64,000 nucleotides of DNA from Promethearchaeota archaeon (GTDB lineage: Archaea; Asgardarchaeota; Lokiarchaeia; Sigyniarchaeales; SOKP01). The notes beneath the pieces were generated by a model. The model was not told the origin of the DNA and made no database searches. It worked only from the letters and a program-made list of their open reading frames with translations. Each line of letters starts with the position of its first letter. Within the stretch, counting starts at the first letter, position 1. The stretch spans positions 352,001 through 416,000 of the forward strand of contig JAHPZA010000010.1 of the NCBI GenBank assembly GCA_019058445.1, given 5' to 3'. A program made the translations under genes and the position numbers. Shown one piece after another: positions 1 to 64,000 of this stretch.

Positions 1-912
1 CTCAACAAATACATCATCAAGCGTGAGTTCAATTTCTTGTACTCTTTGGACAGGATATTTTCCTAAACAAGTTAAAAATGTAGGATAATATTTATAATCT
101 GAAATTGAGACCACAAATCCATTCTTACTTTTTGAAATATTCTTAATATAATTTAAACTTCGTAATTCATTTTCCAATTCAAGTTTTTTAGCTCTATCGA
201 AGATATTGAAACGGATCTTTATAAATTCAGACAATAATTTTATATAGTTATCATGTGTGTCAACTTTTATTACATTTCCTTTATTCAGAAAGGCAATTCG
301 TTCACATAACTGTTGTACTACATGCATTTGATGAGAAGTCAATAAAATAGTTTTATTTAGATCTAGAAGAATTTTAATAAGTTCTCTTGTTGTTTTTGGA
401 TCTAATCCTAATAGAGGTTCATCTAAAAATAGAAGATCTGCATCAATTAATAATACCCTCGAAAGAGCAATCCTTAACTTTTGACCTCTTGAGAAATTTG
501 AAACATAATCGCCTAGCTTATTATAAATTCCTAAATTTGTAGTTATATCTTTGATTTTTTGTTTGGCATTTTTTATTCGGTAAATTCTTGCGAAAAATTT
601 TAAATTATCTAATCCAGTCATACGATAGTATATCATTTCATCTCCTAACATCAAACCAATTTTACGTTTAATCCTTTTAGCATTTTTTTGAAGATCTAAT
701 CCAAAGATTTTAGCGCTCCCACTTGTAGGTTGTAAAAGGGTTGACAATATCGATACCAATGTAGTTTTACCAGCGCCATTAGGACCAAGCAACCCAAAAA
801 TTTCTCCCTCATTAATAGAAATATTTATTTTATTTAAAGCTAAAATTCTTTCTCCATTTTTCAACCTATATTCTTTAGTTAAATCAAAAGTTTCAATTAT
901 TTTTTCACTCAT
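1..912 (-). CDS. ABC transporter ATP-binding subunit (ABC-2/DrrA type), 3' end runs off the window
   Basis: Not in the ORF track. Manual translation from ATG at 912 gives MSEKIIETFDLTKEYRLKNGERILALNKINISINEGEIFGLLGPNGAGKTT (Walker A), FSRGQK signature, LFLDEP (Walker B) and ...ELTLDDVFVE at the window edge. Confidence 0.93.
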   Translation of the reverse strand, partial: MSEKIIETFDLTKEYRLKNGERILALNKINISINEGEIFGLLGPNGAGKTTLVSILSTLLQPTSGSAKIFGLDLQKNAKRIKRKIGLMLGDEMIYYRMTGLDNLKFFARIYRIKNAKQKIKDITTNLGIYNKLGDYVSNFSRGQKLRIALSRVLLIDADLLFLDEPLLGLDPKTTRELIKILLDLNKTILLTSHQMHVVQQLCERIAFLNKGNVIKVDTHDNYIKLLSEFIKIRFNIFDRAKKLELENELRSLNYIKNISKSKNGFVVSISDYKYYPTFLTCLGKYPVQRVQEIELTLDDVFVE

Positions 913-915
913 CCT

Positions 916-1749
916 TTAATAACCTGAAGAACCGTATTTACTATAAATTCTATAAAATAAATAGGAAGCTACAATTGGGGCAATAATTGTAAAAATGATT
1001 ACTATTATAATGTGATATATTGTAATGTAACTCAATGCTTCCTCATAATTTACACCAGCCCACCATGAAAGTCTTAGGAGATCAAAATAATAATATAATG
1101 GATTTATTCTAATGATAAAATGAATTTCTTTAGGAAATATCTCTATTGGATAAAAAACACAACTCACAAGTGAAATAAAGCTTATCCCTACTGCTAAAGA
1201 AGCAGATATATCCTCATTTACAATTTCAAATAAACCGAGGATAAATCCCATACTGGCAAATGTTAATGAAATACAAAATAAAATGATTAAAACTAGAAAT
1301 AAATTTATGAGAGGTATTGGATACAAGATAAAACATAATGCAATAATAAAAAGTAATGGAAAACTTTTTGAGATTAACCCAGATAATAAATATCCAACAA
1401 GAATATTGAATTTAGGAACTGGAGCAACAAATATAGCATTCAGTGTTTTCCATGTTTTTTCATCATAAAAAAGATCCTTATATGTCCAGAATAAAAAAAC
1501 TAAACATGAAATACAATAACCAAGTAATAAAAATAAGATATAATTTTTTGCTGAATAATAATTACTAAAAATATTTTCATTTATACTAAATAATGTTCTA
1601 AAAATTATATAAGGAAAAAATATAGATAATAATGGAGCAACAAATTCAACAACAAATTCTAATTTATATCTTGTATGTAATTTAATGTCCTTTACTGCTA
1701 AAGAATAAATTTGAATGAGATTTACTTTTAAATTTTCTCTTTTAAGCAT
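916..1749 (-). CDS. ABC-2 type permease
   Basis: Six hydrophobic segments, FYPIEIFP..I..INPLYY motif typical of ABC-2 permeases; directly upstream of the ATPase. Confidence 0.9.
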   Translation of the reverse strand: MLKRENLKVNLIQIYSLAVKDIKLHTRYKLEFVVEFVAPLLSIFFPYIIFRTLFSINENIFSNYYSAKNYILFLLLGYCISCLVFLFWTYKDLFYDEKTWKTLNAIFVAPVPKFNILVGYLLSGLISKSFPLLFIIALCFILYPIPLINLFLVLIILFCISLTFASMGFILGLFEIVNEDISASLAVGISFISLVSCVFYPIEIFPKEIHFIIRINPLYYYFDLLRLSWWAGVNYEEALSYITIYHIIIVIIFTIIAPIVASYLFYRIYSKYGSSGY

Positions 1750-1896
1750 ACTAATTGTTGTTAATCTTTTAGCGAAAATTAATTTTTCTATAGAATAGAA
1801 TCTTATATTATTGAATTAATTTTCTAATTTCTCAAAATTTTTTTTAGAGCTTAATTTTAAGCGCATTTTTTTAATTTAATGAGACTAGTTTATTGA

Positions 1897-3063
1897 TTAT
1901 TTAGGAGTTATAATTTCAATAAAATGTTCACAGAATTTAGTCCTTCCTTCTCTTGTCCATAGCTTTTTATAAGATTCTTGTCCATTTTTGGCTACTTCTA
2001 AAAGTAATTTGGAGTCAGCTAATATTTCTGGAAAAATATCTACCCAATCTTCTAATTTCCACGGAATAGATATATAAGTTTCATTTTTTTTATAGAGATT
2101 AGGCCAAGTTTCTAAATGATCCATATCTGGTTTTATTAAAGCTGCACCAGCTATATATGACTCAAAATCACGATAACAAATTTCCCCCCATCCATATGGA
2201 CTAACCACAGTCTTTGATGTTCTCATAGTTCTTAAATAATTCTTTTTAGGTATTTTACCTAAAGAAAAATTTTTATTTGAATTATATCTCTCTTTAAGAG
2301 TTTTTAATAACTGATTACGCTGAAAATATATTAAGCCATATGATGATTTAATTGTATAATTTGCTGCTAAAATGGTTTTACGATTGATGTTTGGTTTATA
2401 ATATTTTAAATTAACATTCCTAGAAAATCCATACAATATTCTTGTTAATAAATTTGAATATCGGTAATCTTTAAAAGCAAAATTCCATGATAAATCAATT
2501 TTATTCTTAAAAATAGAAATAGATTCAAAACCTTTTTTGGATTCTAAATTTGCATCAAGACTATAATTTCTTGCATAATAATCTGTAAATAATCTTTTTC
2601 CATAGAGAGGTTTTTTATATATCTCACGATCCTTTAGTAATTGCTTCTTGAAGTATTTATCAACATACGGGATTATATCATAGTGGAAATGTCCTGTACT
2701 GTCTGAATTATCAAAATATAATAAGTAATCAACTTTTTTCCTTAAGTGATCAAGTAATGGAATAATCTCTTTTTTTTGTGTTTCATTTAAATATCCATAC
2801 TTGAAAATTAAATTATTGATTATTCTCGAATCAATCCCCACAGTTTTTGATAATTTTTTATTATGCAGGTTTGTAAAATTAAGAAATCGAATTTTAAGTC
2901 CCATATTTTTAAAGGTTTTCAAATTAAGCCATACTGGAAACCAATTTCCAGACCAAAAAGGAAAAGGAATATGTTGAAATTTTTGAAATTTTTGAAATTT
3001 CTGAAGTTTCGGATATTTTTGGTAACTAATAAGAGAGGGAATTATTAAATCAATTTTAAACAT
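1897..3063 (-). CDS. Putative GT-B glycosyltransferase (exostosin/GT47- or CgeB-like C-terminal domain)
   Basis: SKTVVSPYGWGEICYRDFESYIAGAALIKP resembles the GT47/Glyco_trans_1_2 nucleotide-sugar-binding segment; lies in a glycan locus. Confidence 0.65.
   Translation of the reverse strand: MFKIDLIIPSLISYQKYPKLQKFQKFQKFQHIPFPFWSGNWFPVWLNLKTFKNMGLKIRFLNFTNLHNKKLSKTVGIDSRIINNLIFKYGYLNETQKKEIIPLLDHLRKKVDYLLYFDNSDSTGHFHYDIIPYVDKYFKKQLLKDREIYKKPLYGKRLFTDYYARNYSLDANLESKKGFESISIFKNKIDLSWNFAFKDYRYSNLLTRILYGFSRNVNLKYYKPNINRKTILAANYTIKSSYGLIYFQRNQLLKTLKERYNSNKNFSLGKIPKKNYLRTMRTSKTVVSPYGWGEICYRDFESYIAGAALIKPDMDHLETWPNLYKKNETYISIPWKLEDWVDIFPEILADSKLLLEVAKNGQESYKKLWTREGRTKFCEHFIEIITPK
2974..3009. repeat. 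9-bp tandem repeat (TTGAAATTT x3 plus one degenerate copy) encoding QKF repeats
   Basis: ttgaaattt ttgaaattt ttgaaattt ctgaagttt, in frame within the 1897..3063 gene (KLQKFQKFQKFQ). Confidence 0.9.
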
Positions 3064-3246
3064 ATAAAATAACTAATTTCAGAAATAAATTTTTTTAATT
3101 TTTATTTTGTCACTTAAAATCAAACAAGCATGTTATTAAAATATTCTTTTTCAAGTTTCTTTATAAGAGTTTTAAACTATCATAATTTTTGTTTATAATT
3201 TCCATTAAAAAACCTTTAAAGTTTAATATCATTAGTATTTTTTAGA

Positions 3247-4086
3247 ATGAATTGGACTAAGATTTTACGGTTTGTTAAGGATTATTTATTTCAACTACAG
3301 GCATTAATTATCAAAGATCTAAAGCTAAAATCAAGATATAAGGTAAAATTTTTATTCTCTATAGTAGTTCCTTTCACAACATTCATAGTACCATTACTAG
3401 TTTTTAGGACTTTATTTAAAGCAATAGGAAATGAGTCATTTGGTATATGGAATCCGGAAAATTATATAATTTTCATTTTAAGTGGGATGTTTATTGTTAT
3501 ACTGGTACACTTACTACCTACATATGGAAAAAATTTTTTGAGAGAGAAATATTGGAAGACATTACCTATAATATTTATGTCGCCAATTAATGTGTATAAT
3601 TTATTATTAAGTAAATTATTAGCAGAACTAATTATATTTATTATTCCCTTAACTTTTATTTTTATTTTATGCTTTTTAATCACAAACTCATCAATTTTGA
3701 CTATATGTGCAGTAATATTTATTTATTTTTTAGCAGCACTCTTCATCGCTTCGATAGGATTGGCTATTGGTTCTTTTAGAATGTCGATTGAGGGAGGTTT
3801 TACGCTTTTGTTTAATTTAGTTAATCTTTTTTTGATTTTTAGTTGTTATAAATACCCAAGAGAATTTTTTCCAGAAATTTTTGAATATTTAATCGTGTGG
3901 AATCCATTCTATTATTATTGGGATTTAATAAGAGTTATTTTAGTATTTGGATTTGAGAATGTAATTTTCAATTCAAATTATATAATTCATTTTGTTATTA
4001 TTAGTTCATTATCTCTAATTGGGCCTATTTTAAGTGTATATTTTTTTAATTATGTTTATAAAAAATATGGGATTGTAGGATATTAA
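3247..4086 (+). CDS. ABC-2 type permease (paralogue of 916..1749)
   Basis: Multi-TM; shares KD.KL..RYK at the N-terminus, WKTL, NP.YYY.DL.R and the C-terminal KYGxxGY with the other permease. Confidence 0.9.
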   Translation: MNWTKILRFVKDYLFQLQALIIKDLKLKSRYKVKFLFSIVVPFTTFIVPLLVFRTLFKAIGNESFGIWNPENYIIFILSGMFIVILVHLLPTYGKNFLREKYWKTLPIIFMSPINVYNLLLSKLLAELIIFIIPLTFIFILCFLITNSSILTICAVIFIYFLAALFIASIGLAIGSFRMSIEGGFTLLFNLVNLFLIFSCYKYPREFFPEIFEYLIVWNPFYYYWDLIRVILVFGFENVIFNSNYIIHFVIISSLSLIGPILSVYFFNYVYKKYGIVGY

Positions 4087-4139
4087 TAGATTTTATTCAT
4101 TTTTGCTTTAAAGATAGTTAAAGAAGAAAGTATTAAAAA

Positions 4140-6161
4140 ATGTTAACAGCGGGATTCTTTTTATTATCATCTGGAATTTTTTTTATTTTTACAATCTTAA
4201 TTACATTATTCGGTTATTTCATCCAATATCATTTATTTGGAGAATTCAAATCAAAGAAATTCTCATTAACTATTATGCTAGAATCTTTTGGAATTGGAAC
4301 GGGACTATTCATTTTTTATTCATATCTCATAATTGATTTTATCAAAATTTTTAATTTTTATACCGTTTATTTACCTTTAATTGTATTTGATGGTATTAAC
4401 ATGACATATCTCATTTATAAACATAGAAATCTTTTAAGAGAAAGTACAAACAAGTTTTTTACTGCAACAATTCAATTATTTTCTAATAAAAAGGCGAAAA
4501 GACAAATTAGTATACTATTTATTTCATTTCTGCTTTTTTTTTTTGTTCAGGGAGTAATTGAAACACATTTAAGTCTTCCAGCAATGGACCCATATACTTG
4601 GTTTGATATTGTTTTATATTTACATAGATATGGTGATTTGAATTATGATAATTATACAGTTCATGGAGTAGGTTTCGCGATTTTTGCTGCTGGGGCATTA
4701 TTAGTAACAAATGAATTCTATATTCAGTACTTTTTTATAAAATATATTTCCACTTTCTTTTTTTCAATAATAATTTTAACAGTTTACGATTTGGCATCCA
4801 AAATTTTTAATAAAGATTTTGAAATTTTATGTACTTTAATAATTTTATTATGCTTTAACTCTCTTTTATTTAGATTTTCTTTAGCAGTTCCATCCATTAT
4901 CGCCACAACATTAGGGATCATTTTTTTTAACACGCTAACTCAAAATGATAACTTGAGAATTTATATAATCAGAGGAATTCTCTTCGGTGGAATGTTTTTG
5001 ATTCATCCCTTATATTTTCTTTTTACGTTTGGATTTTATATTCTATTTGAGGCTCATCTTTTCATATTAGACATAAAAAGATCTCTTAAAACAAAAGAAT
5101 TTGAATTTAAAAAAAAGAATATTAATTTCTTAAAGAAAGTGGGAATTTTATTAGTAATTACAGGGATTTTTTCAATACCTTATTTCCTTAATCTGTATAT
5201 AAGCGGCAAAAGCCTATACAAAAACTTTACACGTTATTTATTCAGAGGTTATGAAGCAGATATTCATGACACAATATATATACCTGAACTCTTAATCTCT
5301 AGATTATTGATCCTAAGTAAAAATCCTTCAAGAACAGATGTGATATATAATCTAGTTTTTTTTGGATTTGATATTCCTGTTAATAAAACTCTAAATTGGG
5401 GGGTAATATTCCTTATATTAGGATTATTGTATAATTTTAAAGCTAAGAATCAACATATTGATTACTTAATTGAATTTGCGAAATTTACTTTTATAATCAC
5501 GTTTTTACTTTTTATCTTAAATTCTTTTCTTTTTGTAATCAATAATAATACTATATTATCTTTAGCAAGTTTTATAAATCAGTATGGTAAAAGGATTTTT
5601 GAATCATTCTCACCTATATGGGCGCTTCTGTTTGTATTTGGAATTAAAAGAGTTTTTGATTTTATTAAAAACCTCAAAACTAGAAAAATTCAAGGCAATC
5701 AGTTGATAAAGGAAGCCAAAATCGCTAAAACTGAGAAAAAACTTGAGAAAGCATACCTGATCTTTCTTATCGTATTAAGTACCTCGGTTTATGCCAGCCA
5801 TTTATATCTTCAATATAATGTAATATATTCAACTCATTATGAAGATGATTATTTATCAGAAGCCCTCCTTTTTATTGGCGATTACTTTAATGAACAGGAT
5901 ATTGAAGATAAGACAATTTTACTTCCGGATAATTTTGACTCGAAAGTAATTTATCGATTAATATACCATAGGGATTGCGATCGTGAATATTTAGAATTTG
6001 ACAATACAAATCATACTGAATTAATGGATTCGATAGAAGAAAATAATGCAGATTTTGTATTAATATATAAATTGGAAACTAAAGATTCTTGTTTAGAGAA
6101 AATTGATGATGATGAGGATATCTTATATGAGAATCCCCACTTTCTTTTTTACAAGGTTTAA
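4140..6161 (+). CDS. Polytopic membrane protein, GT-C-fold glycosyltransferase-like
   Basis: More than 12 TM segments, first large loop LPAMDPYTWF (DP motif as in GT-C enzymes), acidic soluble C-terminal domain. Confidence 0.55.
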   Translation: MLTAGFFLLSSGIFFIFTILITLFGYFIQYHLFGEFKSKKFSLTIMLESFGIGTGLFIFYSYLIIDFIKIFNFYTVYLPLIVFDGINMTYLIYKHRNLLRESTNKFFTATIQLFSNKKAKRQISILFISFLLFFFVQGVIETHLSLPAMDPYTWFDIVLYLHRYGDLNYDNYTVHGVGFAIFAAGALLVTNEFYIQYFFIKYISTFFFSIIILTVYDLASKIFNKDFEILCTLIILLCFNSLLFRFSLAVPSIIATTLGIIFFNTLTQNDNLRIYIIRGILFGGMFLIHPLYFLFTFGFYILFEAHLFILDIKRSLKTKEFEFKKKNINFLKKVGILLVITGIFSIPYFLNLYISGKSLYKNFTRYLFRGYEADIHDTIYIPELLISRLLILSKNPSRTDVIYNLVFFGFDIPVNKTLNWGVIFLILGLLYNFKAKNQHIDYLIEFAKFTFIITFLLFILNSFLFVINNNTILSLASFINQYGKRIFESFSPIWALLFVFGIKRVFDFIKNLKTRKIQGNQLIKEAKIAKTEKKLEKAYLIFLIVLSTSVYASHLYLQYNVIYSTHYEDDYLSEALLFIGDYFNEQDIEDKTILLPDNFDSKVIYRLIYHRDCDREYLEFDNTNHTELMDSIEENNADFVLIYKLETKDSCLEKIDDDEDILYENPHFLFYKV

Positions 6162-6195
6162 GTCTTTTTAATTATCATGTGAATGGAGATTTATC

Positions 6196-7488
6196 TTGAG
6201 AATTTTGTTTATTGACCAAAATTTTGATGCTAATAACATCGGTGGAGCCTTTAAGAGTAATTTTGCTATAATAAATGAATTTGTAAAGAATCCAGAATTT
6301 AGAGTTTCTGTATTAGCCTCGAGAACGGATTCCCAAATTAGAACTAAGGATTTTTCAGTTAAACCTATCTATCCAATCTTGAAAGCGCCTTTAAAAAAAC
6401 TTAATGATTTGATTAAAAACATTGGAATAAATCAATATATTAGTATAATTTCAATACTTAGAGAAATAAGTCAGTATAAACCCGATTTCATTATTGTACA
6501 AAGAGAGCTTACATTCACAGCAATTCTTGCGGGCTTACTTAAAAAAGTTCCTGTAATTAATATTATTAGAGATGGTATGGGATTTTGTCCAAAAGATATT
6601 GATACAAGAGGATTTAAAAATTGCTCGATAAATTTATCCAAAAAAGAATGTTGGGAGTGCATAAATAAGTGGCGATCGGTAAGAATTCTTTTAAAGGATA
6701 AACCTAAAGGCTCAAATAAAACTATTTTGTCAAGTTTCTATACAGTTTATTACAAATTTCACTATTATTTTACTAAGTTATATTTATATGTAATGAATTA
6801 TGCTTTTGTGAATATTGTAGCTTCGCCGTTAATGAAAAAATTAGTTGAAAAAAGATTAAAACATAAACGAGTTATAATTAGAAAAATAACGCCTATTGAC
6901 AAATCAGATATCAATAAAAGCACCGATAAGATTGATAAAGATGTTATAAATAAAATCGAGAATTCAAAGAATAAAATCCTTTTTGTGCTTCCTAGAAATG
7001 AAGGTGGGAGTAAAGGTTATCCGTTTGTGGAGAAATTAATTAATTTACTGCCGAAAGACTTTCTGTTAATCATAGCCGGAACCATCATTAATGACATAAT
7101 GATTTATGATAATGTTGTTAATATTGGAAAGATACCCACTAACAATCTTTATTATTTATACGAAAAAGCAGATTTAACAATAGTTCCATCAATATATACA
7201 GAAGCATTTGGGCGGATTGTTATTGAAAGTGTCGTAAATAAAACTCCTGTCATTGTGAGCCCCCAAACTGGTGCCAATTTTTTATTCAAAAACAAAAATT
7301 ATGTCAAAATATTGCCTTTAAGAGAAAACCTATGGATTGAAGAAATTAAAAAAGCTTTAAAAACCCCCATCAAGATATCTGATGAAGATGTGACATATTT
7401 TGAAAATATGTTTACACCTAAAGAATGTGCTAATGATCTTATGAATGTGATAAAATCTAAAATATCGTTAAAAGATTATAATGCTTGA
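6196..7488 (+). CDS. Glycosyltransferase family 4
   Basis: MRILFI...GGA N-terminus; YEKADLTIVPSIYTEAFGRIVIES (E-x7-E motif). TTG start after GGAG. Confidence 0.9.
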   Translation: MRILFIDQNFDANNIGGAFKSNFAIINEFVKNPEFRVSVLASRTDSQIRTKDFSVKPIYPILKAPLKKLNDLIKNIGINQYISIISILREISQYKPDFIIVQRELTFTAILAGLLKKVPVINIIRDGMGFCPKDIDTRGFKNCSINLSKKECWECINKWRSVRILLKDKPKGSNKTILSSFYTVYYKFHYYFTKLYLYVMNYAFVNIVASPLMKKLVEKRLKHKRVIIRKITPIDKSDINKSTDKIDKDVINKIENSKNKILFVLPRNEGGSKGYPFVEKLINLLPKDFLLIIAGTIINDIMIYDNVVNIGKIPTNNLYYLYEKADLTIVPSIYTEAFGRIVIESVVNKTPVIVSPQTGANFLFKNKNYVKILPLRENLWIEEIKKALKTPIKISDEDVTYFENMFTPKECANDLMNVIKSKISLKDYNA

Positions 7489-8750
7489 AAATAATCATCA
7501 CAAAAAATAAGTCTATCGGGAATCCATTCAAATAAATTATCAATTGATTCTTCAAGCTTTTGTTTCCAATTATCTCCAAAAATGCCTTGATACCACATTT
7601 TTGCATCAATTTCTACTAGGGTTTTAATTTCTTCATATATTTCAGATAATATATTTAAAATAAATTCTTCAGTCCAAACCTCTTCTCTTAATTGAAACCA
7701 TCGGTTTTTGAGCTCAGTTCTAAATTCTGCATTGTGCAATAATCTATTATATAAATAATTTCTTGACATTATTTCATTGGTAGGATCCTCGCGAGAACTA
7801 TATTTTCTGCTGTAAAACTGTCCAAAACTAGAATCAAAGTCCCATGGGATAAGAATGAATTTATTTGGATATGAATTTCTGACTAAAAAATAGTTTTGAG
7901 ACCAAAAATCTTTATGTAATTGAAAAAAATTAAAAAGATAAAAGTCGATAAGATTTAATTTGTCAAATTTGGAATATATTCCTGAAGTGGAGTTAAAGAA
8001 TTGACTTTCATTAGAATTTCTTATAAATGAAGTTAAATCAATCATAACAGAATCCATAATAAAATATCCCTCATCTTCATTCGGCCAGTCTTGGTCCCAA
8101 TCACCTTGAGAGTAAGCTATAAAATTCATATCATGAGAGCCAGCTTGGAAAATTAAACTAGAATAGATATTATGTTGTGGATCACTTAATTCGAATAATC
8201 TTCTGTCATTTTTCTCAGCAAGCAAGTAAATGCCCTGAAATTTCCCATTTATATATAATATTACATATTCAGAATCAGGTAGCATTGCCGTAGGATTTGT
8301 TTGTTGAAGGCTCCGCCACAGATCAAAAGATAATTTTACTCTCATGTGGGGTAAATCCAAAAACAAAGCAAATAGTTGCCAGTCATCATCCTTTCTCATT
8401 CCTAGTAATGACTTTTGTTGAGATAGTTCAATCCTATATCCCTTTTTTGGCATTTGTGCATTAAATGATCCTCTAATTTTAATTTTAGATTTCATTGGAG
8501 AAACTGATTCGGACTCCTTTTTGCTAATTAACTCAAATGTACAACTTATATAATCCTCGTTATCTAACTCCTCCTCTTCGCAATCAATATTAATTTTAGG
8601 GATTTCTGTTTGATTAATAGGTGAATTCAAGTAATAAGTGAAATAAATAAGAAATGAAAATAGAAAAGCACCAATTATTAAAACTACAAATAATATTCTT
8701 CTATTTCGATTTATTGGAACATTTTTATTTAATTTATTAATCGGTATCAT
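7476..8750 (-). CDS. cotH: CotH kinase family protein, N-terminal membrane anchor
   Basis: KIRGSF..PKKGYRI, LYINGKFQGIYLLAEK, DFWSQNY, IPWDFDSSFG are CotH hallmark motifs. Confidence 0.9.
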   Translation of the reverse strand: MIPINKLNKNVPINRNRRILFVVLIIGAFLFSFLIYFTYYLNSPINQTEIPKINIDCEEEELDNEDYISCTFELISKKESESVSPMKSKIKIRGSFNAQMPKKGYRIELSQQKSLLGMRKDDDWQLFALFLDLPHMRVKLSFDLWRSLQQTNPTAMLPDSEYVILYINGKFQGIYLLAEKNDRRLFELSDPQHNIYSSLIFQAGSHDMNFIAYSQGDWDQDWPNEDEGYFIMDSVMIDLTSFIRNSNESQFFNSTSGIYSKFDKLNLIDFYLFNFFQLHKDFWSQNYFLVRNSYPNKFILIPWDFDSSFGQFYSRKYSSREDPTNEIMSRNYLYNRLLHNAEFRTELKNRWFQLREEVWTEEFILNILSEIYEEIKTLVEIDAKMWYQGIFGDNWKQKLEESIDNLFEWIPDRLIFCDDYFQAL

Positions 8751-8890
8751 GAAAAAAATCTTTCAATTTCTGAGATAATTTTGACAATAAAGATATATAA
8801 ATATTATTCCTAAATTTTATGAATGTTTAATTAGAAAATATTGATTATATGGAGTGTATGTGATAATTCTTAAATTTTTTCAAACTTTTC

Positions 8891-10249
8891 TTGAATAATA
8901 TGACTGATATTAGAAGTAGTCCTTTTGGTTCAAAAATCTATTATTATTTTCGAAATTTTAATCAGATATCGGATGATTTGATTCGGTTAATCAAAAATAA
9001 TGGATTTGATGGATTTTCAGCTCAAGGTATCTCTAGTTTTTTTACATTTCGTTTTCCTATAGGCAATTTGACGATGTTTAATGATTACTATAAAATTCCT
9101 TGTGGTTCTGAACTAAAAGAAAATAAAATTAATACATATTGGTGTCCAAAATTTGCTTCCATTAACATTTCTTTTGATGAAGCTCTAATGAGAGTAGAAC
9201 ATTTGCTTTTAACTTCAATTAAAGATTTAATAAGGGGAAAGAAAAAAATTGGATTTGCTATGAGTGGAGGTGTCGATAGTTCCCTCGTGGTAGCATTAGC
9301 TAGAAAATTACTACCTGACGATGAGTTATATACATATTCTGCTGGTTTTTATGGAGAGGATGAATTTGAATATTCTAGATTAGTTGCTGAAAAGCTTAAT
9401 ACTCAACATACAGAGAAAATACTAAATAAAGAGAACTATATTGGTAAGGATTCATTATTAGCACCATTAATTTGCCAAAAAGGAGAACCGCTACATCCAA
9501 ATGAAATCGCTTTGGCCAATATAGAACAATTTGCTAAAAAAGATGGATGTGATATTTTTTTGTGTGGTGAAGGAGCAGATGATATATTTGGAGGATATGG
9601 ACAAAATTTTAAAATGTATATGAATTATGAAAGAGATAAACCTTTTTTTAAATTTTTTTTGGATAATTATCGTTACTTTAGCATTGAAGATAGAAACAGC
9701 TTACTTCATAAAGATTATATCATTGATGACTATAAGATTTTAATGGATACCTTAGATGAATCTGAATTACCTAAAGACATCAAAAATTATGTCCCGTATT
9801 TTACTCAAAAAGTTCATACAATTGGATTAATTACTCGGGGATATAATGCAATGAGTTTTAATGGTTTGACTCCGGGATTTCCTTTCATAAATATGGAACT
9901 TGTTAATTTTGTAAATTCATTACCATTTAAATTTAAAGTAAATTGGAAAGATAAAAAATCAAAAAAAAAAGCCATTGGCTTAAATTTTAGAGATATAAGT
10001 GAAGTTTTTGACATTCCAAAGTATATATTGAAGAAATTAGCTGAAAAATATTTACCTAATAAGGTAATTTATAGACCAAAATATGGTTTTCCCGTACCTT
10101 TCGACTTTTGGTTCGAAGAATTAAAAGAATGGGACTTGAATGAAGAGATTTTTAAATCTAATAACTTAACCAACCTAAATGGTTGGAAAAAATTTATGAT
10201 AATAAATTTAAACACATTCCTGAATGAGTTTATTAAATATAGAAATTAA
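8891..10249 (+). CDS. asnB: Asparagine synthetase-like ATP pyrophosphatase/amide ligase lacking an intact glutaminase domain
   Basis: PP-loop MSGGVDSS, CGEGADDIFGGY, PF, KYILK, RPKYGFPVP; no N-terminal MCGI and only about 80 aa before the synthetase domain. Start may be ATG 8900. Confidence 0.85.
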   Translation: MNNMTDIRSSPFGSKIYYYFRNFNQISDDLIRLIKNNGFDGFSAQGISSFFTFRFPIGNLTMFNDYYKIPCGSELKENKINTYWCPKFASINISFDEALMRVEHLLLTSIKDLIRGKKKIGFAMSGGVDSSLVVALARKLLPDDELYTYSAGFYGEDEFEYSRLVAEKLNTQHTEKILNKENYIGKDSLLAPLICQKGEPLHPNEIALANIEQFAKKDGCDIFLCGEGADDIFGGYGQNFKMYMNYERDKPFFKFFLDNYRYFSIEDRNSLLHKDYIIDDYKILMDTLDESELPKDIKNYVPYFTQKVHTIGLITRGYNAMSFNGLTPGFPFINMELVNFVNSLPFKFKVNWKDKKSKKKAIGLNFRDISEVFDIPKYILKKLAEKYLPNKVIYRPKYGFPVPFDFWFEELKEWDLNEEIFKSNNLTNLNGWKKFMIINLNTFLNEFIKYRN

Positions 10250-10278
10250 TTAATATAAATTAAAAATTACCAATAATA

Positions 10279-11016
10279 ATGAAGATTCTTATATTAGCAG
10301 CAGGGAAAGGAGAAAGATTATACCCATTGACAAAAAATACACCTAAACCTTTAATCGATCTTGGAGACGGAGAAACATTATTGGAGAAGCAATTAAAATC
10401 TTTATCTGAATCAAAAGTTATCGATGAAGTTGTAATTGTGATTGGTTATTTATGCGAACAAGTGGAATCGAAACTAAAGAATTTTAAAACAGATTTGAAG
10501 ATTAGGACACTTTATAATCCATTCTATGATATGTCTAATAATCTAATTACCCTATGGTTGAGTAAGTATGAAATGAACGAAGATTTTCTTATTAGTAACG
10601 GAGATAACTTGTATACATACGATGTGGTTAGGGATCTTGTAAATGAAACTAATGACGGAATTTATGTAACAATTTGTTATCGGGACAATTTAAAAGAAGA
10701 TGATATGAAAGTTCTATTAGATGAAAATAAAAAAATCTTAAAAGTTAGTAAAGAGATCAACGAAAGCAGCATTGAGTCCGTTGGCTTAGTAAAAGTAAAG
10801 GGTCAAAAATATAGAAAAATATATCAAGATGTATTGGAACAATTAGCTCGTAATAAAAAATATTTAAATAAATTTTGGTTAGAAACATTTAACACTTTAG
10901 CAGATAAAGGTGTAGAAATAAATTCTTTTGAAATTGAAAATAACAAATGGCGAGAAGTAGATTTTCACTTTGATTTAAAAGATTTAAAAGAATTGATTAA
11001 AGATTTTAAAATTTAA
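10279..11016 (+). CDS. Phosphocholine/phosphonate-type cytidylyltransferase (LicC-like NTP transferase)
   Basis: ILAAGKGERL.PLT...PKPL, YNPFY..SNNL.TL, NGD, MKV, ESVG, W.EVDF..DL. Confidence 0.8.
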   Translation: MKILILAAGKGERLYPLTKNTPKPLIDLGDGETLLEKQLKSLSESKVIDEVVIVIGYLCEQVESKLKNFKTDLKIRTLYNPFYDMSNNLITLWLSKYEMNEDFLISNGDNLYTYDVVRDLVNETNDGIYVTICYRDNLKEDDMKVLLDENKKILKVSKEINESSIESVGLVKVKGQKYRKIYQDVLEQLARNKKYLNKFWLETFNTLADKGVEINSFEIENNKWREVDFHFDLKDLKELIKDFKI

Positions 11017-11051
11017 TAATATACCTTGGAAATCTATTTCGATTAATAAAA

Positions 11052-12116
11052 ATGAGTCTAAAAACGCAGATTTTGGGAATTTTTAAATATTTGATTAAAT
11101 GGTTAAAAAAAATAATCGAACCAAAATATCTTACACCGGAAAATAAGTTCTCACCAAAAAATTATGGTATTATTAACCGCTTGAATAAAATAAATCCATT
11201 AGAAACCTTTTCTAATAGAGATGATTTAAAAAAAAAAATAATAAAGGTTTATGGAATCCAAGTTGAATATCCTTTAAAAATTAAAGAAAAATCTAAAGGA
11301 ATCAAAAAAATTAAAGCTAATATTCAATATAAGGGCATTTTTTATGATCTTTCATATTTCATGAGCTATGATAATATTAAAATTCCTTTAATTGTGATAT
11401 ATCCATCGAATTTTGATATTAAAAAGAAATATCCAACTATAATTCTTTTCTCTGGACATGGTACTGCTGTTCAGGTGGCTTTTGAAAAAACATCTTATCA
11501 ACATGGGTGCGGAATTAATTTAGCAGAAAGTGGTTTTCTTGTTTACATAATGGAAAATCGCGGAATGGGAAAATTATCTTATCTTGGAAATCATCTTCGT
11601 ATTGATGCAGTAGCCAGATTAGCTGGAGGGACTTGGTATGGCGAGCTAATTACTGATGCATTATGGTTAGTTGAAAATTTGCATCATGAGCCCCATGTCA
11701 ATATTTCCGCAATTGGTACAGCAGGAGTATCTACTGGGGGAGCATTAAGTATGATCGTATCTTCTTTAGATGAACGAATTGCTGCTACTTATGTGCAGGG
11801 ATTTTTAGGTTCCTATAAAACTTCTTTTGGAACTCGAGGTACTCATTGTTTATGTGGTCATATTCCGGGTATTTTAGAGATTGGTGATATGTCGGATATA
11901 GCTTCTCTTATAGCACCTCGTCCCGCTTTATTTGTCAATGGTACAAAAGATAGCTTTTATACGAAAGATGCTCAAATTGCTTTTAATAAAATATATCAAG
12001 TTTATGAAAATTTAGGAGCAGAAGAAAAATCTAAATTTTTAGCTCCAATTGGGATTGGGCATGAATTTTCTATTGGGACCGCAATCAGTTGGTTTTCTGA
12101 GCATTTTAGTACATAA
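11052..12116 (+). CDS. Alpha/beta hydrolase (dienelactone hydrolase/Abhydrolase_7-like esterase)
   Basis: GHG oxyanion motif, nucleophile elbow GVSTGG, HCLCGHIPG, LIAPRP...NG..D, GHEF. Confidence 0.85.
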   Translation: MSLKTQILGIFKYLIKWLKKIIEPKYLTPENKFSPKNYGIINRLNKINPLETFSNRDDLKKKIIKVYGIQVEYPLKIKEKSKGIKKIKANIQYKGIFYDLSYFMSYDNIKIPLIVIYPSNFDIKKKYPTIILFSGHGTAVQVAFEKTSYQHGCGINLAESGFLVYIMENRGMGKLSYLGNHLRIDAVARLAGGTWYGELITDALWLVENLHHEPHVNISAIGTAGVSTGGALSMIVSSLDERIAATYVQGFLGSYKTSFGTRGTHCLCGHIPGILEIGDMSDIASLIAPRPALFVNGTKDSFYTKDAQIAFNKIYQVYENLGAEEKSKFLAPIGIGHEFSIGTAISWFSEHFST

Positions 12117-12220
12117 ATGATATTATATTAATTATAATCCTTTTTGAGAGAATAAATTCCATTTCAAAAAGAGCTAAGACTTTTATAAGAGTTAATGATT
12201 TGAGTCTAAAAAAGGAAAAA

Positions 12221-13012
12221 TTATTTGAAATATTTAATTAAATCTGTGGCTTTATTTAATATGATATCTGGTTTAAATTCGGATTGTTGAATCATTTCTC
12301 TAGAAGTTTCACCAGTTAATACACAGATAGTTGTTACACCTGCTTCATTTCCCATCCTAATATCAGTATATAAACGATCTCCAATAAGAACTGCATCTTT
12401 GGGTGTTAAATTCAGTTCTCGTAATTTATATAAAAGCATTTCTTTATTAGGCTTACCAAAAATAATTGGGTTCTTTCCTGTACTTTCATAAAATAGGGCA
12501 ATCATAGACCCGGTATCGGGAATGTAGCCTTTTTTTGTAGGACAAACTTTATCTGGATGGGTCGCTATATATGGAAGACCATCTTGTAAAAAGTAAGCTG
12601 CTTTCTCCAGTTTTTCATAGGTTAATTCTTTATCAAAGGCCAAAACAACAATTTGAGGTTTTTTATCTGTAAGCTCAAATCCTTTTTCTATAAATTCTTT
12701 TTGTAAGGATTTGGTTCCTAAAAGATAAATTCGCTTAAAATTGTTATCTCTTAAATATTGAATAGTTGGATGAGTGGAAATAATTATATTCTCTTTGTTA
12801 ATCTCCAACCCTACATCTCTTAATTTATTATAATAATCAGTAGTAGAAATGCTCGAGTTATTTGATAGAAAAAAGAGTTGTTTCTTATTTTTTAATAAAT
12901 TGATAAGCTCTTTAATGTTGTCAAATAAAATGCCGTCTAAATAAATTGTACCATCTAAATCAAGAAAAAAAACTTTTTTCTCCTTTATTTTTTCCAAATT
13001 CGCATTGTTCAC
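12221..13012 (-). CDS. nagD: HAD-IIA hydrolase (NagD family sugar/nucleotide phosphatase)
   Basis: FLDLDGTIY, LSNNS, ATHPD, GKPN, IGDRLYTDI, VLTG. Confidence 0.92.
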   Translation of the reverse strand: MNNANLEKIKEKKVFFLDLDGTIYLDGILFDNIKELINLLKNKKQLFFLSNNSSISTTDYYNKLRDVGLEINKENIIISTHPTIQYLRDNNFKRIYLLGTKSLQKEFIEKGFELTDKKPQIVVLAFDKELTYEKLEKAAYFLQDGLPYIATHPDKVCPTKKGYIPDTGSMIALFYESTGKNPIIFGKPNKEMLLYKLRELNLTPKDAVLIGDRLYTDIRMGNEAGVTTICVLTGETSREMIQQSEFKPDIILNKATDLIKYFK

Positions 13013-13134
13013 TTCGTCGATATTAATAACCTTATCACTGTTCTATATTTTATTCTTTTATTCTTAATTAGATTGAATAATTGATAATTTTAATAATCTT
13101 TCTGATAAAAAATGAACTAAAATCTTAGAGCAAA

Positions 13135-14406
13135 TTAGAATTGGTTAAAATACAAATCACAAAACTCTAATCGCTTAGGAATCCAATCAAATAGCCAATC
13201 AATGGATTCTTCAATACTTTCTTTCCAATCATCTCCAAAAAGCCATGGATACCATTTATTTGAATCAATTTCTAATACTTCTTTAATCTCATCATACATA
13301 TCAGATATCATATCCATAATAGTTTCTTCAGTCCAAAGGTCTATTCTGAGTTGATTCCATCTTATTTTACACTCTTCTCTAAATTCTTCATTTTTCAATA
13401 ATCTATTAAACAATTCATTATTATTCAATATGAAATCTTCATGACTTGTATCGGGGCTGCTATTTCTTTTCAACCATTGACCAAAACATCTGTCAAAATC
13501 CCATGGTACTAGAAAAAGTTTACTAGGATAGGTATTTCGTACAATAAAATAGTTATGATCCCAAAAATCGTCATGAAGTATGAAGAAATTATACACAAAA
13601 AAGTCAATTAAGTTCTGCTTATCGAATTTTGAAAAAATTCCCATTTCTTCATCAAAAAAAATATCATCAGGAGAATCCCTTATATATGACACTAATTCAC
13701 TCATTATAGCATCCATAATATAAATCCCTTCATCTTCATTAGGCCAATCTTGTTCCCACTCTTCACTTAAATATGTTATAAAATTTTTATGAAAATAAGA
13801 GGATTGAAAAATAAAACTAGAATAAATATTATTCTGAGCATCATCTAAACCGAATAGCCTTCTATCGTTCTTTTCCATTAAAAGGTAAAGACCTTGATAA
13901 TCTCCGTTTAAATATAAGCAAATAAATTCAGATTCAGGAAGGATAGCAGTGGGATTGGTTGGTTCAAGAGCACGATAAAGATCACAAGCAAGCTTAATTT
14001 GCATATGGTTTAAATCGCTATACATAGCCATTAATAACCAATCATCGTCCTTTCGCATATCAAGTAATGAGACTGCTTTTGATAGCTCTAATCGATATCC
14101 TTTTTTCGGTAAATCCGCATTATATCGCCCTCTGATTTTTATTTTTGATTTAATGCGCTCTATTGATTCTGATGATGATTTATCATCTAACTCAACTATG
14201 CAATCAATATAGTCCTTATTATCAATCTCCCCTTCAGTAATTATATTTATTGTAGGAAAATCAGAAGGAGTTGTAGGAGCATTTAAAATATATGTATAAC
14301 AAAAAATAAATGAAACGAGGAACACACCAACTATATTCATTACTATTAATTCTTTTCTGCGCCTATGTCTTGGAACATTTCCGTCAGTTTTTTTTAAGAG
14401 GGGCAT
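13135..14406 (-). CDS. cotH: CotH kinase family protein, N-terminal membrane anchor (paralogue of 7476..8750)
   Basis: KIRGRY..PKKGYRL, YQGLYLLMEK, DFWDHNY, VPWDFDRCFG; collinear with the first copy. Confidence 0.9.
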   Translation of the reverse strand: MPLLKKTDGNVPRHRRRKELIVMNIVGVFLVSFIFCYTYILNAPTTPSDFPTINIITEGEIDNKDYIDCIVELDDKSSSESIERIKSKIKIRGRYNADLPKKGYRLELSKAVSLLDMRKDDDWLLMAMYSDLNHMQIKLACDLYRALEPTNPTAILPESEFICLYLNGDYQGLYLLMEKNDRRLFGLDDAQNNIYSSFIFQSSYFHKNFITYLSEEWEQDWPNEDEGIYIMDAIMSELVSYIRDSPDDIFFDEEMGIFSKFDKQNLIDFFVYNFFILHDDFWDHNYFIVRNTYPSKLFLVPWDFDRCFGQWLKRNSSPDTSHEDFILNNNELFNRLLKNEEFREECKIRWNQLRIDLWTEETIMDMISDMYDEIKEVLEIDSNKWYPWLFGDDWKESIEESIDWLFDWIPKRLEFCDLYFNQF

Positions 14407-14613
14407 GCGTTAAAGAACTCTTTGTTTCTTGGATAATATGTTATCTAATAAATATAACAAGTATGGAATTAAAAATTTTTCCACACTACTCCAAACCTCA
14501 CTACTTAATTTTACGATTAAAATGCTTAAAACCTAATTCAGATTTGTCTTGAAAAGCAAATATGAAAGTTTTTTATGTAATTTACTATTTTATAAATAAA
14601 TATTTTAATAAGT

Positions 14614-16896
14614 TTGGTTGATCTTCAAATAAAATTTAATGAAATAGCTTTAAAATTAGAATCAAGAGATCAAGTTTTTTTATTTTTAATTTCATTATTA
14701 ACATTATTAGCTGTTTTTTGTCATATCATTAAATTAAATATTCTTATAGGCATACCTGAAATTGGCATCTTAGAATTCTTATTCCAGATAATAATTATTT
14801 TAAGCACAATATATATTATTATATTCTTACCTTCTTACCCCGTTTTTTTTATAATATTCAAAAATAGTGGATTTTCATCATTAGAAAAGTTGAATTTAAC
14901 TATAATTATTAATTTATCATTTTACATTCTAAGTGCCTATATAGGGTTTTTTATGGGAGCCCCTATTACAGCAATGTTTTTTTTCTTAACATTATTAATT
15001 ATATACCTCTCTATTGTTTCCTATATTATCCTTCAGGAATTTCGGACTAATAAATACAGATTTTTTAGGCTTAAAGAAGTGGACAAAACAAAATTTGAGA
15101 AATTCTCTTTTCCAAAATATGTCAAAAGAATACTCTCGACAAACGGGTTTCTTTTAATACTATTCCTTTTATTGATTTGTATCCTAAATGTGGTTAGATT
15201 CACTTATTTCTTCGGGACTGATCCATGGCTTCATATTTTTATAATTAAATTGATTGTCAGGATGAGATATTTACCGTTGGAAGAATATTATGGATCTGTT
15301 GGTTTACCTATATTTGGGGCAGTGATTCATTTCTTTTCCGGCGTTGATATAATTTTAATACCTAAATGGTTCGTATTTTATACTATTCTTGTATCTGCAT
15401 TAGTTTTTTACAATATTTTGATGAAAGTTTTTAATAATCAATCTTTAGCCATATTTGGCGTATTTATTATAGAATTTGCCGGATTAGGATTTGCTTATAT
15501 GATGTATCAGTTTTGGCCATCCCACTTAGTTATTATTCAATCACTAACTATTTTTTTTCTGCTTTACGACAGACTTTTGAATTTTTTACAAGAAGAAAGA
15601 CCTACGAAAGAAGAAGTCTTCTCTAAGATTTGGCTTTATTATATTATAATAACTCTAATTTTTATTACCGCAATACTTACGCATGCACTTACATCCATAA
15701 TCTTTTTAATCTCATTTATATGGATTTTTTTTATTTATTTCGTAAAGGATTATAGGAGGGGTTTTGATTTTATATTGCTATTATTATTAGGAGGAATTTA
15801 CCTCACTTTTTACGTGTTTGGTTTGAGCTCTGAGCATTTCTTTTTTTTAGATAACTCGAGCTTTTCTTTTTCATTCTTACTCATTTTCGCCTTTATCGGA
15901 ACTAGCATAATTGGAATAATAATTATCTGGAAAATCAAAAATACATTATTGTTTACCAAGGGAAGATTTAAGTTAGTGATAATGGGTAAAAAATATAGCT
16001 ATTATAAAACAATTGAGGATAAAATTATTATCCCCTTGGCTTTGAGTATAGTGGGGGGATTAACTATATTTTTCACAATTGGTAATGTTATATGGTTTAA
16101 TCTTCCATTAACCATAATATTTGCAGGAATGGAACTCATGTTATTTGTAGCTTTTGGTATATGGGGCATTTTAATATTTCAAAAAAAGCCTAGAGGTAAA
16201 TTGTTTTTTATATGGGCAATATTTTTCCTTTTCTTTTTCTCAGCAGTATTTCTTTTTGATGTACTTTCAACCAATTCAAAATACTGGGCAAGAGTGTTTT
16301 TTATAATGCCTCCATTGTTAGTTATTGGTTTTATTTCATACGTTTACAAGTTAATAAGAACTAACTCCATTACTAAAAGAAGAACGAAATATTTTATTTC
16401 ATTTTTAATTATTTTTTCTTTATCCACTTCTTATACCCATGAATTTTTCACGGTCCAATATGTCAGTTTAAATAAACGTCAAGTAGGGGGTGCTATTTGG
16501 TATTCAAAACATACCGAAGATAAAAATGTAATTATCACAGAATTTGGTTTTAATTATATGTTTATGTATTATGATTATCCCTATAGTGAGGGGGATACAG
16601 ACTTGAGGGGGAGACATATTCATAAGTTTATTGATGCTAGAGAAGATGATTTGTTTCAGCCAGAGGAACAAACTGATGAAGTTGATGGGGATGAATTGAA
16701 GGAAATAAAAGAAGAGGAAGAAACTGATGTGGTTCTTACACCGGATGATCAATATTATAAAAACGATGGATGGGATACATATGGATATTTAGATGAAGAA
16801 GACAAAGAAGAATATTATGAAGCTCATTATTTGAATAGGATATATTCAGCAAGATCAGAAGATGGTGAAGAAAATGCTTATTATTGGGTCGTTTAA
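14614..16896 (+). CDS. Polytopic membrane protein, GT-C-fold glycosyltransferase-like, with acidic extracellular tail
   Basis: About 16 TM segments, FGTDPWLH loop motif, strongly D/E-rich C-terminal domain ending NRIYS. Confidence 0.55.
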   Translation: MVDLQIKFNEIALKLESRDQVFLFLISLLTLLAVFCHIIKLNILIGIPEIGILEFLFQIIIILSTIYIIIFLPSYPVFFIIFKNSGFSSLEKLNLTIIINLSFYILSAYIGFFMGAPITAMFFFLTLLIIYLSIVSYIILQEFRTNKYRFFRLKEVDKTKFEKFSFPKYVKRILSTNGFLLILFLLLICILNVVRFTYFFGTDPWLHIFIIKLIVRMRYLPLEEYYGSVGLPIFGAVIHFFSGVDIILIPKWFVFYTILVSALVFYNILMKVFNNQSLAIFGVFIIEFAGLGFAYMMYQFWPSHLVIIQSLTIFFLLYDRLLNFLQEERPTKEEVFSKIWLYYIIITLIFITAILTHALTSIIFLISFIWIFFIYFVKDYRRGFDFILLLLLGGIYLTFYVFGLSSEHFFFLDNSSFSFSFLLIFAFIGTSIIGIIIIWKIKNTLLFTKGRFKLVIMGKKYSYYKTIEDKIIIPLALSIVGGLTIFFTIGNVIWFNLPLTIIFAGMELMLFVAFGIWGILIFQKKPRGKLFFIWAIFFLFFFSAVFLFDVLSTNSKYWARVFFIMPPLLVIGFISYVYKLIRTNSITKRRTKYFISFLIIFSLSTSYTHEFFTVQYVSLNKRQVGGAIWYSKHTEDKNVIITEFGFNYMFMYYDYPYSEGDTDLRGRHIHKFIDAREDDLFQPEEQTDEVDGDELKEIKEEEETDVVLTPDDQYYKNDGWDTYGYLDEEDKEEYYEAHYLNRIYSARSEDGEENAYYWVV

Positions 16897-16913
16897 ATAT
16901 CTGGTATGTAAGG

Positions 16914-17705
16914 TCATTTGAACACCTCATAATCTCCAGGAAACAAATCTTCAATCTTTTTTTTTAGTATTCCGTTTTTATACCCCTCGATTTTAATTAG
17001 CTGAGGAATTTTTCCTGCATGTCCAATTTTATTTTCTCTTGAAATAAATGCGCCATAAACCCCATCAATATCATCTATCGCATCCAATCCTTTTTTGATG
17101 GATTTTTCAATATCAGGACCTTTAACTAAATTGGCGATCTTAGTAGCAGCAGCATCTCCTAATGTGGCATTTTTTGCAAACACAGTAGCTGCGTCTGCCT
17201 GGCCTAAGCTTATCGCATGTCCAATTGTGGCGGAACTAGTTCCAAGTCCTATTGGACAATCTTTTTTCTGAATTAAAAACCCAATATTAAGATTTAATTG
17301 ATTTTCACCTGCATACAAAGCTATTTTCATATCCTTTTCAGAGTCTACGGCAATTTCTCCACCATTTTCTACTAATGCGATTTTTGCAGGTTGGAAATCA
17401 AGAATATTATCGGACTTCATCGCATCTAGCATAAGATCTGCTAATGCACCCGCAACTGCGGCCATTGGCCCCACTCCGCAGATTTCAGTAGCTTCTGCCA
17501 TTAGGTTTATTACACTTAAATCAGTTTTTACTTTAACTGGAGAAAATGATTTTAAAAAACGTTTATCTTTTAATACATATTGTTCTAATATCTTTCGATG
17601 ATGATAAAATTCTTTTCTAGCTCTAATAATGGCTTCTTTAGATTCAGAAAGAATGGTAATATCAGATTCTTTTTCCGTAAAATGAAATTTATATACCAAG
17701 TCCAA
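16914..17705 (-). CDS. UPF0280 family protein (ApbE-like)
   Basis: GVGPMAAVAGA, VENGGEIA, TSSATIGHAISLG.ADA, DAAAT. Confidence 0.9.
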   Translation of the reverse strand: MDLVYKFHFTEKESDITILSESKEAIIRARKEFYHHRKILEQYVLKDKRFLKSFSPVKVKTDLSVINLMAEATEICGVGPMAAVAGALADLMLDAMKSDNILDFQPAKIALVENGGEIAVDSEKDMKIALYAGENQLNLNIGFLIQKKDCPIGLGTSSATIGHAISLGQADAATVFAKNATLGDAAATKIANLVKGPDIEKSIKKGLDAIDDIDGVYGAFISRENKIGHAGKIPQLIKIEGYKNGILKKKIEDLFPGDYEVFK

Positions 17706-17864
17706 TATTTTAATATGGGTTGATTTAATTCTAATATATTGAATTTAATATTTAATTAAATATAAATAAAAATTCTATTATTAATTTATAAAGTAATCAT
17801 AGATTCGTTATCTATCAATTCTAGAAATTTAACAGAAATGTGCTAAATAGAGGAGGTATGAGTT

Positions 17865-18368
17865 ATTTCTCAACCAAATTATGAAGAAGTCGTTTCCCAA
17901 TTAAAATCAGAATTAAATACTGATTGTGCCATTTCAAATCGTTATGGAATAATACTTGCGAGCTTAATAAAGGAGTTCGCAAAAGGAAAAATCATTCCTC
18001 AAAAAATATTAGAACTGATAAGTGAAAAGGAGCAAATTGCAGAGGAATTAAATTTAAAACAAATTAGTTCATTTGCATTAGAATCTAAAGATTATAATTA
18101 TTTATTTACTTTTAGTGAAGAATTAATTTTAATATCCCGAGTCCCATTAAACGTTAATCTAGCGAAATTCATGCCTAGTATCAGGACGTTAACTCTAAAA
18201 TTAAGCAAAAGCTACCAAGAACAAGAAGGAGGGGGAAAAATAAAAAAATTTTCTGTATTCGATTTTTCAAAGGATATTATAAAAATTGAATCTGCACTAG
18301 AAGAAGAGAATATTGATAAAGAAAGATATGCGATTATTAAAGATTTAATAAAATTCATTTCAAAATAA
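17865..18368 (+). CDS. Roadblock/profilin-fold-like small protein (about 167 aa), proposed ATT start
   Basis: The track ORF 18171..18368 is open upstream to a TGA at 17859: (I)SQPNYEEVVSQLKSELNTDCAISNRYGIILAS...FALESKDYNYLFTFSEELILISRV. GAGGAGGT at 17850-17857. The helix-beta-beta-helix-beta3-helix pattern suggests a roadblock-like fold. Confidence 0.6.
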   Translation: MSQPNYEEVVSQLKSELNTDCAISNRYGIILASLIKEFAKGKIIPQKILELISEKEQIAEELNLKQISSFALESKDYNYLFTFSEELILISRVPLNVNLAKFMPSIRTLTLKLSKSYQEQEGGGKIKKFSVFDFSKDIIKIESALEEENIDKERYAIIKDLIKFISK

Positions 18369-18386
18369 TAAAAAAGGTGGAAAAAA

Positions 18387-20720
18387 ATACTAAGACAAGT
18401 TTATATCTATAAAGGTGATGATCTTCTTTATTATAGGCATTTTGGTAAAGCATTAAAACAAGATATTTTTTCTAAGCTTGTGAAAGAGTTGATGGAAGAT
18501 GTTTTTGCGAGAAAGAGTATCACATCAATAGAATCACATGACTATTATAAATACAAAATATCGTATACAGCCTCAAAAGAACAAGAATTACTGTTTTTAT
18601 TTGTAACAGGGTTGACAGATTCAATTGATAGTATTAAGAAAGAGTTATTGAGATGTAAAAGAGAATTCCTTAATTTATTTTCAGAGATCCTACAACATAA
18701 ATTTGATGCTAAAACTTTCGAAGTATTTGATCCAACTATTGATACAATACATCGCAATTTAAGACCTAAAATTTCCTTAGTAGGATTTTCTGGAGTTGGA
18801 AAAACTACCATAACGAAATTGATAAAAGCAGAAGAAATTCCCATGAAACATGTTCCCACAATTACAGGAGATATCGCAACCATAAAGATTGGAAAACTAT
18901 ATTTTCATTTATGGGATTTTGCAGGACAAGAACAATTTAGTTATCTATGGAATAACTTTGTTAAAGGGAGTGATGCTGTACTTTTAATTACTGATTCCAC
19001 GCTAGAAAATATAGAGAAAAGCAAATTTTTTCTCGAATTGATAAGAGAAGAAGCACCCCAAGCACATACTGCGGTGATAGGGAATAAACAGGATTTACCT
19101 GAAGCATTAAAACCAATACAAATAGAGAAAATTGTTGGTCTAAAGACCTATTCAATGATTGCCAAAAATAGTCAAAATAGAAATAAAATGATTCAAATTA
19201 TTGCTGATGTTCTTGAGATGTCTGCTGAGGTTTCCCCCCTTCTGAAACCGTTATTAGAGAGAGATAGATTGACTGAAGAAGCTATGAATGCATTGGAAAA
19301 CGCAGAATTTAGCGAAGCATCTTTATTATTTGAAAAAATTTCAGACTTGTGTATTGAATTGGGAGACGACTCACTTGGGAGGGAATTTTATGAAAAATCT
19401 GAAAAAATAAGGCAAATGTTACAAAAAGTTGGAGCTCCAGAACAACCCCCCGTAGTAGCTGATCTTAAAGAACCGATTTCAAAACCTCCAAAAGTAGAAG
19501 CTGTACCAAAAATTGAAGAACCTATTACAAAACCACCAGAGGAAAAACAAGCAGTAGAGGTTGAAGAAGCTCCGATGGAATTGCCTATTGAAACACCTAC
19601 ACTTAAGCCACCTAAATCAGCCCCTAGTCCGGAGCCAGTAAAAGAAGAATCTTCATCTATATTTGAAGAGCTCGGAGAGCTTGAAAGCAAAGAAGAGACG
19701 ATTGAAAAGCCAGCAATACCAATCCAACCTGCAACGGAACTTGAAGCAATATCGACTGTTGAACAGATAGATGTTGTTGAAAAATTGATTGTGGAATCCA
19801 CAGAACCTGCTGAAGAAAAGCCCGAGAAAAAGAAAAAGAAAAAGAAGAAGAAGAAAAAGAAGAAGAAAAAAAAACAAAAAGAAGAACTTGAAGTTCAAGA
19901 AGTAAAATCAATCATTCAACAACCATCATTTCTAAAAAAGGTCGAAATTCCCAAACCAGCTCAAAAAGCTGAACCAATTGAAACCCCCAAACCAATAAAA
20001 ACAGTCCAGGATCAGTCTGAATCTGTACCACCATCGGAAGGAGATATGGAGTGGATACACCCAAAAGTAAGAGAAATAAAAAAAGAACAAAGATTTGAAA
20101 AAATAGCAGAAACTTTAAAAGCGGAAGAAGAAAAAGCAACAATTAAACTACCACGAGACAAAACTAGTCTCCCAATCAATATAGAGGAGTTCATGGTGAA
20201 ACAAAGACCTAAAACAATAACGACCGTTCCTAAAGATGCTAAAGCAAAGTTAAAAACTTCTGCATATGGACATGTTACAAATGTACCTCAAGCTACTGCA
20301 GAAAAACCTCCAGCTCCACCAAAATTAGAAAAAACAATACCGAAACCAGTTGCTCCAACTAAACTAATGGAACCGGAGATTACCAAGGTACTTGAAAAGC
20401 CAAAAATTCCTCCAGCTCCGGACATTTCTGAACTGTCTGAAGAATTGGAAGCTCCTGAAGTTCATGAGCCCGTAGTTGAAACTCAAGAGCCCAAAAAAGC
20501 TCCAATAAGTGCGCAGCGAAAAACGTTAGAAGATTCTCTGATGGATTTTAAAATTAAAAAAGCTAAGCTTCAAAAAATGGCATTAGATTTTGATATGCAG
20601 GAACTATCAGGAGAAATAACATCTGAAGAACTTAAAGAAAAGAAGATGAAATTAAGCGAGTTAGAGAAAAAAATCGAGGAACAAATTAACCAAGCCGAAA
20701 AAATGTTAGAAGATTTGTAA
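18387..20720 (+). CDS. Longin-domain + small GTPase (Arf/Rag-like) fusion with Pro/Glu-rich linker, K16 tract and C-terminal coiled coil; proposed ATA start
   Basis: G1 GFSGVGKT, G2 PTIT, G3 WDFAGQ, G4 NKQD. The frame extends upstream of the track start to (I)LRQVYIYKGDDLLYYRHF, a longin-like first strand; AGGTGG at 18375-18380. Confidence 0.85.
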   Translation: MLRQVYIYKGDDLLYYRHFGKALKQDIFSKLVKELMEDVFARKSITSIESHDYYKYKISYTASKEQELLFLFVTGLTDSIDSIKKELLRCKREFLNLFSEILQHKFDAKTFEVFDPTIDTIHRNLRPKISLVGFSGVGKTTITKLIKAEEIPMKHVPTITGDIATIKIGKLYFHLWDFAGQEQFSYLWNNFVKGSDAVLLITDSTLENIEKSKFFLELIREEAPQAHTAVIGNKQDLPEALKPIQIEKIVGLKTYSMIAKNSQNRNKMIQIIADVLEMSAEVSPLLKPLLERDRLTEEAMNALENAEFSEASLLFEKISDLCIELGDDSLGREFYEKSEKIRQMLQKVGAPEQPPVVADLKEPISKPPKVEAVPKIEEPITKPPEEKQAVEVEEAPMELPIETPTLKPPKSAPSPEPVKEESSSIFEELGELESKEETIEKPAIPIQPATELEAISTVEQIDVVEKLIVESTEPAEEKPEKKKKKKKKKKKKKKKKQKEELEVQEVKSIIQQPSFLKKVEIPKPAQKAEPIETPKPIKTVQDQSESVPPSEGDMEWIHPKVREIKKEQRFEKIAETLKAEEEKATIKLPRDKTSLPINIEEFMVKQRPKTITTVPKDAKAKLKTSAYGHVTNVPQATAEKPPAPPKLEKTIPKPVAPTKLMEPEITKVLEKPKIPPAPDISELSEELEAPEVHEPVVETQEPKKAPISAQRKTLEDSLMDFKIKKAKLQKMALDFDMQELSGEITSEELKEKKMKLSELEKKIEEQINQAEKMLEDL

Positions 20721-20748
20721 TAAAGAACGAGTAATAACTCAAATCTAT

Positions 20749-21621
20749 TTATATAATATTTTTTAAATATATATCAGGAACAGCTACTTCTCCTATTTTT
20801 ATATTTTTCTTACCACCATGATAATCTGAACCGCCAGACTTAATTAAGTTATACCTTTCTGTTAAACTCGCATAATAAGTAGGAAAAAATGTTTGTGCCC
20901 ATTCTTTTTTATCTGAATTTTCCCAGGGTCTATTTTTTGCGTAAGGATACTCGATTTCAATTCCTCTTATACCGGCTGTTTTACAAAACTCAATAAATTT
21001 CGCTCTATCTGAAACATCATAAATTCCGGGATGCGCCAGTATTGGAATTCCTCCACTAGCTTCTATTAATTCAATAGATTCTTCTAAATTCAATTCAAAT
21101 TCTCTATCCACATACGCAATTCCTCCCAAACTAATCATTTTAAATAACTCATTCTTTGTTTTTCCTTTAACTTTAGTTGGGTTATTTTTTTCCATGATTT
21201 CAACAATATGGGGGCGACCAACTGTTTTTCCTTTTGCTACTGCCTTAACTTCTTCATAATTAATGATATATCCTAGCTCATCTCTCAGTCTTTTACAAAT
21301 ATCTTTTTTTTGGTTCAATCTCCCCTCTAATTGTCGATTGAGGATCTTAATTAATTCTGTGGATGTATAATCTATATTTAATCCCACAATATGAACATCC
21401 TCTAATTCTCTTTCTGGTTCATGCCTTATTGAGATTTCAATTCCTGGAATCGCAATTATTTCCCTTTCTTCTCCATAATTTAAAAACTCCTTAATACCAT
21501 CAATCGAATCATGATCCGTAAGCGCTATCGCTTTTAGATTTAGTTTAGAAGCTTTATCTATCAATTCAGAGGGAGTATCTAACCCATCAGAGCAAGTCGA
21601 ATGGAGATGCAAGTCTATCAT
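20749..21621 (-). CDS. PHP-domain phosphoesterase (TrpH/YciV-like)
   Basis: IDLHLHSTCSDG, ALTDHD, PGIEIS, GRPHI, LAHP, GGSDYHG. Start moved to the MIDLH ATG at 21621. Confidence 0.92.
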   Translation of the reverse strand: MIDLHLHSTCSDGLDTPSELIDKASKLNLKAIALTDHDSIDGIKEFLNYGEEREIIAIPGIEISIRHEPERELEDVHIVGLNIDYTSTELIKILNRQLEGRLNQKKDICKRLRDELGYIINYEEVKAVAKGKTVGRPHIVEIMEKNNPTKVKGKTKNELFKMISLGGIAYVDREFELNLEESIELIEASGGIPILAHPGIYDVSDRAKFIEFCKTAGIRGIEIEYPYAKNRPWENSDKKEWAQTFFPTYYASLTERYNLIKSGGSDYHGGKKNIKIGEVAVPDIYLKNII

Positions 21622-21743
21622 TAAGACATGAAATTCATGAAATAATAAGACTTTTACTATAAGCGATTCCAAAAAGTTTTTAGTTCATCGAGCCTTTTAG
21701 ATCTAAAAAAGATGATAAAAAATTAAGTTCTAAGGGGAATTAA

Positions 21744-23174
21744 TTGATTGTTGTAATGAAATTTGGAGGCAGTTGTTTAGTTGATGAGAAGGCGTTTAGT
21801 AAAATTCTTGATATCACTAATCTATATAAAAATGACCAAAAAATATATGTTGCTTCAGCATTTAATGGAATTACTGATTTATTATTGAATACAGCGAGTA
21901 ATTTAAAAGATTCCAAAAAGATTATTGACAATCTAGCCCTGATTGAAAAAAAACATTTTGATGTAATTGAACAGATATTTGATGAGAACTCCAGCCAACT
22001 TGAACGATCCAAAAATTGGGTTGAAAAACAATTAAGCGAATTAGAAGATGCGTTTGAAGATATGAAAGAATTTGGTCCTGAACCTTATTATATAGATTAC
22101 GTGTCAGGTTTTGGAGAAATAATATCAACCTATATATTGAGTGAATATTTGCGTAGTAACGGATTTGATTCAGTTTATATTCCGGCAAACAAGCTGATTA
22201 TCACAAATGACAATTACAATAATGCCTATCCATTGTATAAGTTAACAAACGCTCGTATGAAAAATAAAATTTTACCACTACTGGAAGGTTTTGATAAAAA
22301 CTTTATTTTTTGCATTACAGGTTTTATAGGAAGAAATAAAATGGGTTACACAACCACTCTTGGAAGGGGTGGTTCAGATTACACTGCAACTATAATTGCC
22401 CATTCACTATATGAAGTTGGTACAGTAAAGGATATTAAAGTTATCCTTTGGAAAGATGTTGATGGCTTACTCGCAATTAATCCTAAGTATGTTGCTGATG
22501 CTTCATTAATTAGAAGTTTAGATTATCGAGAAGCTAAAGAAATTGCAAACTTCGGTGTAAAAGTTCTTCATCCAAAATGTCTAGAAGCATTAGAACAAAA
22601 TCAAATCCCTCTCGAAATCAGAAATTTTGATAATCCCGTTGAAAATATAAACTTTACACGAATTTCAGATAAAACTGATAAAGAACAGATTAAAGGTATA
22701 TCTACTATAGAGGAAGCTACAATAATCAACGTAAGTTCTGGTAGTATGGTCGACGTTCCCGGAGTATTAGGCAAAATATTTAAAGTAATGGGAAAAAATA
22801 AGATAAGCGTGTCTTTAGTATCTCAAAGTGCTTCTGAAGTTAGCACATCTCTTGTCGTTAATCAAGAAGACGCCGATAAGGCAATTAATGCCCTCACTAA
22901 TTCAAAATACTTTAAAGAATTTTTCGAGATTGAATATGAAAAAGTTGCTATAATAAATATTACTGGACTTAAAATCTTAGAAAATAAAACCAAATCACAG
23001 ATTTTCAGTGCTTTAGATAAAAAAAATATTCATGTGAAAGCCCTTTCGCAAAGTTATGAAGAATTAAATCTCTCTCTAGTAATTGATAAAGAGAATTTAA
23101 TTGAAGCAATTAATTTGATCCATAATGAATTATGTGAAGACTTTGAATCAATTAAGTGTAAAGATAATAATTAA
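21744..23174 (+). CDS. lysC: Aspartate kinase with two ACT domains
   Basis: MKFGGS, TTLGRGGSDYTA, WKDVDG, VLHP, C-terminal ACT repeats. Confidence 0.95.
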   Translation: MIVVMKFGGSCLVDEKAFSKILDITNLYKNDQKIYVASAFNGITDLLLNTASNLKDSKKIIDNLALIEKKHFDVIEQIFDENSSQLERSKNWVEKQLSELEDAFEDMKEFGPEPYYIDYVSGFGEIISTYILSEYLRSNGFDSVYIPANKLIITNDNYNNAYPLYKLTNARMKNKILPLLEGFDKNFIFCITGFIGRNKMGYTTTLGRGGSDYTATIIAHSLYEVGTVKDIKVILWKDVDGLLAINPKYVADASLIRSLDYREAKEIANFGVKVLHPKCLEALEQNQIPLEIRNFDNPVENINFTRISDKTDKEQIKGISTIEEATIINVSSGSMVDVPGVLGKIFKVMGKNKISVSLVSQSASEVSTSLVVNQEDADKAINALTNSKYFKEFFEIEYEKVAIINITGLKILENKTKSQIFSALDKKNIHVKALSQSYEELNLSLVIDKENLIEAINLIHNELCEDFESIKCKDNN

Positions 23175-23275
23175 TTTCATCTATTTCTGTCTTTTTTTCA
23201 TAAAAAATAATCAAAATAGAATATTTATTAATTCTAAAGAAATTAATTAAGATAAAAAGAGTATTTTATTGAACT

Positions 23276-23800
23276 TTATGTTCTAGAGGCTATTATTCGA
23301 CGAGTAAGTTCTGTAAATGCTTCATCTACGTTTTCACCCGTTTTTGCTGAAGTCTCAATGTAAATACTACCCTCATTTTCAGCATAGGCCCGTGCCTCTG
23401 ATCGATCAATTACCTCCCCAACATCCTCAAGTAAATCAGCTTTGTTTCCAATTAATACAAAAGGAATATTTTCCCCGGCAAATTGTCTTATTTCAGTCAA
23501 CCATTTTCTAGTTTCTGTATAGGTTTGTTCTCTTGTAAGGTCAAAAACTAATAATGCTCCAGCAGCTCCTTTGTAAAAAGTACTTCTTATAAACTCAAAA
23601 CGTTGTTGTCCTCCTATGTCCCATATTGAGAGTGTAGCCATTTGTCCAGGAGTAAATTCCACATCCTTAGTGAGGATATCTACACCTACTGTAAGCTTGT
23701 AATTTGCTTGAAATCGATTTTTGATGAATCTCTGAACCAATGACGTCTTACCGACAGCAGCCGCTCCCGTTAAAAGAACTTTCAGTTTAAAACTACTCAT
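23276..23800 (-). CDS. Rab-like small GTPase
   Basis: GAAAVGKT, YKLTVGVD, IWDIGGQQRF, FYKGAAGALLVFDLT, GNKAD, ETSAKTG; no C-terminal prenylation cysteines. Confidence 0.93.
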   Translation of the reverse strand: MSSFKLKVLLTGAAAVGKTSLVQRFIKNRFQANYKLTVGVDILTKDVEFTPGQMATLSIWDIGGQQRFEFIRSTFYKGAAGALLVFDLTREQTYTETRKWLTEIRQFAGENIPFVLIGNKADLLEDVGEVIDRSEARAYAENEGSIYIETSAKTGENVDEAFTELTRRIIASRT

Positions 23801-24017
23801 CCAATTTCACTTTCGATTTTTAAAATTTTTAATTAGTTTAATAATTTAATAAATTTAATGCTATATAAAATATTATATAACCAATTTTATTTAAGAATTT
23901 ATTTATGAACGATATATTTATATACAAGGATTTCAATAGTATTTGAAATCCTATCAAAATAAATGGGATTGAAGAGAAAAGAGATCTAGACCTTAAAAAA
24001 GGTATTATTTCTTATTT

Positions 24018-25985
24018 TTATCTCTTGGGAATATTAGTATATTCTTTTAAGCTTGGAAAATATTCAAGGTTGAGATGGGGGAAGTACATTGCTTCGGCAT
24101 ACTCTCTCTGGAAAGTTTTATCTGTCGCAATTTCAACATATTTTATCCGATTTAGTAGATCCTGCGCAGTTTGTCTATAATCCTTATTAAGCAAGCAAAT
24201 TTGAGCTCCAGTTCCCGCAGCATTACCAATTTGAAAGATTTTTTCATTAGGGATATCAGGTATCATCCCGATAAATTTTGTATTTTCTTTATCAATGTAA
24301 TTTCCAAAAGCTCCAGCGAGAAATATTTGTTTTATGTCTAAATCCATACTATCATTAATGGATTTTAACTTCTTTAAGATTATTCTCATACCAGAATAGA
24401 AAGCTGCTTTTGCCATTTGCATTTGTCTTATATCATTTTGCGACAAGGAAATTTCTCTGCCGATAGAAGTTTCTTCTTTTTTAGCGATTACAAATTCTAA
24501 TTTATGATCTGTTCTTATGAGTCTTTCATTATCAATTGAATTTTTATTGAAATTACCGCTTCTCATAATTATTTTGGCTTTTAACATTTCAGCAATTGCA
24601 TCTACTAATCCAGAACCACAAATACCGATCGGTTTTTTATTTTTTATTGTTGCATAGGTTACATCTAATGTATCAGGTTCTATTTTAATTCTTTCAATGG
24701 CTCCTGCAGCAGCTCTCATTCCATCTTTAATATGTGCCCCTTCTAACGCAGAACCCGCAGCACAAGATCCCGTTGCCAATATATTTTGATTTCCGATAAC
24801 TAATTCTCCATTAGTCCCGATATCAATAGCTAAAGTTAATTCTTTTTCATCTTCAATTTTAGACGAGAGAATTACACCCATCGTATCGGCACCTACAAAA
24901 CCAGCGACCAATGGTGCGGAATACACATTTCCTCTATGACATATGTTTAAATCTAAGCCTTTAGCTTTATAATTTAATCCTTTTTGAACTAGGGGTACAT
25001 AAGGACTTAATCCAATATTAATTGGATTCAATCCTAAAAATATATGATGCATTACTGAGTTTCCTACAACCGTCGCTTCATAAATTTGGGAGGGTTGAAT
25101 TTTAGCTTTTTCACATGTCTTTACAATAATATCATTTAATCCTTCTAATACCGCAGCATTTAGTTTTTCAAGGCCATTCTCATGATTTCTAATATAAGTT
25201 ATTCGAGTAATTAGATCTTCCCCGTATGCAGTTTGTTGATTAAGTTTAGAAGCAAGAGAGTATATTTTACCGTTATTCAAATTCATTAAATATCCTACAA
25301 TAGTAGTTGTACCAATATCAAAAGCGATACCATAATTATGTTGAATAAGATCTCCTGTCTCAACATCAATAATTTCTTTTTCGTTCCAAATTGTAATTGT
25401 TATTTTATGATCACTTTCACGTAAAATCCTAGATAATTTGTTGAGCAGATTGATATCAATATATAAGGATTCATTACACATCTGAGTATTCTGATATGTT
25501 TTAATTGCATTTAATACTCTTTCAAAATCTGAAATCGGTTTTTCTAATGAAGGTTTCTCAACCTCTAAATAGATTTTTTTTACAGTTGGATTTAAGTTTA
25601 TTTCTTTTTGAGCTCCAGAGGTCAATATTTTAAAATCTTCTAATAAAAAATCTTCAGGTAAAAATATCCTAAATTGGGGCTTATCCTTTTTTTCTAATGA
25701 TTTTAAAAAAGTACTGTCAATTTTAGCTCTACATGCTAATCTCCATCCATTAGCAAGATCATTTTCGCTCAATAGCTTTTGTTCATCATTAGTTGGAGGA
25801 ATTAAATATTCGCTTCCTTTTTGAATTAAAATTTTGCATTTTCCACATGTTCCTGAGCCACCACATAGAGATTGAATAGGAACATTTATTTTTAATAAAA
25901 TTTCATAAAATGTTTTATCAAGATAATAAACCCTGCGTGAGATTGGTTCAAAGTCTATTAATATGTTCTTATTTTGGTTTTCCAT
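24018..25985 (-). CDS. ASKHA-domain reductive activator of corrinoid proteins (RACo) with N-terminal [2Fe-2S] domain
   Basis: CGGSGTCGKC...RLAC, AFDIGTTT, GFVGAD, DIGTNGE, CAAGSALEG, GICGSG, LAGAFG, GNAAG. Confidence 0.93.
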   Translation of the reverse strand: MENQNKNILIDFEPISRRVYYLDKTFYEILLKINVPIQSLCGGSGTCGKCKILIQKGSEYLIPPTNDEQKLLSENDLANGWRLACRAKIDSTFLKSLEKKDKPQFRIFLPEDFLLEDFKILTSGAQKEINLNPTVKKIYLEVEKPSLEKPISDFERVLNAIKTYQNTQMCNESLYIDINLLNKLSRILRESDHKITITIWNEKEIIDVETGDLIQHNYGIAFDIGTTTIVGYLMNLNNGKIYSLASKLNQQTAYGEDLITRITYIRNHENGLEKLNAAVLEGLNDIIVKTCEKAKIQPSQIYEATVVGNSVMHHIFLGLNPINIGLSPYVPLVQKGLNYKAKGLDLNICHRGNVYSAPLVAGFVGADTMGVILSSKIEDEKELTLAIDIGTNGELVIGNQNILATGSCAAGSALEGAHIKDGMRAAAGAIERIKIEPDTLDVTYATIKNKKPIGICGSGLVDAIAEMLKAKIIMRSGNFNKNSIDNERLIRTDHKLEFVIAKKEETSIGREISLSQNDIRQMQMAKAAFYSGMRIILKKLKSINDSMDLDIKQIFLAGAFGNYIDKENTKFIGMIPDIPNEKIFQIGNAAGTGAQICLLNKDYRQTAQDLLNRIKYVEIATDKTFQREYAEAMYFPHLNLEYFPSLKEYTNIPKR

Positions 25986-25997
25986 ATCAAACTCTCA

Positions 25998-26840
25998 CTA
26001 TAATTTTGCTAACTTCTTTACTTGTTCAATCATTTCAGTTTTTATATCCTCACGTTTTACATTTTCAAAGGAAACGTTATCTAAATTCTCCAATGTTGTC
26101 TCAATTATTCTTTTATAATCCTTTCCAGAATTATATTCTTCAATAAATCTCTCTTTAGCGTCCCTTAATGTTTTTTCAACCAAATCGTAGTTTTCATAAA
26201 TCACGCCTCTATATTTGTAATTAACTAAAACTGTAATGGCTGAATCATAAGCTCCGCCACGTGCTTTAGAATCTATAATTTGGAAGAGATACACAATTCC
26301 TAAAGAGTTTAGATCAATATAGGGCTGAAATGAAATCATTTCGCTACTTGCTCCAGAACTTTCGACAGAGAGAAGAAGTAAACTCTTCATAGAAATTTTA
26401 AATGCATCATTGTCATCAAAATCTTCTGGTAAATAGTAAATAGGAACTGGACCCTCATCCAATGCCATTGAAAATATTACTGAATTGATTTTTACTTTTT
26501 TAGTCCTTTTCTTTTTATCAAATTTATACATAATATCTGCTTTATAAGCTGCCGAGATCTCATTAAACTTATTTTTAAGAACGGTTCTTGGAACTTCTCC
26601 AACTAAGAATATAAAAAAATCAAAGGTTAGCCTAAAAATGATTAGATTTCTTACAATAATAACACTCCCGATTTCCATATCATTGATAACTGTCTTTAAA
26701 ATTCTTAAAATTTTAATTCTTCCAAAATTTTTATCGTCCAAACTTGTTTCAATTATCTTACCATTTGAGAGAATAAGTGCCCATTGAGAACAAATTGAAT
26801 TCAATATTTTCGAAATCTTTATAATCATGATATTATGCAA
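25998..26840 (-). CDS. Folliculin/SMCR8-like longin (uDENN) domain protein
   Basis: SVIFSMALDEGPVPIY and YLFQIIDSKARGGAYDSAITVLV resemble FLCN ...HFCELHGPR... and ...FFIKDSLARGFQR... as recalled; no HMM was run. Start may be ATG 26828. Confidence 0.6.
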   Translation of the reverse strand: MHNIMIIKISKILNSICSQWALILSNGKIIETSLDDKNFGRIKILRILKTVINDMEIGSVIIVRNLIIFRLTFDFFIFLVGEVPRTVLKNKFNEISAAYKADIMYKFDKKKRTKKVKINSVIFSMALDEGPVPIYYLPEDFDDNDAFKISMKSLLLLSVESSGASSEMISFQPYIDLNSLGIVYLFQIIDSKARGGAYDSAITVLVNYKYRGVIYENYDLVEKTLRDAKERFIEEYNSGKDYKRIIETTLENLDNVSFENVKREDIKTEMIEQVKKLAKL

Positions 26841-27140
26841 TTTATATGATAATAATCTAAATTTAATTAAAGCTTTAAATTACTTAGATTTTTTAGTTTT
26901 GATTAATCATTATACGTCTTTTTTTCACATGTTTGTCGCTAATTAATTATTAGAGATTAAGAGCCTTTTTTTTCTAGTAGCAAGAACTCGAACTCCTCAA
27001 AATTTTGAATCCAAAATTAAAAATAATAAAACTTTCCTATGTATTATAATAGAATGTATATTTACATTCACAAATATAATTGTTTTTTTCAACACTTCTG
27101 ATTAATAAAGTAAAAATTTCGTAAGAGGGTTGATTTTAAA

Positions 27141-30100
27141 ATGGAAAAACAAGAATTGGCTCAAAAGGCCTTAGAATTATTAAATCAAACAGATAAACTT
27201 GAAGAAGAGCGAAATTGGGCTAAAGCTATTGAAAAGTATAAACAAGCTGCTGAATATCTAAAGCAATCTGGATTTTTACCCCATCGAATAGAAGATATTT
27301 ATAAAAGAATTACCGAAATCAACGATTTTTTAGAACAAGAAAAAAGATATCAAATGCAAACTCAACAAGTCCACCTTGAACAAATACAAGAACAAGCATT
27401 TGCAATATTAGACGGAGCTAAAAAATTCGAAACAGATGGCCATTTTGAGGATGCAATTCAACAGTATATGTCTGCTATTAAATTATTGGTGGAATCAGGA
27501 TGGACTGAGAGTCAACTTGAAAATCTTAAAGAAAAAATTATAGGTTTAACACAAAAGATCGAACAACAAAAAGATACGACGTATCTTCAACAACAAATCC
27601 AGATACCAAAGGACTTTAAGCCAAAAGAGATTAGTACAGAAGTAGGAAATTCTGCAATAGATTTAAAATCTGAACAAGTAAAAGCATTTGAAACAAAAAG
27701 AAAGAGAGAAGAACAAATTCAAAATGAATCTTTCGAATTGATAGATAAAGCAAAAATATTCGAGAGCGAAAAGAGATATGATAATGCGATTAATTGTTAT
27801 CAGGAAGCTATAAGATTATTAAAATCGATTGGCTGGACTGATCAGACAAGAAATTTAGAAATTTTAATTGGAAAGTTAAGAAAAGATAAGGATATATATG
27901 AAAGAGTTGAGGCTCAGAGAAAAAATAAAATACATTTTGATAATATCGAAGTTCAACTCACTCCAGACCAGTCTGAAACTCAATCTGAGGTGGAATTAAG
28001 AAAACAAAAAATTATAGAATTTGAAAATAAGAAGAAAAAAGAGGAAGAAATTCAAACTAAAGCATTTAATTTAATTGATATTGGAAAAAGACTTGAAAGA
28101 GAAAAAAAATATGATGATGCTATTGAAAATTTCCAAAATGCCATAGACCTTCTTAAATCTATCTCATGGGACTCTTATATTCAACCGGTTGCTAATTTTA
28201 TAAATGAAATAAATGAAAAGAGAAAACGTGAATTAAAGACGGAGCAACTTAAGAAAAAAAGGCAAGAAGATTTAACCACACTTCAAGAAACAATATATAA
28301 AAAGCAAAAAGAAAAAATAGTGCAAACGTCTCAAGATTTTGAAATACGTAAAAAGGATTTTGAACAAGAAAAACTAAAGCAAGCTGAAAGAGAGGAACAA
28401 TTCTTCGTCCAGTTAGATAAAGCTGATAAAATCTTAAAAGAAGAAAAAAATTATGATAAGGCAGTTAATGAATATCAAAAAGCCTTAGAAATGCTAAAAA
28501 GTTTAGGAGCTGGATGGGAATCTTATACTCCTACAATTCAAGCTACAATATCTAATATAAATAAGAGAAAAGAATATCAATCAGAGAAAGAAATAGAGAT
28601 TCTGAAGAAAAAGGACGAGCAAATTAAAAAGGAATTAGAATTTCAGCAACAGGTTGATAAACTATTAAAGAAGGAGCGTAAAAACCTACAACAAAAAGAG
28701 ATCGAATTAAAAGGACGTGAAGAAGAACTAAGATACAGAGAAGAAGCTAAGAAAAAAGCTTTTCAATATCTGGAAACTGCCGAAACTTATATTAAACAAG
28801 GTGATTTAGACAAGGCAATCTATGCATATCAAAACGCGGGTAATACTTTTGCAGAGATTCAATGGACTGATGAGCTTCCACTAATTGAAAAATCAATCTC
28901 TGAGCTTGAAAATAGAAAAAGGGAAATGTTTTTATCAAAACAAGAAGAAATGCATAAATTAATCGAAAGAGAGAAACAGGAACGAGATTTTCAATCACAG
29001 TTAGCGAACCAATTACACCTCGAGCGTGAAAAGTTGAAAGAAAAAGACATAGCATTAAGAGAGCATGAAAGAGAGGTAGAATATCGAGGAACCAGAAAAA
29101 ATGAAGCATTTAAATTATTAGATGAGGCACAAAATTACCTTAAGGAGGGAGATTTTGATAATGCAAGTGAATTATATCATCAAATAGCAAATATATTTGC
29201 TGAAATTCAATGGGATAGTGAAATAGATCTGATTCAAAATGCAATAATCGAGATTGAAAATAAAAAAAGAGAGACTCAAATTCAAAAGCAAAAAGATTTT
29301 CAAAAAGTATTAGAAAAAGAGCGTGAAGAACGCATTTTTCAAGAAGATATGTCAAGGGCAATTCAAAATCAAATGGAAAATCTAAAAGAAAAAGAAATTA
29401 AGATAAGAGAACAAGAAGATGAATTAAAGCATCGCGAAATTAAAAAAGAAGAAGCATTCGAATTGTTAGATAAAGCTATTTCTTTACTTTCTCTCAGAAA
29501 ATTCGATGAAGCTCTTAATGTTTATTATAATGTTGCTAACATTTTCGCTCAAATCCAATGGGATGACGAAATTCCAATTATCCAAAACGCTATTGAGGAA
29601 ATAAAAGAAAAGAAGAAAGAGACAGACCTTTGGAAACAAATGACAATGAAAAAAGGTATAGAAAAAGAAACTACTTATCAGGCTTTTATTGAACAAATGA
29701 AAACTCAAAGAGAAATAGAAAAATCAAAATTATTGGAAAAAAGCGAAATGATTAAAAAACAAAAAGAATTAAGTGCTCAAAATTTAGCTAAACAAGAAAA
29801 TGCTTTTAAAATTATTGATGAAGCAGATGAATTTCTGAAACAAGAAAATTTTGATGAAGCTATATCGAAATTTAAAGCTGCAGAATCAATTTTAACCGAA
29901 ATAGGCTGGGAACCAAGCTATTTAAGAACATTACAAGATAATCTTAGAACGATACAAATTAGGAAATCCGAAAAAGAAAAAGAAATAAGAAGAGAAAAAG
30001 AAATTAGAGAAAAAAGGCAATTAGAAGAATTGCAATTTCAAACAAGAATTACTGAAGGCATTCAAAAACAAAAGGAAAGAATGGAAGCAAAAAAAATAGA

Positions 30101-32102
30101 ACTTCAAAAACAAGAAGTGCTTAAAGCTAAAATGGAACAGCAGAAATCGAAGGCATTTACGTTAATAGACGAAGCAGAAAAATTCTTGAGTGAATGTCAA
30201 TATGACCAGTCATTAGAAAAATATCGCCAAGTAGATTTAATTTTTAGTGAAATTCAATTTCCTGCCCAAGTTATTAAAGAGGCAATTTTAAAAGTTGAGG
30301 AAAAAAAGAAAGTGGAATATTTGAATAAACAAAAAGAATTAGAAAGTCAACTTAAAAAGAACCAAGAAGAATTCTTATTTAAACAGCAGATTTCTGAAAA
30401 AATGGAGATTGAAAGACAAAAAATGAAATCGAAACAGATTGAAGTCAAAAAGAAAGAAGAACTTAAAGATTACATGGAAAATCGAAAAAAGGATGCATTT
30501 AAATTACTAGAGGATGCCGAAATGTTTATGAATCAATCTCAGTACGATAAAGCCTTAGAATTTTATCAGAGTGCTGAATTAATTTTAAATGAAATTCAGT
30601 ATCCCTCTGATGTTATCAGAGATATGATATATAAAGTGCGAGAAAAGAAAAAGAATTATGAAATAGATAAACAAAAAGAAATTGAATATAAGATTCAAAG
30701 AGAAAGACAAGACTATGAGTTTCAGAAAAAACTTACTGAAGATTTTAGGAAAGAAAAAGAAAGATTAAGCGTTAAAAAATTGGAATTAGAAGAAAAAGAA
30801 ATATTACAAGCAAAATTAGAAGAAAAAAGAAAGCAAGCTTTCACAATTTTGGAGGAGGCTCAAAACTTTACAAAACAATTAGATTATGATAATGCCGTTG
30901 AATATTATCGAAAGGCAGAATTAATTTTGAACGAGCTCCACTTTTCAACGGAATCAATTAAGGGGATGATTGCTCAGGTGATGAATCTAAAAAATGAAAA
31001 GGATAACCAAAAAGAACTAGAGCTTAAAAGAGAACTGGAGCGAGTAGAAGAGGAAAAGCAGCTAAGAGCATTAATAGAAGAGAGAAAAAGACAGGAGGAA
31101 GAGAAAAAATTAGCTCAACAAATTGCGCTCCAAGAAAGAGAAAAATTAATCCAAGAACAGATAAGCCAAAGAGAGGCAGCTTATACTATTTTAGAAGAGG
31201 CGAGCAGATATCTTAAAAGTCGTATACCAGACTATGATAAAGCAATCTCTTTATATCTTCAAGCGAAGAAAATCTTAGCAGAAAATGTCGGATGGGAACC
31301 GGAAATAAGAAATTTAGAAGGACTTATTAAAGATTTACAACAAGAAAAAGCTAATTTTCTAAAAAGACAGCAAATTGAAGCCCAAGCACAATTGAAACGT
31401 CAACAGGAATATGATCTATTTAAAGAGGAAATGAGAAGAAAAAGAGTGGATCATGAGAAACAAAAGGAAGAGCAGAAATCTAAATTAAAACAATTTGAAG
31501 AACGAAAAGAATTGGAATCAACTCTGAGAGACGAAGGGCTAAGATTAATAGGAGAGGGAAAACGAAATGCGGAGTTAAAAACATTTGCTAAAGCATATCA
31601 AATGTTTGATAGGGCTATATCCCATTTTAGAGAAATTGGATGGAATGAACAAATCAAATATATTGAAACTGAGATTAAAAATGCTAAAATTTTAGAAGAA
31701 AATTTCAAACATGAAGAATTAGAGCGAGAAAGAATACAACAAGAATTAGAAAAACAACGAGAGTTAGAAAGGGAAAAATGGAAACAAAAAGATTCCCAAA
31801 TGCGAACAACAATCGGAGAAGTTGGCAGTCTTACTGATGAAGTTGCAAGTCTTTTTAGAGCTCGCGAGGAGCAATTAAAATTAACAGAAGAGCAGAGAAA
31901 AATACAAATTAAAAACGAAGCAAAAGAATTTAGTCGAAATATGGGTAAGATGCTGCGCATAAAGCAAGAATTACTGGCAGAATTGAAGAAGACTGAAGAA
32001 GATGAGATAAAGAAAAGAGAAGATGAACAAAAGGCCAAGGAACGTGAAGAATTTGACGAAATTGCTAGAATGCTTCGAGACCTTAAAAAAAAGGAGAAGT
32101 AA
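27141..32102 (+). CDS. Giant repeat protein: 14 TPR/MIT-like helical units separated by charged helical/coiled-coil spacers
   Basis: Recurring AF.LLD.A......YD.A...Y..A..IF.EI.W unit about every 115-120 aa with E/K/Q/R-rich linkers. Confidence 0.8.
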   Translation: MEKQELAQKALELLNQTDKLEEERNWAKAIEKYKQAAEYLKQSGFLPHRIEDIYKRITEINDFLEQEKRYQMQTQQVHLEQIQEQAFAILDGAKKFETDGHFEDAIQQYMSAIKLLVESGWTESQLENLKEKIIGLTQKIEQQKDTTYLQQQIQIPKDFKPKEISTEVGNSAIDLKSEQVKAFETKRKREEQIQNESFELIDKAKIFESEKRYDNAINCYQEAIRLLKSIGWTDQTRNLEILIGKLRKDKDIYERVEAQRKNKIHFDNIEVQLTPDQSETQSEVELRKQKIIEFENKKKKEEEIQTKAFNLIDIGKRLEREKKYDDAIENFQNAIDLLKSISWDSYIQPVANFINEINEKRKRELKTEQLKKKRQEDLTTLQETIYKKQKEKIVQTSQDFEIRKKDFEQEKLKQAEREEQFFVQLDKADKILKEEKNYDKAVNEYQKALEMLKSLGAGWESYTPTIQATISNINKRKEYQSEKEIEILKKKDEQIKKELEFQQQVDKLLKKERKNLQQKEIELKGREEELRYREEAKKKAFQYLETAETYIKQGDLDKAIYAYQNAGNTFAEIQWTDELPLIEKSISELENRKREMFLSKQEEMHKLIEREKQERDFQSQLANQLHLEREKLKEKDIALREHEREVEYRGTRKNEAFKLLDEAQNYLKEGDFDNASELYHQIANIFAEIQWDSEIDLIQNAIIEIENKKRETQIQKQKDFQKVLEKEREERIFQEDMSRAIQNQMENLKEKEIKIREQEDELKHREIKKEEAFELLDKAISLLSLRKFDEALNVYYNVANIFAQIQWDDEIPIIQNAIEEIKEKKKETDLWKQMTMKKGIEKETTYQAFIEQMKTQREIEKSKLLEKSEMIKKQKELSAQNLAKQENAFKIIDEADEFLKQENFDEAISKFKAAESILTEIGWEPSYLRTLQDNLRTIQIRKSEKEKEIRREKEIREKRQLEELQFQTRITEGIQKQKERMEAKKIELQKQEVLKAKMEQQKSKAFTLIDEAEKFLSECQYDQSLEKYRQVDLIFSEIQFPAQVIKEAILKVEEKKKVEYLNKQKELESQLKKNQEEFLFKQQISEKMEIERQKMKSKQIEVKKKEELKDYMENRKKDAFKLLEDAEMFMNQSQYDKALEFYQSAELILNEIQYPSDVIRDMIYKVREKKKNYEIDKQKEIEYKIQRERQDYEFQKKLTEDFRKEKERLSVKKLELEEKEILQAKLEEKRKQAFTILEEAQNFTKQLDYDNAVEYYRKAELILNELHFSTESIKGMIAQVMNLKNEKDNQKELELKRELERVEEEKQLRALIEERKRQEEEKKLAQQIALQEREKLIQEQISQREAAYTILEEASRYLKSRIPDYDKAISLYLQAKKILAENVGWEPEIRNLEGLIKDLQQEKANFLKRQQIEAQAQLKRQQEYDLFKEEMRRKRVDHEKQKEEQKSKLKQFEERKELESTLRDEGLRLIGEGKRNAELKTFAKAYQMFDRAISHFREIGWNEQIKYIETEIKNAKILEENFKHEELERERIQQELEKQRELEREKWKQKDSQMRTTIGEVGSLTDEVASLFRAREEQLKLTEEQRKIQIKNEAKEFSRNMGKMLRIKQELLAELKKTEEDEIKKREDEQKAKEREEFDEIARMLRDLKKKEK

Positions 32103-32297
32103 TCCTATCGTTCTTATTTTACATTGTATATTTATATTTTAAGTAAGGTAAAATTCTTAAGAATTTAAAACCTCCAAATTATTCATGAATAAATTAGAGA
32201 TGATTGAAAATTCTTCAAGATTAAGTGGTAAAAATCTAACTTAAAATTTTATAAATTGATTTTAATATTATAATAAAAAACAATTTACTATCAAAAA

Positions 32298-33884
32298 ATG
32301 ACATTAGAAAAAAAGGATGAGATTCTAAAATCTCGGATGTTTGCCAGACAACAGTTAATTGATGGTTGGGATCAATCGATAATAGATAATGCATGTATCT
32401 TGATAATAGGCATAGGTGCACTTGGTTGTGAAATTGCAAAGGATTTTGCGTTGATGGGTATAGGAAAACTTATCTTAGTTGATTTGGATTTAATAGAAAC
32501 TTCTAACTTATCTAGACAAATGCTATTTAGACCTGGAGATGAAGGACGCCCAAAAGCAGAAGTCGCCGCAGAACGTTTGAAAGAAATGAATCCATATTTA
32601 AAAGTTGACTTCTATTTCGAAAAACTTCAAAAATTACCGATGTCCGTATATGAGGAATCAGATGTAGTTGTTGCCGCACTAGATAATTTCAATGCAAGGT
32701 TAGATCTAAATAAAATATGTCTCCGATTAAAAAAGCCCATGATTGAGGGCGGAACAGTAGGATTTGAGGGTCATGTACAAATTGTTATTCCAGAGGGCTC
32801 CGGATTAGAATATAAAACTAAAGAGGTTGAAATTGATAAATTAGTCGAAACAAAATTATGGGAACTTAGTAAAGATGAATATCCTAAATATTTTCAAGCT
32901 ATGGAAAGAATTGAGAAATTAGAACACCTTATTGAGCAAATTAATGAGACAATGATTGATCCAATTAAAGCAAAAATTAGAGCACAAATAGAGGCAGAAT
33001 TTAATGAAAAATATGCTTCAGAGGTTTTAGATCAAACAGCCTGTTATAGATGCTTAGTACCTATTCCTCCTGCTGATGATAAATTGGTTGCTGCTTGTAC
33101 ACTCAAAGGGATCCCAAGAAATAGAAATCATTGTGTTATTAAGGCAGAAGTAGATTTTGAAAAAATGTATGGTCATAAACCTGACCTAAATAAAGATGAC
33201 GAAGTTATTAAATTAAAAGAAATTGCTCAAGAAGAATTGGAAAAATTAAGACGAAGGATATTTAATGAAAACGTCCCTCCTGAAAAGAGAGATTCTTTAA
33301 CCCAAGAAGAAATTGTAGATTGGCAAAACAATATTTTAGATACTTTTGGACCTGATTATAAGTTTGAAGAAATGGAAAATATCTTAGGAAATAAAATTGC
33401 GGCTATTCAAACAGTAAGTTCCGTAATTGCCAGTATCCAATCTCAAGAAGCATTAAAACTTTTATTTCGCGTTAAAGGTCGAAATATCGGCCCTCCAATG
33501 GATCCTCCTTATGTAAATTATAACGGAGTTTATGGGCAATTTGACCATTTAGATATTATAAAAAGAGACGAATGTCTTGCCTGTGGTAAAATAACAGGAG
33601 AAGAGAATGTAAATATTGTTGTTCCATTTGATGCCAATGTGGGATACATCTTTGAGGCAATGAAAATAAGCGGTTTTCCTTTAGATCCAGAACATTGGAT
33701 GATAACCAATCCCATGACTAAAGAAATTATTTGGAATCCCATGGTTGCCTCATTAAAAGACCCAAACTATAAATTAAAAGCCTTAAAAATTAATAGCAAT
33801 GATATAATCTCAATGACTCCTTTAGGAAAAGCAAGGGAAGACTTTGAAATACAAAAGTATAATGTCATTATAACCTATATGTAA
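32298..33884 (+). CDS. Ubiquitin-like activating enzyme E1 (UBA3/UBA2-like) with C-terminal ubiquitin-fold-like domain
   Basis: FARQ, IGIGALGCE, DLDLIETSNLSRQMLF, LDNFNAR, GTVGFEG, Zn pairs CYRC/CLAC, catalytic ACTLKGIPRNRNHC (Cys267). Confidence 0.9.
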   Translation: MTLEKKDEILKSRMFARQQLIDGWDQSIIDNACILIIGIGALGCEIAKDFALMGIGKLILVDLDLIETSNLSRQMLFRPGDEGRPKAEVAAERLKEMNPYLKVDFYFEKLQKLPMSVYEESDVVVAALDNFNARLDLNKICLRLKKPMIEGGTVGFEGHVQIVIPEGSGLEYKTKEVEIDKLVETKLWELSKDEYPKYFQAMERIEKLEHLIEQINETMIDPIKAKIRAQIEAEFNEKYASEVLDQTACYRCLVPIPPADDKLVAACTLKGIPRNRNHCVIKAEVDFEKMYGHKPDLNKDDEVIKLKEIAQEELEKLRRRIFNENVPPEKRDSLTQEEIVDWQNNILDTFGPDYKFEEMENILGNKIAAIQTVSSVIASIQSQEALKLLFRVKGRNIGPPMDPPYVNYNGVYGQFDHLDIIKRDECLACGKITGEENVNIVVPFDANVGYIFEAMKISGFPLDPEHWMITNPMTKEIIWNPMVASLKDPNYKLKALKINSNDIISMTPLGKAREDFEIQKYNVIITYM

Positions 33885-33889
33885 TATTT

Positions 33890-34504
33890 TTAAGACATGT
33901 CAATTTCTTGTCTCTTTTTTTTTACCATGTTTATAATCTCTTCTATTAAGTAAGATTCAACTCCCGCATTATTTCCAGTTTTGATATCTTTTAGTAAATC
34001 GCCAAAATAGATCATATCTTCGTTATCTACTCCAAAATATTCCATGATTTTTAGTAAACCATCTGGATTGGGCTTCCATTTTCTTATATCTTCTCTTCCG
34101 ACAATATAGTCAAAATTATCATAAATTTTTGCCATTTTTAATGAAGCTATTATAACTTTTCGTGTATTAAGAGAAAAAATAGCTAATTTTGTCTCTTTTG
34201 GTACTCCAAACACCTTTAAATTATTAATGAAATAAAGAGATTCATCAATTTCTTTGTTATCATTAATATTTCTCATCTCAAGATCTTCTAGAACCTTAAA
34301 AAAATTATTCAGTTCCCGCTCATCTTTTTTCTCTACGACATAATCTAGACAGCCAGAAATATGTTTAAATTCACATTTCTCTCCATAGATCTTAAAATAT
34401 CTATCGCTCAAAGCTTTTTTGATATGGTGCCAATCAGCTGCTAATTCGACGAGTGTTCCATCTAAATCAAAGACTAGAACTTTTTTTTTTTTAAATGAAA
34501 TCAT
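33890..34504 (-). CDS. HAD family hydrolase (phosphoglycolate phosphatase-like)
   Basis: FDLDGTL, KPNPDG, GDLLKDI. Confidence 0.9.
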   Translation of the reverse strand: MISFKKKKVLVFDLDGTLVELAADWHHIKKALSDRYFKIYGEKCEFKHISGCLDYVVEKKDERELNNFFKVLEDLEMRNINDNKEIDESLYFINNLKVFGVPKETKLAIFSLNTRKVIIASLKMAKIYDNFDYIVGREDIRKWKPNPDGLLKIMEYFGVDNEDMIYFGDLLKDIKTGNNAGVESYLIEEIINMVKKKRQEIDMS

Positions 34505-34566
34505 AATGCTTCTTAATTAGAATCTTAAATCAACTATACATAAAAGAAAAAGGAGTAGACTAAAAA

Positions 34567-35082
34567 TTAATCCATAGCATATTTTTGTGTCCACTGACGA
34601 GCTTTTGACTCAAACTTTTTAAGACTCCTAAAGTATTGCTCTCCAGCCTCGTGGTTTAGAGGATCACCCGGATTAAAGAATGGAGCTTCATAATGCATCA
34701 TGCCCTTCAAGGCTTCAACTATATTAGTAAGAGTCTTACTAGGAGTCCAACCACTCGCGCCTGTTGCAGCATCAACTTTACCAACCAAATCTGGATTAAT
34801 TAAATCTAAACATATATTTAACTTTCCTGGAGGGATTGAAGAATCAATATTAGGATGCCACATTAGCGTTACAGCATAAACGTAAGGAGGAGCGAAAGGA
34901 TAATTATCTGGAAATTTAATTTCAAAAATAAATTTACCTCCCGCATAGGGAGTTTTCGGTTTACCTATTATCGTTAACCTAAGGTGGTCAATGCTTCTAC
35001 CCCAAGGTTCAAGGATTATAAGTTCGTTATCTTTATAAGACTCTAGAGCTTCCGCGTAATCTGTTTCTTCACGCAAACGCAT
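34567..35082 (-). CDS. Ubiquitin-conjugating enzyme E2
   Basis: TPYAGGKF, FPDNYPFAPP, WHPNI, ICLDL (catalytic Cys91), WTP, PLNHEA. Confidence 0.95.
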   Translation of the reverse strand: MRLREETDYAEALESYKDNELIILEPWGRSIDHLRLTIIGKPKTPYAGGKFIFEIKFPDNYPFAPPYVYAVTLMWHPNIDSSIPPGKLNICLDLINPDLVGKVDAATGASGWTPSKTLTNIVEALKGMMHYEAPFFNPGDPLNHEAGEQYFRSLKKFESKARQWTQKYAMD

Positions 35083-35335
35083 ACACCTCTTATGTCTGAA
35101 TCTATTTTATTAATTTTGTTTAGTAATTCTTATAAAAATTAAATATATTACTTTATTATAAAGTTTTTCAATTACAAATAAAGTATTACTTATTTTTAGG
35201 ATTTTTCTAAAAAAGAAGAAATTTTTAAATACGAGACTTTAAACTAGTTCTGCATATTTTCATATAAGAATCGTAAAAAATATATTAATTCAACAATTTA
35301 AGAAATTAGTAAGATTTTATATAAAATAATATTAA

Positions 35336-35483
35336 CCCCCCTTAGCTCAGTTGGTTAGAGCGCGCGGCTGTAGATAATAATCGCGTACAAAGGCTTTTGC
35401 CGATGAATGTGCGTCAGCCAGCAGCCACCGTGAGGCAAGAAAATGCCCGGTATAGGTCCCCGGCTCAAATCCGGGAGGGGGGA
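35336..35483 (+). tRNA. tRNA-Tyr(GUA) with two introns: 35374-35426 (position 37/38) and 35433-35453 (position 43/44)
   Basis: Acceptor CCCCCCT/AGGGGGG plus A73 (C1-G72, archaeal Tyr identity), D-arm GCTC/GAGC, anticodon stem CGCGG/CCGTG, GTA at 35370-35372, T-stem CCCGG/CCGGG. Removing both introns gives a 74-nt cloverleaf, and both introns have BHB motifs. Confidence 0.93.
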
Positions 35484-35616
35484 CTTTTAATTTTTAATTT
35501 TTTAAGATTTAAATTAATTAGTTTAAATAATTATTTTCAATTCTAAACTGATTAAGTTCAAAAAATTATTATTTTACACGTCATTATACACTATTATAAA
35601 AATACGATCCAGTTAC

Positions 35617-36543
35617 ATGAAAAAGAAAAGAACTGCTGTAGTTGGCGCTGGTTGGTTCGGTCGAGCTCATATTCGAAATTTTCATGAGCAATCGAAGTTA
35701 GTAGGAATCTGTGATAATAACAAAGTGCAATTGGAAAGAATTCAAGATAATCACCAATATGATGAAGTCAATGTATATACTAATGTTGATGACTTAATCA
35801 AAAACGAAGAACTCGACGCTGCCAGCATCGTGACTCCTCCTAAAGATATCCCTCAAATTTCGAAGAAATTTGCCGATGCGGGTATTGACATTTTAATGGA
35901 AAAACCAATGGCATTAAATATTGAAGAATTAAAGATACTAAAAGAATATGAAGATAGTATTCGAATTATGCCGGGTTTTATAGAACTTTATAATCCAGTT
36001 TTTGAAAAGTTATTAAAATATTTACCTGAGATAGGAGAAATATTATCCATAACATCTAAGAGAGTTGGTTTATATCCAAGAAGAGATTGGCATATGGGTG
36101 TTATTTTGGATTTATCTATCCATGATATTTACCTTCAAGAAAAAGTTATGGGCAACAATAATATTTTAAATGCTGTAGGATTTAAAAAATGTTTTAAGGA
36201 TAACGTTCATGCAGATGCTGCATTCATTATTTTAGATTTTGGAAAAGCCATTGGAAATATTGAATCAAATTGGCTAACACCTTCCAAATTTAGAAGAATG
36301 TATGTCAATGGAGAGCTAGGAGGAATAATGATTGATTTTATTTCACAGAAAGCTAATTTACGTACTGGAATGGATTTACAGGGAGAATGGCCTGAAACTA
36401 AAGAAGTTTCATATACTCCTTTAAGATCCGATGAGCCTTTAAGGAGAGAAGTATATAATTTTTTATATGACAAAAAAACCTTAGTTAATTTGGATGATGG
36501 TATTCGAGCTTTAGATATTGCTCTTAAAATTGTAAATAATTAA
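35617..36543 (+). CDS. Gfo/Idh/MocA family oxidoreductase (UDP-GlcNAc 3-dehydrogenase-like)
   Basis: VVGAGWFGRAH, MEKPMA, GFIELYNP, GVILDLSIHDI, NWLTP. Confidence 0.9.
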   Translation: MKKKRTAVVGAGWFGRAHIRNFHEQSKLVGICDNNKVQLERIQDNHQYDEVNVYTNVDDLIKNEELDAASIVTPPKDIPQISKKFADAGIDILMEKPMALNIEELKILKEYEDSIRIMPGFIELYNPVFEKLLKYLPEIGEILSITSKRVGLYPRRDWHMGVILDLSIHDIYLQEKVMGNNNILNAVGFKKCFKDNVHADAAFIILDFGKAIGNIESNWLTPSKFRRMYVNGELGGIMIDFISQKANLRTGMDLQGEWPETKEVSYTPLRSDEPLRREVYNFLYDKKTLVNLDDGIRALDIALKIVNN

Positions 36544-36567
36544 TAAGATGAGGAATGTGTTGAAAAA

Positions 36568-36984
36568 ATGAGTGAAAAAGAAGAACATGAATTAGATAAA
36601 ATTCGGATGAAAAAATTAAAAGCATTAATGGATGCGCAAAAGAGAAATCAAGCATCTCAAGAAAAGGTTACAAGTATTTGGGAGAAAGTGGATTACATTT
36701 TAAGAGCTGTAATGATGCCTGATGCTTACACCTATTTGAATTATTTAAAAACTAATGAACCTCAAATTTACCAACAGATCATCAATGAATTAATAACTCC
36801 TGACGTAATTCAAAATTTAGAGTACCTTTTAGCAGCTATTGCTCAATCAGGTGGTGTTCCAAGGAGGATTCCTAAAGACGTTATCGTTTTTTTAGAAAGG
36901 AAGGCTAAAGGTATTAAAAGTAAAATTCAAGTAAAACAAGGAGACGGTGATATGATGGATTTAGGATCTTATTTGAGCAAATAA
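36568..36984 (+). CDS. PDCD5-like dsDNA-binding protein
   Basis: ELDKIRMKKLKAL and ILRAVMMPDAYTYL match the PDCD5/TFAR19 pattern (EL..IR..RL..L; L..IL.PEAR.RL). Confidence 0.7.
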   Translation: MSEKEEHELDKIRMKKLKALMDAQKRNQASQEKVTSIWEKVDYILRAVMMPDAYTYLNYLKTNEPQIYQQIINELITPDVIQNLEYLLAAIAQSGGVPRRIPKDVIVFLERKAKGIKSKIQVKQGDGDMMDLGSYLSK

Positions 36985-37112
36985 TAAAGATTAATTAAAA
37001 GATTCAAAAGCAAACATTATTATAGAAAGCATTCTAATTTTTATTTTTCCTATATTGCTTTAATTGAATTTATTCAGCTTCATAGATTAAGTAAAAAGAG
37101 AATATAGTTTTT

Positions 37113-38117
37113 ATGACTTCAAAACCAAAGAAAAAGAAGGATTTTATTTCGACTCAGGATTGGAGCAGAAAAGATTTAGATAAATTACTTCAAATAACCA
37201 AAGACATAAAGGCCCATCCAGAAAAATATAGAAACACTTTAAAAGGCAAATCGCTTTGTATGTTTTTTTATAATCCTTCGACGAGAACAAGGAATTCCAC
37301 AGAAGTTGCGGCATATCAATTAGGAATACATCCTACCTTCAACAGTATAAAAGATGCTTGGATAGGATATCAGTCCGAGTCTGTAAAAGATACTGCAAAA
37401 GTTTTATCAAGGTATTATGATGCGATAGGAATACGGTTATTTCCCGTTTCAGTAAATTGGATTTATAAAGAGGGAAATCGGATTCTACGTGAATTTGCGG
37501 AGTATTCTGATGCGCCGATCATTAATTTTGAAGATGACCAATTTCATCCACTTCAAGCTTTAACAGATATTTTTTCAATTAAGGAGAAATTGGGTGAGCC
37601 AAGAGGAAAAAAAATAGTGATATCTTGGGCATACCATTCTAAACCTTTACCAGTAAGTGTTCCAAACTCAATTTTATTAATTTCGTCCAGATTTGGAATG
37701 GATGTTACTTTAGCTCATCCTAAAGAATACCATTTAGATGAGAACATAATTAATATTGCTAAAAAAAATGCAAATGAATCTGGAGGTTCCCTAACTATTT
37801 CTAATGATATTAAAGAATCTTATAGTAATGCAGATGTAGTTTATGTAAAAAGTTGGGGGGCTTTGGGATCTTATGGAAACGCCAAAGAAGAAAAACAATT
37901 AAGGATACCCTATAGAGATATTTGGAGAATTAAAAGTGAATATTTGGATTTTACTGATCAGAAATCGATTTTTATGCATTGCCTTCCTATCAGACGAAAT
38001 ATTGTCGCGGATGATGCAGTAATTGATGGTAAGCACTCAATCGTCTACGATCAAGCAGAAAATAGATTATATACAGTTAAAGCTCTTCTTTATAATTTAT
38101 TAGGAGAAATTGATTAA
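37113..38117 (+). CDS. argF: N-acetylornithine (or N-succinylornithine) carbamoyltransferase, ArgF'
   Basis: STRT, HPLQAL, WAYHSKPLP..VPNS proline loop, YVKSWG and HCLPIRRN are typical of the AOTCase/SOTCase branch rather than classic OTC. Confidence 0.85.
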   Translation: MTSKPKKKKDFISTQDWSRKDLDKLLQITKDIKAHPEKYRNTLKGKSLCMFFYNPSTRTRNSTEVAAYQLGIHPTFNSIKDAWIGYQSESVKDTAKVLSRYYDAIGIRLFPVSVNWIYKEGNRILREFAEYSDAPIINFEDDQFHPLQALTDIFSIKEKLGEPRGKKIVISWAYHSKPLPVSVPNSILLISSRFGMDVTLAHPKEYHLDENIINIAKKNANESGGSLTISNDIKESYSNADVVYVKSWGALGSYGNAKEEKQLRIPYRDIWRIKSEYLDFTDQKSIFMHCLPIRRNIVADDAVIDGKHSIVYDQAENRLYTVKALLYNLLGEID

Positions 38118-38140
38118 AGAATTAGTAATTTTTTAACAAA

Positions 38141-38695
38141 TTATTGTTCTCTACCTGAAATAATAGCAATAACTTCCCATTCACCACTTAAAAGTTGATT
38201 TGCATCAATACTTGAGAATTGAAAGGCAAATGGGCGTTGGAAAATCTTTTCAACCATCGGACCGAAAGAACTAATAGCAAAAATGAATATTCTTTTTAAT
38301 ACATTTTCAAGTTTTTCAGTGCTATTTAATTCTTGCATGATTTCTTCTATTACTCTAATTTCTTTCAAACTATATTGATATTTATAGATTAATTTAAAAT
38401 CTACGGGAGTCGGAGCTTCAGGATCTTCATATGTTAATCCTCTTTTCCTAAATGGAAACATAGTATTTAAATAAAAATCAAAGATCTCCTTATGATGATC
38501 TTTTAAAAGATGAGATATCCTAGAACGAGCGCTATATTCTGGCCAGTATTTATTCATCAGTTCCAAGAGGCGAGGGTAATTTTTATATTTATTTTCACTG
38601 TCCCTTTGTAAGGATATTAGTAATTGATTTTTTATCGGTTTAAAATCAGTATCTTTTCCTATCCTTCTGATAAAGTTTTTGAAGGTGATTGACAT
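38141..38695 (-). CDS. Hypothetical protein
   Basis: 184-aa ORF with host-like composition between convergent/divergent genes; no recognised motif. Confidence 0.65.
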   Translation of the reverse strand: MSITFKNFIRRIGKDTDFKPIKNQLLISLQRDSENKYKNYPRLLELMNKYWPEYSARSRISHLLKDHHKEIFDFYLNTMFPFRKRGLTYEDPEAPTPVDFKLIYKYQYSLKEIRVIEEIMQELNSTEKLENVLKRIFIFAISSFGPMVEKIFQRPFAFQFSSIDANQLLSGEWEVIAIISGREQ

Positions 38696-38912
38696 AGTAT
38701 TAAGAGTGAAAGAAGTTATGGTTTAACTTTTTTTTAAAATCTATAATTGTTTATATAATATTTGGATAATATAAGTTTTCTTATTTATTCCTTCTGTTTT
38801 ACGGAGTTTCTCAACATTCTTGGAAGATTATATTTTAAAATAGAATAAATTATTTAAAATAAAAATCTTGTTTAATTAATTATTACATAACTAATCTTCT
38901 GCATTTCTGATC

Positions 38913-40109
38913 ATGGGTAGTAAAAAAGTCGGATTAATATATACCAATGAATACCAGCAATATAATTTTGGAGAACAACACCCGCTAAGACCGCTTAGAA
39001 TTAAACTTACGTATAGTTTAATGGAAAAGATAGGGCTCTTAAATAACGAAAGTCTTGCAATTATCGAACCACGGATGTGTACGAGAGAAGAATTGGAAAT
39101 GGTACATTCCACAGATTATATAGAAGCTGTAAAAAAATTAAGCGACGATCCCAAGAATAAGGAAATTTTACCTTATAAATATGGCTTAGGACCAGGAGAT
39201 AATCCTATTTTCAAAGGGATGTATGAAGCGTCCTCATTAGTTTGTGGAGCTAGTCTAGTTGCCGCCGATATAGTATGGAAAGAAAATGATTTTCGTTTTA
39301 CCTTTAATCCTGCAGGAGGACTTCATCATGCCATGAAAGATAAAGCTTCGGGTTTTTGTATTTTTAATGATATTGCTGTTGCCATTAAACATCTTCAAAA
39401 ATTAGATAAAAATATTAGAATTGCATATTTAGATATTGATTGTCATCATGGAGATGGCGTTCAATGGCTTTTTTATGATGATCCAAATGTTTTAACGATT
39501 TCTTTGCATCAAAGTGGGAAATTTCTGTTTCCAGGAACTGGGGATACTAAAGAGAGAGGTGATAGTGAGGGTGAGGGGTTTGCAATTAATTTTCCTTTAT
39601 TGCCGGGCACCAGTAATAAGATGTATTTGAAATTATTTAGAAGATGCGTACCAAGAATACTTGAAGCATATAATCCTGATATTCTTCTTACACAACTTGG
39701 AGTGGATACTCATTTTAATGATCCATTAACCCAATTGGGGCTCTCTATCTCCATTTATCGGGATTTAGGGCAAACAATGGAAACATGCGCCACAGATTAT
39801 TGTAATAATAGATGGCTTGCTTTTGGCGGTGGAGGTTATTCTATGACAGTAGTTCCCAGAGCTTGGACTATATTCTTATCAAAAATGCTTCATATTGATT
39901 TAGAAAACAAATTGCCTGAGAGTTGGATAAGAGAAGTAAAGCAAAATGTCCCTTATGAAGAGGTACCCTACTTATTATGGGATAGAAACGATAAAATCGA
40001 GGTACAACTCCTATCTCATCCCGAAATCGCCAAAAAAATGATCGATTACAATAAACAGCTAATCGAGTTATGTGAAGAAAAATACATTCCAGCCTTAAGT
40101 AAAATATAA
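38913..40109 (+). CDS. acuC: Class I-like histone deacetylase / AcuC family Zn-dependent deacetylase
   Basis: HPLRPLR, GDNP.F, GGLHHA, SGFCIFND, DIDCHHGDG, FPGTG, GGGGY. Confidence 0.93.
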   Translation: MGSKKVGLIYTNEYQQYNFGEQHPLRPLRIKLTYSLMEKIGLLNNESLAIIEPRMCTREELEMVHSTDYIEAVKKLSDDPKNKEILPYKYGLGPGDNPIFKGMYEASSLVCGASLVAADIVWKENDFRFTFNPAGGLHHAMKDKASGFCIFNDIAVAIKHLQKLDKNIRIAYLDIDCHHGDGVQWLFYDDPNVLTISLHQSGKFLFPGTGDTKERGDSEGEGFAINFPLLPGTSNKMYLKLFRRCVPRILEAYNPDILLTQLGVDTHFNDPLTQLGLSISIYRDLGQTMETCATDYCNNRWLAFGGGGYSMTVVPRAWTIFLSKMLHIDLENKLPESWIREVKQNVPYEEVPYLLWDRNDKIEVQLLSHPEIAKKMIDYNKQLIELCEEKYIPALSKI

Positions 40110-40141
40110 TCTCTCATTAAAATTAAATTAAAAAAAAAAGT

Positions 40142-41518
40142 TTAATTTGTTTTAAAAACTACTTTTCGCTTTATATGTGTTATTAGCAGGATAATTCCTA
40201 AAACCATGAAAAGTATGTAATAATTACCAAATGGTATGACTCCAGAATCGCTAGATCCTCCATTTCCCCCTCCATCACTTCCGCCATTAGAAACAATTAT
40301 TTGAGGTAAACCACGAGTTAATAGAAAAAGATTATGTTCATTGGGAACTTGGTCAGTATCCGTACATCCAGTAACAATATACTCACCATCCGATGAAATT
40401 GCTAATTGATTATAATCTAGCAGACCTCGTATCGGATAACTCCATAACGATGAAGAGTGAGATTTATGAAATAAATAGACTTTTTTATTCTCGTTTCCGC
40501 TCCCTGCTATTATATAATTACCATCAGCTGAAATTTTCACAACACTGGCTGCTTCGATGGTGGCTTCCCATAGGTTATTCCAAGTAGGACTGGAAATAGA
40601 TTTATTAAATAACCGAACTCGCCAATTTCCACATGCGACAAAGTAATCTCCGTTAAATGAAATTGATAGAGTTGCGATAAAATCATCCGTATCCAATGTA
40701 TGTGGCCATAGAAGAGGACTTACGTTATTCGTTGTATTAAATATATGTATTTTGTTTACTTCGGAAACCATATTTGTAATATGAGCTATAACAAACTGCC
40801 CATCTGCTGAAATTTCTACAGATACAGGTACAAAACCGGATTCTTGATATGTCCACATAGGTGTTGAGCTGGACTTTTGAAATGCATATATGGTATCTCC
40901 AGACCATCTACAAATTGCGACCATGTAATTACCGTCAGATGATATTGATATATCATTTATATCTCCCTCAGTTGGACTAGTACTCCACAAATAGGGATTT
41001 GCGTTATTTGTGCCATTAAATAGGTATACTCTATTATCAGAGCATCCAGCAACTACATAGCTACCATTAGCCGAAATTGCAACTGATCGAAATGATTGCC
41101 CACCCACAGGATAACTCCATAAAAAAGGACTAGCTATATTTGTTATATTAAACATATAGATATTCGCTGCCGCCACAGCGATATAGCACTCATCTAATGA
41201 AATTGCAACTTCATAGACATTACCACCTACATCATAGAACCATAATGGGGTAGAGCTTGATTTATTGAAACAGTAGATTCTATTATCATCACATCCAGCT
41301 GCGATGAATGTTCCATTTGAGGATATTGCCACGCTTCTTATGTTTTCTGGCATCTCACGATTCCATACAAGAGGAGTATTTGAAATGCTAGGTACTTTTA
41401 ATTCCGAATAATCATTTCTTCCAACGAGTCGAGTATTTGTGAAAGAGATTTCATTTAAAGCGAATAGTAAAATCAATAAAACAAAGATAAAATTAATTGA
41501 TTTATTCTTTTTAGTCAT
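40142..41518 (-). CDS. Secreted WD40/PQQ-like beta-propeller surface protein with IPFG-TM-basic C-terminal tail
   Basis: Signal peptide; about 8 repeats of SVAISxDGxYIxAG...YxF...PLW; Gly/Ser linker, then VIPFGNYY, a TM helix and KRK. Confidence 0.85.
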   Translation of the reverse strand: MTKKNKSINFIFVLLILLFALNEISFTNTRLVGRNDYSELKVPSISNTPLVWNREMPENIRSVAISSNGTFIAAGCDDNRIYCFNKSSSTPLWFYDVGGNVYEVAISLDECYIAVAAANIYMFNITNIASPFLWSYPVGGQSFRSVAISANGSYVVAGCSDNRVYLFNGTNNANPYLWSTSPTEGDINDISISSDGNYMVAICRWSGDTIYAFQKSSSTPMWTYQESGFVPVSVEISADGQFVIAHITNMVSEVNKIHIFNTTNNVSPLLWPHTLDTDDFIATLSISFNGDYFVACGNWRVRLFNKSISSPTWNNLWEATIEAASVVKISADGNYIIAGSGNENKKVYLFHKSHSSSLWSYPIRGLLDYNQLAISSDGEYIVTGCTDTDQVPNEHNLFLLTRGLPQIIVSNGGSDGGGNGGSSDSGVIPFGNYYILFMVLGIILLITHIKRKVVFKTN

Positions 41519-41904
41519 GAATCAATCATCAATTTTTCAAGAATTTCTGTTTAAATATATTTAAATTTTAATTGATTTAAATGTTATTTTTTTGAAATCC
41601 ATCATATATTGCTGAGAAATAAAGAATAAAAAAAATCAATAAAGATGTTTTTTTCAAGTTAATTCTTAATTTTAAAATAAGACTGAAAATTCAAATAAAA
41701 GGAAATATGGAATCTCAGAAATCAAGATTGACTTTATCTAGTTCATTTTTATGATTTTTTATTAAAGAAACGATTTATTATAATAGATCGATAATTAAAT
41801 GACGTGAAAAGAAATTATCCTGACTTTAAATAGAGTTTTATGTAAGCTGAATAGTTTTTTCCAAAAAATTAGAATTTTAAACCAAGTAGTATTCTTATCT
41901 TTAT

Positions 41905-42765
41905 ATGAAAGTAGAGTTTTTTGAAGATATTAATGAATTTGTAGATTTAGTTTTCCCTTTTTTATTAAAGTGGGAAGCTGAGAACAATATACTCTTCATG
42001 ATTCTCAATTCTTTAAAGGAAAATATGCATCGCTATGGAGATTATAAGCCATATTTAACAGTAGTGTCAGATAATGATGCAATTAAACTTGTTTCTATTT
42101 GGACACCCCCTTATAATCAGTTACTATCTTATACAGATGACATAAAGACGATTGACATTTTAATTGAAGAACTTATCAATAAAAATGTGAAATTACCGGG
42201 AGTTACAGGATTTAAGGAGGGAACAGAAAGATTTGTAAATATATGGTGCGAAAAAAGAGGACTAAAGCCTCAATTAGTAAGAAATACAAGAGGACATAAA
42301 CTAATAGAAGTGGCTGAAGAAACACTAGGAAATAGAGACTTCATTATAGGAACAGAACTACATCAATCAATAATTCTTCAATGGGCAAAGGAAATGATCT
42401 TAGAAGCGGGGTTAATGACTGAAGCCGATCAAATGAACCGAACCTTAAACCAGATGAAGCAAGATATTAAAGCACAAAAAATATTTTTATTAGAAGATAA
42501 TCATATGCCTGTTTCCATGGCGAGGAAAGCTGGAAAAACCCCGAATGGGAGCCTCATTAATTTTGTGTATACACCTCCTGATTTACGCAGAAGGGGATAT
42601 GCAACAGAATCCGTAGCAAAACTGAGTAAACTTCTTCTTGAGGAAGGTAATGATTATTGTTTTTTATTTACCGATCTGGCAAATCCCATCTCAAATAGTA
42701 TTTACCAGAAAATAGGGTATCGCCCGATAATAGATTTAGATGAATATAAATTTTTAGATGTATAA
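41905..42765 (+). CDS. GNAT N-acetyltransferase (FR47-like C-terminal domain)
   Basis: VYTPPDLRRRGYA (motif A), LFTDLANPISNSIYQKIGY. Confidence 0.93.
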   Translation: MKVEFFEDINEFVDLVFPFLLKWEAENNILFMILNSLKENMHRYGDYKPYLTVVSDNDAIKLVSIWTPPYNQLLSYTDDIKTIDILIEELINKNVKLPGVTGFKEGTERFVNIWCEKRGLKPQLVRNTRGHKLIEVAEETLGNRDFIIGTELHQSIILQWAKEMILEAGLMTEADQMNRTLNQMKQDIKAQKIFLLEDNHMPVSMARKAGKTPNGSLINFVYTPPDLRRRGYATESVAKLSKLLLEEGNDYCFLFTDLANPISNSIYQKIGYRPIIDLDEYKFLDV

Positions 42766-42822
42766 CTTATAAGATTTAATATTAATATCTTTAGAGTATT
42801 AGGAAACTATTTTGGTGATTGC

Positions 42823-43662
42823 TTGAAGAAAAAAAAAGAGTTGGAACTAAAACCAATCGAAATAAATACCCCCGCCGCAAATAAAATGAGGGAGTTATTG
42901 AAGTTAACTAAAACTTCACCGAAATTGAAAAAAATGTATCTAAAAAAAGCCTACCCAGAGGGAGTGGAGCAGACAGGTAGCCCCATACCAGTTAATGTTA
43001 CTCTAGGTGAGTATGAGGATCAAATATTACCATTTGTTGTCACAGAATATTTTATCAAAAAGGCAGGAACCATACTTTTAATGGATTGCCCATGTCGTAG
43101 AGCTAATAAATGTGAAAATCATGATTATCATTTAGGTTGCACTTGGTTGGGGGAAGGAGCTCGCCATGTAGATCTATCTAAATGGCCAGTTGCCAATGGA
43201 CGTTTTGCGACTAAAGAGGAAGCTTTAGAGCGAGAACGCTTGGCTTATGAAAATGGTTTGGTACCCCATTTAGGAAAGCTGAGAGGTGATGCAGAGTTAT
43301 ATAATGTGGTAGATTACGAGGATCAATTCATGTCTATTTGTCATTGTTGCTCTTGCTGCTGCATTGTTAGCTTGATGAAATATGGGCCATCGGAGTATAA
43401 ACAAATTGTAAAAAGGATGGAGGGTGTTGAAGTAAGGATAGATCCTGATAAATGCACTGGCTGCGGAGCCTGCTTTAAAGTCTGCATCTACGACGGTTTG
43501 AAGATGGAAAACGGCAAGGCAATGATTAATCAAGAAAATTGCATGGGATGCGGTCGTTGCGAGATGACATGCCCAAACAAAGCGGTTTCCATTTCAATTG
43601 ATGATTATACTCGTATTGATGAATTAATTGCCAGATTCGAATCTCGCGTGGACATTTCTTAA
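42823..43662 (+). CDS. 4Fe-4S dicluster protein with additional Cys cluster
   Basis: CPCR, ICHCCSCCC, CTGCGACFKVC, CMGCGRCEMTCP. TTG start after GGTGA. Confidence 0.9.
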   Translation: MKKKKELELKPIEINTPAANKMRELLKLTKTSPKLKKMYLKKAYPEGVEQTGSPIPVNVTLGEYEDQILPFVVTEYFIKKAGTILLMDCPCRRANKCENHDYHLGCTWLGEGARHVDLSKWPVANGRFATKEEALERERLAYENGLVPHLGKLRGDAELYNVVDYEDQFMSICHCCSCCCIVSLMKYGPSEYKQIVKRMEGVEVRIDPDKCTGCGACFKVCIYDGLKMENGKAMINQENCMGCGRCEMTCPNKAVSISIDDYTRIDELIARFESRVDIS

Positions 43663-43764
43663 TTGAATCTTGTTATTTCCTGTACCTAAATAACTAATAA
43701 TACTATTCTAATTATTAAAAAAAATATCAGCTGGGAATTTTCCTTTAAAGGTTTATTTTAGAAA

Positions 43765-43877
43765 TGTATCTTATTTACATAACTGGCAAATCCTATATCA
43801 TATAGCATTTACCAAAAAATAAGATATCGCCTGATAATAGATTTAGATCAATACAATTTTTTTGTGAGTAAAACTTA
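43765..43877 (+). pseudogene. Remnant of the 3' end of a GNAT gene (homologous to 42658..42769)
   Basis: Translates CILFT*LANPISYSIYQKIRYRLIIDLDQYNF versus CFLFTDLANPISNSIYQKIGYRPIIDLDEYKF; 76/90 nt identical by manual alignment. Confidence 0.85.
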
Positions 43878-44011
43878 AAATTTTGGAATTAGCATAGAAA
43901 TTCTTAGGAAATTAATACGGCATTAAATATTTCATAGAACCAAAACTAAAATAATGATTTCAAGATTCTATTTCCTCTATAAACAAAATAAAAAGAAAAT
44001 TATAAAAAGAT

Positions 44012-46099
44012 TTAAATTTTCTTGATATTTACTTTTCGCTTTAAAAAAAATATTAGTGAAATTACTGATATTATGGTAAATAAGAAGTAAAAATCTCCAA
44101 ATGGAATAACATCATCCCCATCACTGCTATTACTACCTCCCCCTCCGCCATTATCAGAATCTGTAGTAAGGGAGCATGATTTATTACATATCGGATAATT
44201 ATCTTGAGCTATTGCATCGCCTAATATGGAATAAGCAGTCTCTCCAATGCCATCACCATTATTATCGCAACCAACATAATCATCCCAATAATTACCAATC
44301 GAACCATTATCCCACTTATTATTAGTCCCATTATCTTTGGCATTAATGGTATTCTCAATAAACCAATTGATATAAATTAAGTTATTATCACTACTAGTAT
44401 CTTCATTATCGAGATGAATACCAATTTCTCCACTATAATAAATATGATTTTCTGTGAAATTATTAGAATCAGATGTAAATAAGAAAATACCATATAGTGA
44501 ATTGTTATAAATCTTATTATCAAAAATGGTATTTTGATTACAATAATCTATTCGTATTCCATGTATTGAATTATTATTAAGAATATTAGCAGTTATATTA
44601 TTAATATTGCTATTAATCATAAATAGACCGGAATCACTATTACTATTTAATGTATTATTAAGAAGAAGGTTATATCCACAAGTATCTAAATTGATTCCAT
44701 TTCGACTATTATTTGAACAGTTATTATTAATTAAAATTCCATTATTTACATTATCTAAACTAATCCCTGCGTTTCCAAAAGATGATCCTGAATTATAGAG
44801 TGTGCAATTTTCAATTCTGAAATATTTAGTTGAGTTACCTATTATTATGCAACTTCCATCTCCTTGACCATCTATATTAAAATTATCTAAAATATATGGA
44901 TTTTCTTCTGTACCTAATCCTTTACCCCATGCTCTTGTTGAGAACCATGCCCATGTGTGTCCACTAATTCCCGAATCATCGATATGAATCTTTCCCCCGT
45001 CATAAAACGGATTTCCATGAATAGGTTTATAATCTTTATTACTTCCTGAAGGAGGAACATTATAATAACTATCTCCAATCCCATCTCCGTCATTATCATT
45101 TCCTGTATAATCATACCAATAATTTCCAATGTAAGAATTGTTCCAATGAAGCACATTCATATTGTCATAGCATGTATCCGATATGAAATAATTTTTATAT
45201 ATAAAATTATTCCAATTTGCACTTACGCTGAAATGATTAATCCCATCACCATTATTACTGAAATAATTCTCTGTAAAATTATTGTCATTATTATTGTTTC
45301 CAAACCAAATTCCATCGTAGGAATTTTCCTCAAAATTGTTGTTTAAAACCTTCGTATTATCACAATCATAGATATGTAAACCGTGTTCATTAACTCTAAT
45401 ATTGTTATTTTGAATTACTAAATTGTATCCACTTAGTACTTCTATACCTGTTTGGGTATTATTTTCGATTCTATTGTTAATTATCACATTATCAGGGTTG
45501 CTATATGTTTGATAGATATCAATTCCGTCGTCGCTATTATTATGTATTACGTTGTTTATTACTTTGTTATTTCTACAATTTTCATATAGAGTTATTCCTA
45601 CATTGCTATATGAGCAATTATTATTCATAATAATACCATTATTAGTGTTATCGAGGTGTATTGCTGCTTCATAACTTATGCCAAGCACATTAGTCACTAT
45701 ACAGTTTCTTATGATGAACTGAACATTAGAATCTCTAATTTCTATACCATATTGACCTCCCTGTCCATCCATATACACATTCTCGATTATATATACCCCT
45801 CCTACATAAGTACACCAAGGTTGTGAAACAGCTTGAGCCCATGAGATATATCCCGAGTAAATAGGTGTTGTACCACGAATTCTTATTGGACTTCCCGTGA
45901 GGTCAAATAAATCTGCTTGTTTTGGACGATTTAAATCATCAATATAATTCTTTTGATGTGCATCATCTTTTTTGTTTAAATCACTAGTAAATAGCTCATT
46001 AACTCGCTCTCGATTATTTATAATAATGAATGAAGGTATGATACTCTGAAAGATAATTGAAATTGTCAAGTAAATTACTATATTTTTTCTCTTATTCAT
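44012..46099 (-). CDS. Secreted NosD/CASH parallel beta-helix surface protein (two tandem modules) with IPFG-TM-basic tail
   Basis: Asn-rich GIxL...NNxIxNN repeats; two GNYWxDYxGxDxxGDGIG motifs; Gly linker, then VIPFGDFY, a TM helix and KRK. Confidence 0.88.
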   Translation of the reverse strand: MNKRKNIVIYLTISIIFQSIIPSFIIINNRERVNELFTSDLNKKDDAHQKNYIDDLNRPKQADLFDLTGSPIRIRGTTPIYSGYISWAQAVSQPWCTYVGGVYIIENVYMDGQGGQYGIEIRDSNVQFIIRNCIVTNVLGISYEAAIHLDNTNNGIIMNNNCSYSNVGITLYENCRNNKVINNVIHNNSDDGIDIYQTYSNPDNVIINNRIENNTQTGIEVLSGYNLVIQNNNIRVNEHGLHIYDCDNTKVLNNNFEENSYDGIWFGNNNNDNNFTENYFSNNGDGINHFSVSANWNNFIYKNYFISDTCYDNMNVLHWNNSYIGNYWYDYTGNDNDGDGIGDSYYNVPPSGSNKDYKPIHGNPFYDGGKIHIDDSGISGHTWAWFSTRAWGKGLGTEENPYILDNFNIDGQGDGSCIIIGNSTKYFRIENCTLYNSGSSFGNAGISLDNVNNGILINNNCSNNSRNGINLDTCGYNLLLNNTLNSNSDSGLFMINSNINNITANILNNNSIHGIRIDYCNQNTIFDNKIYNNSLYGIFLFTSDSNNFTENHIYYSGEIGIHLDNEDTSSDNNLIYINWFIENTINAKDNGTNNKWDNGSIGNYWDDYVGCDNNGDGIGETAYSILGDAIAQDNYPICNKSCSLTTDSDNGGGGGSNSSDGDDVIPFGDFYFLFTIISVISLIFFLKRKVNIKKI

Positions 46100-46288
46100 T
46101 AATTTCTTTCACTTTGTCATTTATGTCATTATCTTATATTTTTTTAATATACCTTATGTTCTAGGTTTATGATAAACATAAAATTATCTTTTTTTATCTA
46201 TAAAAACCTTTTTTTGTCTTTTTATATTAAAATATGGTTAATATAAATTAAAGAAGTAGTTATATAAATCTTGTCTTTTCTTGACAAT

Positions 46289-47089
46289 TTACCTTTTTGG
46301 GAATGTATTGATAGCCACACATATAGATTGATGTATCGCTAAAAAAAGATTATCAGATAACTCATCATATATTTCTTGAGTCGCATCTACAAATGCCATA
46401 TCATTCCAAGAACCCATAGCACCAAATACAAACCCTTTTAGACAAGCCCCGAGAATTTGTCGAGCTTTAAGTGAATAATTCTCTTCAATAATTATATCCT
46501 TATGTGGTACATCACTGAGAGGATCATCTGAAGAAAGACAATCTAATGCTGAATTGAAAGCATTGGTAAACTCTTCTTCATTTTGCTTTTCAGAAAACGG
46601 GATAATTTTTTGAAAGGCACTTTTTAAATTATTATATGATTTTTCTAATGTTGGAAGGTCTTCTTCAGAGGGGAAAGACCATTCTTTCGCAATTCGACCA
46701 TAATTAACATTCCATAGATTTTCTTCTGATTGATTCTCATCCGGAACAATCCATCTGGCCTCCCAGATATCTACTGTCTCTCCAATTACAGCAGATATCA
46801 GCCATCGTCCACACCCTCCAATGAAACCAGTAGTTTCCCTATCCTCTTTTAAGCCTTCTTCTGAAAATGCATGATCTAAGATTAATTATTCCACCTTATT
46901 CTCCTTTAAAAAGTCAAACCATTCATCAGGATTCTTTGCTAAAGTGTCTGCCCCTGGCCATTCAATAAAATTTATTTCTTTGCAACTTTTAGCAGTAGAA
47001 TGCGTGAATTCAAAAGAAACAGATTGACCTTGTAAATAAGCATTCCCATAGGGTGTTAAAGCTGCAATTTGCACTATTGATGTTTTCAT
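46289..47089 (-). pseudogene. Conserved-looking hypothetical gene interrupted by one in-frame TAA (46886-46888)
   Basis: The 67-aa track ORF continues in the same frame past TAA for about 198 more codons (LILDHAFSEEG...GFIGGCGRWL...W.VNYG...FVFGAMGSWNDM) to TAA at 46289; 267 codons in total. Confidence 0.75.
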
Positions 47090-47205
47090 ATAATATTTTT
47101 AGGTTTATTGTTATTAAATCTAATGTCCAAGAAAATAAGATTAATATAAAATTTAAAAAGTATTGTATATAAATTCCTAAAGGAATAAATCAAAGAAGTC
47201 TTGAG

Positions 47206-47385
47206 GTGAAATTTAAGGTTTTATCAAATGAAGAAATTAGGAAGAAGAGAGAAAAATTAAATAGAAAATTAATGCTTATTCAAAAGCTAATTCAAGAGGG
47301 CAAATTTTCTCAAGCTAAAAAGGAAGCAGAAGAGATTATGCAAACGAAAAAATTATTTAAAATTAATAAACGCAGTGAGCAATAA
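47206..47385 (+). CDS. Small basic helical protein (about 59 aa)
   Basis: Open frame VKFKVLSNEEIRKKREKLNRKLMLIQKLIQEGKFSQAKKEAEEIMQTKKLFKINKRSEQ*; GAGGTGA overlaps the GTG, so the start is uncertain. Confidence 0.4.
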   Translation: MKFKVLSNEEIRKKREKLNRKLMLIQKLIQEGKFSQAKKEAEEIMQTKKLFKINKRSEQ

Positions 47386-47595
47386 CTTGAAACTTATGAT
47401 GGCCATATCTTTTAAATAGGAGGGCTTTAACTCAGGTAACTCGGTAACCTTATCAAAGCAGGTAAGTTTTTCCTCAGATTCACCACGCTCCTCATGAAAC
47501 ACCCCTAAATTAAACCATTCGGTCGGGGTTGAAATTGTGTGCCAATGCAAGTTATACCATGTGTAGTTCAAGTTTATTTGAGCACACACACTCAT
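47353..47595 (-). pseudogene. Possible TPR-protein remnant
   Basis: WFNLGVFHEERGESEEKLTCFDKVTEL is one TPR-like unit in an otherwise implausible ORF. Confidence 0.35.
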
Positions 47596-47944
47596 ATATT
47601 TGAGCAGGTGTTAAAAAATTCATTCTAATATTTTAAAAAAATCCAAATATTTAGGTTTTATAGCTAGTCGATTTAGGTTTTTTTTAATATCCTTTTTTGA
47701 ATCATTAAATTATAGAACATAATTTAAAGGATAAATTTAAAAAATAAAGAGTTAAAATAGACAAATTTTAAAAGAATTATAAATAATTATGCTCAAAAAT
47801 CAGATTATTCTCTCAAAAGGGAGAATATTAATGCATCGGGTTATAATTTAAATTTATTTTAATTCAATGAACGTATTTTCGAATTTCACTTTTGTCATAG
47901 GAAAATGAAAACATTTTTATAGTCGGTTAACTAATAATTGATCA

Positions 47945-48121
47945 AGAAAAACGGAACCATGATATCAAAATATATTCTTATACCTAAAGCCGAAAAAAAA
48001 AATCGGTAATACCTCAACCCTTAACCCTGTTATATATACACTCGCATCGGGTGAGTAGACGAATAGATAAATATGTCTCCTCTTTTTTTATAAAATAAGA
48101 ATCATGGTTTTCCGATTTTCT
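47945..48121. other. Structured non-coding element bounded by imperfect inverted repeats, with internal hairpins
   Basis: AGAAAAACGGAACCATGAT (47945-47963) is complementary to ATCATGGTTTTCCGATTTTCT (48101-48121). Inner hairpins GCCGA-(A)n-TCGGT (47989-48007) and ACTCGC-ATCGG-GTGAGT (48040-48056). Confidence 0.55.
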
Positions 48122-48138
48122 CTCTTTTTACTTTTTAT
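48063..48138. repeat. 76-bp direct repeat, copy 1
   Basis: atagataaatatgtctcctctttttttataaaataagaatcatggttttccgattttctctctttttactttttat; 72/76 identical to copy 2. Confidence 0.95.
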
Positions 48139-48151
48139 ACTGCTTTAATTT

Positions 48152-49780
48152 TTAACCATTAAGAGGATTTGGATTATTTATATTAAATTCTTGTAATTCA
48201 CGAAATGCCTTTTCTGTAGTTAAAGCTTCTGAAGTTAAATCAGATGCATATTTGATAAGCTTCTTATAATAACTATTAAAATTAAATAGAACTAAAAATT
48301 GGTTAAGTGTAATAAGTCTGCAATTTCTACCTTTTTGAATACTTCTAATTTCATTATTTATAAGATGGATTCTTTCCTTGGAATATTTACCATAAATAAC
48401 GATAAGCAATGGACGATCATCCCTCTGATAATTTTTATTAAGTTTTTGTAATATATGCTTGTTATTTTCAGCAACAGAAGTATAATCAATAGAAATTTCA
48501 TTCATACTTTCAAGATCTAATTGAATATCATCTAAAATCTCATAATTCATGATAATTTTTAACTTCTTATTTATTTTTATCCATGTATCAATTCTATGCA
48601 AAGAAACTGGATAATTAGAAAACTTTTCATTTTCAAATGTAACATAATTTTCTTTGAAGTGGATGAAGGAAATATCCTCTGCATAGATATGCATCAAACT
48701 TCCAATTCTTAAATGAAGGAGTTTTTCCCCCATGTAATTTTGCTTATATTCTAATATTAAATTATTGATAAAATCTTTTTCATTACTAGGAGGAGATTTA
48801 TACATCAATTTTTCAAGACGGTCTATAGTTTCAACACCAAAATTAAATTTTCCCTTTAAATAATCATAATGAGATGGAGTTATACTATTTAATTCATTTG
48901 AAAATTCAATCCTATTTGGATCATGATTAAAATGAACAATTCTAAAAAGAATTGATGCTTCTCTTAACGCGCTTAGATGAACATAAGATTCTTGCAAATA
49001 GTGCCATCGAATTAAAGCTATTGCTTCTGATTTAAATTTGATTAACTTTTCTTGTATCGGTATTTCTGTAGATTTTAATTTAATATTTAATAATTTATGT
49101 TCCATAAGAAGGTATGTTGGTAATTTAGGATGCCCTGAATCACGTTGCCCTGTCGTTATTATACTAACCTTTCCCTTTCTAGTAGAAATGTATTTAGATC
49201 TTAAAAATCCATAAAGCATAGTGGAAAATTCTCCTGAAGTAAACCCCACCTTTCCAAGAGGAATGTATCTAGAATACAAATCTTGAATGGATTCAATTAA
49301 ACGTGAAAATCCTACTTGTGAACTTTTCTTTATTTCTGAGGTTTTTACTTTATCAATTATATTCTTACATTCCAGAAAAAGAGACTTATTCTTTATCTTT
49401 TCTTTTAAATTAAAATAGATTCTCCTGTATGTACTTAATCTACCTTCCTTTCTAGAATGTGTCTTATACCATCCTTTACCCATTCCAAGAAAATCATTTA
49501 GAAATCTCTTATTAAAACTATTACCTCTCTTAATTTCTTCAAAATAATGACTTAGTAAATAACCAATTTCATTGAAAAATATTTCCTTAGTCATAGATGA
49601 TGTAATATCAGTATTATATGCTTGATATATATCTATGATTTCTCTTAGTTGTTGAAGGCTAATTCCATTTCCAAAGTATCCTTCAATTAGATGATATAAC
49701 TCACTTGTAGTTAGAGTTCCATAATATTTTTCAAAAAAATCTTGGAAAAATTCTTCGTTGGATTTATTAGTGGATTCCAT
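48152..49780 (-). CDS. Orphan protein with degenerate helical (HTH-like) repeats and putative C-terminal PD-(D/E)XK-like nuclease domain
   Basis: C-terminal IGSLMHIYAE ... FENE ... RIDTWI ... ISIDYT ... K..KNYQ...LLIVI pattern; assignment is by motif resemblance only. Confidence 0.5.
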   Translation of the reverse strand: MESTNKSNEEFFQDFFEKYYGTLTTSELYHLIEGYFGNGISLQQLREIIDIYQAYNTDITSSMTKEIFFNEIGYLLSHYFEEIKRGNSFNKRFLNDFLGMGKGWYKTHSRKEGRLSTYRRIYFNLKEKIKNKSLFLECKNIIDKVKTSEIKKSSQVGFSRLIESIQDLYSRYIPLGKVGFTSGEFSTMLYGFLRSKYISTRKGKVSIITTGQRDSGHPKLPTYLLMEHKLLNIKLKSTEIPIQEKLIKFKSEAIALIRWHYLQESYVHLSALREASILFRIVHFNHDPNRIEFSNELNSITPSHYDYLKGKFNFGVETIDRLEKLMYKSPPSNEKDFINNLILEYKQNYMGEKLLHLRIGSLMHIYAEDISFIHFKENYVTFENEKFSNYPVSLHRIDTWIKINKKLKIIMNYEILDDIQLDLESMNEISIDYTSVAENNKHILQKLNKNYQRDDRPLLIVIYGKYSKERIHLINNEIRSIQKGRNCRLITLNQFLVLFNFNSYYKKLIKYASDLTSEALTTEKAFRELQEFNINNPNPLNG

Positions 49781-49870
49781 GATAATATACTATATACTTG
49801 ATGTTTACTCTGTTTTAATTATTAAAACTATTTAGGCTATTTAAATTAAAACCCAGTAAAGAAAAATGAT

Positions 49871-49946
49871 ATAGATAAATATGTGTCCTCTTTTTTTATA
49901 AAATAAGAATCATGATTTTCCGATTTTCTCTCTTTTTCCCTTTTAT
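49871..49946. repeat. 76-bp direct repeat, copy 2
   Basis: atagataaatatgtgtcctctttttttataaaataagaatcatgattttccgattttctctctttttcccttttat. Confidence 0.95.
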
Positions 49947-50048
49947 TTGACGTGATTAATATCAAATTATTGTGATAACTAAAGAGTTTTTTATATGGGA
50001 CTATTTAAAGTTATATAAATTAATTTTATTTTTGTATTACACGAAATC

Positions 50049-51164
50049 ATGAGTATTGAAAAACTTAATAAAATACGTTCTCATGAAGCGTTTTTTGAAA
50101 ATGATATTGAGGCACTTTTTCTAATAAAGCCTCAAAATATCACATATGTGTTGGGTTTTAAAATCGAAAGTGATACATTTATCCTACTTCCAAGAGATGA
50201 TATGAATGATGGCAAGGTTATGGTGTTTGTAAACGCCCTCGAGATTGATCAAGTGAAGAAATTTATTGAACAAGATAAGGAATTTTCAAAAGTCATTAAT
50301 TTAATCCTCATTCCGGGAGGAAAACCAAAATTTGTTCAAAAAACCATCAATAAATTTGGGTTCAACAAAATAGGGTTTGAAGAGGATTTCGTTTCGGTCA
50401 AAAAATTTAGGGAATGGAAAGATAAATTAAATATTCCTAATTTTGTAGGAGCTACGAATATCATTCTTGATGCACGATTAACAAAAACTCAGGATGAAAT
50501 AGAGAGAATGCAAAAAGCTGCGAATTTGGGTGATATTGGATTTAAAGCGATTTTTGAGTCGATAAAAGAGGGAATGACCGAGGAAGAATTAGCGGCGGAG
50601 GCGGAATATGAGATGAGAAAAGCGGGATCAGAGGGAACTTCATTTGATACTATAGTAGCATCTGGAGAAAACTCTGCATTTCCTCATGCTAAAACTTCCA
50701 ATAAAAAAGTGGAGGATGGAGATATAGTTATTGTGGATATCGGGGCTCGATATAGTGGATATTGCTCAGATATGACGAGAACTTTTATTTTTGGAAAAAT
50801 TGACAAGATGAAAAAAAATTTAGTAAATTTGGTTAATCAAGGTCAGAAATACGCATTAGAGAATATAAAAGCGGATTTAAGCTGTATGGAAATGGATAAA
50901 CTTGTCAGAGATTACTTTATTGAAAATAATAAAGAGTGGGGTAAAAGATTTATCCATAGCTTAGGTCACGGAGTAGGAATTGATATTCATGAAAATCCTT
51001 ATCTTTCTCCTGTCTCTGAAGAGACATTGAAAGAGTTTATGATAGTAACCGTGGAACCCGGTTTATATATTCCCGGTTTAGGAGGCGCTCGAACTGAAGA
51101 TCAAATAGTGATCAAAAAAAATGGATATTTTTCATTAACTCATTCACAAAAGTATTATTACTAA
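50049..51164 (+). CDS. pepQ: Xaa-Pro aminopeptidase/prolidase (M24B)
   Basis: SFDTIVASG.NSAFPH, VDIGA...YCSDMTRT, HSLGHGVGIDIHE, TVEPGLY, RTED. Confidence 0.93.
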   Translation: MSIEKLNKIRSHEAFFENDIEALFLIKPQNITYVLGFKIESDTFILLPRDDMNDGKVMVFVNALEIDQVKKFIEQDKEFSKVINLILIPGGKPKFVQKTINKFGFNKIGFEEDFVSVKKFREWKDKLNIPNFVGATNIILDARLTKTQDEIERMQKAANLGDIGFKAIFESIKEGMTEEELAAEAEYEMRKAGSEGTSFDTIVASGENSAFPHAKTSNKKVEDGDIVIVDIGARYSGYCSDMTRTFIFGKIDKMKKNLVNLVNQGQKYALENIKADLSCMEMDKLVRDYFIENNKEWGKRFIHSLGHGVGIDIHENPYLSPVSEETLKEFMIVTVEPGLYIPGLGGARTEDQIVIKKNGYFSLTHSQKYYY

Positions 51165-51259
51165 GTCGCATGATCTATTTTTATCACTTTAAAAAACCTT
51201 TTTAAGGCTTAACTTTATTAATTAATAAAATAAAATTCTTCAATATTTGTGATTGAGAT

Positions 51260-51706
51260 ATGACTCTTGAAATTAAGTTAAGAAATGGCACTAAAGTAGA
51301 GTTTGATAAACAAGCCCCGAAAACTTTGTTTGAAGTTATGATTTCAGAGATTTTAATTCCTAAATACAAGGACACCGACGATTGGAACCTTGCAATTAAT
51401 GTTATTATCGAAGAGATAAATCATATCATCGGAGAGCATGAACTAGATCCAAGATTAAAAATAGCATTGTTAAGCGAAATTGAAAATCATTTGGATAAAG
51501 ATATCGAAGAATTAACTGGTGTTGCGAAAATTGAAATTCTCTTTTTAAATATGGAAGATTATGTTGAGGACATTGAAAAAATTATTACCGCAGGTTTGGA
51601 AAAGGCAGAACTCCGACATCAGATGGCGAGACTTATTCAACCATTAACACTCTTCGAGCTTGGAGAATTATTTATCTTTCTAGGGAAGAGAGCATTTTTA
51701 AAATAA
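51260..51706 (+). CDS. Hypothetical acidic helical protein
   Basis: 148-aa ORF with ATG start and host-like composition; no recognised motif. Confidence 0.7.
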   Translation: MTLEIKLRNGTKVEFDKQAPKTLFEVMISEILIPKYKDTDDWNLAINVIIEEINHIIGEHELDPRLKIALLSEIENHLDKDIEELTGVAKIEILFLNMEDYVEDIEKIITAGLEKAELRHQMARLIQPLTLFELGELFIFLGKRAFLK

Positions 51707-52000
51707 GCTTTTTCTAATAATTTTCAATTTACCTGGATGATTTATTATTGAACTTAACTGAATTTAAATAATTTTTTCAATTTTTCGTATCCTGTTTAAT
51801 ATGTCTAAAGTAAGACGCTCTCCTCCTTGTTCTATTTCATATATTCCAGTATCAAATTCGGATTGACAATACGGATTATTCATTCTTTTGTAGTTTGAAA
51901 GTGAATTTCATTTCCATTAACAATAAAAGGATTTCCTACCTTAAAACAAACAAAAGAGATGAAAAAAAAGCTTCAAGAAATTCATATGAAAAAAGCTTAA

Positions 52001-53026
52001 TTATAATTTTTCCACTTTTTCTTTTTTTCCTGATTCTGAAGACTTGTATAAAGCTTTAATTAAACACAAAACTTTAGAACTTTCTTCGACAGTATTAAAA
52101 AAAGGTATATCTTCTAGAACCCAATTAGCAAAAGCATTAACGCATTCGCTAATATCGGAATTATTTTGCACATAGTCTTTTGCACTAAAATCTTCAACAC
52201 CATACCATTTTATTGAAGAGTGTGGCCATGGTCCCTCATAATAGCAACTCCCTTTCTCTCCAAAGATATTTAATTCAACTCGATCACTTATTCTTCTTTT
52301 TAGAGGTTTAATAATCATGGAATCATTAATTTGGCCATAACTCCTATTATTAAATTCAACAATTCCAAATCCGATATCTTCGACTTCAATATCGGTGAAT
52401 TTTAGATTATCAATTCGACCCATAACAGAAATGGGTTTTCCTAAGGTCCATATCATTATGTCTATTATATGGGATCCATGAGTTAATAATGTACCACCAC
52501 CTGACGTTTTCAAATTTGATCTCCATGGTCCCTCATTAAGATATTTCTGATTACGACTGAAATAAATATTACAATTTGCATAATAAATTTTCCCTAAATG
52601 TCCCTGATTAACACCGTTGGCTAAATTATAGCAATTATAATCATATCTATATTGATAATTAAATCCAATCTTCAAATTTGAATATTTTTTATCTAATGAG
52701 TATATCTCACGAGCATTTTCGATTGAAGTTGTAACCGGTTTTTCACAAAAGACATGTTTTCCTTCCTCGAGAGCTTCTTTTATCATCGGTTTATGAAGGT
52801 GATGAGGAGTCGCAATATACACCGCATCAATATTTTCATTTTTATAGAAAGTCTTGGTATTCGTATAAGAATGTTCTTTTCCTGCGATATTATATGCTTT
52901 TTCAATAGTATGATCTACAGCTGCTACGATCTTTATAGTATTAATGTTTTCGGTCAGAGCTTTGAAATAATAGGTCATTAGACCACATCCAATAATGCCT
53001 AGATTTAATTGTTGAGTTTTAACTAT
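52001..53026 (-). CDS. Gfo/Idh/MocA family oxidoreductase; proposed ATA start
   Basis: The track start (52978) lacks the Rossmann motif. The upstream in-frame sequence (I)VKTQQLNLGIIGCGLM restores it, with GGGTGA 6 nt before ATA. YIATPHHLH, CEKP, GGGTLLTHGSH. Confidence 0.88.
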   Translation of the reverse strand: MVKTQQLNLGIIGCGLMTYYFKALTENINTIKIVAAVDHTIEKAYNIAGKEHSYTNTKTFYKNENIDAVYIATPHHLHKPMIKEALEEGKHVFCEKPVTTSIENAREIYSLDKKYSNLKIGFNYQYRYDYNCYNLANGVNQGHLGKIYYANCNIYFSRNQKYLNEGPWRSNLKTSGGGTLLTHGSHIIDIMIWTLGKPISVMGRIDNLKFTDIEVEDIGFGIVEFNNRSYGQINDSMIIKPLKRRISDRVELNIFGEKGSCYYEGPWPHSSIKWYGVEDFSAKDYVQNNSDISECVNAFANWVLEDIPFFNTVEESSKVLCLIKALYKSSESGKKEKVEKL

Positions 53027-53045
53027 GATAAATCACCCGATACTA

Positions 53046-53675
53046 TTATGCATTTAATACCCATTCAACGGAATTTCTTATAATAGACTGAAAAATTTCT
53101 TCTTTTAAAGATAAATTTCTATGACCTAAAGCGCAAAAAAAGACTTTCCCTTTTCCATATGGTTTTACCCACATAATTGGTTCAGGATCTGGATCATCTG
53201 GATCATTATAGTCTGCTTCAGCAAGTACATGAAGATCTTTGGTCATTGAAAAATCATGGCGATAAGGTTCATCTTTAAATGTAAAGTTACTTAAACCTTT
53301 TGTAATTTGATGATTAGAATCTATAATTCTGATATCAAATTTATTTTGCTCTTTATGTCCAATAAATTTTCCTCCAAGCATTTCAAAATATTTAGGATGT
53401 GATTTAAAGGATGCAGAAGCTCCATGTAATCCGATAAAACCTTTTCCACTGGAGACAAATTCAAGAACGTTATTTTCTTGCTCATCAGTGAATTCACCTT
53501 CTTGAGAGAAAAATATCATTGTAGAGTATTCAAAAAAATCTCTATTAGAGAAAATATCAACACTCTCATAACTATCAACGTCATAATTGTCCAAGATACT
53601 TTGAAATGCTTTATGATTCTTTTCCATCCCAAAATATCTTCCCCCTTGAAATAACAGAATTTTTTTCCTAATCAT
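53046..53675 (-). CDS. ThuA-domain protein (class I GAT-like fold)
   Basis: GKGFIGLHGA, LGGKFIGH, H.IT.GL, DEPY, YGKGKVFFCALGH. Confidence 0.9.
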   Translation of the reverse strand: MIRKKILLFQGGRYFGMEKNHKAFQSILDNYDVDSYESVDIFSNRDFFEYSTMIFFSQEGEFTDEQENNVLEFVSSGKGFIGLHGASASFKSHPKYFEMLGGKFIGHKEQNKFDIRIIDSNHQITKGLSNFTFKDEPYRHDFSMTKDLHVLAEADYNDPDDPDPEPIMWVKPYGKGKVFFCALGHRNLSLKEEIFQSIIRNSVEWVLNA

Positions 53676-53725
53676 TGATTGAGAAAATGAAAATTGCTTT
53701 AATATTTATTTTATATTATTATATA

Positions 53726-55090
53726 ATGAATGCTAACCCATCCGACAAAAAATTTGAGCCTTTTACCTATAAGTCTTTAGAAGTTCTTAGAGAAAAATTT
53801 GAGGAGTTAGGTTTAGATATTCCAGTTAGTCAAGATATCGAAGTGCTCCAAAACAACATAGAAACTAAGAAGATTTTAATACCAAATCGATTATCAATAC
53901 AACCAATGGAAGGTTTTGATGCTCATGATGATGGGAGTCCCGGAGAACTAACATTAAGAAGATATACACGATATGCAGATGGAGGAGCTGGTTTAATATG
54001 GATCGAGGCAACTTCAATTGCGAAGGATTGCCGGTCAAATCCACATCAATTAATGCTCACTGAACAAAATCTTGAAAAATTTAGAGATTTTGTTTCAGTA
54101 ATTAGAGCACGATGCAATGAAACCCTAAAATCCTTAGGATTTAAGGACAAATGTGTTCTATTAATACAATTAAACCATTCAGGGAGATATTCAAAACTTG
54201 GTTTAGAAAAATTTCCAATTAGAACCTATCATAATGTCGATTTGGATACTGCGATAGGAGTGTCTAAAAAAAATGGAATGATAATTTCTGATGATGAATT
54301 ACAAGAACTTGAAAATATATGGGTTAGCAAAGCAATTTTAGCGAAAGAAGCTGGATTCGACGGAGTTGATATAAAAGCATGTCATGGATATATTATAAGC
54401 GAATTATTGGATGCGAGAAACCGGAAAAACTCAATATATGGAGGCCCCTCATTAGAAAATAGAGCACGATTTTTCCTAAATATAATTAAGAGGTTAAAAT
54501 CCAAACTAGATGATTTCATTTTAACAAGTCGCTTAGGGATATATAATGGAATTCCTTATCCAAATGGATTCGGCGTAAGAGAAGTTGAAAATCAAAATTT
54601 TCCTGCTGAAGCTGACCTTAAAGAGCCAATTCAGTTAATTAATCAATTACACAAACTAGGGATATCACTTATTAATATATCAGTCGGAAATCCTCATTAT
54701 ACCCCACATCTTACTAGACCTTTTGATACTCCCTTAAAAGGAGCTAAATTACCAGAGGAACATCCCTTGTTTAGTTTATATCGTATTCTTTATTTAACCT
54801 CTCTTATAAAACATCAAATTCCTAAAGGTATGATTATGATTGGTTCTGGATATTCCTATCTACGTCAATTTGCGGGATATATTGCAGCTGGTCTGGTAAA
54901 AAATAATATGGTTGATATATGTGGATTTGGCAGGATGGCTATTGCGAATCCCAACTTTCCACGACAAATTTTTCAAAATGGAGTGATTGATAAAAATCAA
55001 GTATGTATTGCTTGCTCTCAATGTTCTGGATTTATGAGACAAGGTATAAAAACGGGTTGTGCTATTCGGGACCCCCTATATAAGAATTAA
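53726..55090 (+). CDS. NADH:flavin oxidoreductase (Old Yellow Enzyme family) with C-terminal Fe-S Cys motif
   Basis: NRLSIQPMEG, GGAGLIWIEA, QLNHSGR, GFDGVDIKACHGY, YGG.SLENR, CIACSQC. Start moved to ATG 53726. Confidence 0.9.
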   Translation: MNANPSDKKFEPFTYKSLEVLREKFEELGLDIPVSQDIEVLQNNIETKKILIPNRLSIQPMEGFDAHDDGSPGELTLRRYTRYADGGAGLIWIEATSIAKDCRSNPHQLMLTEQNLEKFRDFVSVIRARCNETLKSLGFKDKCVLLIQLNHSGRYSKLGLEKFPIRTYHNVDLDTAIGVSKKNGMIISDDELQELENIWVSKAILAKEAGFDGVDIKACHGYIISELLDARNRKNSIYGGPSLENRARFFLNIIKRLKSKLDDFILTSRLGIYNGIPYPNGFGVREVENQNFPAEADLKEPIQLINQLHKLGISLINISVGNPHYTPHLTRPFDTPLKGAKLPEEHPLFSLYRILYLTSLIKHQIPKGMIMIGSGYSYLRQFAGYIAAGLVKNNMVDICGFGRMAIANPNFPRQIFQNGVIDKNQVCIACSQCSGFMRQGIKTGCAIRDPLYKN

Positions 55091-55092
55091 TT

Positions 55093-57117
55093 TTATTGAA
55101 AAATTGAACCATTAGTGAAATCTTTCCAGATATTTTCGAACCAACCAAACTCATTTGGAATGTCTCTTACTTTTTCCCATTCGAATTTAATTATTCCTGC
55201 TTGAGATTGGATTGTCTGAATTTCGCCTTTAAGAATATTATCACTCATTATAAACTTGAATTGTATCAAATCTCCAGGAGGAATAACATATCTCTCATTA
55301 AATGATTCATTAAGTTTATCTCTAATAATTAGATATGAACCCCGACTTTTCCCATTAGATTCATGAAAGTTTAAAATGGATTCCAAGATGTATTGTTGAG
55401 TAAGGAGCGCATCTCGTATTCGTAAATATTCAATAATCTCATTATTATTTTGTAAAATTAGTAGTGTGTTAAGATTGTATATCTGTTTAATTACATTCTT
55501 TCCCTCCTCGAATAGATCTTTTACGGGTCTAATAATACCTCCAAATTTTGACATTCGATCTTGGATTGTTTCCCAAAATTGAGGAGGAGCCATTTGATCT
55601 ATATTCATAAGTGATTTTTTGAATAGAACAGAGTTAATATTCTTGATAATTAAGCTTAATTCAGGGGCAATAAGTTGTAGAAATTCATCTCTGTTCAGAG
55701 ATTCCATTTTCATGTACACGTTTCCAATTTTCTGTGCTGCTCTTAAACCTCCCACTTGACCAGAATTTAAAGCAGAACCTCCAGGTCTATAAATCCCGTG
55801 ACTTCCATTTGTTTCTCCAATGGCAAAGAGATGTTTAATATTTGTTTCCCACCAAATGTCTCCTGAAATTCCACCATTTAAGTGTTGATTACAAACAGCT
55901 ATTTGTAAATATTCCTTGGAGATATCAATCCCATTTTCGATATATAATTGTATTGCTTTTGGATTTAACAGTTTAAGTCTATCGAGCGGTGTGCTGGCCA
56001 GAGCATTTGAATTACTTAAATATTCTATAGTGATAGGATCTAACATGGTTTCTTCATAGTTCACAGGATTTTGAGTAAAATCAAGGTATACTTTATTATC
56101 TAAAATTTCCGTCTCATAATAAACAGCAAGATCAATAAGAGAAGAACCAAAATTTTCAATTCTTTCGGCATTAAATGGCCATTGATATCCTTTTAAAAAA
56201 ATAGCTTTAGAAAGTTGATGAAATGAAGGAAAATATTTTTCAAGGAATTCTATTTCATTTCCATTTTTATCTATGGAAACATATCTAGGTATTACCTGCT
56301 GATAAGAGCCAGAGACATTCCATCTAAATTTTATTGAGGCTAATCCAAATTGGGATTCAGTTAAATTTTGAAGCTTACATCCCGCTTTAATAGCAAGACC
56401 TAAGCTTCCTCTCTGAGATTCTGGGTAAACTGAATGTTTATATAAAGCTGCAGGACCTCCTGTTGCCATGATAATATTCCTAGCTTTAAAAATTTTAATG
56501 GAATTAATAATATTTTCCAAGTTCTTTTCTGATGCTAATTCATCTGTTTTAATACATATAACACCAATTGCTTCGCTTCTCTTTTTGGTATTATCAACCA
56601 ATATATTTAACGCGTAATGGTTATCAAATATTACAATATCTTTTTTTTGAACTTCTTTTAATAAGCATTTACCCATCTTTTGAGAGGTAAATGGGCCAAT
56701 AGAGGTTGCACGTTGTTTTGGGTCATTATCCGTTTTATATCCAACAAATCCACCAAATTGATCATGAGGAAATGGCACTCCTAGTTGCACTAAATGAAAG
56801 AACTCTCTAATTGAATTCGTAGCCTCAATTAAGGCAATGTCACCATGCATCGCACCTCTTGCACATAAATCATTAGCCATTTCAACCGGAGAGTCCAATT
56901 GGTCTCCAATTAAAGACACTTTGTAATAAGTTTGCTTGTCAGAGCCACTATTAAACGAAGTACCTCCTCCTAATTTCTCAGTGATTATCGCAATTTTTGA
57001 ATGATCTATCCCCTCATCTACTAAATGAATTGCGCAATTAAGACCCGCAGCACCAGAGCCAATTATTATTGTATTGAATTCTTTAATTTCAAAATCTTCG
57101 ATATTAATATCTGTCAT
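55093..57117 (-). CDS. FAD-dependent oxidoreductase, SdhA/FrdA/NadB-like family
   Basis: IIGSGAAG, SFNSGSDKQTYYK, ATGG, QHLNGG, AIGE..GSHG..RPGGSALN. Confidence 0.85.
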   Translation of the reverse strand: MTDINIEDFEIKEFNTIIIGSGAAGLNCAIHLVDEGIDHSKIAIITEKLGGGTSFNSGSDKQTYYKVSLIGDQLDSPVEMANDLCARGAMHGDIALIEATNSIREFFHLVQLGVPFPHDQFGGFVGYKTDNDPKQRATSIGPFTSQKMGKCLLKEVQKKDIVIFDNHYALNILVDNTKKRSEAIGVICIKTDELASEKNLENIINSIKIFKARNIIMATGGPAALYKHSVYPESQRGSLGLAIKAGCKLQNLTESQFGLASIKFRWNVSGSYQQVIPRYVSIDKNGNEIEFLEKYFPSFHQLSKAIFLKGYQWPFNAERIENFGSSLIDLAVYYETEILDNKVYLDFTQNPVNYEETMLDPITIEYLSNSNALASTPLDRLKLLNPKAIQLYIENGIDISKEYLQIAVCNQHLNGGISGDIWWETNIKHLFAIGETNGSHGIYRPGGSALNSGQVGGLRAAQKIGNVYMKMESLNRDEFLQLIAPELSLIIKNINSVLFKKSLMNIDQMAPPQFWETIQDRMSKFGGIIRPVKDLFEEGKNVIKQIYNLNTLLILQNNNEIIEYLRIRDALLTQQYILESILNFHESNGKSRGSYLIIRDKLNESFNERYVIPPGDLIQFKFIMSDNILKGEIQTIQSQAGIIKFEWEKVRDIPNEFGWFENIWKDFTNGSIFQ

Positions 57118-57178
57118 ACTTAATTATAATGTAAGGTATAAGTATCATATAAAAAACTGATTATTATCTGTTGTCAAA

Positions 57179-57673
57179 ATGAATAAGATGTATAAATGGA
57201 AAATAAAAGATACATTTATTATTGATTTTTTTTTTATTATATCCTTTATTGGGATTATAATTTTACTTGGTATTATATCAATATTCTATTTAATAATTTT
57301 TACTTTGTTTTATATTCTAATGAATTTATTATTAGCAATTATTTGTCATGATTGTCCTCATCAAGGGCATTTCTGTCCTGGAATCAGTCAACTACTATTT
57401 GGTGCTCTACTCTCAAAAAAGCTTATTAAAAAAGAAAAGATAAGCCGAAAAATGATAAGAATTACTTTGATATTTTATGCGATAATAGGAATGGGTACCT
57501 TTATTGTTGCCTTTCTTGTGATAATTATTTTACTATGGTCATCTTTATTTTGGATTACATTAATTCCTCCCATCTGCTACATTATATATAGCATAATAGC
57601 ATGGCCAATTTTATGTCCAAAATGTAACAATAAAGATAATTGCCCAGTAAAAAATTTTAAAGAGTATTTCTAA
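57179..57673 (+). CDS. Four-TM membrane protein with two Cys-rich motifs
   Basis: TM pairs each followed by CHDCPH..HFCP and CPKC....NCP. Confidence 0.7.
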   Translation: MNKMYKWKIKDTFIIDFFFIISFIGIIILLGIISIFYLIIFTLFYILMNLLLAIICHDCPHQGHFCPGISQLLFGALLSKKLIKKEKISRKMIRITLIFYAIIGMGTFIVAFLVIIILLWSSLFWITLIPPICYIIYSIIAWPILCPKCNNKDNCPVKNFKEYF

Positions 57674-57686
57674 GCCCTGATAGAAA

Positions 57687-58490
57687 TTATAATCGACGGA
57701 TATGAAAGCCACCATCTATATCTATAATGGTTCCAGTAGAATATGGCAGTAATCCACTCACAATCGCTATAACTGGTTTGGCGATATCTATGGGTTTTCC
57801 CCATTGTTTGATTGGAGTAAGCCCTTCATTAATAAGCTTATCATATTTTTCATGGATGTTTTCGGTCATTGGAGTGTCTATGATCCCCGGAGAAATTTCA
57901 AATACAGGAATTTCATGATCTGATAATCTTTCCGCAAACAATTTCGTCATCATACTCATTCCAGCTTTTGAAATACAATATTCTCCTCTATTTCTTGAAG
58001 TAGTATATCTACTAAGGGAAGAAATATTAATAATGTACGGTTGATATTCTTCTGTTAGTAATTGTTTGAGCTCAATCATCCATTTAGCTATAAGTTGGGT
58101 TAAGAAATAAGGGCCTTTAAGATTTATAGCCATTACTCTGTCATAGGAATCCTCACTTGTCTCTAAAATATCTTTTCTCTCCTTAGGAGCAACTCCAGCA
58201 TTATTTACCAACACATCAATTCGATTAAATTTATCTTTAATAAGATTGACTAATTTATTCCGATCCTCTGCCTTACTTACATCAGATTGAATAAAAATGT
58301 ATCTTTGCTCGAATTGCTTTCCATATATCTCCTTTAGTGCTGATAAATAATTCTCTGATAAGCTATTAGTTGTTGCTCCATTTATTACTACATTGAATCC
58401 AATTTTAGCTAACTCTAAAACAATCGCTTTCCCTATACCATGTGTACTACCAGTTACACACGCAATTTTATGTTCACTAAAATTAGTCAT
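57687..58490 (-). CDS. Short-chain dehydrogenase/reductase
   Basis: VTGSTHGIG, NNAGV, NISS, YCISK, PG.I.T, IDGG. Confidence 0.92.
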   Translation of the reverse strand: MTNFSEHKIACVTGSTHGIGKAIVLELAKIGFNVVINGATTNSLSENYLSALKEIYGKQFEQRYIFIQSDVSKAEDRNKLVNLIKDKFNRIDVLVNNAGVAPKERKDILETSEDSYDRVMAINLKGPYFLTQLIAKWMIELKQLLTEEYQPYIINISSLSRYTTSRNRGEYCISKAGMSMMTKLFAERLSDHEIPVFEISPGIIDTPMTENIHEKYDKLINEGLTPIKQWGKPIDIAKPVIAIVSGLLPYSTGTIIDIDGGFHIRRL

Positions 58491-58522
58491 TATAAAATTA
58501 GATTGTATTTAATTAAAACAAA

Positions 58523-59320
58523 TTAGCTTAATTTGATTTCATTTGCAGTATCATAAAGATAGTTAAAATAAAAGGTGGCCGCTGGGGCGAAGGCGATATG
58601 ATCAGTAAGCACTCCAAAATATGATGGTTTCTCAAAGAATTTTTGAGTTAGAACTATAAATGCGTCCTCTCCTTCATCAATCACGACAGCCATTCCAAAG
58701 ACCTGATCTCGAGATTTGATTTCGGAGATTTCATTATACTTTTTTAAAATTTCTTTATATTTTTTATCCTCTAAAGCATGATCTTCAACTAATAATTTGA
58801 TGTTTGTAACCCCTCTAGCTCTTGCTTTCTTCATATCCTCATAAAAAATTTCTAGTAGTTCAAAGTCAGAAGACACGATAAATATTGATGTTTTAGCAAG
58901 ATTAATTAAAGATATGGATCTATTTAGACAAATATCACGCCCTCTATGAATATATAATCCAATTTTAATCGGAGTGTCATGTGATTCATAGATCGGAGTG
59001 AGGGTATGAATAATTTTATTGGAATTTTTATCAAAATTATCATTATATTGTTTTTTTGCGATTATAAGTGCTTCGTCTGGACTTTTCGCAAAATATCTGG
59101 ACGGTCTTGATTCTTCTTCCTTAATAATCCACATTTTATCTTTTTCGAGCTGTGTGAGAATATTATATATCCGAGAATAGGGCACACCAGAAGCTTCTGA
59201 CAGTTCTCGAGCATCCATCGGACCTTTTGAGATTAGTGTGAGATAAATTGATATTTCATAATCAGTAAGTCCTATGTCTCTAAGGGCGTCCTTAACCGAA
59301 TCAGGGATTTCATTTGACAT
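58523..59320 (-). CDS. trmB: TrmB family transcriptional regulator
   Basis: LRDIGLTDYEISIYLTL...ARELSEASGVPYSRIYNIL, RPSRY; C-terminal effector domain. Confidence 0.92.
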   Translation of the reverse strand: MSNEIPDSVKDALRDIGLTDYEISIYLTLISKGPMDARELSEASGVPYSRIYNILTQLEKDKMWIIKEEESRPSRYFAKSPDEALIIAKKQYNDNFDKNSNKIIHTLTPIYESHDTPIKIGLYIHRGRDICLNRSISLINLAKTSIFIVSSDFELLEIFYEDMKKARARGVTNIKLLVEDHALEDKKYKEILKKYNEISEIKSRDQVFGMAVVIDEGEDAFIVLTQKFFEKPSYFGVLTDHIAFAPAATFYFNYLYDTANEIKLS

Positions 59321-59456
59321 GATTAGTACCTTTGCTTTATATAAATATTAGTTTATACAGTTTAAGACATTTTTAAATATATATAATATTACTTCATCAC
59401 TAAATAATTTTTATTTTTAGTCTAAATAAAAGAATCTATTTAAGACATGTTTTTTT

Positions 59457-61076
59457 TCATGATGAAAAATATTTCTCTACAAATTGTTTCCGCATAAATT
59501 CTGGATCTTCACCATTTCTTAATATATAGTCTTCGCATTTTTTATATAGAATCACCATTTCATCATACAAATCCCTATTTTTAAGTTTAGGGGTGATTTC
59601 TATAGTCGATTGCGAGTTCAAGAATTTAGATACTATTATGTTCCAGTTTTTCCCTTTTTTGATGAAATCATAGTACGATTTAAGAGATCTGAACGCCGCA
59701 CCTAAAGCGGCAGAATCTGTAATATTAAATTGACGAATTGGAGTTTGAAAAATGTCAGCTGCTACTTGTAAAATATCGTTATTTACCGAACCACCTCCAG
59801 TAGCATAAATATCCTGAGGCTTTTCACTAATCCATTGTGAATGAAGTCTCATTGATAAGAATTGAGCCTCTATGATTCCTCTTACGTTTCCTTCAATATC
59901 ATTCTCATTAAGACCAAATCTATAAACTTTCGGTTCTAACACTAATGGAACTATTTCAGGAAAAAAGTAGGGTAATATCACTTTTCCATTATTTCCCGGT
60001 GGAGATCTTTTTAGTAATTCAGAGAATTTATCCCAATTAAGATTAAACTTTTCTTTAATTTTTTCTCTTGCTAAGGAACCGTTTTTATAGCAAATTAAAC
60101 TCATATAATCCCCGGTGGGAGCTCCAAATACGTGTCCTTCACCACTTAAATCTAAGTGAAGTTTTTTCATGTAGCCAAAATATGTATCGCTTGTCCCTAA
60201 ACTAATTGCGACTTTCCCTTTATCGATTAATCCTACTCCGATTAAGCTATTAGGATTATCACCTGACCATGCAACTAATATCATATCAGGATCAAATCCA
60301 AATTTCTTAATAAAATAAGGTGAGATTTTACCGATGATATTATAGGAGTCTCTAAGGGGCGGTAATTTCTCTCTTAAATTAGGGGCAGTTGCATTTAATG
60401 CTCGATTATCCCATTGTTTGGTTTGAATATTCATAAGATTCATTCCTGCACCATCTCCGTGATCTATAGGAGCATTTTTTCCTAAAAGAATAGTAGCCAT
60501 ATAAGAGCTGACTAAGTGAATAATTGAGGTTTGAAGATACCCCTCTGGATTTTCTTGATAGAATTTACGAATTTGGGGTCCAGAAAATCTTTCAAAAGTA
60601 TTTGAACCAGTTATTTTAATAGTTTCCTTCAAACCACCAAGACTCTTTCTAATTTCCTCACATTGTCTAGTAGTGCTAGAATCCATCCATATAGGGCTAG
60701 TTTGTCTACTGAAGCATCCCTTAAGTTGATTTATTATAGCGTCCTTCGGATTTAACGCTTGAAGTGCATGCTCGAATTTGTTATTCAAATACACAGTGCC
60801 ATGTTGCTGTCCAGATCCAGATATTGCCTTAATATTTTCGATTGAAATGTGATTTGAAATTTTATCAAATATTAACTCAAGTGCCTCTACCCACATGAGA
60901 GGAAAAGAATGGACCACTTTCTCATTCTCTAAAATAATAATCCCATTAGTAGTGTTATATTGTGGTAACTCTTTATCGAAGTTTATTGAAACCTTGTAAA
61001 TAATGGAAGAAGAATCAACGATTATGCCAGTTAGGCTCTGAGTTGAGCAATCTAATCCTAAGAAATAATCGCTCAT
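59457..61076 (-). CDS. xylB: Xylulokinase, eukaryote-type (XYLB-like) FGGY kinase
   Basis: LGLDCSTQS, SGSGQQHG.VY, SPIWMDSST, TGS..FERFSGPQI, LVSS, DGAGMNL, GDNP.SL, SLGTSDT, YM.L.CYKNGSLARE, TGGGS.N. Confidence 0.9.
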   Translation of the reverse strand: MSDYFLGLDCSTQSLTGIIVDSSSIIYKVSINFDKELPQYNTTNGIIILENEKVVHSFPLMWVEALELIFDKISNHISIENIKAISGSGQQHGTVYLNNKFEHALQALNPKDAIINQLKGCFSRQTSPIWMDSSTTRQCEEIRKSLGGLKETIKITGSNTFERFSGPQIRKFYQENPEGYLQTSIIHLVSSYMATILLGKNAPIDHGDGAGMNLMNIQTKQWDNRALNATAPNLREKLPPLRDSYNIIGKISPYFIKKFGFDPDMILVAWSGDNPNSLIGVGLIDKGKVAISLGTSDTYFGYMKKLHLDLSGEGHVFGAPTGDYMSLICYKNGSLAREKIKEKFNLNWDKFSELLKRSPPGNNGKVILPYFFPEIVPLVLEPKVYRFGLNENDIEGNVRGIIEAQFLSMRLHSQWISEKPQDIYATGGGSVNNDILQVAADIFQTPIRQFNITDSAALGAAFRSLKSYYDFIKKGKNWNIIVSKFLNSQSTIEITPKLKNRDLYDEMVILYKKCEDYILRNGEDPEFMRKQFVEKYFSS

Positions 61077-61215
61077 AATAAAATTAATATTCTTCTTTAT
61101 TTTTGAATCATTTGTAATTCTAGCTTTAAATTTATAATGAAATTTAAAATTAGGACGTATTTACGGAGTATAAACTTGAAGGGACTCAGCGGATTACTTC
61201 TGTTTTAGGAAGTTT

Positions 61216-61905
61216 TTACGATATCGGTTTTCCGCAGTTATTACAAAATTTACTATTATCCCTTAAATCATTTCCGCAATGGACACAAGTTAGGATTTTA
61301 GGCAAATCTTCTTCTTCAGAAGGTTCTTCATCTTTAGGAAGTTCCTGCGATAGGGGTTTTCCACAGCCCATGCAGAATTTATCATTTTCTTTTACTAGGT
61401 ATCCACAATATTTACATTTTGGGATATCGGGTTTATCATCTGCTTTAGCAGGCTCTTCAGCTTCAAGAAGATCTTGTGAGAGAGGTTTTCCACAATTGGT
61501 ACAGAATTTACTATTCTCTTTAATAGGATTCCCACAATGTTTACATTTGGGAAGTTGGGGTATGTCTTCTGCTTTAGGTGTTTCTTCTGTCTTAAATGTT
61601 TCTTCAGTTTTAGATATTACTTCTTTCTTGGGAGTTATTTCTGCTTTAAAAATTTCCATAGATTTCGGAAGATCCTTAGAGACAGGTTTTCCACATTTCG
61701 TACAAAATTTAGCATTTTCTTTTAAGGTTACTCCGCAAAATTTGCATTTAAGAATTTCAGTTGCTTTTTTAGGCTCAGAAATCTCTTCAATTTCAGTTTC
61801 AGGATAATATCGGGGTATAGGCTTCCCACAATTAGAACAAACTTCAGCATTTTCTTCGATTTCTCTCCCGCAGCCCTCGCAATAGAAAACCATTTTTAAT
61901 ATCAC
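61216..61905 (-). CDS. Zinc-ribbon repeat protein (5 x CxxC-x10-CxxCG)
   Basis: Five CxxCG..(I/L).EN.KFCxxCGKP units with acidic/Pro linkers. Confidence 0.9.
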   Translation of the reverse strand: MILKMVFYCEGCGREIEENAEVCSNCGKPIPRYYPETEIEEISEPKKATEILKCKFCGVTLKENAKFCTKCGKPVSKDLPKSMEIFKAEITPKKEVISKTEETFKTEETPKAEDIPQLPKCKHCGNPIKENSKFCTNCGKPLSQDLLEAEEPAKADDKPDIPKCKYCGYLVKENDKFCMGCGKPLSQELPKDEEPSEEEDLPKILTCVHCGNDLRDNSKFCNNCGKPIS

Positions 61906-62251
61906 ATTCTTTTGTTTTTACAATACATCAGAAACTATAATTAGACAATAAAATTCCATCGATATAAAATTACGGTTTTTGAAAATCATTTCTATAGTTG
62001 ATATTTTTAAAAAAAATACTAATTATATAAACACTATTTTGATGTACTCAAAAATAAATAAAATTACTTTTTTAATTAAATACCACAAATAGATAGAGAA
62101 ATTAGTCAAGATCAATTAGAGAATCGACAAAAAAATTACTAAAACGGAAAATTAAAATACGAATTTGCATAATTTAATAATCAAGAGTATATGAAATGAT
62201 AATATTTCATAAAAAAGTTATGAATAATTTAATAAAGATTTATAATTTCAC

Positions 62252-62686
62252 GTGATAAATATAAAAATGGATGTTATAGATTTAAAAATTTTAGAGGAAT
62301 TGAAACAAGATAGTCGAATAAGTTTCAATGAAATTGCGGATAAAATAGGAAAAACTGAAGCAACCATACGCCGTCGTGTTAAAAAACTTAAAGAAGATGG
62401 AACAATTAGGAAGTTTACTATTTTATATGAACTGAACTCAAAGCCAAAAACCCGAGCAACGGTGAAGATTGAGCCCGATTTCAAGGACATCAAGCGAATT
62501 CTAAAGGAACTAATCGATATTGAGCAAATAACAGATATCTGGAGGCTTTCCGGAGATTGTGGGTTATTTATGAAAGTAGAAATTGAGTCCATTGAAAAAT
62601 TCAACCCTTTAATTGAGGAACGATTAGCTCAGATAAAGGGAATAAAAATCGTTGAGACCTGTTTTATTACTGACGTTATAAAGTAA
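62252..62686 (+). CDS. Lrp/AsnC family transcriptional regulator
   Basis: MDVIDLKILEELKQDSRISF.EIA..IG.TEATIRRRVKKL...G.I..F. Start may be ATG 62267. Confidence 0.95.
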   Translation: MINIKMDVIDLKILEELKQDSRISFNEIADKIGKTEATIRRRVKKLKEDGTIRKFTILYELNSKPKTRATVKIEPDFKDIKRILKELIDIEQITDIWRLSGDCGLFMKVEIESIEKFNPLIEERLAQIKGIKIVETCFITDVIK

Positions 62687-62772
62687 ATTTGAATTTCTTT
62701 TTCTTTTTTCTTATTTAAACTGGAGAAAACTTCTCATTTTAGTAAAAATTCTTCTTAATTTAAGATTTTACT

Positions 62773-63417
62773 TTACACTGCTTCTATTTCTTTCACAAAT
62801 ATTATTTCACTATTAACATCGTAAAATTTACGATCTTGGACCGATTCTATAAACACCGAAAACTTTTTTATTTGCTCTCTATATAATCCACTTTTTTGTA
62901 TTGCTACAGCATCTTCTTTACTTTCCCATAATCCAAAAGATATACCCTCGTCTCTCTGTTCTGTAACTAGAAGTAATAAGCTAACAAGCCCTTTTTGACT
63001 TTTCATAGCGGGGACCACGCTTCCATCCCAAATCTCTCTTACTTCTTCGGGGGAAACACCTGGTTTTACTTTAGTAAATGTCAAGCTACCAACTTTCGCT
63101 TCTAAGTCTTTCATAAAAACTAATTCGCTGTTCACCTCATAATACTTGCGGTTTGGCGGTGCTGCTAAAAAAGCTGCAAATTTTTTTACTTGATCTTGAT
63201 AATAGGGGATTTTCTCTCCTGCCAACGCATCATCCTTATTCTCCCAGAGAGTGAGAGCAAGAGCTTCATCTCTTTTTTCTGTGACTAATAAGCAGCCACC
63301 TATAAATCCTTTCTGTTCTTTAGAAGCAGGGATTACACTACCATCCCAAATCTTTCGAGTATTCTCTAGTGAAATATTTGGTTTTAATTTGGCAAAGGTT
63401 ATGCGGACAAACGCCAT
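62773..63417 (-). CDS. Tandem ABM (dimeric alpha-beta barrel) domain protein
   Basis: Two similar ~107-aa halves (IWDGSV.PA.K.QKG...LLVTE.RDE....LWE.K.DA). Confidence 0.8.
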   Translation of the reverse strand: MAFVRITFAKLKPNISLENTRKIWDGSVIPASKEQKGFIGGCLLVTEKRDEALALTLWENKDDALAGEKIPYYQDQVKKFAAFLAAPPNRKYYEVNSELVFMKDLEAKVGSLTFTKVKPGVSPEEVREIWDGSVVPAMKSQKGLVSLLLLVTEQRDEGISFGLWESKEDAVAIQKSGLYREQIKKFSVFIESVQDRKFYDVNSEIIFVKEIEAV

Positions 63418-63650
63418 ATAATTAACCTCTTATTGAATTTTGTTTTATAAATTGGATTTTATTACAGAAAACAAAATTATAATTAACTATTTAAATCTTT
63501 ACATTACTGTAGAAAACGCTCAGATAAAGATCATACCCTTCAAATAGATACTCTCAAAATTATGAAAAATAATCCCAATATCTAAAAACAACTCACGATT
63601 AAAAATTCTAATACTCAATTTTTTAACAGTTAAAAAACAGGAAAAATAAC

Positions 63651-64000
63651 ATGGCAATTAAAAAAGGAGATATTATTAAAGTGGAATATGAAGGTACTCT
63701 GGATGATGGTACTGTTTTTGATAGCACAAAATTAAACGGAGGAAATCCCTTAAAGTTCGAAGTTGGCGGAGGACAACTCATTAAGGGGTTTGACGACTCA
63801 GTTATAGGTAAGGAAGTTGGAGAAGAGTTTTCAATTACGCTTCAACCCTCAGATGCGTATGGAGATTATAAAAATGATATGGTACGTAAACTGGCAAAAA
63901 ATCTTTTCCCAAAAGAACAAGAACCACAAGCTGGTATGATAATCCAAGTGATGGATGAAACAGGACATATAATATTAGCATCAATTAAGGAAGTTATAGA
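63651..64000 (+). CDS. slyD: FKBP-type peptidyl-prolyl isomerase (SlyD-like), truncated by the window end
   Basis: Manual translation: MAIKKGDIIKVEYEGTLDDGTVFDST...PLKFEVGGGQLIKGFDDSVIG...LQPSDAYG. Confidence 0.93.
   Translation, partial: MAIKKGDIIKVEYEGTLDDGTVFDSTKLNGGNPLKFEVGGGQLIKGFDDSVIGKEVGEEFSITLQPSDAYGDYKNDMVRKLAKNLFPKEQEPQAGMIIQVMDETGHIILASIKEVI

Follow-up and report, generated by a model that had tools for sequence, protein, structure and literature searches.

A two-intron tRNA-Tyr gene with mutually exclusive splice motifs and a conserved intron hairpin in a Lokiarchaeial genome

The tRNA-Tyr(GUA) gene of a Promethearchaeota archaeon (Asgard archaea, Lokiarchaeia; GenBank: GCA_019058445.1) carries two introns separated by a middle exon of six nucleotides, ACCGUG, and the BHB splice motifs of the two introns exclude each other. 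By sequence reading, the gene spans 35336-35483 on the plus strand of the window, by which we mean the whole analysed stretch of 64,000 nucleotides (contig JAHPZA010000010.1, positions 352,001 to 416,000). We consider it a functional single-copy gene with two BHB introns, of which intron 2 would most likely leave first; we take this for a kinetic preference without an obligatory order, and in this reading we place moderate confidence.

Exon 1 (35336-35373, plus strand; tRNA positions 1-37) comprises the 5' strands of the acceptor (CCCCCCU) and of the anticodon stem (CGCGG), the D arm and the loop CUGUAG, in which GUA is the anticodon. It is delimited by the sequence, by ARAGORN on the spliced and unspliced gene and by the Rfam tRNA model. 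Intron 1 (35374-35426, plus strand) has 53 nt at the canonical 37/38 position, is of the hBH type by BHB scoring and has homologues in the orthologues. The micro-exon ACCGUG (exon 2; 35427-35432, plus strand; positions 38-43) was placed by sequence, BHB scoring and orthologues. Its C39-G43 form the anticodon-stem 3' strand, and its A38-G41 are the 5' strand of the central helix of BHB2, the motif of intron 2. Intron 2 itself (35433-35453, plus strand) has 21 nt at position 43/44, as given by the minimum free energy (MFE) fold, shuffles and orthologue comparison. Exon 3 (35454-35483, plus strand; sequence, ARAGORN and Rfam) holds the variable loop AGGUC, the T arm CCCGG-CUCAAAU-CCGGG, the acceptor 3' strand AGGGGGG and A73, while CCA is not encoded. 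Directly 3' of the discriminator a T-rich tract was read, CTTTTAATTTTTAATTTTTTAAG (35484-35506, plus strand), which is likely an archaeal terminator. The sequence-only reading, a model's note made from the letters of this DNA, had proposed a two-intron tRNA-Tyr with a 6-nt exon, and its coordinates and pairings were confirmed at every base.

Spliced in silico, the exons yield a class I tRNA-Tyr of 74 nt that has C1-G72 and A73; in the genomic sequence these are the pair C35336-G35482 and the discriminator A35483. ARAGORN calls this 74-nt sequence tRNA-Tyr(gta) with all stems intact. Archaeal and eukaryotic TyrRS use C1-G72 and A73 as identity elements, and C1-G72 marks a class I tRNA-Tyr of archaeal or eukaryotic type. 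The variable loop is short (5 nt), provided that the 21-nt intron 2 leaves. No other tRNA-Tyr candidate was found in the 4.6-Mb assembly (10 contigs with gaps, 92.6% complete), which makes this locus its sole tRNA-Tyr gene. The T-loop reads CUCAAAU, with C54 in place of the usual U54, as had already been noticed from the letters alone; the 13 other tRNAs checked in the genome all have UUC. C54 is kept in all tRNA-Tyr orthologues recovered from the family and is thus a lineage trait and not a sign of decay.

Default tRNA finders lose this only tRNA-Tyr gene of the genome or report a false long variable arm. A default ARAGORN run over the whole window and a Rfam scan at the gathering threshold gave no match. 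With introns allowed, ARAGORN reported tRNA-Tyr(gta) with a 53-nt intron and absorbed the other 21 nt as a long variable arm. The Rfam tRNA model (RF00005) run with lax filters matched exactly 35336-35483, with 41 bits against a gathering score of 29 and with insertions of 56 and 22 nt. That standard annotators may mis-call the gene had been anticipated in the sequence-only reading.

In BHB1, the motif of intron 1, the central helix pairs C32-U35 (35368-35371) with GCAG (35421-35424), that is CUGU/GCAG, with four of four pairs, one of them a G.U. AG↓A and CC↓A form the bulges (arrows mark the predicted cuts), and the anticodon stem with its 5 bp serves as the outer helix (h). The inner helix (h'), which the sequence-only reading did not mention, consists of one contiguous base pair. 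Since h' has only this one pair and the 5' site lies in a larger loop, BHB1 is an hBH-type motif, and intron 1 needs a relaxed-motif enzyme in any case.

BHB2 has the central helix ACCG/CGGU (CGGU at 35448-35451), again with four of four pairs, the bulges UG↓A and AU↓A, and a 4-bp inner helix of GGCA (35434-35437) with UGCC (35444-35447) around the loop AGAAAA. Its outer helix is built by GCC at the 3' end of intron 1 (35424-35426, plus strand; assigned as the outer-helix strand with its pair probability), and G45-U47 (GGU, 35455-35457), with three base pairs including a G.U. In the primary transcript BHB2 is of the form hBHBh' (h 3, h' 4), and without intron 1 it is HBh' (h 0). The earlier claim that the full BHB2 needs intron 1 therefore holds, as the hBHBh' form is complete only while intron 1 is present. 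A strict hBHBh' scan of the tRNA region returned (35433, 35453) as the only match. In 200,000 shuffles of intron 2, a 4/4 central helix with an inner helix of at least 4 bp arose at a frequency of 1e-5; in shuffles of intron 1, an outer helix of at least 3 bp arose by chance in 12%. Both hBH (intron 1) and hBHBh' or HBh' (intron 2) are canonical classes in a published classifier (10.64898/2026.10.13.758758).

The primary transcript allows either motif to be drawn, and neither requires the prior loss of the other intron to be drawn. They compete for C39-G41, which are used by the BHB2 central helix as well as by the anticodon stem that is the outer helix of BHB1. BHB1 and BHB2 are thus mutually exclusive, as had been put forward from the letters, and one molecule presents one substrate at a time.

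The full precursor has an MFE structure of -59.1 kcal/mol in which BHB2 is complete, and a conformer with BHB1 enforced has -52.2 kcal/mol. In the ensemble of the full precursor the central helix of BHB2 has a probability P(H2) of 0.93-0.97 and that of BHB1 a P(H1) of about 0.02. The outer-helix pairs of BHB2 have a probability of 0.66-0.73 in the full precursor and of 0 after intron 1 is removed, and the BHB2 core (HBh') remains the favoured fold after this removal in silico (P 0.71-0.78). In prefix folds BHB2 appears as soon as it is transcribed, and the precursor of the same-genus genome G003 gives the same folding picture. At no modelled stage is BHB1 more than a minority state. In nearly all of the 27 orthologues, including those with a single intron, BHB1 comes out 5-9 kcal/mol above the MFE, so the model's ranking of BHB1 is unreliable and is not to be trusted as a rate. 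The MFE ranking of BHB1 was for this reason rejected as a decisive argument.

In at least 25 genomes of the family the micro-exon runs directly into exon 3 as ACCGYG followed by AGGUCCCCGG (ACCGYG joined to AGGUCC), with no 21-nt insert, in agreement with the predicted junction. The alignment alone permits an insert anywhere from 43/44 to 46/47, and it is the BHB that selects 43/44. Intron 2 is common only to the present genome (G000), its closest relative found, G003, and one marine-sediment metagenome contig. In G003 the differences in intron 2 are confined to the hairpin loop, and the metagenome contig has one additional A in the same loop. Intron 1 has a homologue in all family orthologues recovered and is ancient in the family. 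In G000 and G003 the 3' end of intron 1 is remodelled to ...CAGCC-AG-CAGCC, which supplies the GCC of the BHB2 outer helix, while in orthologues without intron 2 intron 1 ends in GAU, GAA, GAC and similar. G000 and G003 are identical at the 3-bp outer helix, which leaves no variation in which covariation could appear.

Across the relatives the tRNA-Tyr gene carries one, two or three introns. Genus g11 has inserts at 43/44 that lack an outer helix and have three of four central pairs, yet they are conserved. A strict BHB search of the 30-nt insert of L073/L078 gave no boundary with a 4/4 central helix among those that would restore the tRNA. A search of the present genome for a paralogous source of intron 2 gave only chance 10-14-mers and no sign of transposition.

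The genome encodes RtcB. For EndA, only a beta-like paralogue was found, in which F/S/K replaces the catalytic Y/H/K; phmmer on all open reading frames and tblastn with the G003 protein recovered only this beta-like locus in the 92.6%-complete assembly. The catalytic EndA alpha is present in 9/9 genomes of the same genus, eight of which also have the beta-like paralogue. The catalytic alpha of G003 is closest to the EndA of Aeropyrum pernix, including the extra loop. This crenarchaeal-type loop has been linked to the cleavage of relaxed motifs (hBH, HBh') (PMC5829648), and the genus carries a crenarchaeal-type EndA, probably of broad specificity. Among RNA data, one metatranscriptome (0.05 share of words) held no spliced tRNA-Tyr contig at this locus, and neither a spliced form nor an intermediate was found; the other 19 runs were DNA. 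The only metatranscriptome piece on exon 3 comes from a relative in which intron 1 is retained and 43/44 carries no insert, and it may be DNA carry-over.

Intron 1 contains a conserved K-turn-like hairpin (35381-35420, plus strand), identified from alignments A1 and A2, by covariation and with model R1. Its stem P1 pairs 35384-35388 with 35409-35413, and a covarying C-stem of three base pairs joins 35392-35394 with 35399-35401. The internal loop opposes 5' AAA to 3' GAUGAAU, of which UGA and an A are invariant, and an invariant UCAGCC comes next. Seven pairs vary on both sides, and the observed covariation score was reached by 0 of 500 shuffles. Model R1 matches the hairpin in 107 of 126 family genomes; in the present genome this is the single match and no second copy was found.

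Of the features of a K-turn, the hairpin shows the C-stem, an N-R-U bulge, an invariant GA in the strand that carries the bulge and, at 1n, an invariant A. Among 25 sequences, 18 have A and 7 have G at position 2n; a rare natural K-turn is known to contain an A.A pair at 2b.2n. In intron 1 neither a box D (CUGA) nor a second C'/D' pair was found, so nothing points to a methylation guide. The family-wide covarying K-turn-like hairpin is new here and suggests that the 37/38 intron is more than filler. A 37/38 intron with a conserved L7Ae-type K-turn is also known from the pre-tRNA-Trp of Euryarchaeota (Singh et al. 2004, as described in PMC4090602). The pre-tRNA-Trp intron is presented there as a box C/D guide, in contrast to the single K-turn-like hairpin of the tRNA-Tyr intron.

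For the present gene we infer that splicing occurs and that EndA would cut both BHB introns, with RtcB rejoining the exons. The primary transcript would fold straight into BHB2, its outer helix completed by the last three bases of intron 1. As BHB2 is pre-folded in this way, intron 2 would most likely be the first to leave in the majority of molecules, after which the anticodon stem could form and intron 1 be cut. The opposite order is not blocked, because the BHB2 core stays dominant without intron 1. The sequence-only reading had gone further on order. Its view that intron 2 is cut first agrees with the MFE and the ensemble of the full precursor, which favour BHB2 at 0.93-0.97 against about 2%, as a prediction from folding. 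Its step from the arrangement of the motifs to ordered splicing is not supported, given the 12% chance of such an outer helix, the persistence of the core, the probable broad specificity of EndA and the unreliable ranking of BHB1.

A strict order, in which intron 2 is cut only with intron 1 present and intron 1 only after intron 2 is gone, is in our judgement unlikely. In its favour are the fall of the outer helix from three base pairs to none with the loss of intron 1, the probability of 0.66-0.73 for the outer pairs, and the remodelled 3' end, supplying the GCC, in the lineage with intron 2 (G000, G003). This co-occurrence is a single evolutionary event, however, and chance alone gives a helix of 3 bp with a G.U at the frequency stated above. 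The HBh' core moreover forms without intron 1, the EndA alpha loop of the genus is tied to cleavage of hBH and HBh' motifs (PMC5829648), and the g11 inserts are conserved without an outer helix and with an incomplete central helix. The same tolerance of relaxed motifs would speak for the absence of any order, with a precursor that breathes between conformers and a broad EndA that takes either motif, so that both intermediates occur. Both motifs being in published canonical classes and nearest-neighbour energies misjudging BHB1 in nearly all orthologues are in line with this reading, which we rate as less likely again, since the full precursor strongly favours a pre-formed BHB2, as do the prefix folds once it is transcribed, BHB1 is a minority at every modelled stage and the 37/38 intron always leaves last in Cyanidioschyzon merolae, an experimental multi-BHB system (PMC3728597). 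A further reading treats the two introns as an interlocked unit, in which the second CAGCC of intron 1 would enter BHB2 and force intron 2 to leave first, and L7Ae recruited to the K-turn-like hairpin would convert the GGCUG:CAGCC helix into anticodon stem and BHB1. If true, tRNA splicing in this archaeal group, the one closest to eukaryotes, would follow a protein-assisted pathway of obligatory order; we regard this reading as doubtful, and more so than either of the two preceding readings.

The two readings in which intron 2 is not spliced from a working gene fare far worse. That the mature tRNA keeps the 21 nt in a long variable arm is very improbable. The Rfam tRNA model, and ARAGORN when introns are allowed, do place 21-22 nt in the variable region, and bacterial tRNA-Tyr is class II. 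Nevertheless, orthologues in three genera have the 5-nt AGGUC loop with no insert, cuts at the perfect BHB of the insert would restore this loop, and C1-G72 belongs to the archaeal/eukaryotic-type class I tRNA-Tyr. The arm would be a 4-bp stem with an 11-nt unpaired tail, which to our knowledge is unlike known variable arms. That the gene is a decaying pseudogene, with the functional tRNA-Tyr in an unassembled part of the genome, is barely credible. The assembly has gaps between its 10 contigs and is 92.6% complete, and C54 is unusual, but C54 occurs in all family orthologues recovered, the assembly holds no other tRNA-Tyr candidate and the stems are intact after splicing. G003 moreover keeps the two-intron architecture, and the substitutions between the relatives lie in loops.

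Multi-intron tRNAs in Asgard archaea and ordered BHB processing have both been published before. The Asgard multi-intron tRNAs (Valentin-Alvarado et al. 2024, PMC11291895; Goswami et al. 2026, 10.64898/2026.10.13.758758) likewise have several BHB inserts per gene, non-canonical positions and insertions in the variable region, are in many cases likewise missed by standard annotators, show patchy gain and loss and come with a two-paralogue EndA. These two studies focus on Atabeyarchaeia, Freyarchaeia and Jordiarchaeia, whereas the present gene is Lokiarchaeial; "Lokiarch" does not occur in the main text of Goswami et al. 2026. Neither study deals with splicing order, competition of motifs or conserved intron structure.

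Thermoproteales have multiple and nested tRNA introns (Sugahara et al. 2007, 2008), and as far as they are described in PMC3728597 and PMC4090602 they resemble the present case in having two to three BHB introns per tRNA, short exons and a heterotetrameric EndA. In the nested introns described there, the last BHB forms only after the other introns leave, which forces the order. The introns of tRNA-Tyr, unlike those nested introns as outlined in the same two papers, are adjacent, and the suggested dependence is reversed, in that the neighbouring intron would complete a motif. In C. merolae (Soma et al. 2013, PMC3728597), the non-canonical BHBs with lower free energy leave first and the 37/38 intron last, which is the order predicted here. 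C. merolae is a eukaryotic alga whose motifs fold independently and whose order was shown by RT-PCR, whereas here the motifs share bases and the order is predicted only.

The tRNA-Tyr gene offers a compact test case, in which introns a few bases apart must share motif bases and the RNA refolds between the cuts. Natural controls are at hand in relatives with one to three introns, in the weaker 43/44 insert of another genus and in the EndA paralogue pair; order and enzyme tolerance are therefore directly measurable at this locus. Scans of genomes and metagenome contigs for tRNA-Tyr genes with two inserts gave mostly chance matches in GC-rich bacteria or single-intron genes. Matches with a single long 37/38 intron in tRNA-Tyr came from Iainarchaeum, a Halobacteriales metagenome-assembled genome and two metagenome contigs.

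The tRNA-Tyr gene, as read from the sequence, consists of three pieces at 35336-35483 on the + strand. Exon 1 (35336-35373) contains CCCCCCU of the acceptor stem, the D arm, CGCGG of the anticodon stem and, in the loop, CUGUAG with the anticodon GUA. It is followed at position 37/38 by a 53-nt insert, intron 1 (35374-35426), and then by exon 2 (35427-35432), ACCGUG, which provides A38 and the anticodon stem's 3' strand. Intron 2 (35433-35453), a 21-nt insert at 43/44, separates exon 2 from exon 3 (35454-35483), in which AGGUC is the variable loop, CCCGG-CUCAAAU-CCGGG the T arm and AGGGGGG the acceptor strand, ahead of A73. No CCA is encoded at the 3' end of the gene, and a T-rich tract lies directly 3' of A73. 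The three exons together make a 74-mer, identified by ARAGORN as tRNA-Tyr(gta). Re-reading the sequence gave the same coordinates as the sequence-only reading, and its description of a two-intron tRNA-Tyr with a 6-nt middle exon is borne out by scoring motifs of the bulge-helix-bulge (BHB) type and by orthologues without the 21 nt.

The strongest support for intron 2 is comparative and independent of the motif. A tRNA-Tyr pattern survey of 135 genomes of the family matched 27, and in 25 of these ACCGYG is directly joined to AGGUCCCCGG with no insert, so that only the genome holding the window (G000), that of an Asgard archaeon of the Loki group, and a genome of the same genus (G003) carry the 21-nt intron. 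The two copies differ solely in the hairpin loop, AUAUAA in G003 vs AGAAAA in G000, and a marine-sediment contig has the hairpin loop with one additional A. Because the insert and exon 3 share the initial AGG, alignment alone would allow any placement from 43/44 to 46/47, and it is the BHB motif that selects 43/44.

Neither a whole-window ARAGORN run nor an Rfam gathering scan detected the gene. With lax filters, the Rfam tRNA model matches exactly 35336-35483 with 41 bits and insertions of 56 and 22 nt. ARAGORN with introns allowed also finds the gene, with the 21 nt taken for a long variable arm, so the earlier warning that annotators might mis-call it was correct. Such an arm is nevertheless very unlikely, since there are orthologues without the insert, tRNA-Tyr of this lineage is class I and the cut sites restore a 5-nt variable loop. 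As the G000 assembly (4.6 Mb, 31% G+C, 10 contigs, the window being on contig 10; 92.6% complete) holds no second tRNA-Tyr candidate, this copy should be functional. ARAGORN with introns allowed reports 23 tRNA-like genes in G000, several of them dubious, and the Rfam tRNA model 16 in 4.6 Mb. This low count fits the published observation of heavy interruption and under-calling among the tRNA genes of Asgard archaea (PMC11291895; 10.64898/2026.10.13.758758), and the majority of the G000 tRNA genes are probably hidden by introns.

Both introns were scored with the rule of the classifier in 10.64898/2026.10.13.758758, in which the central helix (H) is formed by four pairs between exon positions -6 to -3 of the 5' site and intron positions -6 to -3 of the 3' site, with 3-nt bulges cut after the second base and flanking outer (h) and inner (h') helices. 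Intron 2 is a textbook hBHBh' motif (BHB2), with the central helix ACCG/CGGU, the bulges UG|A and AU|A, the inner helix GGCA/UGCC and an outer helix in which GCC, the final three bases of intron 1, pairs with G45-U47. In the motif of intron 1 (BHB1) the central helix CUGU/GCAG is perfect and the 5-bp anticodon stem serves as the outer helix; the motif is of the hBH type, because its inner helix is only one contiguous pair. This last point was absent from the sequence-only reading, which had stated the central helices and bulges of both introns and the flanking helices of intron 2 as we find them. Among 200,000 shuffles of intron 2, a 4/4 central helix together with an inner helix of at least 4 bp has a frequency of 1e-5. 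In the tRNA region, (35433, 35453) is the sole motif returned by a scan under strict hBHBh' criteria (H 4/4, h at least 3, h' at least 4, 14-60 nt). Across the 64-kb window the scan gives 127 matches on the + strand and 119 on the - strand, which are mostly background, and some of which may be real.

The two motifs compete for the same exon bases. In the anticodon stem, the outer helix of BHB1, the partners of C39, C40 and G41 are G31, G30 and C29; in BHB2 their partners are G, G and C in the CGGU strand of intron 2. BHB1 and BHB2 therefore cannot coexist; their mutual exclusion, as originally proposed, follows from these shared bases. In its minimum free energy structure (-59.1 kcal/mol) the full precursor forms the acceptor, D and T arms together with all of BHB2, the outer helix to intron 1 among it; the best structure with BHB1 enforced reaches -52.2 kcal/mol. 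Ensemble pair probabilities in the full precursor are 0.93-0.97 for the BHB2 central helix, 0.66-0.73 for its outer helix and 0.02 for the BHB1 central helix. In prefix folds BHB2 is present as soon as its 3' strand is transcribed, and the G003 precursor behaves in the same way.

Precursor folding, as modelled, agrees with removal of intron 2 before intron 1. This is also the order found experimentally in Cyanidioschyzon merolae, where more stable non-canonical BHBs are removed ahead of the 37/38 intron (PMC3728597); archaeal nested introns force an order, as described in the same paper. The sequence-only reading had taken such an order to be implied by the motifs. The folds do favour BHB2 first, but the order is not implied. 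The BHB2 outer helix is 3 bp including a G.U and arises in 12% of intron-1 shuffles, and G000 and G003 are identical across it, which makes covariation uninformative. The outer helix uses the intron-1 GCC, so the full BHB2 does need intron 1 as had been claimed, but the BHB2 core (HBh') remains the favoured fold (P 0.71-0.78) once intron 1 is deleted in silico. In the folding model, the invariant intron-1 bases CAGCC pair with G30-G34, and in nearly all 27 orthologues BHB1 lies 5-9 kcal/mol higher than the minimum. Since these include orthologues that have no further intron, the low estimate for BHB1 is not readable as a rate. A search of sequencing runs gave one metatranscriptome, in which no contig represented the spliced locus. 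Our reading is a kinetic preference for removing intron 2 first, with a chance of about even or somewhat better, and an obligatory order from intron 2 to intron 1 is rather unlikely.

The splicing endonuclease also bears on this order. RtcB is present in G000, and the sole EndA-family gene of its assembly lies on contig 9 at 770313-770918 (L031:1219-1824). Aligned to the Methanocaldococcus jannaschii EndA, the protein has Phe and Ser at the catalytic Tyr and His and keeps the Lys, and it is orthologous to the second, beta-like paralogue found in the relatives. The catalytic EndA alpha was not found by phmmer and tblastn in the 92.6% complete assembly, and we take it to lie in the unassembled part of the genome. 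A catalytic paralogue occurs in 9 of 9 same-genus genomes and the second, beta-like one in 8 of 9. The catalytic EndA of G003 keeps the Tyr/His/Lys triad, and its best alignment (E = 1.7e-37) is with the Aeropyrum pernix EndA catalytic subunit and extends to an inserted loop GxYGxPLxxxKPR. The L1/CSL loop has been assigned to Asgard and TACK enzymes and linked to cleavage of relaxed motifs (PMC5829648); with such a loop in the EndA of the genus, an intron-2-first order is not implied.

The 3' end of intron 1 is remodelled where intron 2 is present. In the majority of orthologues it reads ...GUCAGCC followed by GAU, GAA or GAC, so that the central helix CUGU/GCCG is 3/4 and U33 faces C. In G000 and G003 it ends in ...GUCAGCC-AG-CAGCC, where the second CAGCC perfects the intron-1 central helix and is also the source of the GCC pairing with exon 3 in BHB2. 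This change would fit an interlock of the two introns, but being a single evolutionary event the coincidence with intron 2 is no more than suggestive.

Intron 1 has a conserved RNA structure. A covarying hairpin at 35381-35420 (+) was identified by alignment, covariation and a covariance model. Across 25 distinct orthologous intron-1 sequences the conserved parts are a 5-bp stem P1, a distal stem of 3 bp capped by a loop of 4-5 nt, and an internal loop whose 5' strand is N-R-A (3 nt) and whose 3' strand is N-R-U-G-A-N-N (7 nt), with UGA and the A adjoining the distal stem invariant. Both sides change in seven pairs, 94.8% of cells are paired, none of 500 shuffles reaches the observed score and every slid register collapses. 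The covariance model hits once in G000. Within the family it finds the hairpin, nearly always as a single copy, in 107 of 126 genomes, which represent 12 of 13 genera; it also hits one of 13 sister-family genomes and has no match in the other sampled members of the class. We infer from the internal loop the layout of a K-turn, with a canonical stem, a 3-nt bulge, G.A and then A.G or A.A. L7Ae-family genes are present in G000, and the hairpin may bind L7Ae. Unlike the tRNA-Trp intron of Euryarchaeota, which is a methylation guide, intron 1 has no box D that we could find, and there is hence no case for such a role. In one genome (G140) the hairpin occurs in two copies.

Asgard multi-intron tRNA genes, including variable-region insertions and annotator misses, have been published (PMC11291895; 10.64898/2026.10.13.758758). 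Multi-intron Asgard tRNAs and ordered BHB processing are already known, and the present gene adds one more example of the former. Specific to it are the 6-nt exon common to two competing motifs, the possible helper helix from the neighbouring intron and the family-wide K-turn-like hairpin in the canonical intron.

Further inserts occur in tRNA-Tyr of the family. Eight genomes of another genus (L144-L151) and two metagenome contigs (L073 and L078, one with the prefix LAZR01) have a 30-nt insert at the 43/44 site, with a conserved 3' end of YCGGGAA or CAGGAA, 3/4 or 2/4 central pairs, a covarying inner hairpin and, by BHB scoring, no outer helix. The insert hairpin of genome G091, GGCA-N6-UGCC, resembles that of G000 intron 2, and the 30-nt and 21-nt inserts may be homologous. 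The inner hairpin of genome G064 has degenerated into A/U pairs. Of the 27 orthologues, 19 (for example L088, L089 and L091-L093) have a third intron, 28-31 nt long, at 59/60 in the T-loop, and 8, including G000, lack it; the G003 locus (L090) has all three introns. A 31-nt T-loop intron is known from a lokiarchaeal tRNA-Sec (PMC4989117). Six loci (L124, L126, L128, L130 of G140, L132 and L135) have no D arm directly upstream of the anticodon stem, and their exon 1 seems to be interrupted again.

The T-loop (35464-35470) reads CUCAAAU with C54, confirming the initial reading, and the other 13 tRNAs examined in G000 have UUC. C54 is found in every tRNA-Tyr orthologue recovered from the family. 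In orthologues with the 59/60 intron, C54 pairs with a G in the central helix CUCA/UGAG of that intron, and one could speculate that this pairing explains the fixation of C54.

Follow-up and report, generated by a model that had tools for sequence, protein, structure and literature searches.

As a lone ORF lies between two nearly identical direct repeats in the chromosome of a Promethearchaeota archaeon, we were interested whether it is an inserted element and, if so, what it interrupts and how it may have arrived. The window, i.e. the whole stretch of DNA analysed, comprises 64,000 nt of the studied genome G000, a 4.6-Mb metagenome-type assembly of 10 contigs from which the rRNA and SRP RNA genes are absent. 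An earlier note, made from the sequence alone, had placed the ORF (encoding P0001) and 76-bp repeats of 72/76 identity at the positions listed in Table 1, and re-measurement gave identical values, including the 13 nt between the end of copy A and the stop codon and the 90 nt between copy B and the ATG. BLAST of the repeat against the whole 4.6-Mb assembly returned just these two copies, and a search of the same assembly found the ORF once.

Table 1. Features of the locus, given in positions of the 64,000-nt window.
Feature	Position	Strand	Remarks
ncRNA gene	47945..48121	+	conserved, single-copy, no Rfam family; ~150-180 nt
Predicted ncRNA promoter	47884..47922	+	palindrome and degenerate TATA box; presumed role in transcription
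30-nt lineage-specific insertion	48034..48063	+	hairpin ACUCGC-AUCGG-GUGAGU, between invariant GTTAT and TAGAT
Repeat copy A	48063..48138	+	3' half of ncRNA: invariant block, 3' arm of closing stem, T-rich terminator
P0001 ORF	48152..49780	-	542 aa; between repeat copies A and B
Nuclease-gene leader and putative promoter	49781..49870	-	read from sequence; promoter function presumed
Repeat copy B	49871..49946	+	displaced 3' half of ncRNA; adjoins native pepQ upstream region
pepQ-like M24 Xaa-Pro aminopeptidase	50049..51164	+	Pfam Peptidase_M24 (4.5e-67), Creatinase_N

A 19-bp segment to the left of the repeats is complementary to the repeat core and had been taken as evidence that the unit is also bounded by inverted repeats. 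The pairing of 47945-47963 with 48103-48121 is real, but it represents an RNA's closing helix (minimum-free-energy fold, z -2.8) rather than a terminal inverted repeat: compensatory changes were found in 13/15 of its pairs, a value equalled in 0/500 shuffles. Searching for the element in relatives, as the earlier note had proposed, recovered it from most genomes of family f1 (22/24 by BLAST, 20/25 with a covariance model) and from 0/126 genomes spanning 26 other families of the phylum. The helix encloses the invariant blocks ATATATTCTTATACCTAA, AATACCTCAACCCTTAACCCTGTTAT and TAGATAAATAYGTCTCCTCTTTT and a variable hairpin at about 47994-48013; roughly 50 invariant nucleotides are unpaired and C/U-rich. 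Scores of 139.7 bits for the plus strand versus 17.4 bits for the minus strand fix the orientation. Upstream, a palindromic element (TTTCACTTTTGTCATAGGAAAA, 47884-47905) is followed by a degenerate TATA box (ATTTTTATAG, 47913-47922), and in 17 relatives a palindrome of the form TTTTCC..TCATAGGAAAA and then TTTAAATA or TTTATATA precede the closing stem by about 25-35 nt. The element is therefore a bona fide plus-strand RNA gene, predicted to be independently transcribed from its own TATA promoter.

Known RNAs did not account for it. Rfam 15 gave no match for the ncRNA, neither in the window (E<=1) nor in six relatives that lack the 30-nt insertion described below (E<=5), and ARAGORN detected no tRNA at the element. 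RNase P RNA was found elsewhere in G000 and SRP RNA sits elsewhere in the relatives, and both identities were dropped for that reason. A guide role towards 16S or 23S rRNA was likewise rejected, the invariant blocks giving only chance 9-10-mers against the rRNA of one relative; complementary targets of these blocks within G000 were not found at up to 3 mismatches. AACCCTTAACCCT as a telomerase template was rejected as well, as G000 has no (GGGTTAA)n arrays. The ncRNA is thus previously undescribed and restricted to one archaeal family.

Comparison with the family revealed what the direct repeats are. Copy A agrees with the family consensus at every invariant position and pairs with the 5' arm of the ncRNA, while copy B reads TGTCC where the family has an invariant TCTCC and carries a G-to-A change that disrupts one pair of the closing stem. 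The segment to the left of copy B has no significant homology to the RNA gene, its score being below the shuffle mean. The 3' half of the ncRNA gene has hence been duplicated, with copy A completing a functional-looking RNA and copy B, 1.8 kb downstream, decaying. The relatives provide the state without the ORF, which the earlier note had regarded as an insertion: G007 is colinear with 47736-48138 plus 49947-50354, including the right flank of copy B, and has one repeat copy and no ORF. The ncRNA precedes pepQ by about 100 nt in G004, G006, G007, G008, G009, G012 and G018 and by about 0.9 kb in G011. These eight relatives, each with one repeat copy ahead of pepQ and no ORF, represent true empty sites, and no close homologue of P0001 was found among 60 relatives. 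P0001 thus shows a presence/absence polymorphism at a single defined site within a conserved gene, and pepQ, which ancestrally followed the ncRNA, lies outside the element. Other arrangements were also observed: the spacer between RNA and pepQ holds a 197-aa membrane ORF in G011, which is unrelated to P0001, the RNA gene is tandemly duplicated in G023, and the RNA is inverted relative to pepQ in G005.

Taken together, a single-gene cassette (48139-49870 plus one repeat copy, 1.8 kb) has inserted, in the lineage of G000, into the 3' half of a family-conserved ncRNA gene. The P0001 ORF has a GC content of 26.6%, below that of the genome (31.0%) and of pepQ (33.3%), and its leader contains a TTTAAATAG box on the minus strand at 49837-49845. 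In agreement with the earlier note, no integrase or transposase was detected; Pfam and NCBIfam gave no such domain in the ORF, none was found in any ORF of at least 100 aa between 35.6 and 55 kb of the window, and no integrase, resolvase or transposase lies within about 12 kb of the cassette in the window. A partner DNA methyltransferase is likewise missing near P0001: next to it lie the ncRNA, pepQ and small ORFs that carry no methyltransferase domain.

Immediately to the left of copy A, the ncRNA of G000 contains a 30-nt insertion which, in the alignments, is common only to G000 and its nearest relative G007 and occurs in these two genomes at the ncRNA locus only. Its right edge and the left border of the 76-nt repeat agree to within 1 nt, and the GTTAT|TAGAT junction is broken upstream of both repeat copies in G000. 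The insertion may be a mini-intron, an expansion segment or the footprint of an element; it may also simply be an older intron or expansion whose edge coincides with the repeat by chance (about 1-2%). Judged by eye only, it has a relaxed BHB-like geometry. The RNA gene of G008 carries an insertion as well, of 40 nt.

To the protein, the earlier note had ascribed helical or HTH-like units followed by a restriction-endonuclease-like tail. The AF2 model of P0001 (pLDDT 89.5, pTM 0.88) places three helical bundles at about residues 60-153, 155-266 and 268-350 before the C-terminal domain, confirming the three units, and no HTH match was found for them. Folded alone (pLDDT 87.9), the N-terminal 350 residues gave only generic four-helix-bundle matches with Z <=6.8, below the noise for helical proteins, and so speak neither for nor against DNA-binding HTH units. 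The tail fared better: the model has an alpha-beta-beta-beta-alpha-beta core (H353-377, E382-387, E396-402, E428-435, H441-449, E458-463), nearly all top structural matches over residues 352-505 are PD-(D/E)XK enzymes, and such enzymes led the matches in four independent look-ups. VIA-align returned Can2, Upx, AF1548, BstEII, the R2 RLE domain, EcoRII-C, McrC and XisH with Z 5.3-7.2, the best Foldseek rows were MspJI, the R2 RLE domain, BstEII and Ecl18kI, and structural rows from the ESM Atlas include Mrr_cat, PDDEXK_4 and CoiA_nuc. As all structural Z values are below 8, support for the fold comes from this consistency and not from the score. The nearest language-model clusters, AlwI and FokI_cleav_dom (0.87-0.88), are a lead only; type IIS enzymes gave weak structural rows (2p14 Z 6.0, 6qnz Z 5.0, 2fok Z 4.9), and the Pfam families RE_AlwI and FokI_cleav_dom did not match P0001.

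The motifs listed in the earlier note correspond to G360/H364/E368, E385, R396-I-D398 and I431-D432-Y-T434, the conserved columns of the family alignment. Conservation throughout the family was seen for E368, E385, D398, D432, K446 and Y451, and it reaches >=90% in 52 family sequences for D432, K446 and Y451. The candidates for the active site are E368, D398, D432-x-T434 and K446, which the model places on helix 1, strand 2, strand 3 and the next helix, respectively. From this modelled fold and the conserved acidic and lysine residues, the C-terminal residues of about 352-505 are predicted to be a PD-(D/E)XK-type nuclease domain, as the earlier note had suspected, in a variant arrangement: the canonical (D/E)xK is represented by D432-x-T434, and the conserved lysine follows 12 residues later on the next helix of the model. 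Owing to this displaced lysine, catalysis by P0001 is not certain.

Curated collections hold no counterpart: P0001 had no match in Pfam, NCBIfam, PADLOC, PHROGs or a PDB sequence profile, and 52 family members gave nothing beyond chance in Pfam. With 51 matches at E<=1e-3 among 1.8 billion representatives, the family is very rare and patchy and without curated annotation. It is confined to AT-rich archaeal metagenome contigs; a search for related loci yielded zero in genome contigs and two short contigs in metagenome contigs.

The homologues nevertheless include a second case of a repeat-flanked insertion. P0002 is encoded on an unrelated contig by a 5.1-kb island that directly follows a vWA gene with 82-92% identity among Asgard MAGs. 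Two copies of the last 132 nt of this gene bound the island, and three relatives (L068-L070) have the empty site with one copy. The two vWA 3' copies differ at 34/136 nt (about 76% identical) but only at 6/43 aa, indicating that both evolved as coding sequence and, therefore, that one of them arrived with the island. The P0001-family gene is the only gene common to the two islands. A recombinase was not found in the island of P0002 (L008), nor does the cassette of G000 carry one. The expectation that homologous ORFs are also flanked by repeats was thus borne out for P0002, with empty sites in its relatives, but not for the longer contigs L013 and L044, in which no flanking repeats were found; sensitive self-BLAST of the other homologue contigs, most of which are only 3-5 kb long, revealed no further ones. 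The gene of this family adjoins a protein of ~530 aa with an N-terminal domain and a WD40 propeller in five of seven outside contexts, and in some the N-domain of this protein is fused to other large proteins. This partner is absent from G000. At L060 the homologue is linked to an ArdC-like MGE gene.

We tentatively favour the possibility that the unit is a homing-type selfish nuclease cassette which supplies its target with a substitute 3' end. The nuclease would cut the uninterrupted target in cassette-free genomes, plausibly near the GTTAT|TAGAT junction, and the cassette would be copied in during repair from the occupied allele. The substitute 3' end would leave the essential target gene intact, and destruction of the junction in both resident copies could confer self-immunity. 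Recombination between the repeats might remove the cassette again, which would explain the empty sister site that retains the 30-nt insertion. Arguing for such a homing-type cassette are the empty sites, the conserved RNA target and a consensus-like copy A next to a mutated copy B, together with the nuclease fold, the second independent island, the lone shared gene and the lack of a recombinase; the fungal mitochondrial precedent, the low GC of the ORF and the rare, patchy family also fit. Against it speak structural matches that all stay at Z < 8 with a displaced candidate lysine, the repeat-free contigs L013 and L044, and the WD40 linkage and fusions, which are more reminiscent of cargo in the form of a conflict or defence module of two genes than of a homing gene that suffices by itself. 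Copies A and B, moreover, differ at just 4 nt and each suits the 5' stem arm of G000, so that this duplication may be of local origin, and the 30-nt insertion may be unconnected with the cassette.

A broader version, which we regard as doubtful, is that P0001 founds a new archaeal (Asgard-type) family of homing-like PD-(D/E)XK nucleases, whose cassettes or small islands would bring substitute 3' ends, and that a past cycle of gain and loss would have left the 30-nt hairpin behind as its footprint or immunity mark. The targets would be a lineage-specific ncRNA here and a near-universal Asgard vWA protein elsewhere.

A rather unlikely explanation is a remnant or non-autonomous, CIME-like integrative element that entered by site-specific, Campbell-type attB x attP recombination, with the integrase encoded elsewhere or lost and the nuclease as cargo. 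The 3' half of the RNA gene would then be attB and its copy on the circular element attP, and the nuclease could be, for example, the effector of a conflict or defence module that pairs it with the WD40 protein. The direct repeat is the 3' portion of an RNA gene and makes this gene whole again, the classic signature of tRNA-gene integration, and the pattern of mismatches around an identical 22-nt core (48108-48129) common to both copies suits hybrid attL/attR sites. The WD40 partner in five of seven contexts, the ArdC-like MGE gene at L060 and domain fusions typical of conflict systems point in the same direction. Against this, no integrase, resolvase or transposase was found in either of the two independent islands, nor in the window over about 12 kb around the cassette; in addition, G000 lacks the WD40 partner, the ORF is single-copy and the repeat is confined to this locus in the genome.

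It is less likely still that no dedicated mobility is involved, i.e. that the gene came by horizontal transfer and that ordinary or illegitimate host recombination placed it in an intergenic hot spot of variable content, where 76 bp were duplicated locally. P0001 would then work for the host as a lone nuclease, either restriction-like (type IIS or type IV-like) or for repair. The variable RNA-pepQ spacer in G011, G023 and G005 is in line with a hot spot, and the repeat copies are nearly identical and native-like; as they differ by 4 nt and both fit the 5' stem arm of G000, the duplication could have occurred in situ. Against this speak the topology of conserved gene, island and displaced 3' end, which recurs at an unrelated target with a homologous nuclease, and the vWA copies, which at about 76% identity are too diverged for plain homologous recombination; a methyltransferase partner, moreover, was not found near the ORF.

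Two further explanations are highly improbable. The idea of the earlier note that the nuclease is controlled by the adjacent RNA, or a variant in which it is guided by it, or alternatively an IS- or MITE-like element with 19-bp inverted repeats, draws on physical adjacency and the 19-bp complementarity only, but the RNA belongs to the host, as a single-copy gene in conserved synteny in >20 genomes without the protein, and was not found in 8 homologue loci (covariance model), and the supposed inverted repeat is a covarying RNA helix that also occurs in insertion-free genomes, next to a duplication that is 76 bp and not short, with two copies of the repeat and one of the ORF in G000. A chimeric assembly across a repeated 76-mer, conceivable for a 10-contig metagenome-type assembly lacking rRNA and SRP RNA genes, is hardly compatible with repeats that are 95% and not 100% identical, clean junctions on both sides, an intact ORF with homologues in similar contexts, and flanks colinear with the relatives.

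Whichever way the cassette arrived, the locus contains an unannotated, strongly conserved, single-copy RNA gene limited to one archaeal family and a nuclease of a very rare, uncurated family with a predicted restriction-type domain, and the family takes part in two independent, cleanly resolved insertion polymorphisms in which an island comes with a second copy of a conserved host gene's 3' end and without a recombinase. If the nuclease drives its own insertion, homing elements with substitute 3' ends would extend from organelles and phages to archaeal chromosomes, and P0001 might be a source of a new long-site-specific nuclease. If the broader version holds, it would be the first free-standing homing system to be described in these archaea and would flag the RNA as functionally essential. 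If the nuclease does not drive its insertion, the locus would mark an integration hot spot and a candidate conflict module of nuclease and WD40 protein in archaea related to the ancestor of eukaryotes.

Several known systems share parts of this organization. With the type IIS enzymes FokI, AlwI and Nt.BspD6I/R.BspD6I, P0001 has in common a helical N-terminal region followed by a predicted C-terminal PD-(D/E)XK domain, but it lacks a companion methyltransferase and its lysine is off the DxK position. I-Ssp6803I, which we take to be a small, intron-encoded PD-(D/E)XK homing endonuclease and thus a restriction-fold selfish element at an RNA gene, differs from P0001, which has 542 aa and is free-standing; it was not among the structural rows listed for P0001, although the two may be related. 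Integrative elements of tRNA and small-RNA genes, as well as CIMEs, resemble the cassette in having repeats derived from the 3' part of the RNA gene, a restored gene and an empty site. As in attL/attR pairs, the flanking repeats derive from the target, but a tyrosine or serine recombinase was not found in the element, and unlike tyrosine-recombinase islands the cassette has no integrase inside or near it, measures 1.8 kb, holds one gene and has a non-tRNA target. The mobile ORF of Allomyces atp6 is presumably a free-standing homing ORF with a duplicated host-gene 3' end. In fungal mitochondria, the order of gene, homing endonuclease ORF and displaced 3' fragment of the same gene is described for cob and atp6 (PMC6279837). 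The fungal ORFs encode LAGLIDADG or GIY-YIG enzymes in an organelle, whereas P0001 is PD-(D/E)XK-like and resides in an archaeal chromosome, its target is an ncRNA gene, its ORF runs on the opposite strand, and homing and cleavage are putative. Both nevertheless combine an intact gene, one or more nuclease ORFs and a partial 3' copy, and both show presence/absence variation at a highly conserved target.

The 542-aa ORF between the two 76-nt direct repeats is an insertion, forming a recent insertion polymorphism in which the 3' end of the target is duplicated. Sequence comparison confirmed the ORF, the repeats and their spacing as first described, with copy A ending 13 nt past the stop codon and copy B lying 90 nt upstream of the ATG. 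Within the 4.6-Mb, 10-contig assembly (G000), the repeat has two sites only, both in the window, and the ORF occurs once; its GC content is 26.6%, below that of the genome (31.0%) and of the downstream neighbour pepQ (33.3%). Domain searches agreed with the reported lack of an integrase or transposase: neither the ORF nor any of the larger ORFs at 35.6-55 kb of the window showed a recombinase or transposase domain. Empty sites with a single repeat upstream of pepQ, which the earlier note had suggested looking for, do exist: the flanks in the nearest relative (G007), about 82% identical, are colinear with 47736-48138 and 49871-50354 through one 76-nt copy, and six more relatives (G004, G006, G008, G009, G012 and G018) lack the ORF and carry a non-coding RNA (ncRNA) gene that is separated from the downstream pepQ by an empty spacer of about 100-300 nt. 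A close homologue of the ORF was found in none of 60 relatives.

Coordinates of features in the window and in related contigs (L-handles)
Feature	Location	Strand	Basis
ORF, 542 aa (protein P0001)	48152..49780	-	sequence
Direct repeat, 76 nt, copy A (72/76 identical to copy B)	48063-48138		sequence comparison
Direct repeat, 76 nt, copy B	49871-49946		sequence comparison
ncRNA gene	47945-48121	+	
Paired arms of ncRNA	47945-47963, 48103-48121	+	minimum-free-energy fold
30-nt insertion in ncRNA	48034-48063		
Heptamer-containing ncRNA block	48019-48031		
Histone-deacetylase homologue, G000	38913-40109		
ncRNA, G005	L022:1493-1655		
Genes beside the ncRNA, G005	L022:2-1099, L022:1774-2976		
ncRNA tandem, G023	L028:1429-1599, L028:1905-2075		
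ncRNA, G008	L025:1380-1583		
197-aa ORF, G011	L016:1743-2336		
vWA gene block	L068:6573-11974, L069, L070		
Loci of the nuclease/WD40 pair (L010: separate N-domain ORF)	L008:4740-6254, L013:7020-8639, L060:3560-5215, L061:1100-2701, L010:3318-4043		

The structured element that the earlier note had taken as a partner of the nuclease is a host ncRNA gene. When 47935-48140 was compared with 40 relatives by BLAST, 22 of the 24 genomes belonging to the host's archaeal family gave a match. A covariance model built from 18 copies detected the gene once in each of 20 family members out of 25 and never in 126 genomes that represent 26 further families of the phylum, with 139.7 bits on the + strand versus 17.4 bits on the - strand. 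The complementarity of the two 19-nt segments was recovered in the fold; as they form the closing helix of the ncRNA, the supposed 19-bp inverted repeats are a covarying RNA helix rather than the end of an element. Compensatory changes were seen in 13 of 15 pairs of this helix, and its cells were paired at 96.9% versus 30-44% with a slid partner (observed values reached by none of 500 shuffles), in an alignment which was fitted to the model and is hence biased towards structure. The G-U pairs of the helix and a variable hairpin are sensible on the + strand only. Between the stem arms lie about 70 invariant nt (ATATATTCTTATACCTAA, AATACCTCAACCCTTAACCCTGTTAT, TAGATAAATAYGTCTCCTCTTTT), and downstream of the 3' arm is a T-tract. 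In 17 relatives, the 5' arm is preceded at about 25-35 nt by a conserved palindrome (TTTTCC..TCATAGGAAAA, then TTTAAATA). The gene 3' of the ncRNA is usually pepQ, and in some genomes the next gene instead; since the ncRNA is sometimes adjacent to another gene, or inverted relative to pepQ in G005, it is an independent gene rather than the leader of pepQ.

No Rfam family matched the ncRNA, a tRNA search ruled out a tRNA, RNase P RNA sits on contig 3, and SRP RNA is located elsewhere in relatives. SSU rRNA, LSU rRNA and SRP RNA, present in relatives, had no match in the G000 assembly (92.6% complete) and were probably lost in binning or assembly. In G005, the inverted ncRNA is followed by a histone-deacetylase gene, the homologue of which lies 8 kb upstream in G000, reflecting local rearrangement around the ncRNA gene. 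G023, the sole two-copy genome seen, has the whole gene and promoter in tandem, repeated at a period of 476 nt with 92% identity across 101 nt. Within one invariant block, AACCCTTAACCCT amounts to about 1.8 heptamer units and resembles a telomerase template; as G000 has no (GGGTTAA)n arrays, this likeness is probably coincidence.

Copy A is joined to the 5' part of the ncRNA and agrees with the family consensus. Copy B is joined to the native pepQ upstream region, has TGTCC in place of the TCTCC shared by every other genome with a clear copy, and bears a G-to-A change disrupting one stem pair; this makes copy B a displaced 3' half of the ncRNA in decay. Left of copy B, no homology to the ncRNA was found. 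The left edge of the repeat meets, within 1 nt, the right edge of a hairpin-forming 30-nt insertion between invariant GTTAT and TAGAT, present in G000 and G007 only. The G008 ncRNA has a different 40-nt insertion in another invariant block (between CCTCAA and CCCTTAACCC; cf. window 48012-48033), which by eye resembles a bulge-helix-bulge (helix CCUC/GAGG, each junction lying 2 nt 3' of a helix strand). This makes it a candidate for an archaeal intron outside tRNA and rRNA genes. Either insertion may be a mini-intron. Another reading of the 30-mer is that it belongs to the element or is its footprint, and G007 would then be a derivative by deletion between the repeats. In G011, the ncRNA-pepQ spacer holds an unrelated 197-aa hydrophobic ORF on the opposite strand without flanking repeats, making this spacer a recurrent insertion spot.

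On whether homologous ORFs are repeat-flanked as well, a question raised in the earlier note, the most informative case is contig L008, where the homologue P0002 lies in a 5.1-kb island. The island also encodes a WD40 protein, a methyltransferase-like membrane protein and a protein of 323 aa with, by eye, a caspase/gingipain-type protease look; no recombinase was found among the island genes. The island lies directly 3' of a vWA gene, the last 132 nt of which are present at both island ends, and in three close relatives (L068-L070) the vWA gene is followed directly by a MazE-like gene, with one 132-nt copy. The two copies differ at 34 of 136 nt versus only 6 of 43 aa, so both evolved as coding sequence and one arrived with the island. 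The topology is that of the window at an unrelated target: a whole conserved gene, an island with an opposite-strand nuclease gene and a displaced 3' fragment. The vWA protein (about 740 aa) is encoded in a conserved block (Roadblock/LC7, vWA, MazE-like, 248 aa, actin) and is 82-92% identical across Asgard MAGs, a level unusual for an uncharacterised protein.

Homologues of P0001 are extremely rare, with three close ones in a word-indexed search and 51 matches at E<=1e-3 in a profile search of 1.84 billion representatives. The module common to the family is the C-terminal ~180 residues, standalone or joined to various N-termini; in L013 and L044 the N-domain is split off or joined to another large protein. 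The AlphaFold2 model (52-sequence alignment; pLDDT 89.5, pTM 0.88) has helices to residue 350, followed by an alpha-beta-beta-beta-alpha-beta domain. Of the three helical/HTH-like units proposed earlier, three helical bundles appeared when the N-terminal 350 residues were folded alone, and the HTH assignment found no support, matches being generic only. For residues 352-505, Foldseek gave no match at E<=1e-3, the best rows above this value being MspJI, the R2 restriction-like endonuclease domain, BstEII, Ecl18kI and PspGI. VIA-align, run on the Foldseek list and exhaustively on 48,161 chains, gave Can2 (Z 7.2), Upx, AF1548, BstEII, R2, EcoRII-C, R.BspD6I, McrC and XisH; as all Z were < 8, the case for a nuclease fold rests on the consistency of these matches and on conserved residues, namely E368 in the first helix, D398 in strand 2, D432-x-T434 in strand 3 and K446/Y451 in the next helix (D432, K446 and Y451 conserved at >=90% in the family alignment). 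An ESM Atlas shape search led to Mrr_cat, PDDEXK_4 and CoiA_nuc clusters, and language-model neighbours were AlwI/FokI-cleavage clusters (0.87-0.88; a lead only). In line with the restriction-endonuclease-like tail first noticed, we read this domain as a putative PD-(D/E)XK nuclease with a displaced lysine.

Most homologue contigs are short. A WD40 partner adjoins the family gene in five of seven outside loci. This partner, of ~530 aa, combines a WD40 propeller with an N-domain of ~235 aa that is conserved and novel; in L010 the N-domain alone forms a separate 241-aa ORF. Nuclease and WD40 protein possibly constitute a two-gene conflict module, and an ArdC-like gene as the other neighbour in L060 suggests a mobile-element context there. 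The main rival to a homing-type element would be integration in trans, of integrase or Campbell type, the nuclease being cargo that belongs to such a module; we consider this somewhat less likely. The WD40 partner was not found in G000. The nuclease-fold protein is the only gene common to both islands and the sole gene of the cassette in the window.

Passive acquisition in a variable spacer appears improbable, and RNA-guided, IS/MITE or assembly-artefact readings are essentially excluded or unlikely. From the insertion polymorphism, the duplicated 3' end, the nuclease as sole shared gene, the lack of a recombinase and a fungal parallel, we tentatively favour a homing-type selfish cassette. The nuclease would cleave naive alleles of a highly conserved target and the occupied allele would serve as repair template, by which the cassette is copied in; the substitute 3' end would keep the host gene functional, the interrupted target junction would render the resident allele immune, and recombination between the repeats would lead to cassette loss. 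A layout in which an ORF separates a gene from its own displaced fragment was reportedly first studied in Allomyces, on a mobile ORF at atp6. In fungal mitochondria, the order of gene, endonuclease ORF and displaced C-terminal fragment of that gene is documented for homing endonuclease ORFs beside cob and atp6 (PMC6279837), which matches the order in both the window and L008.
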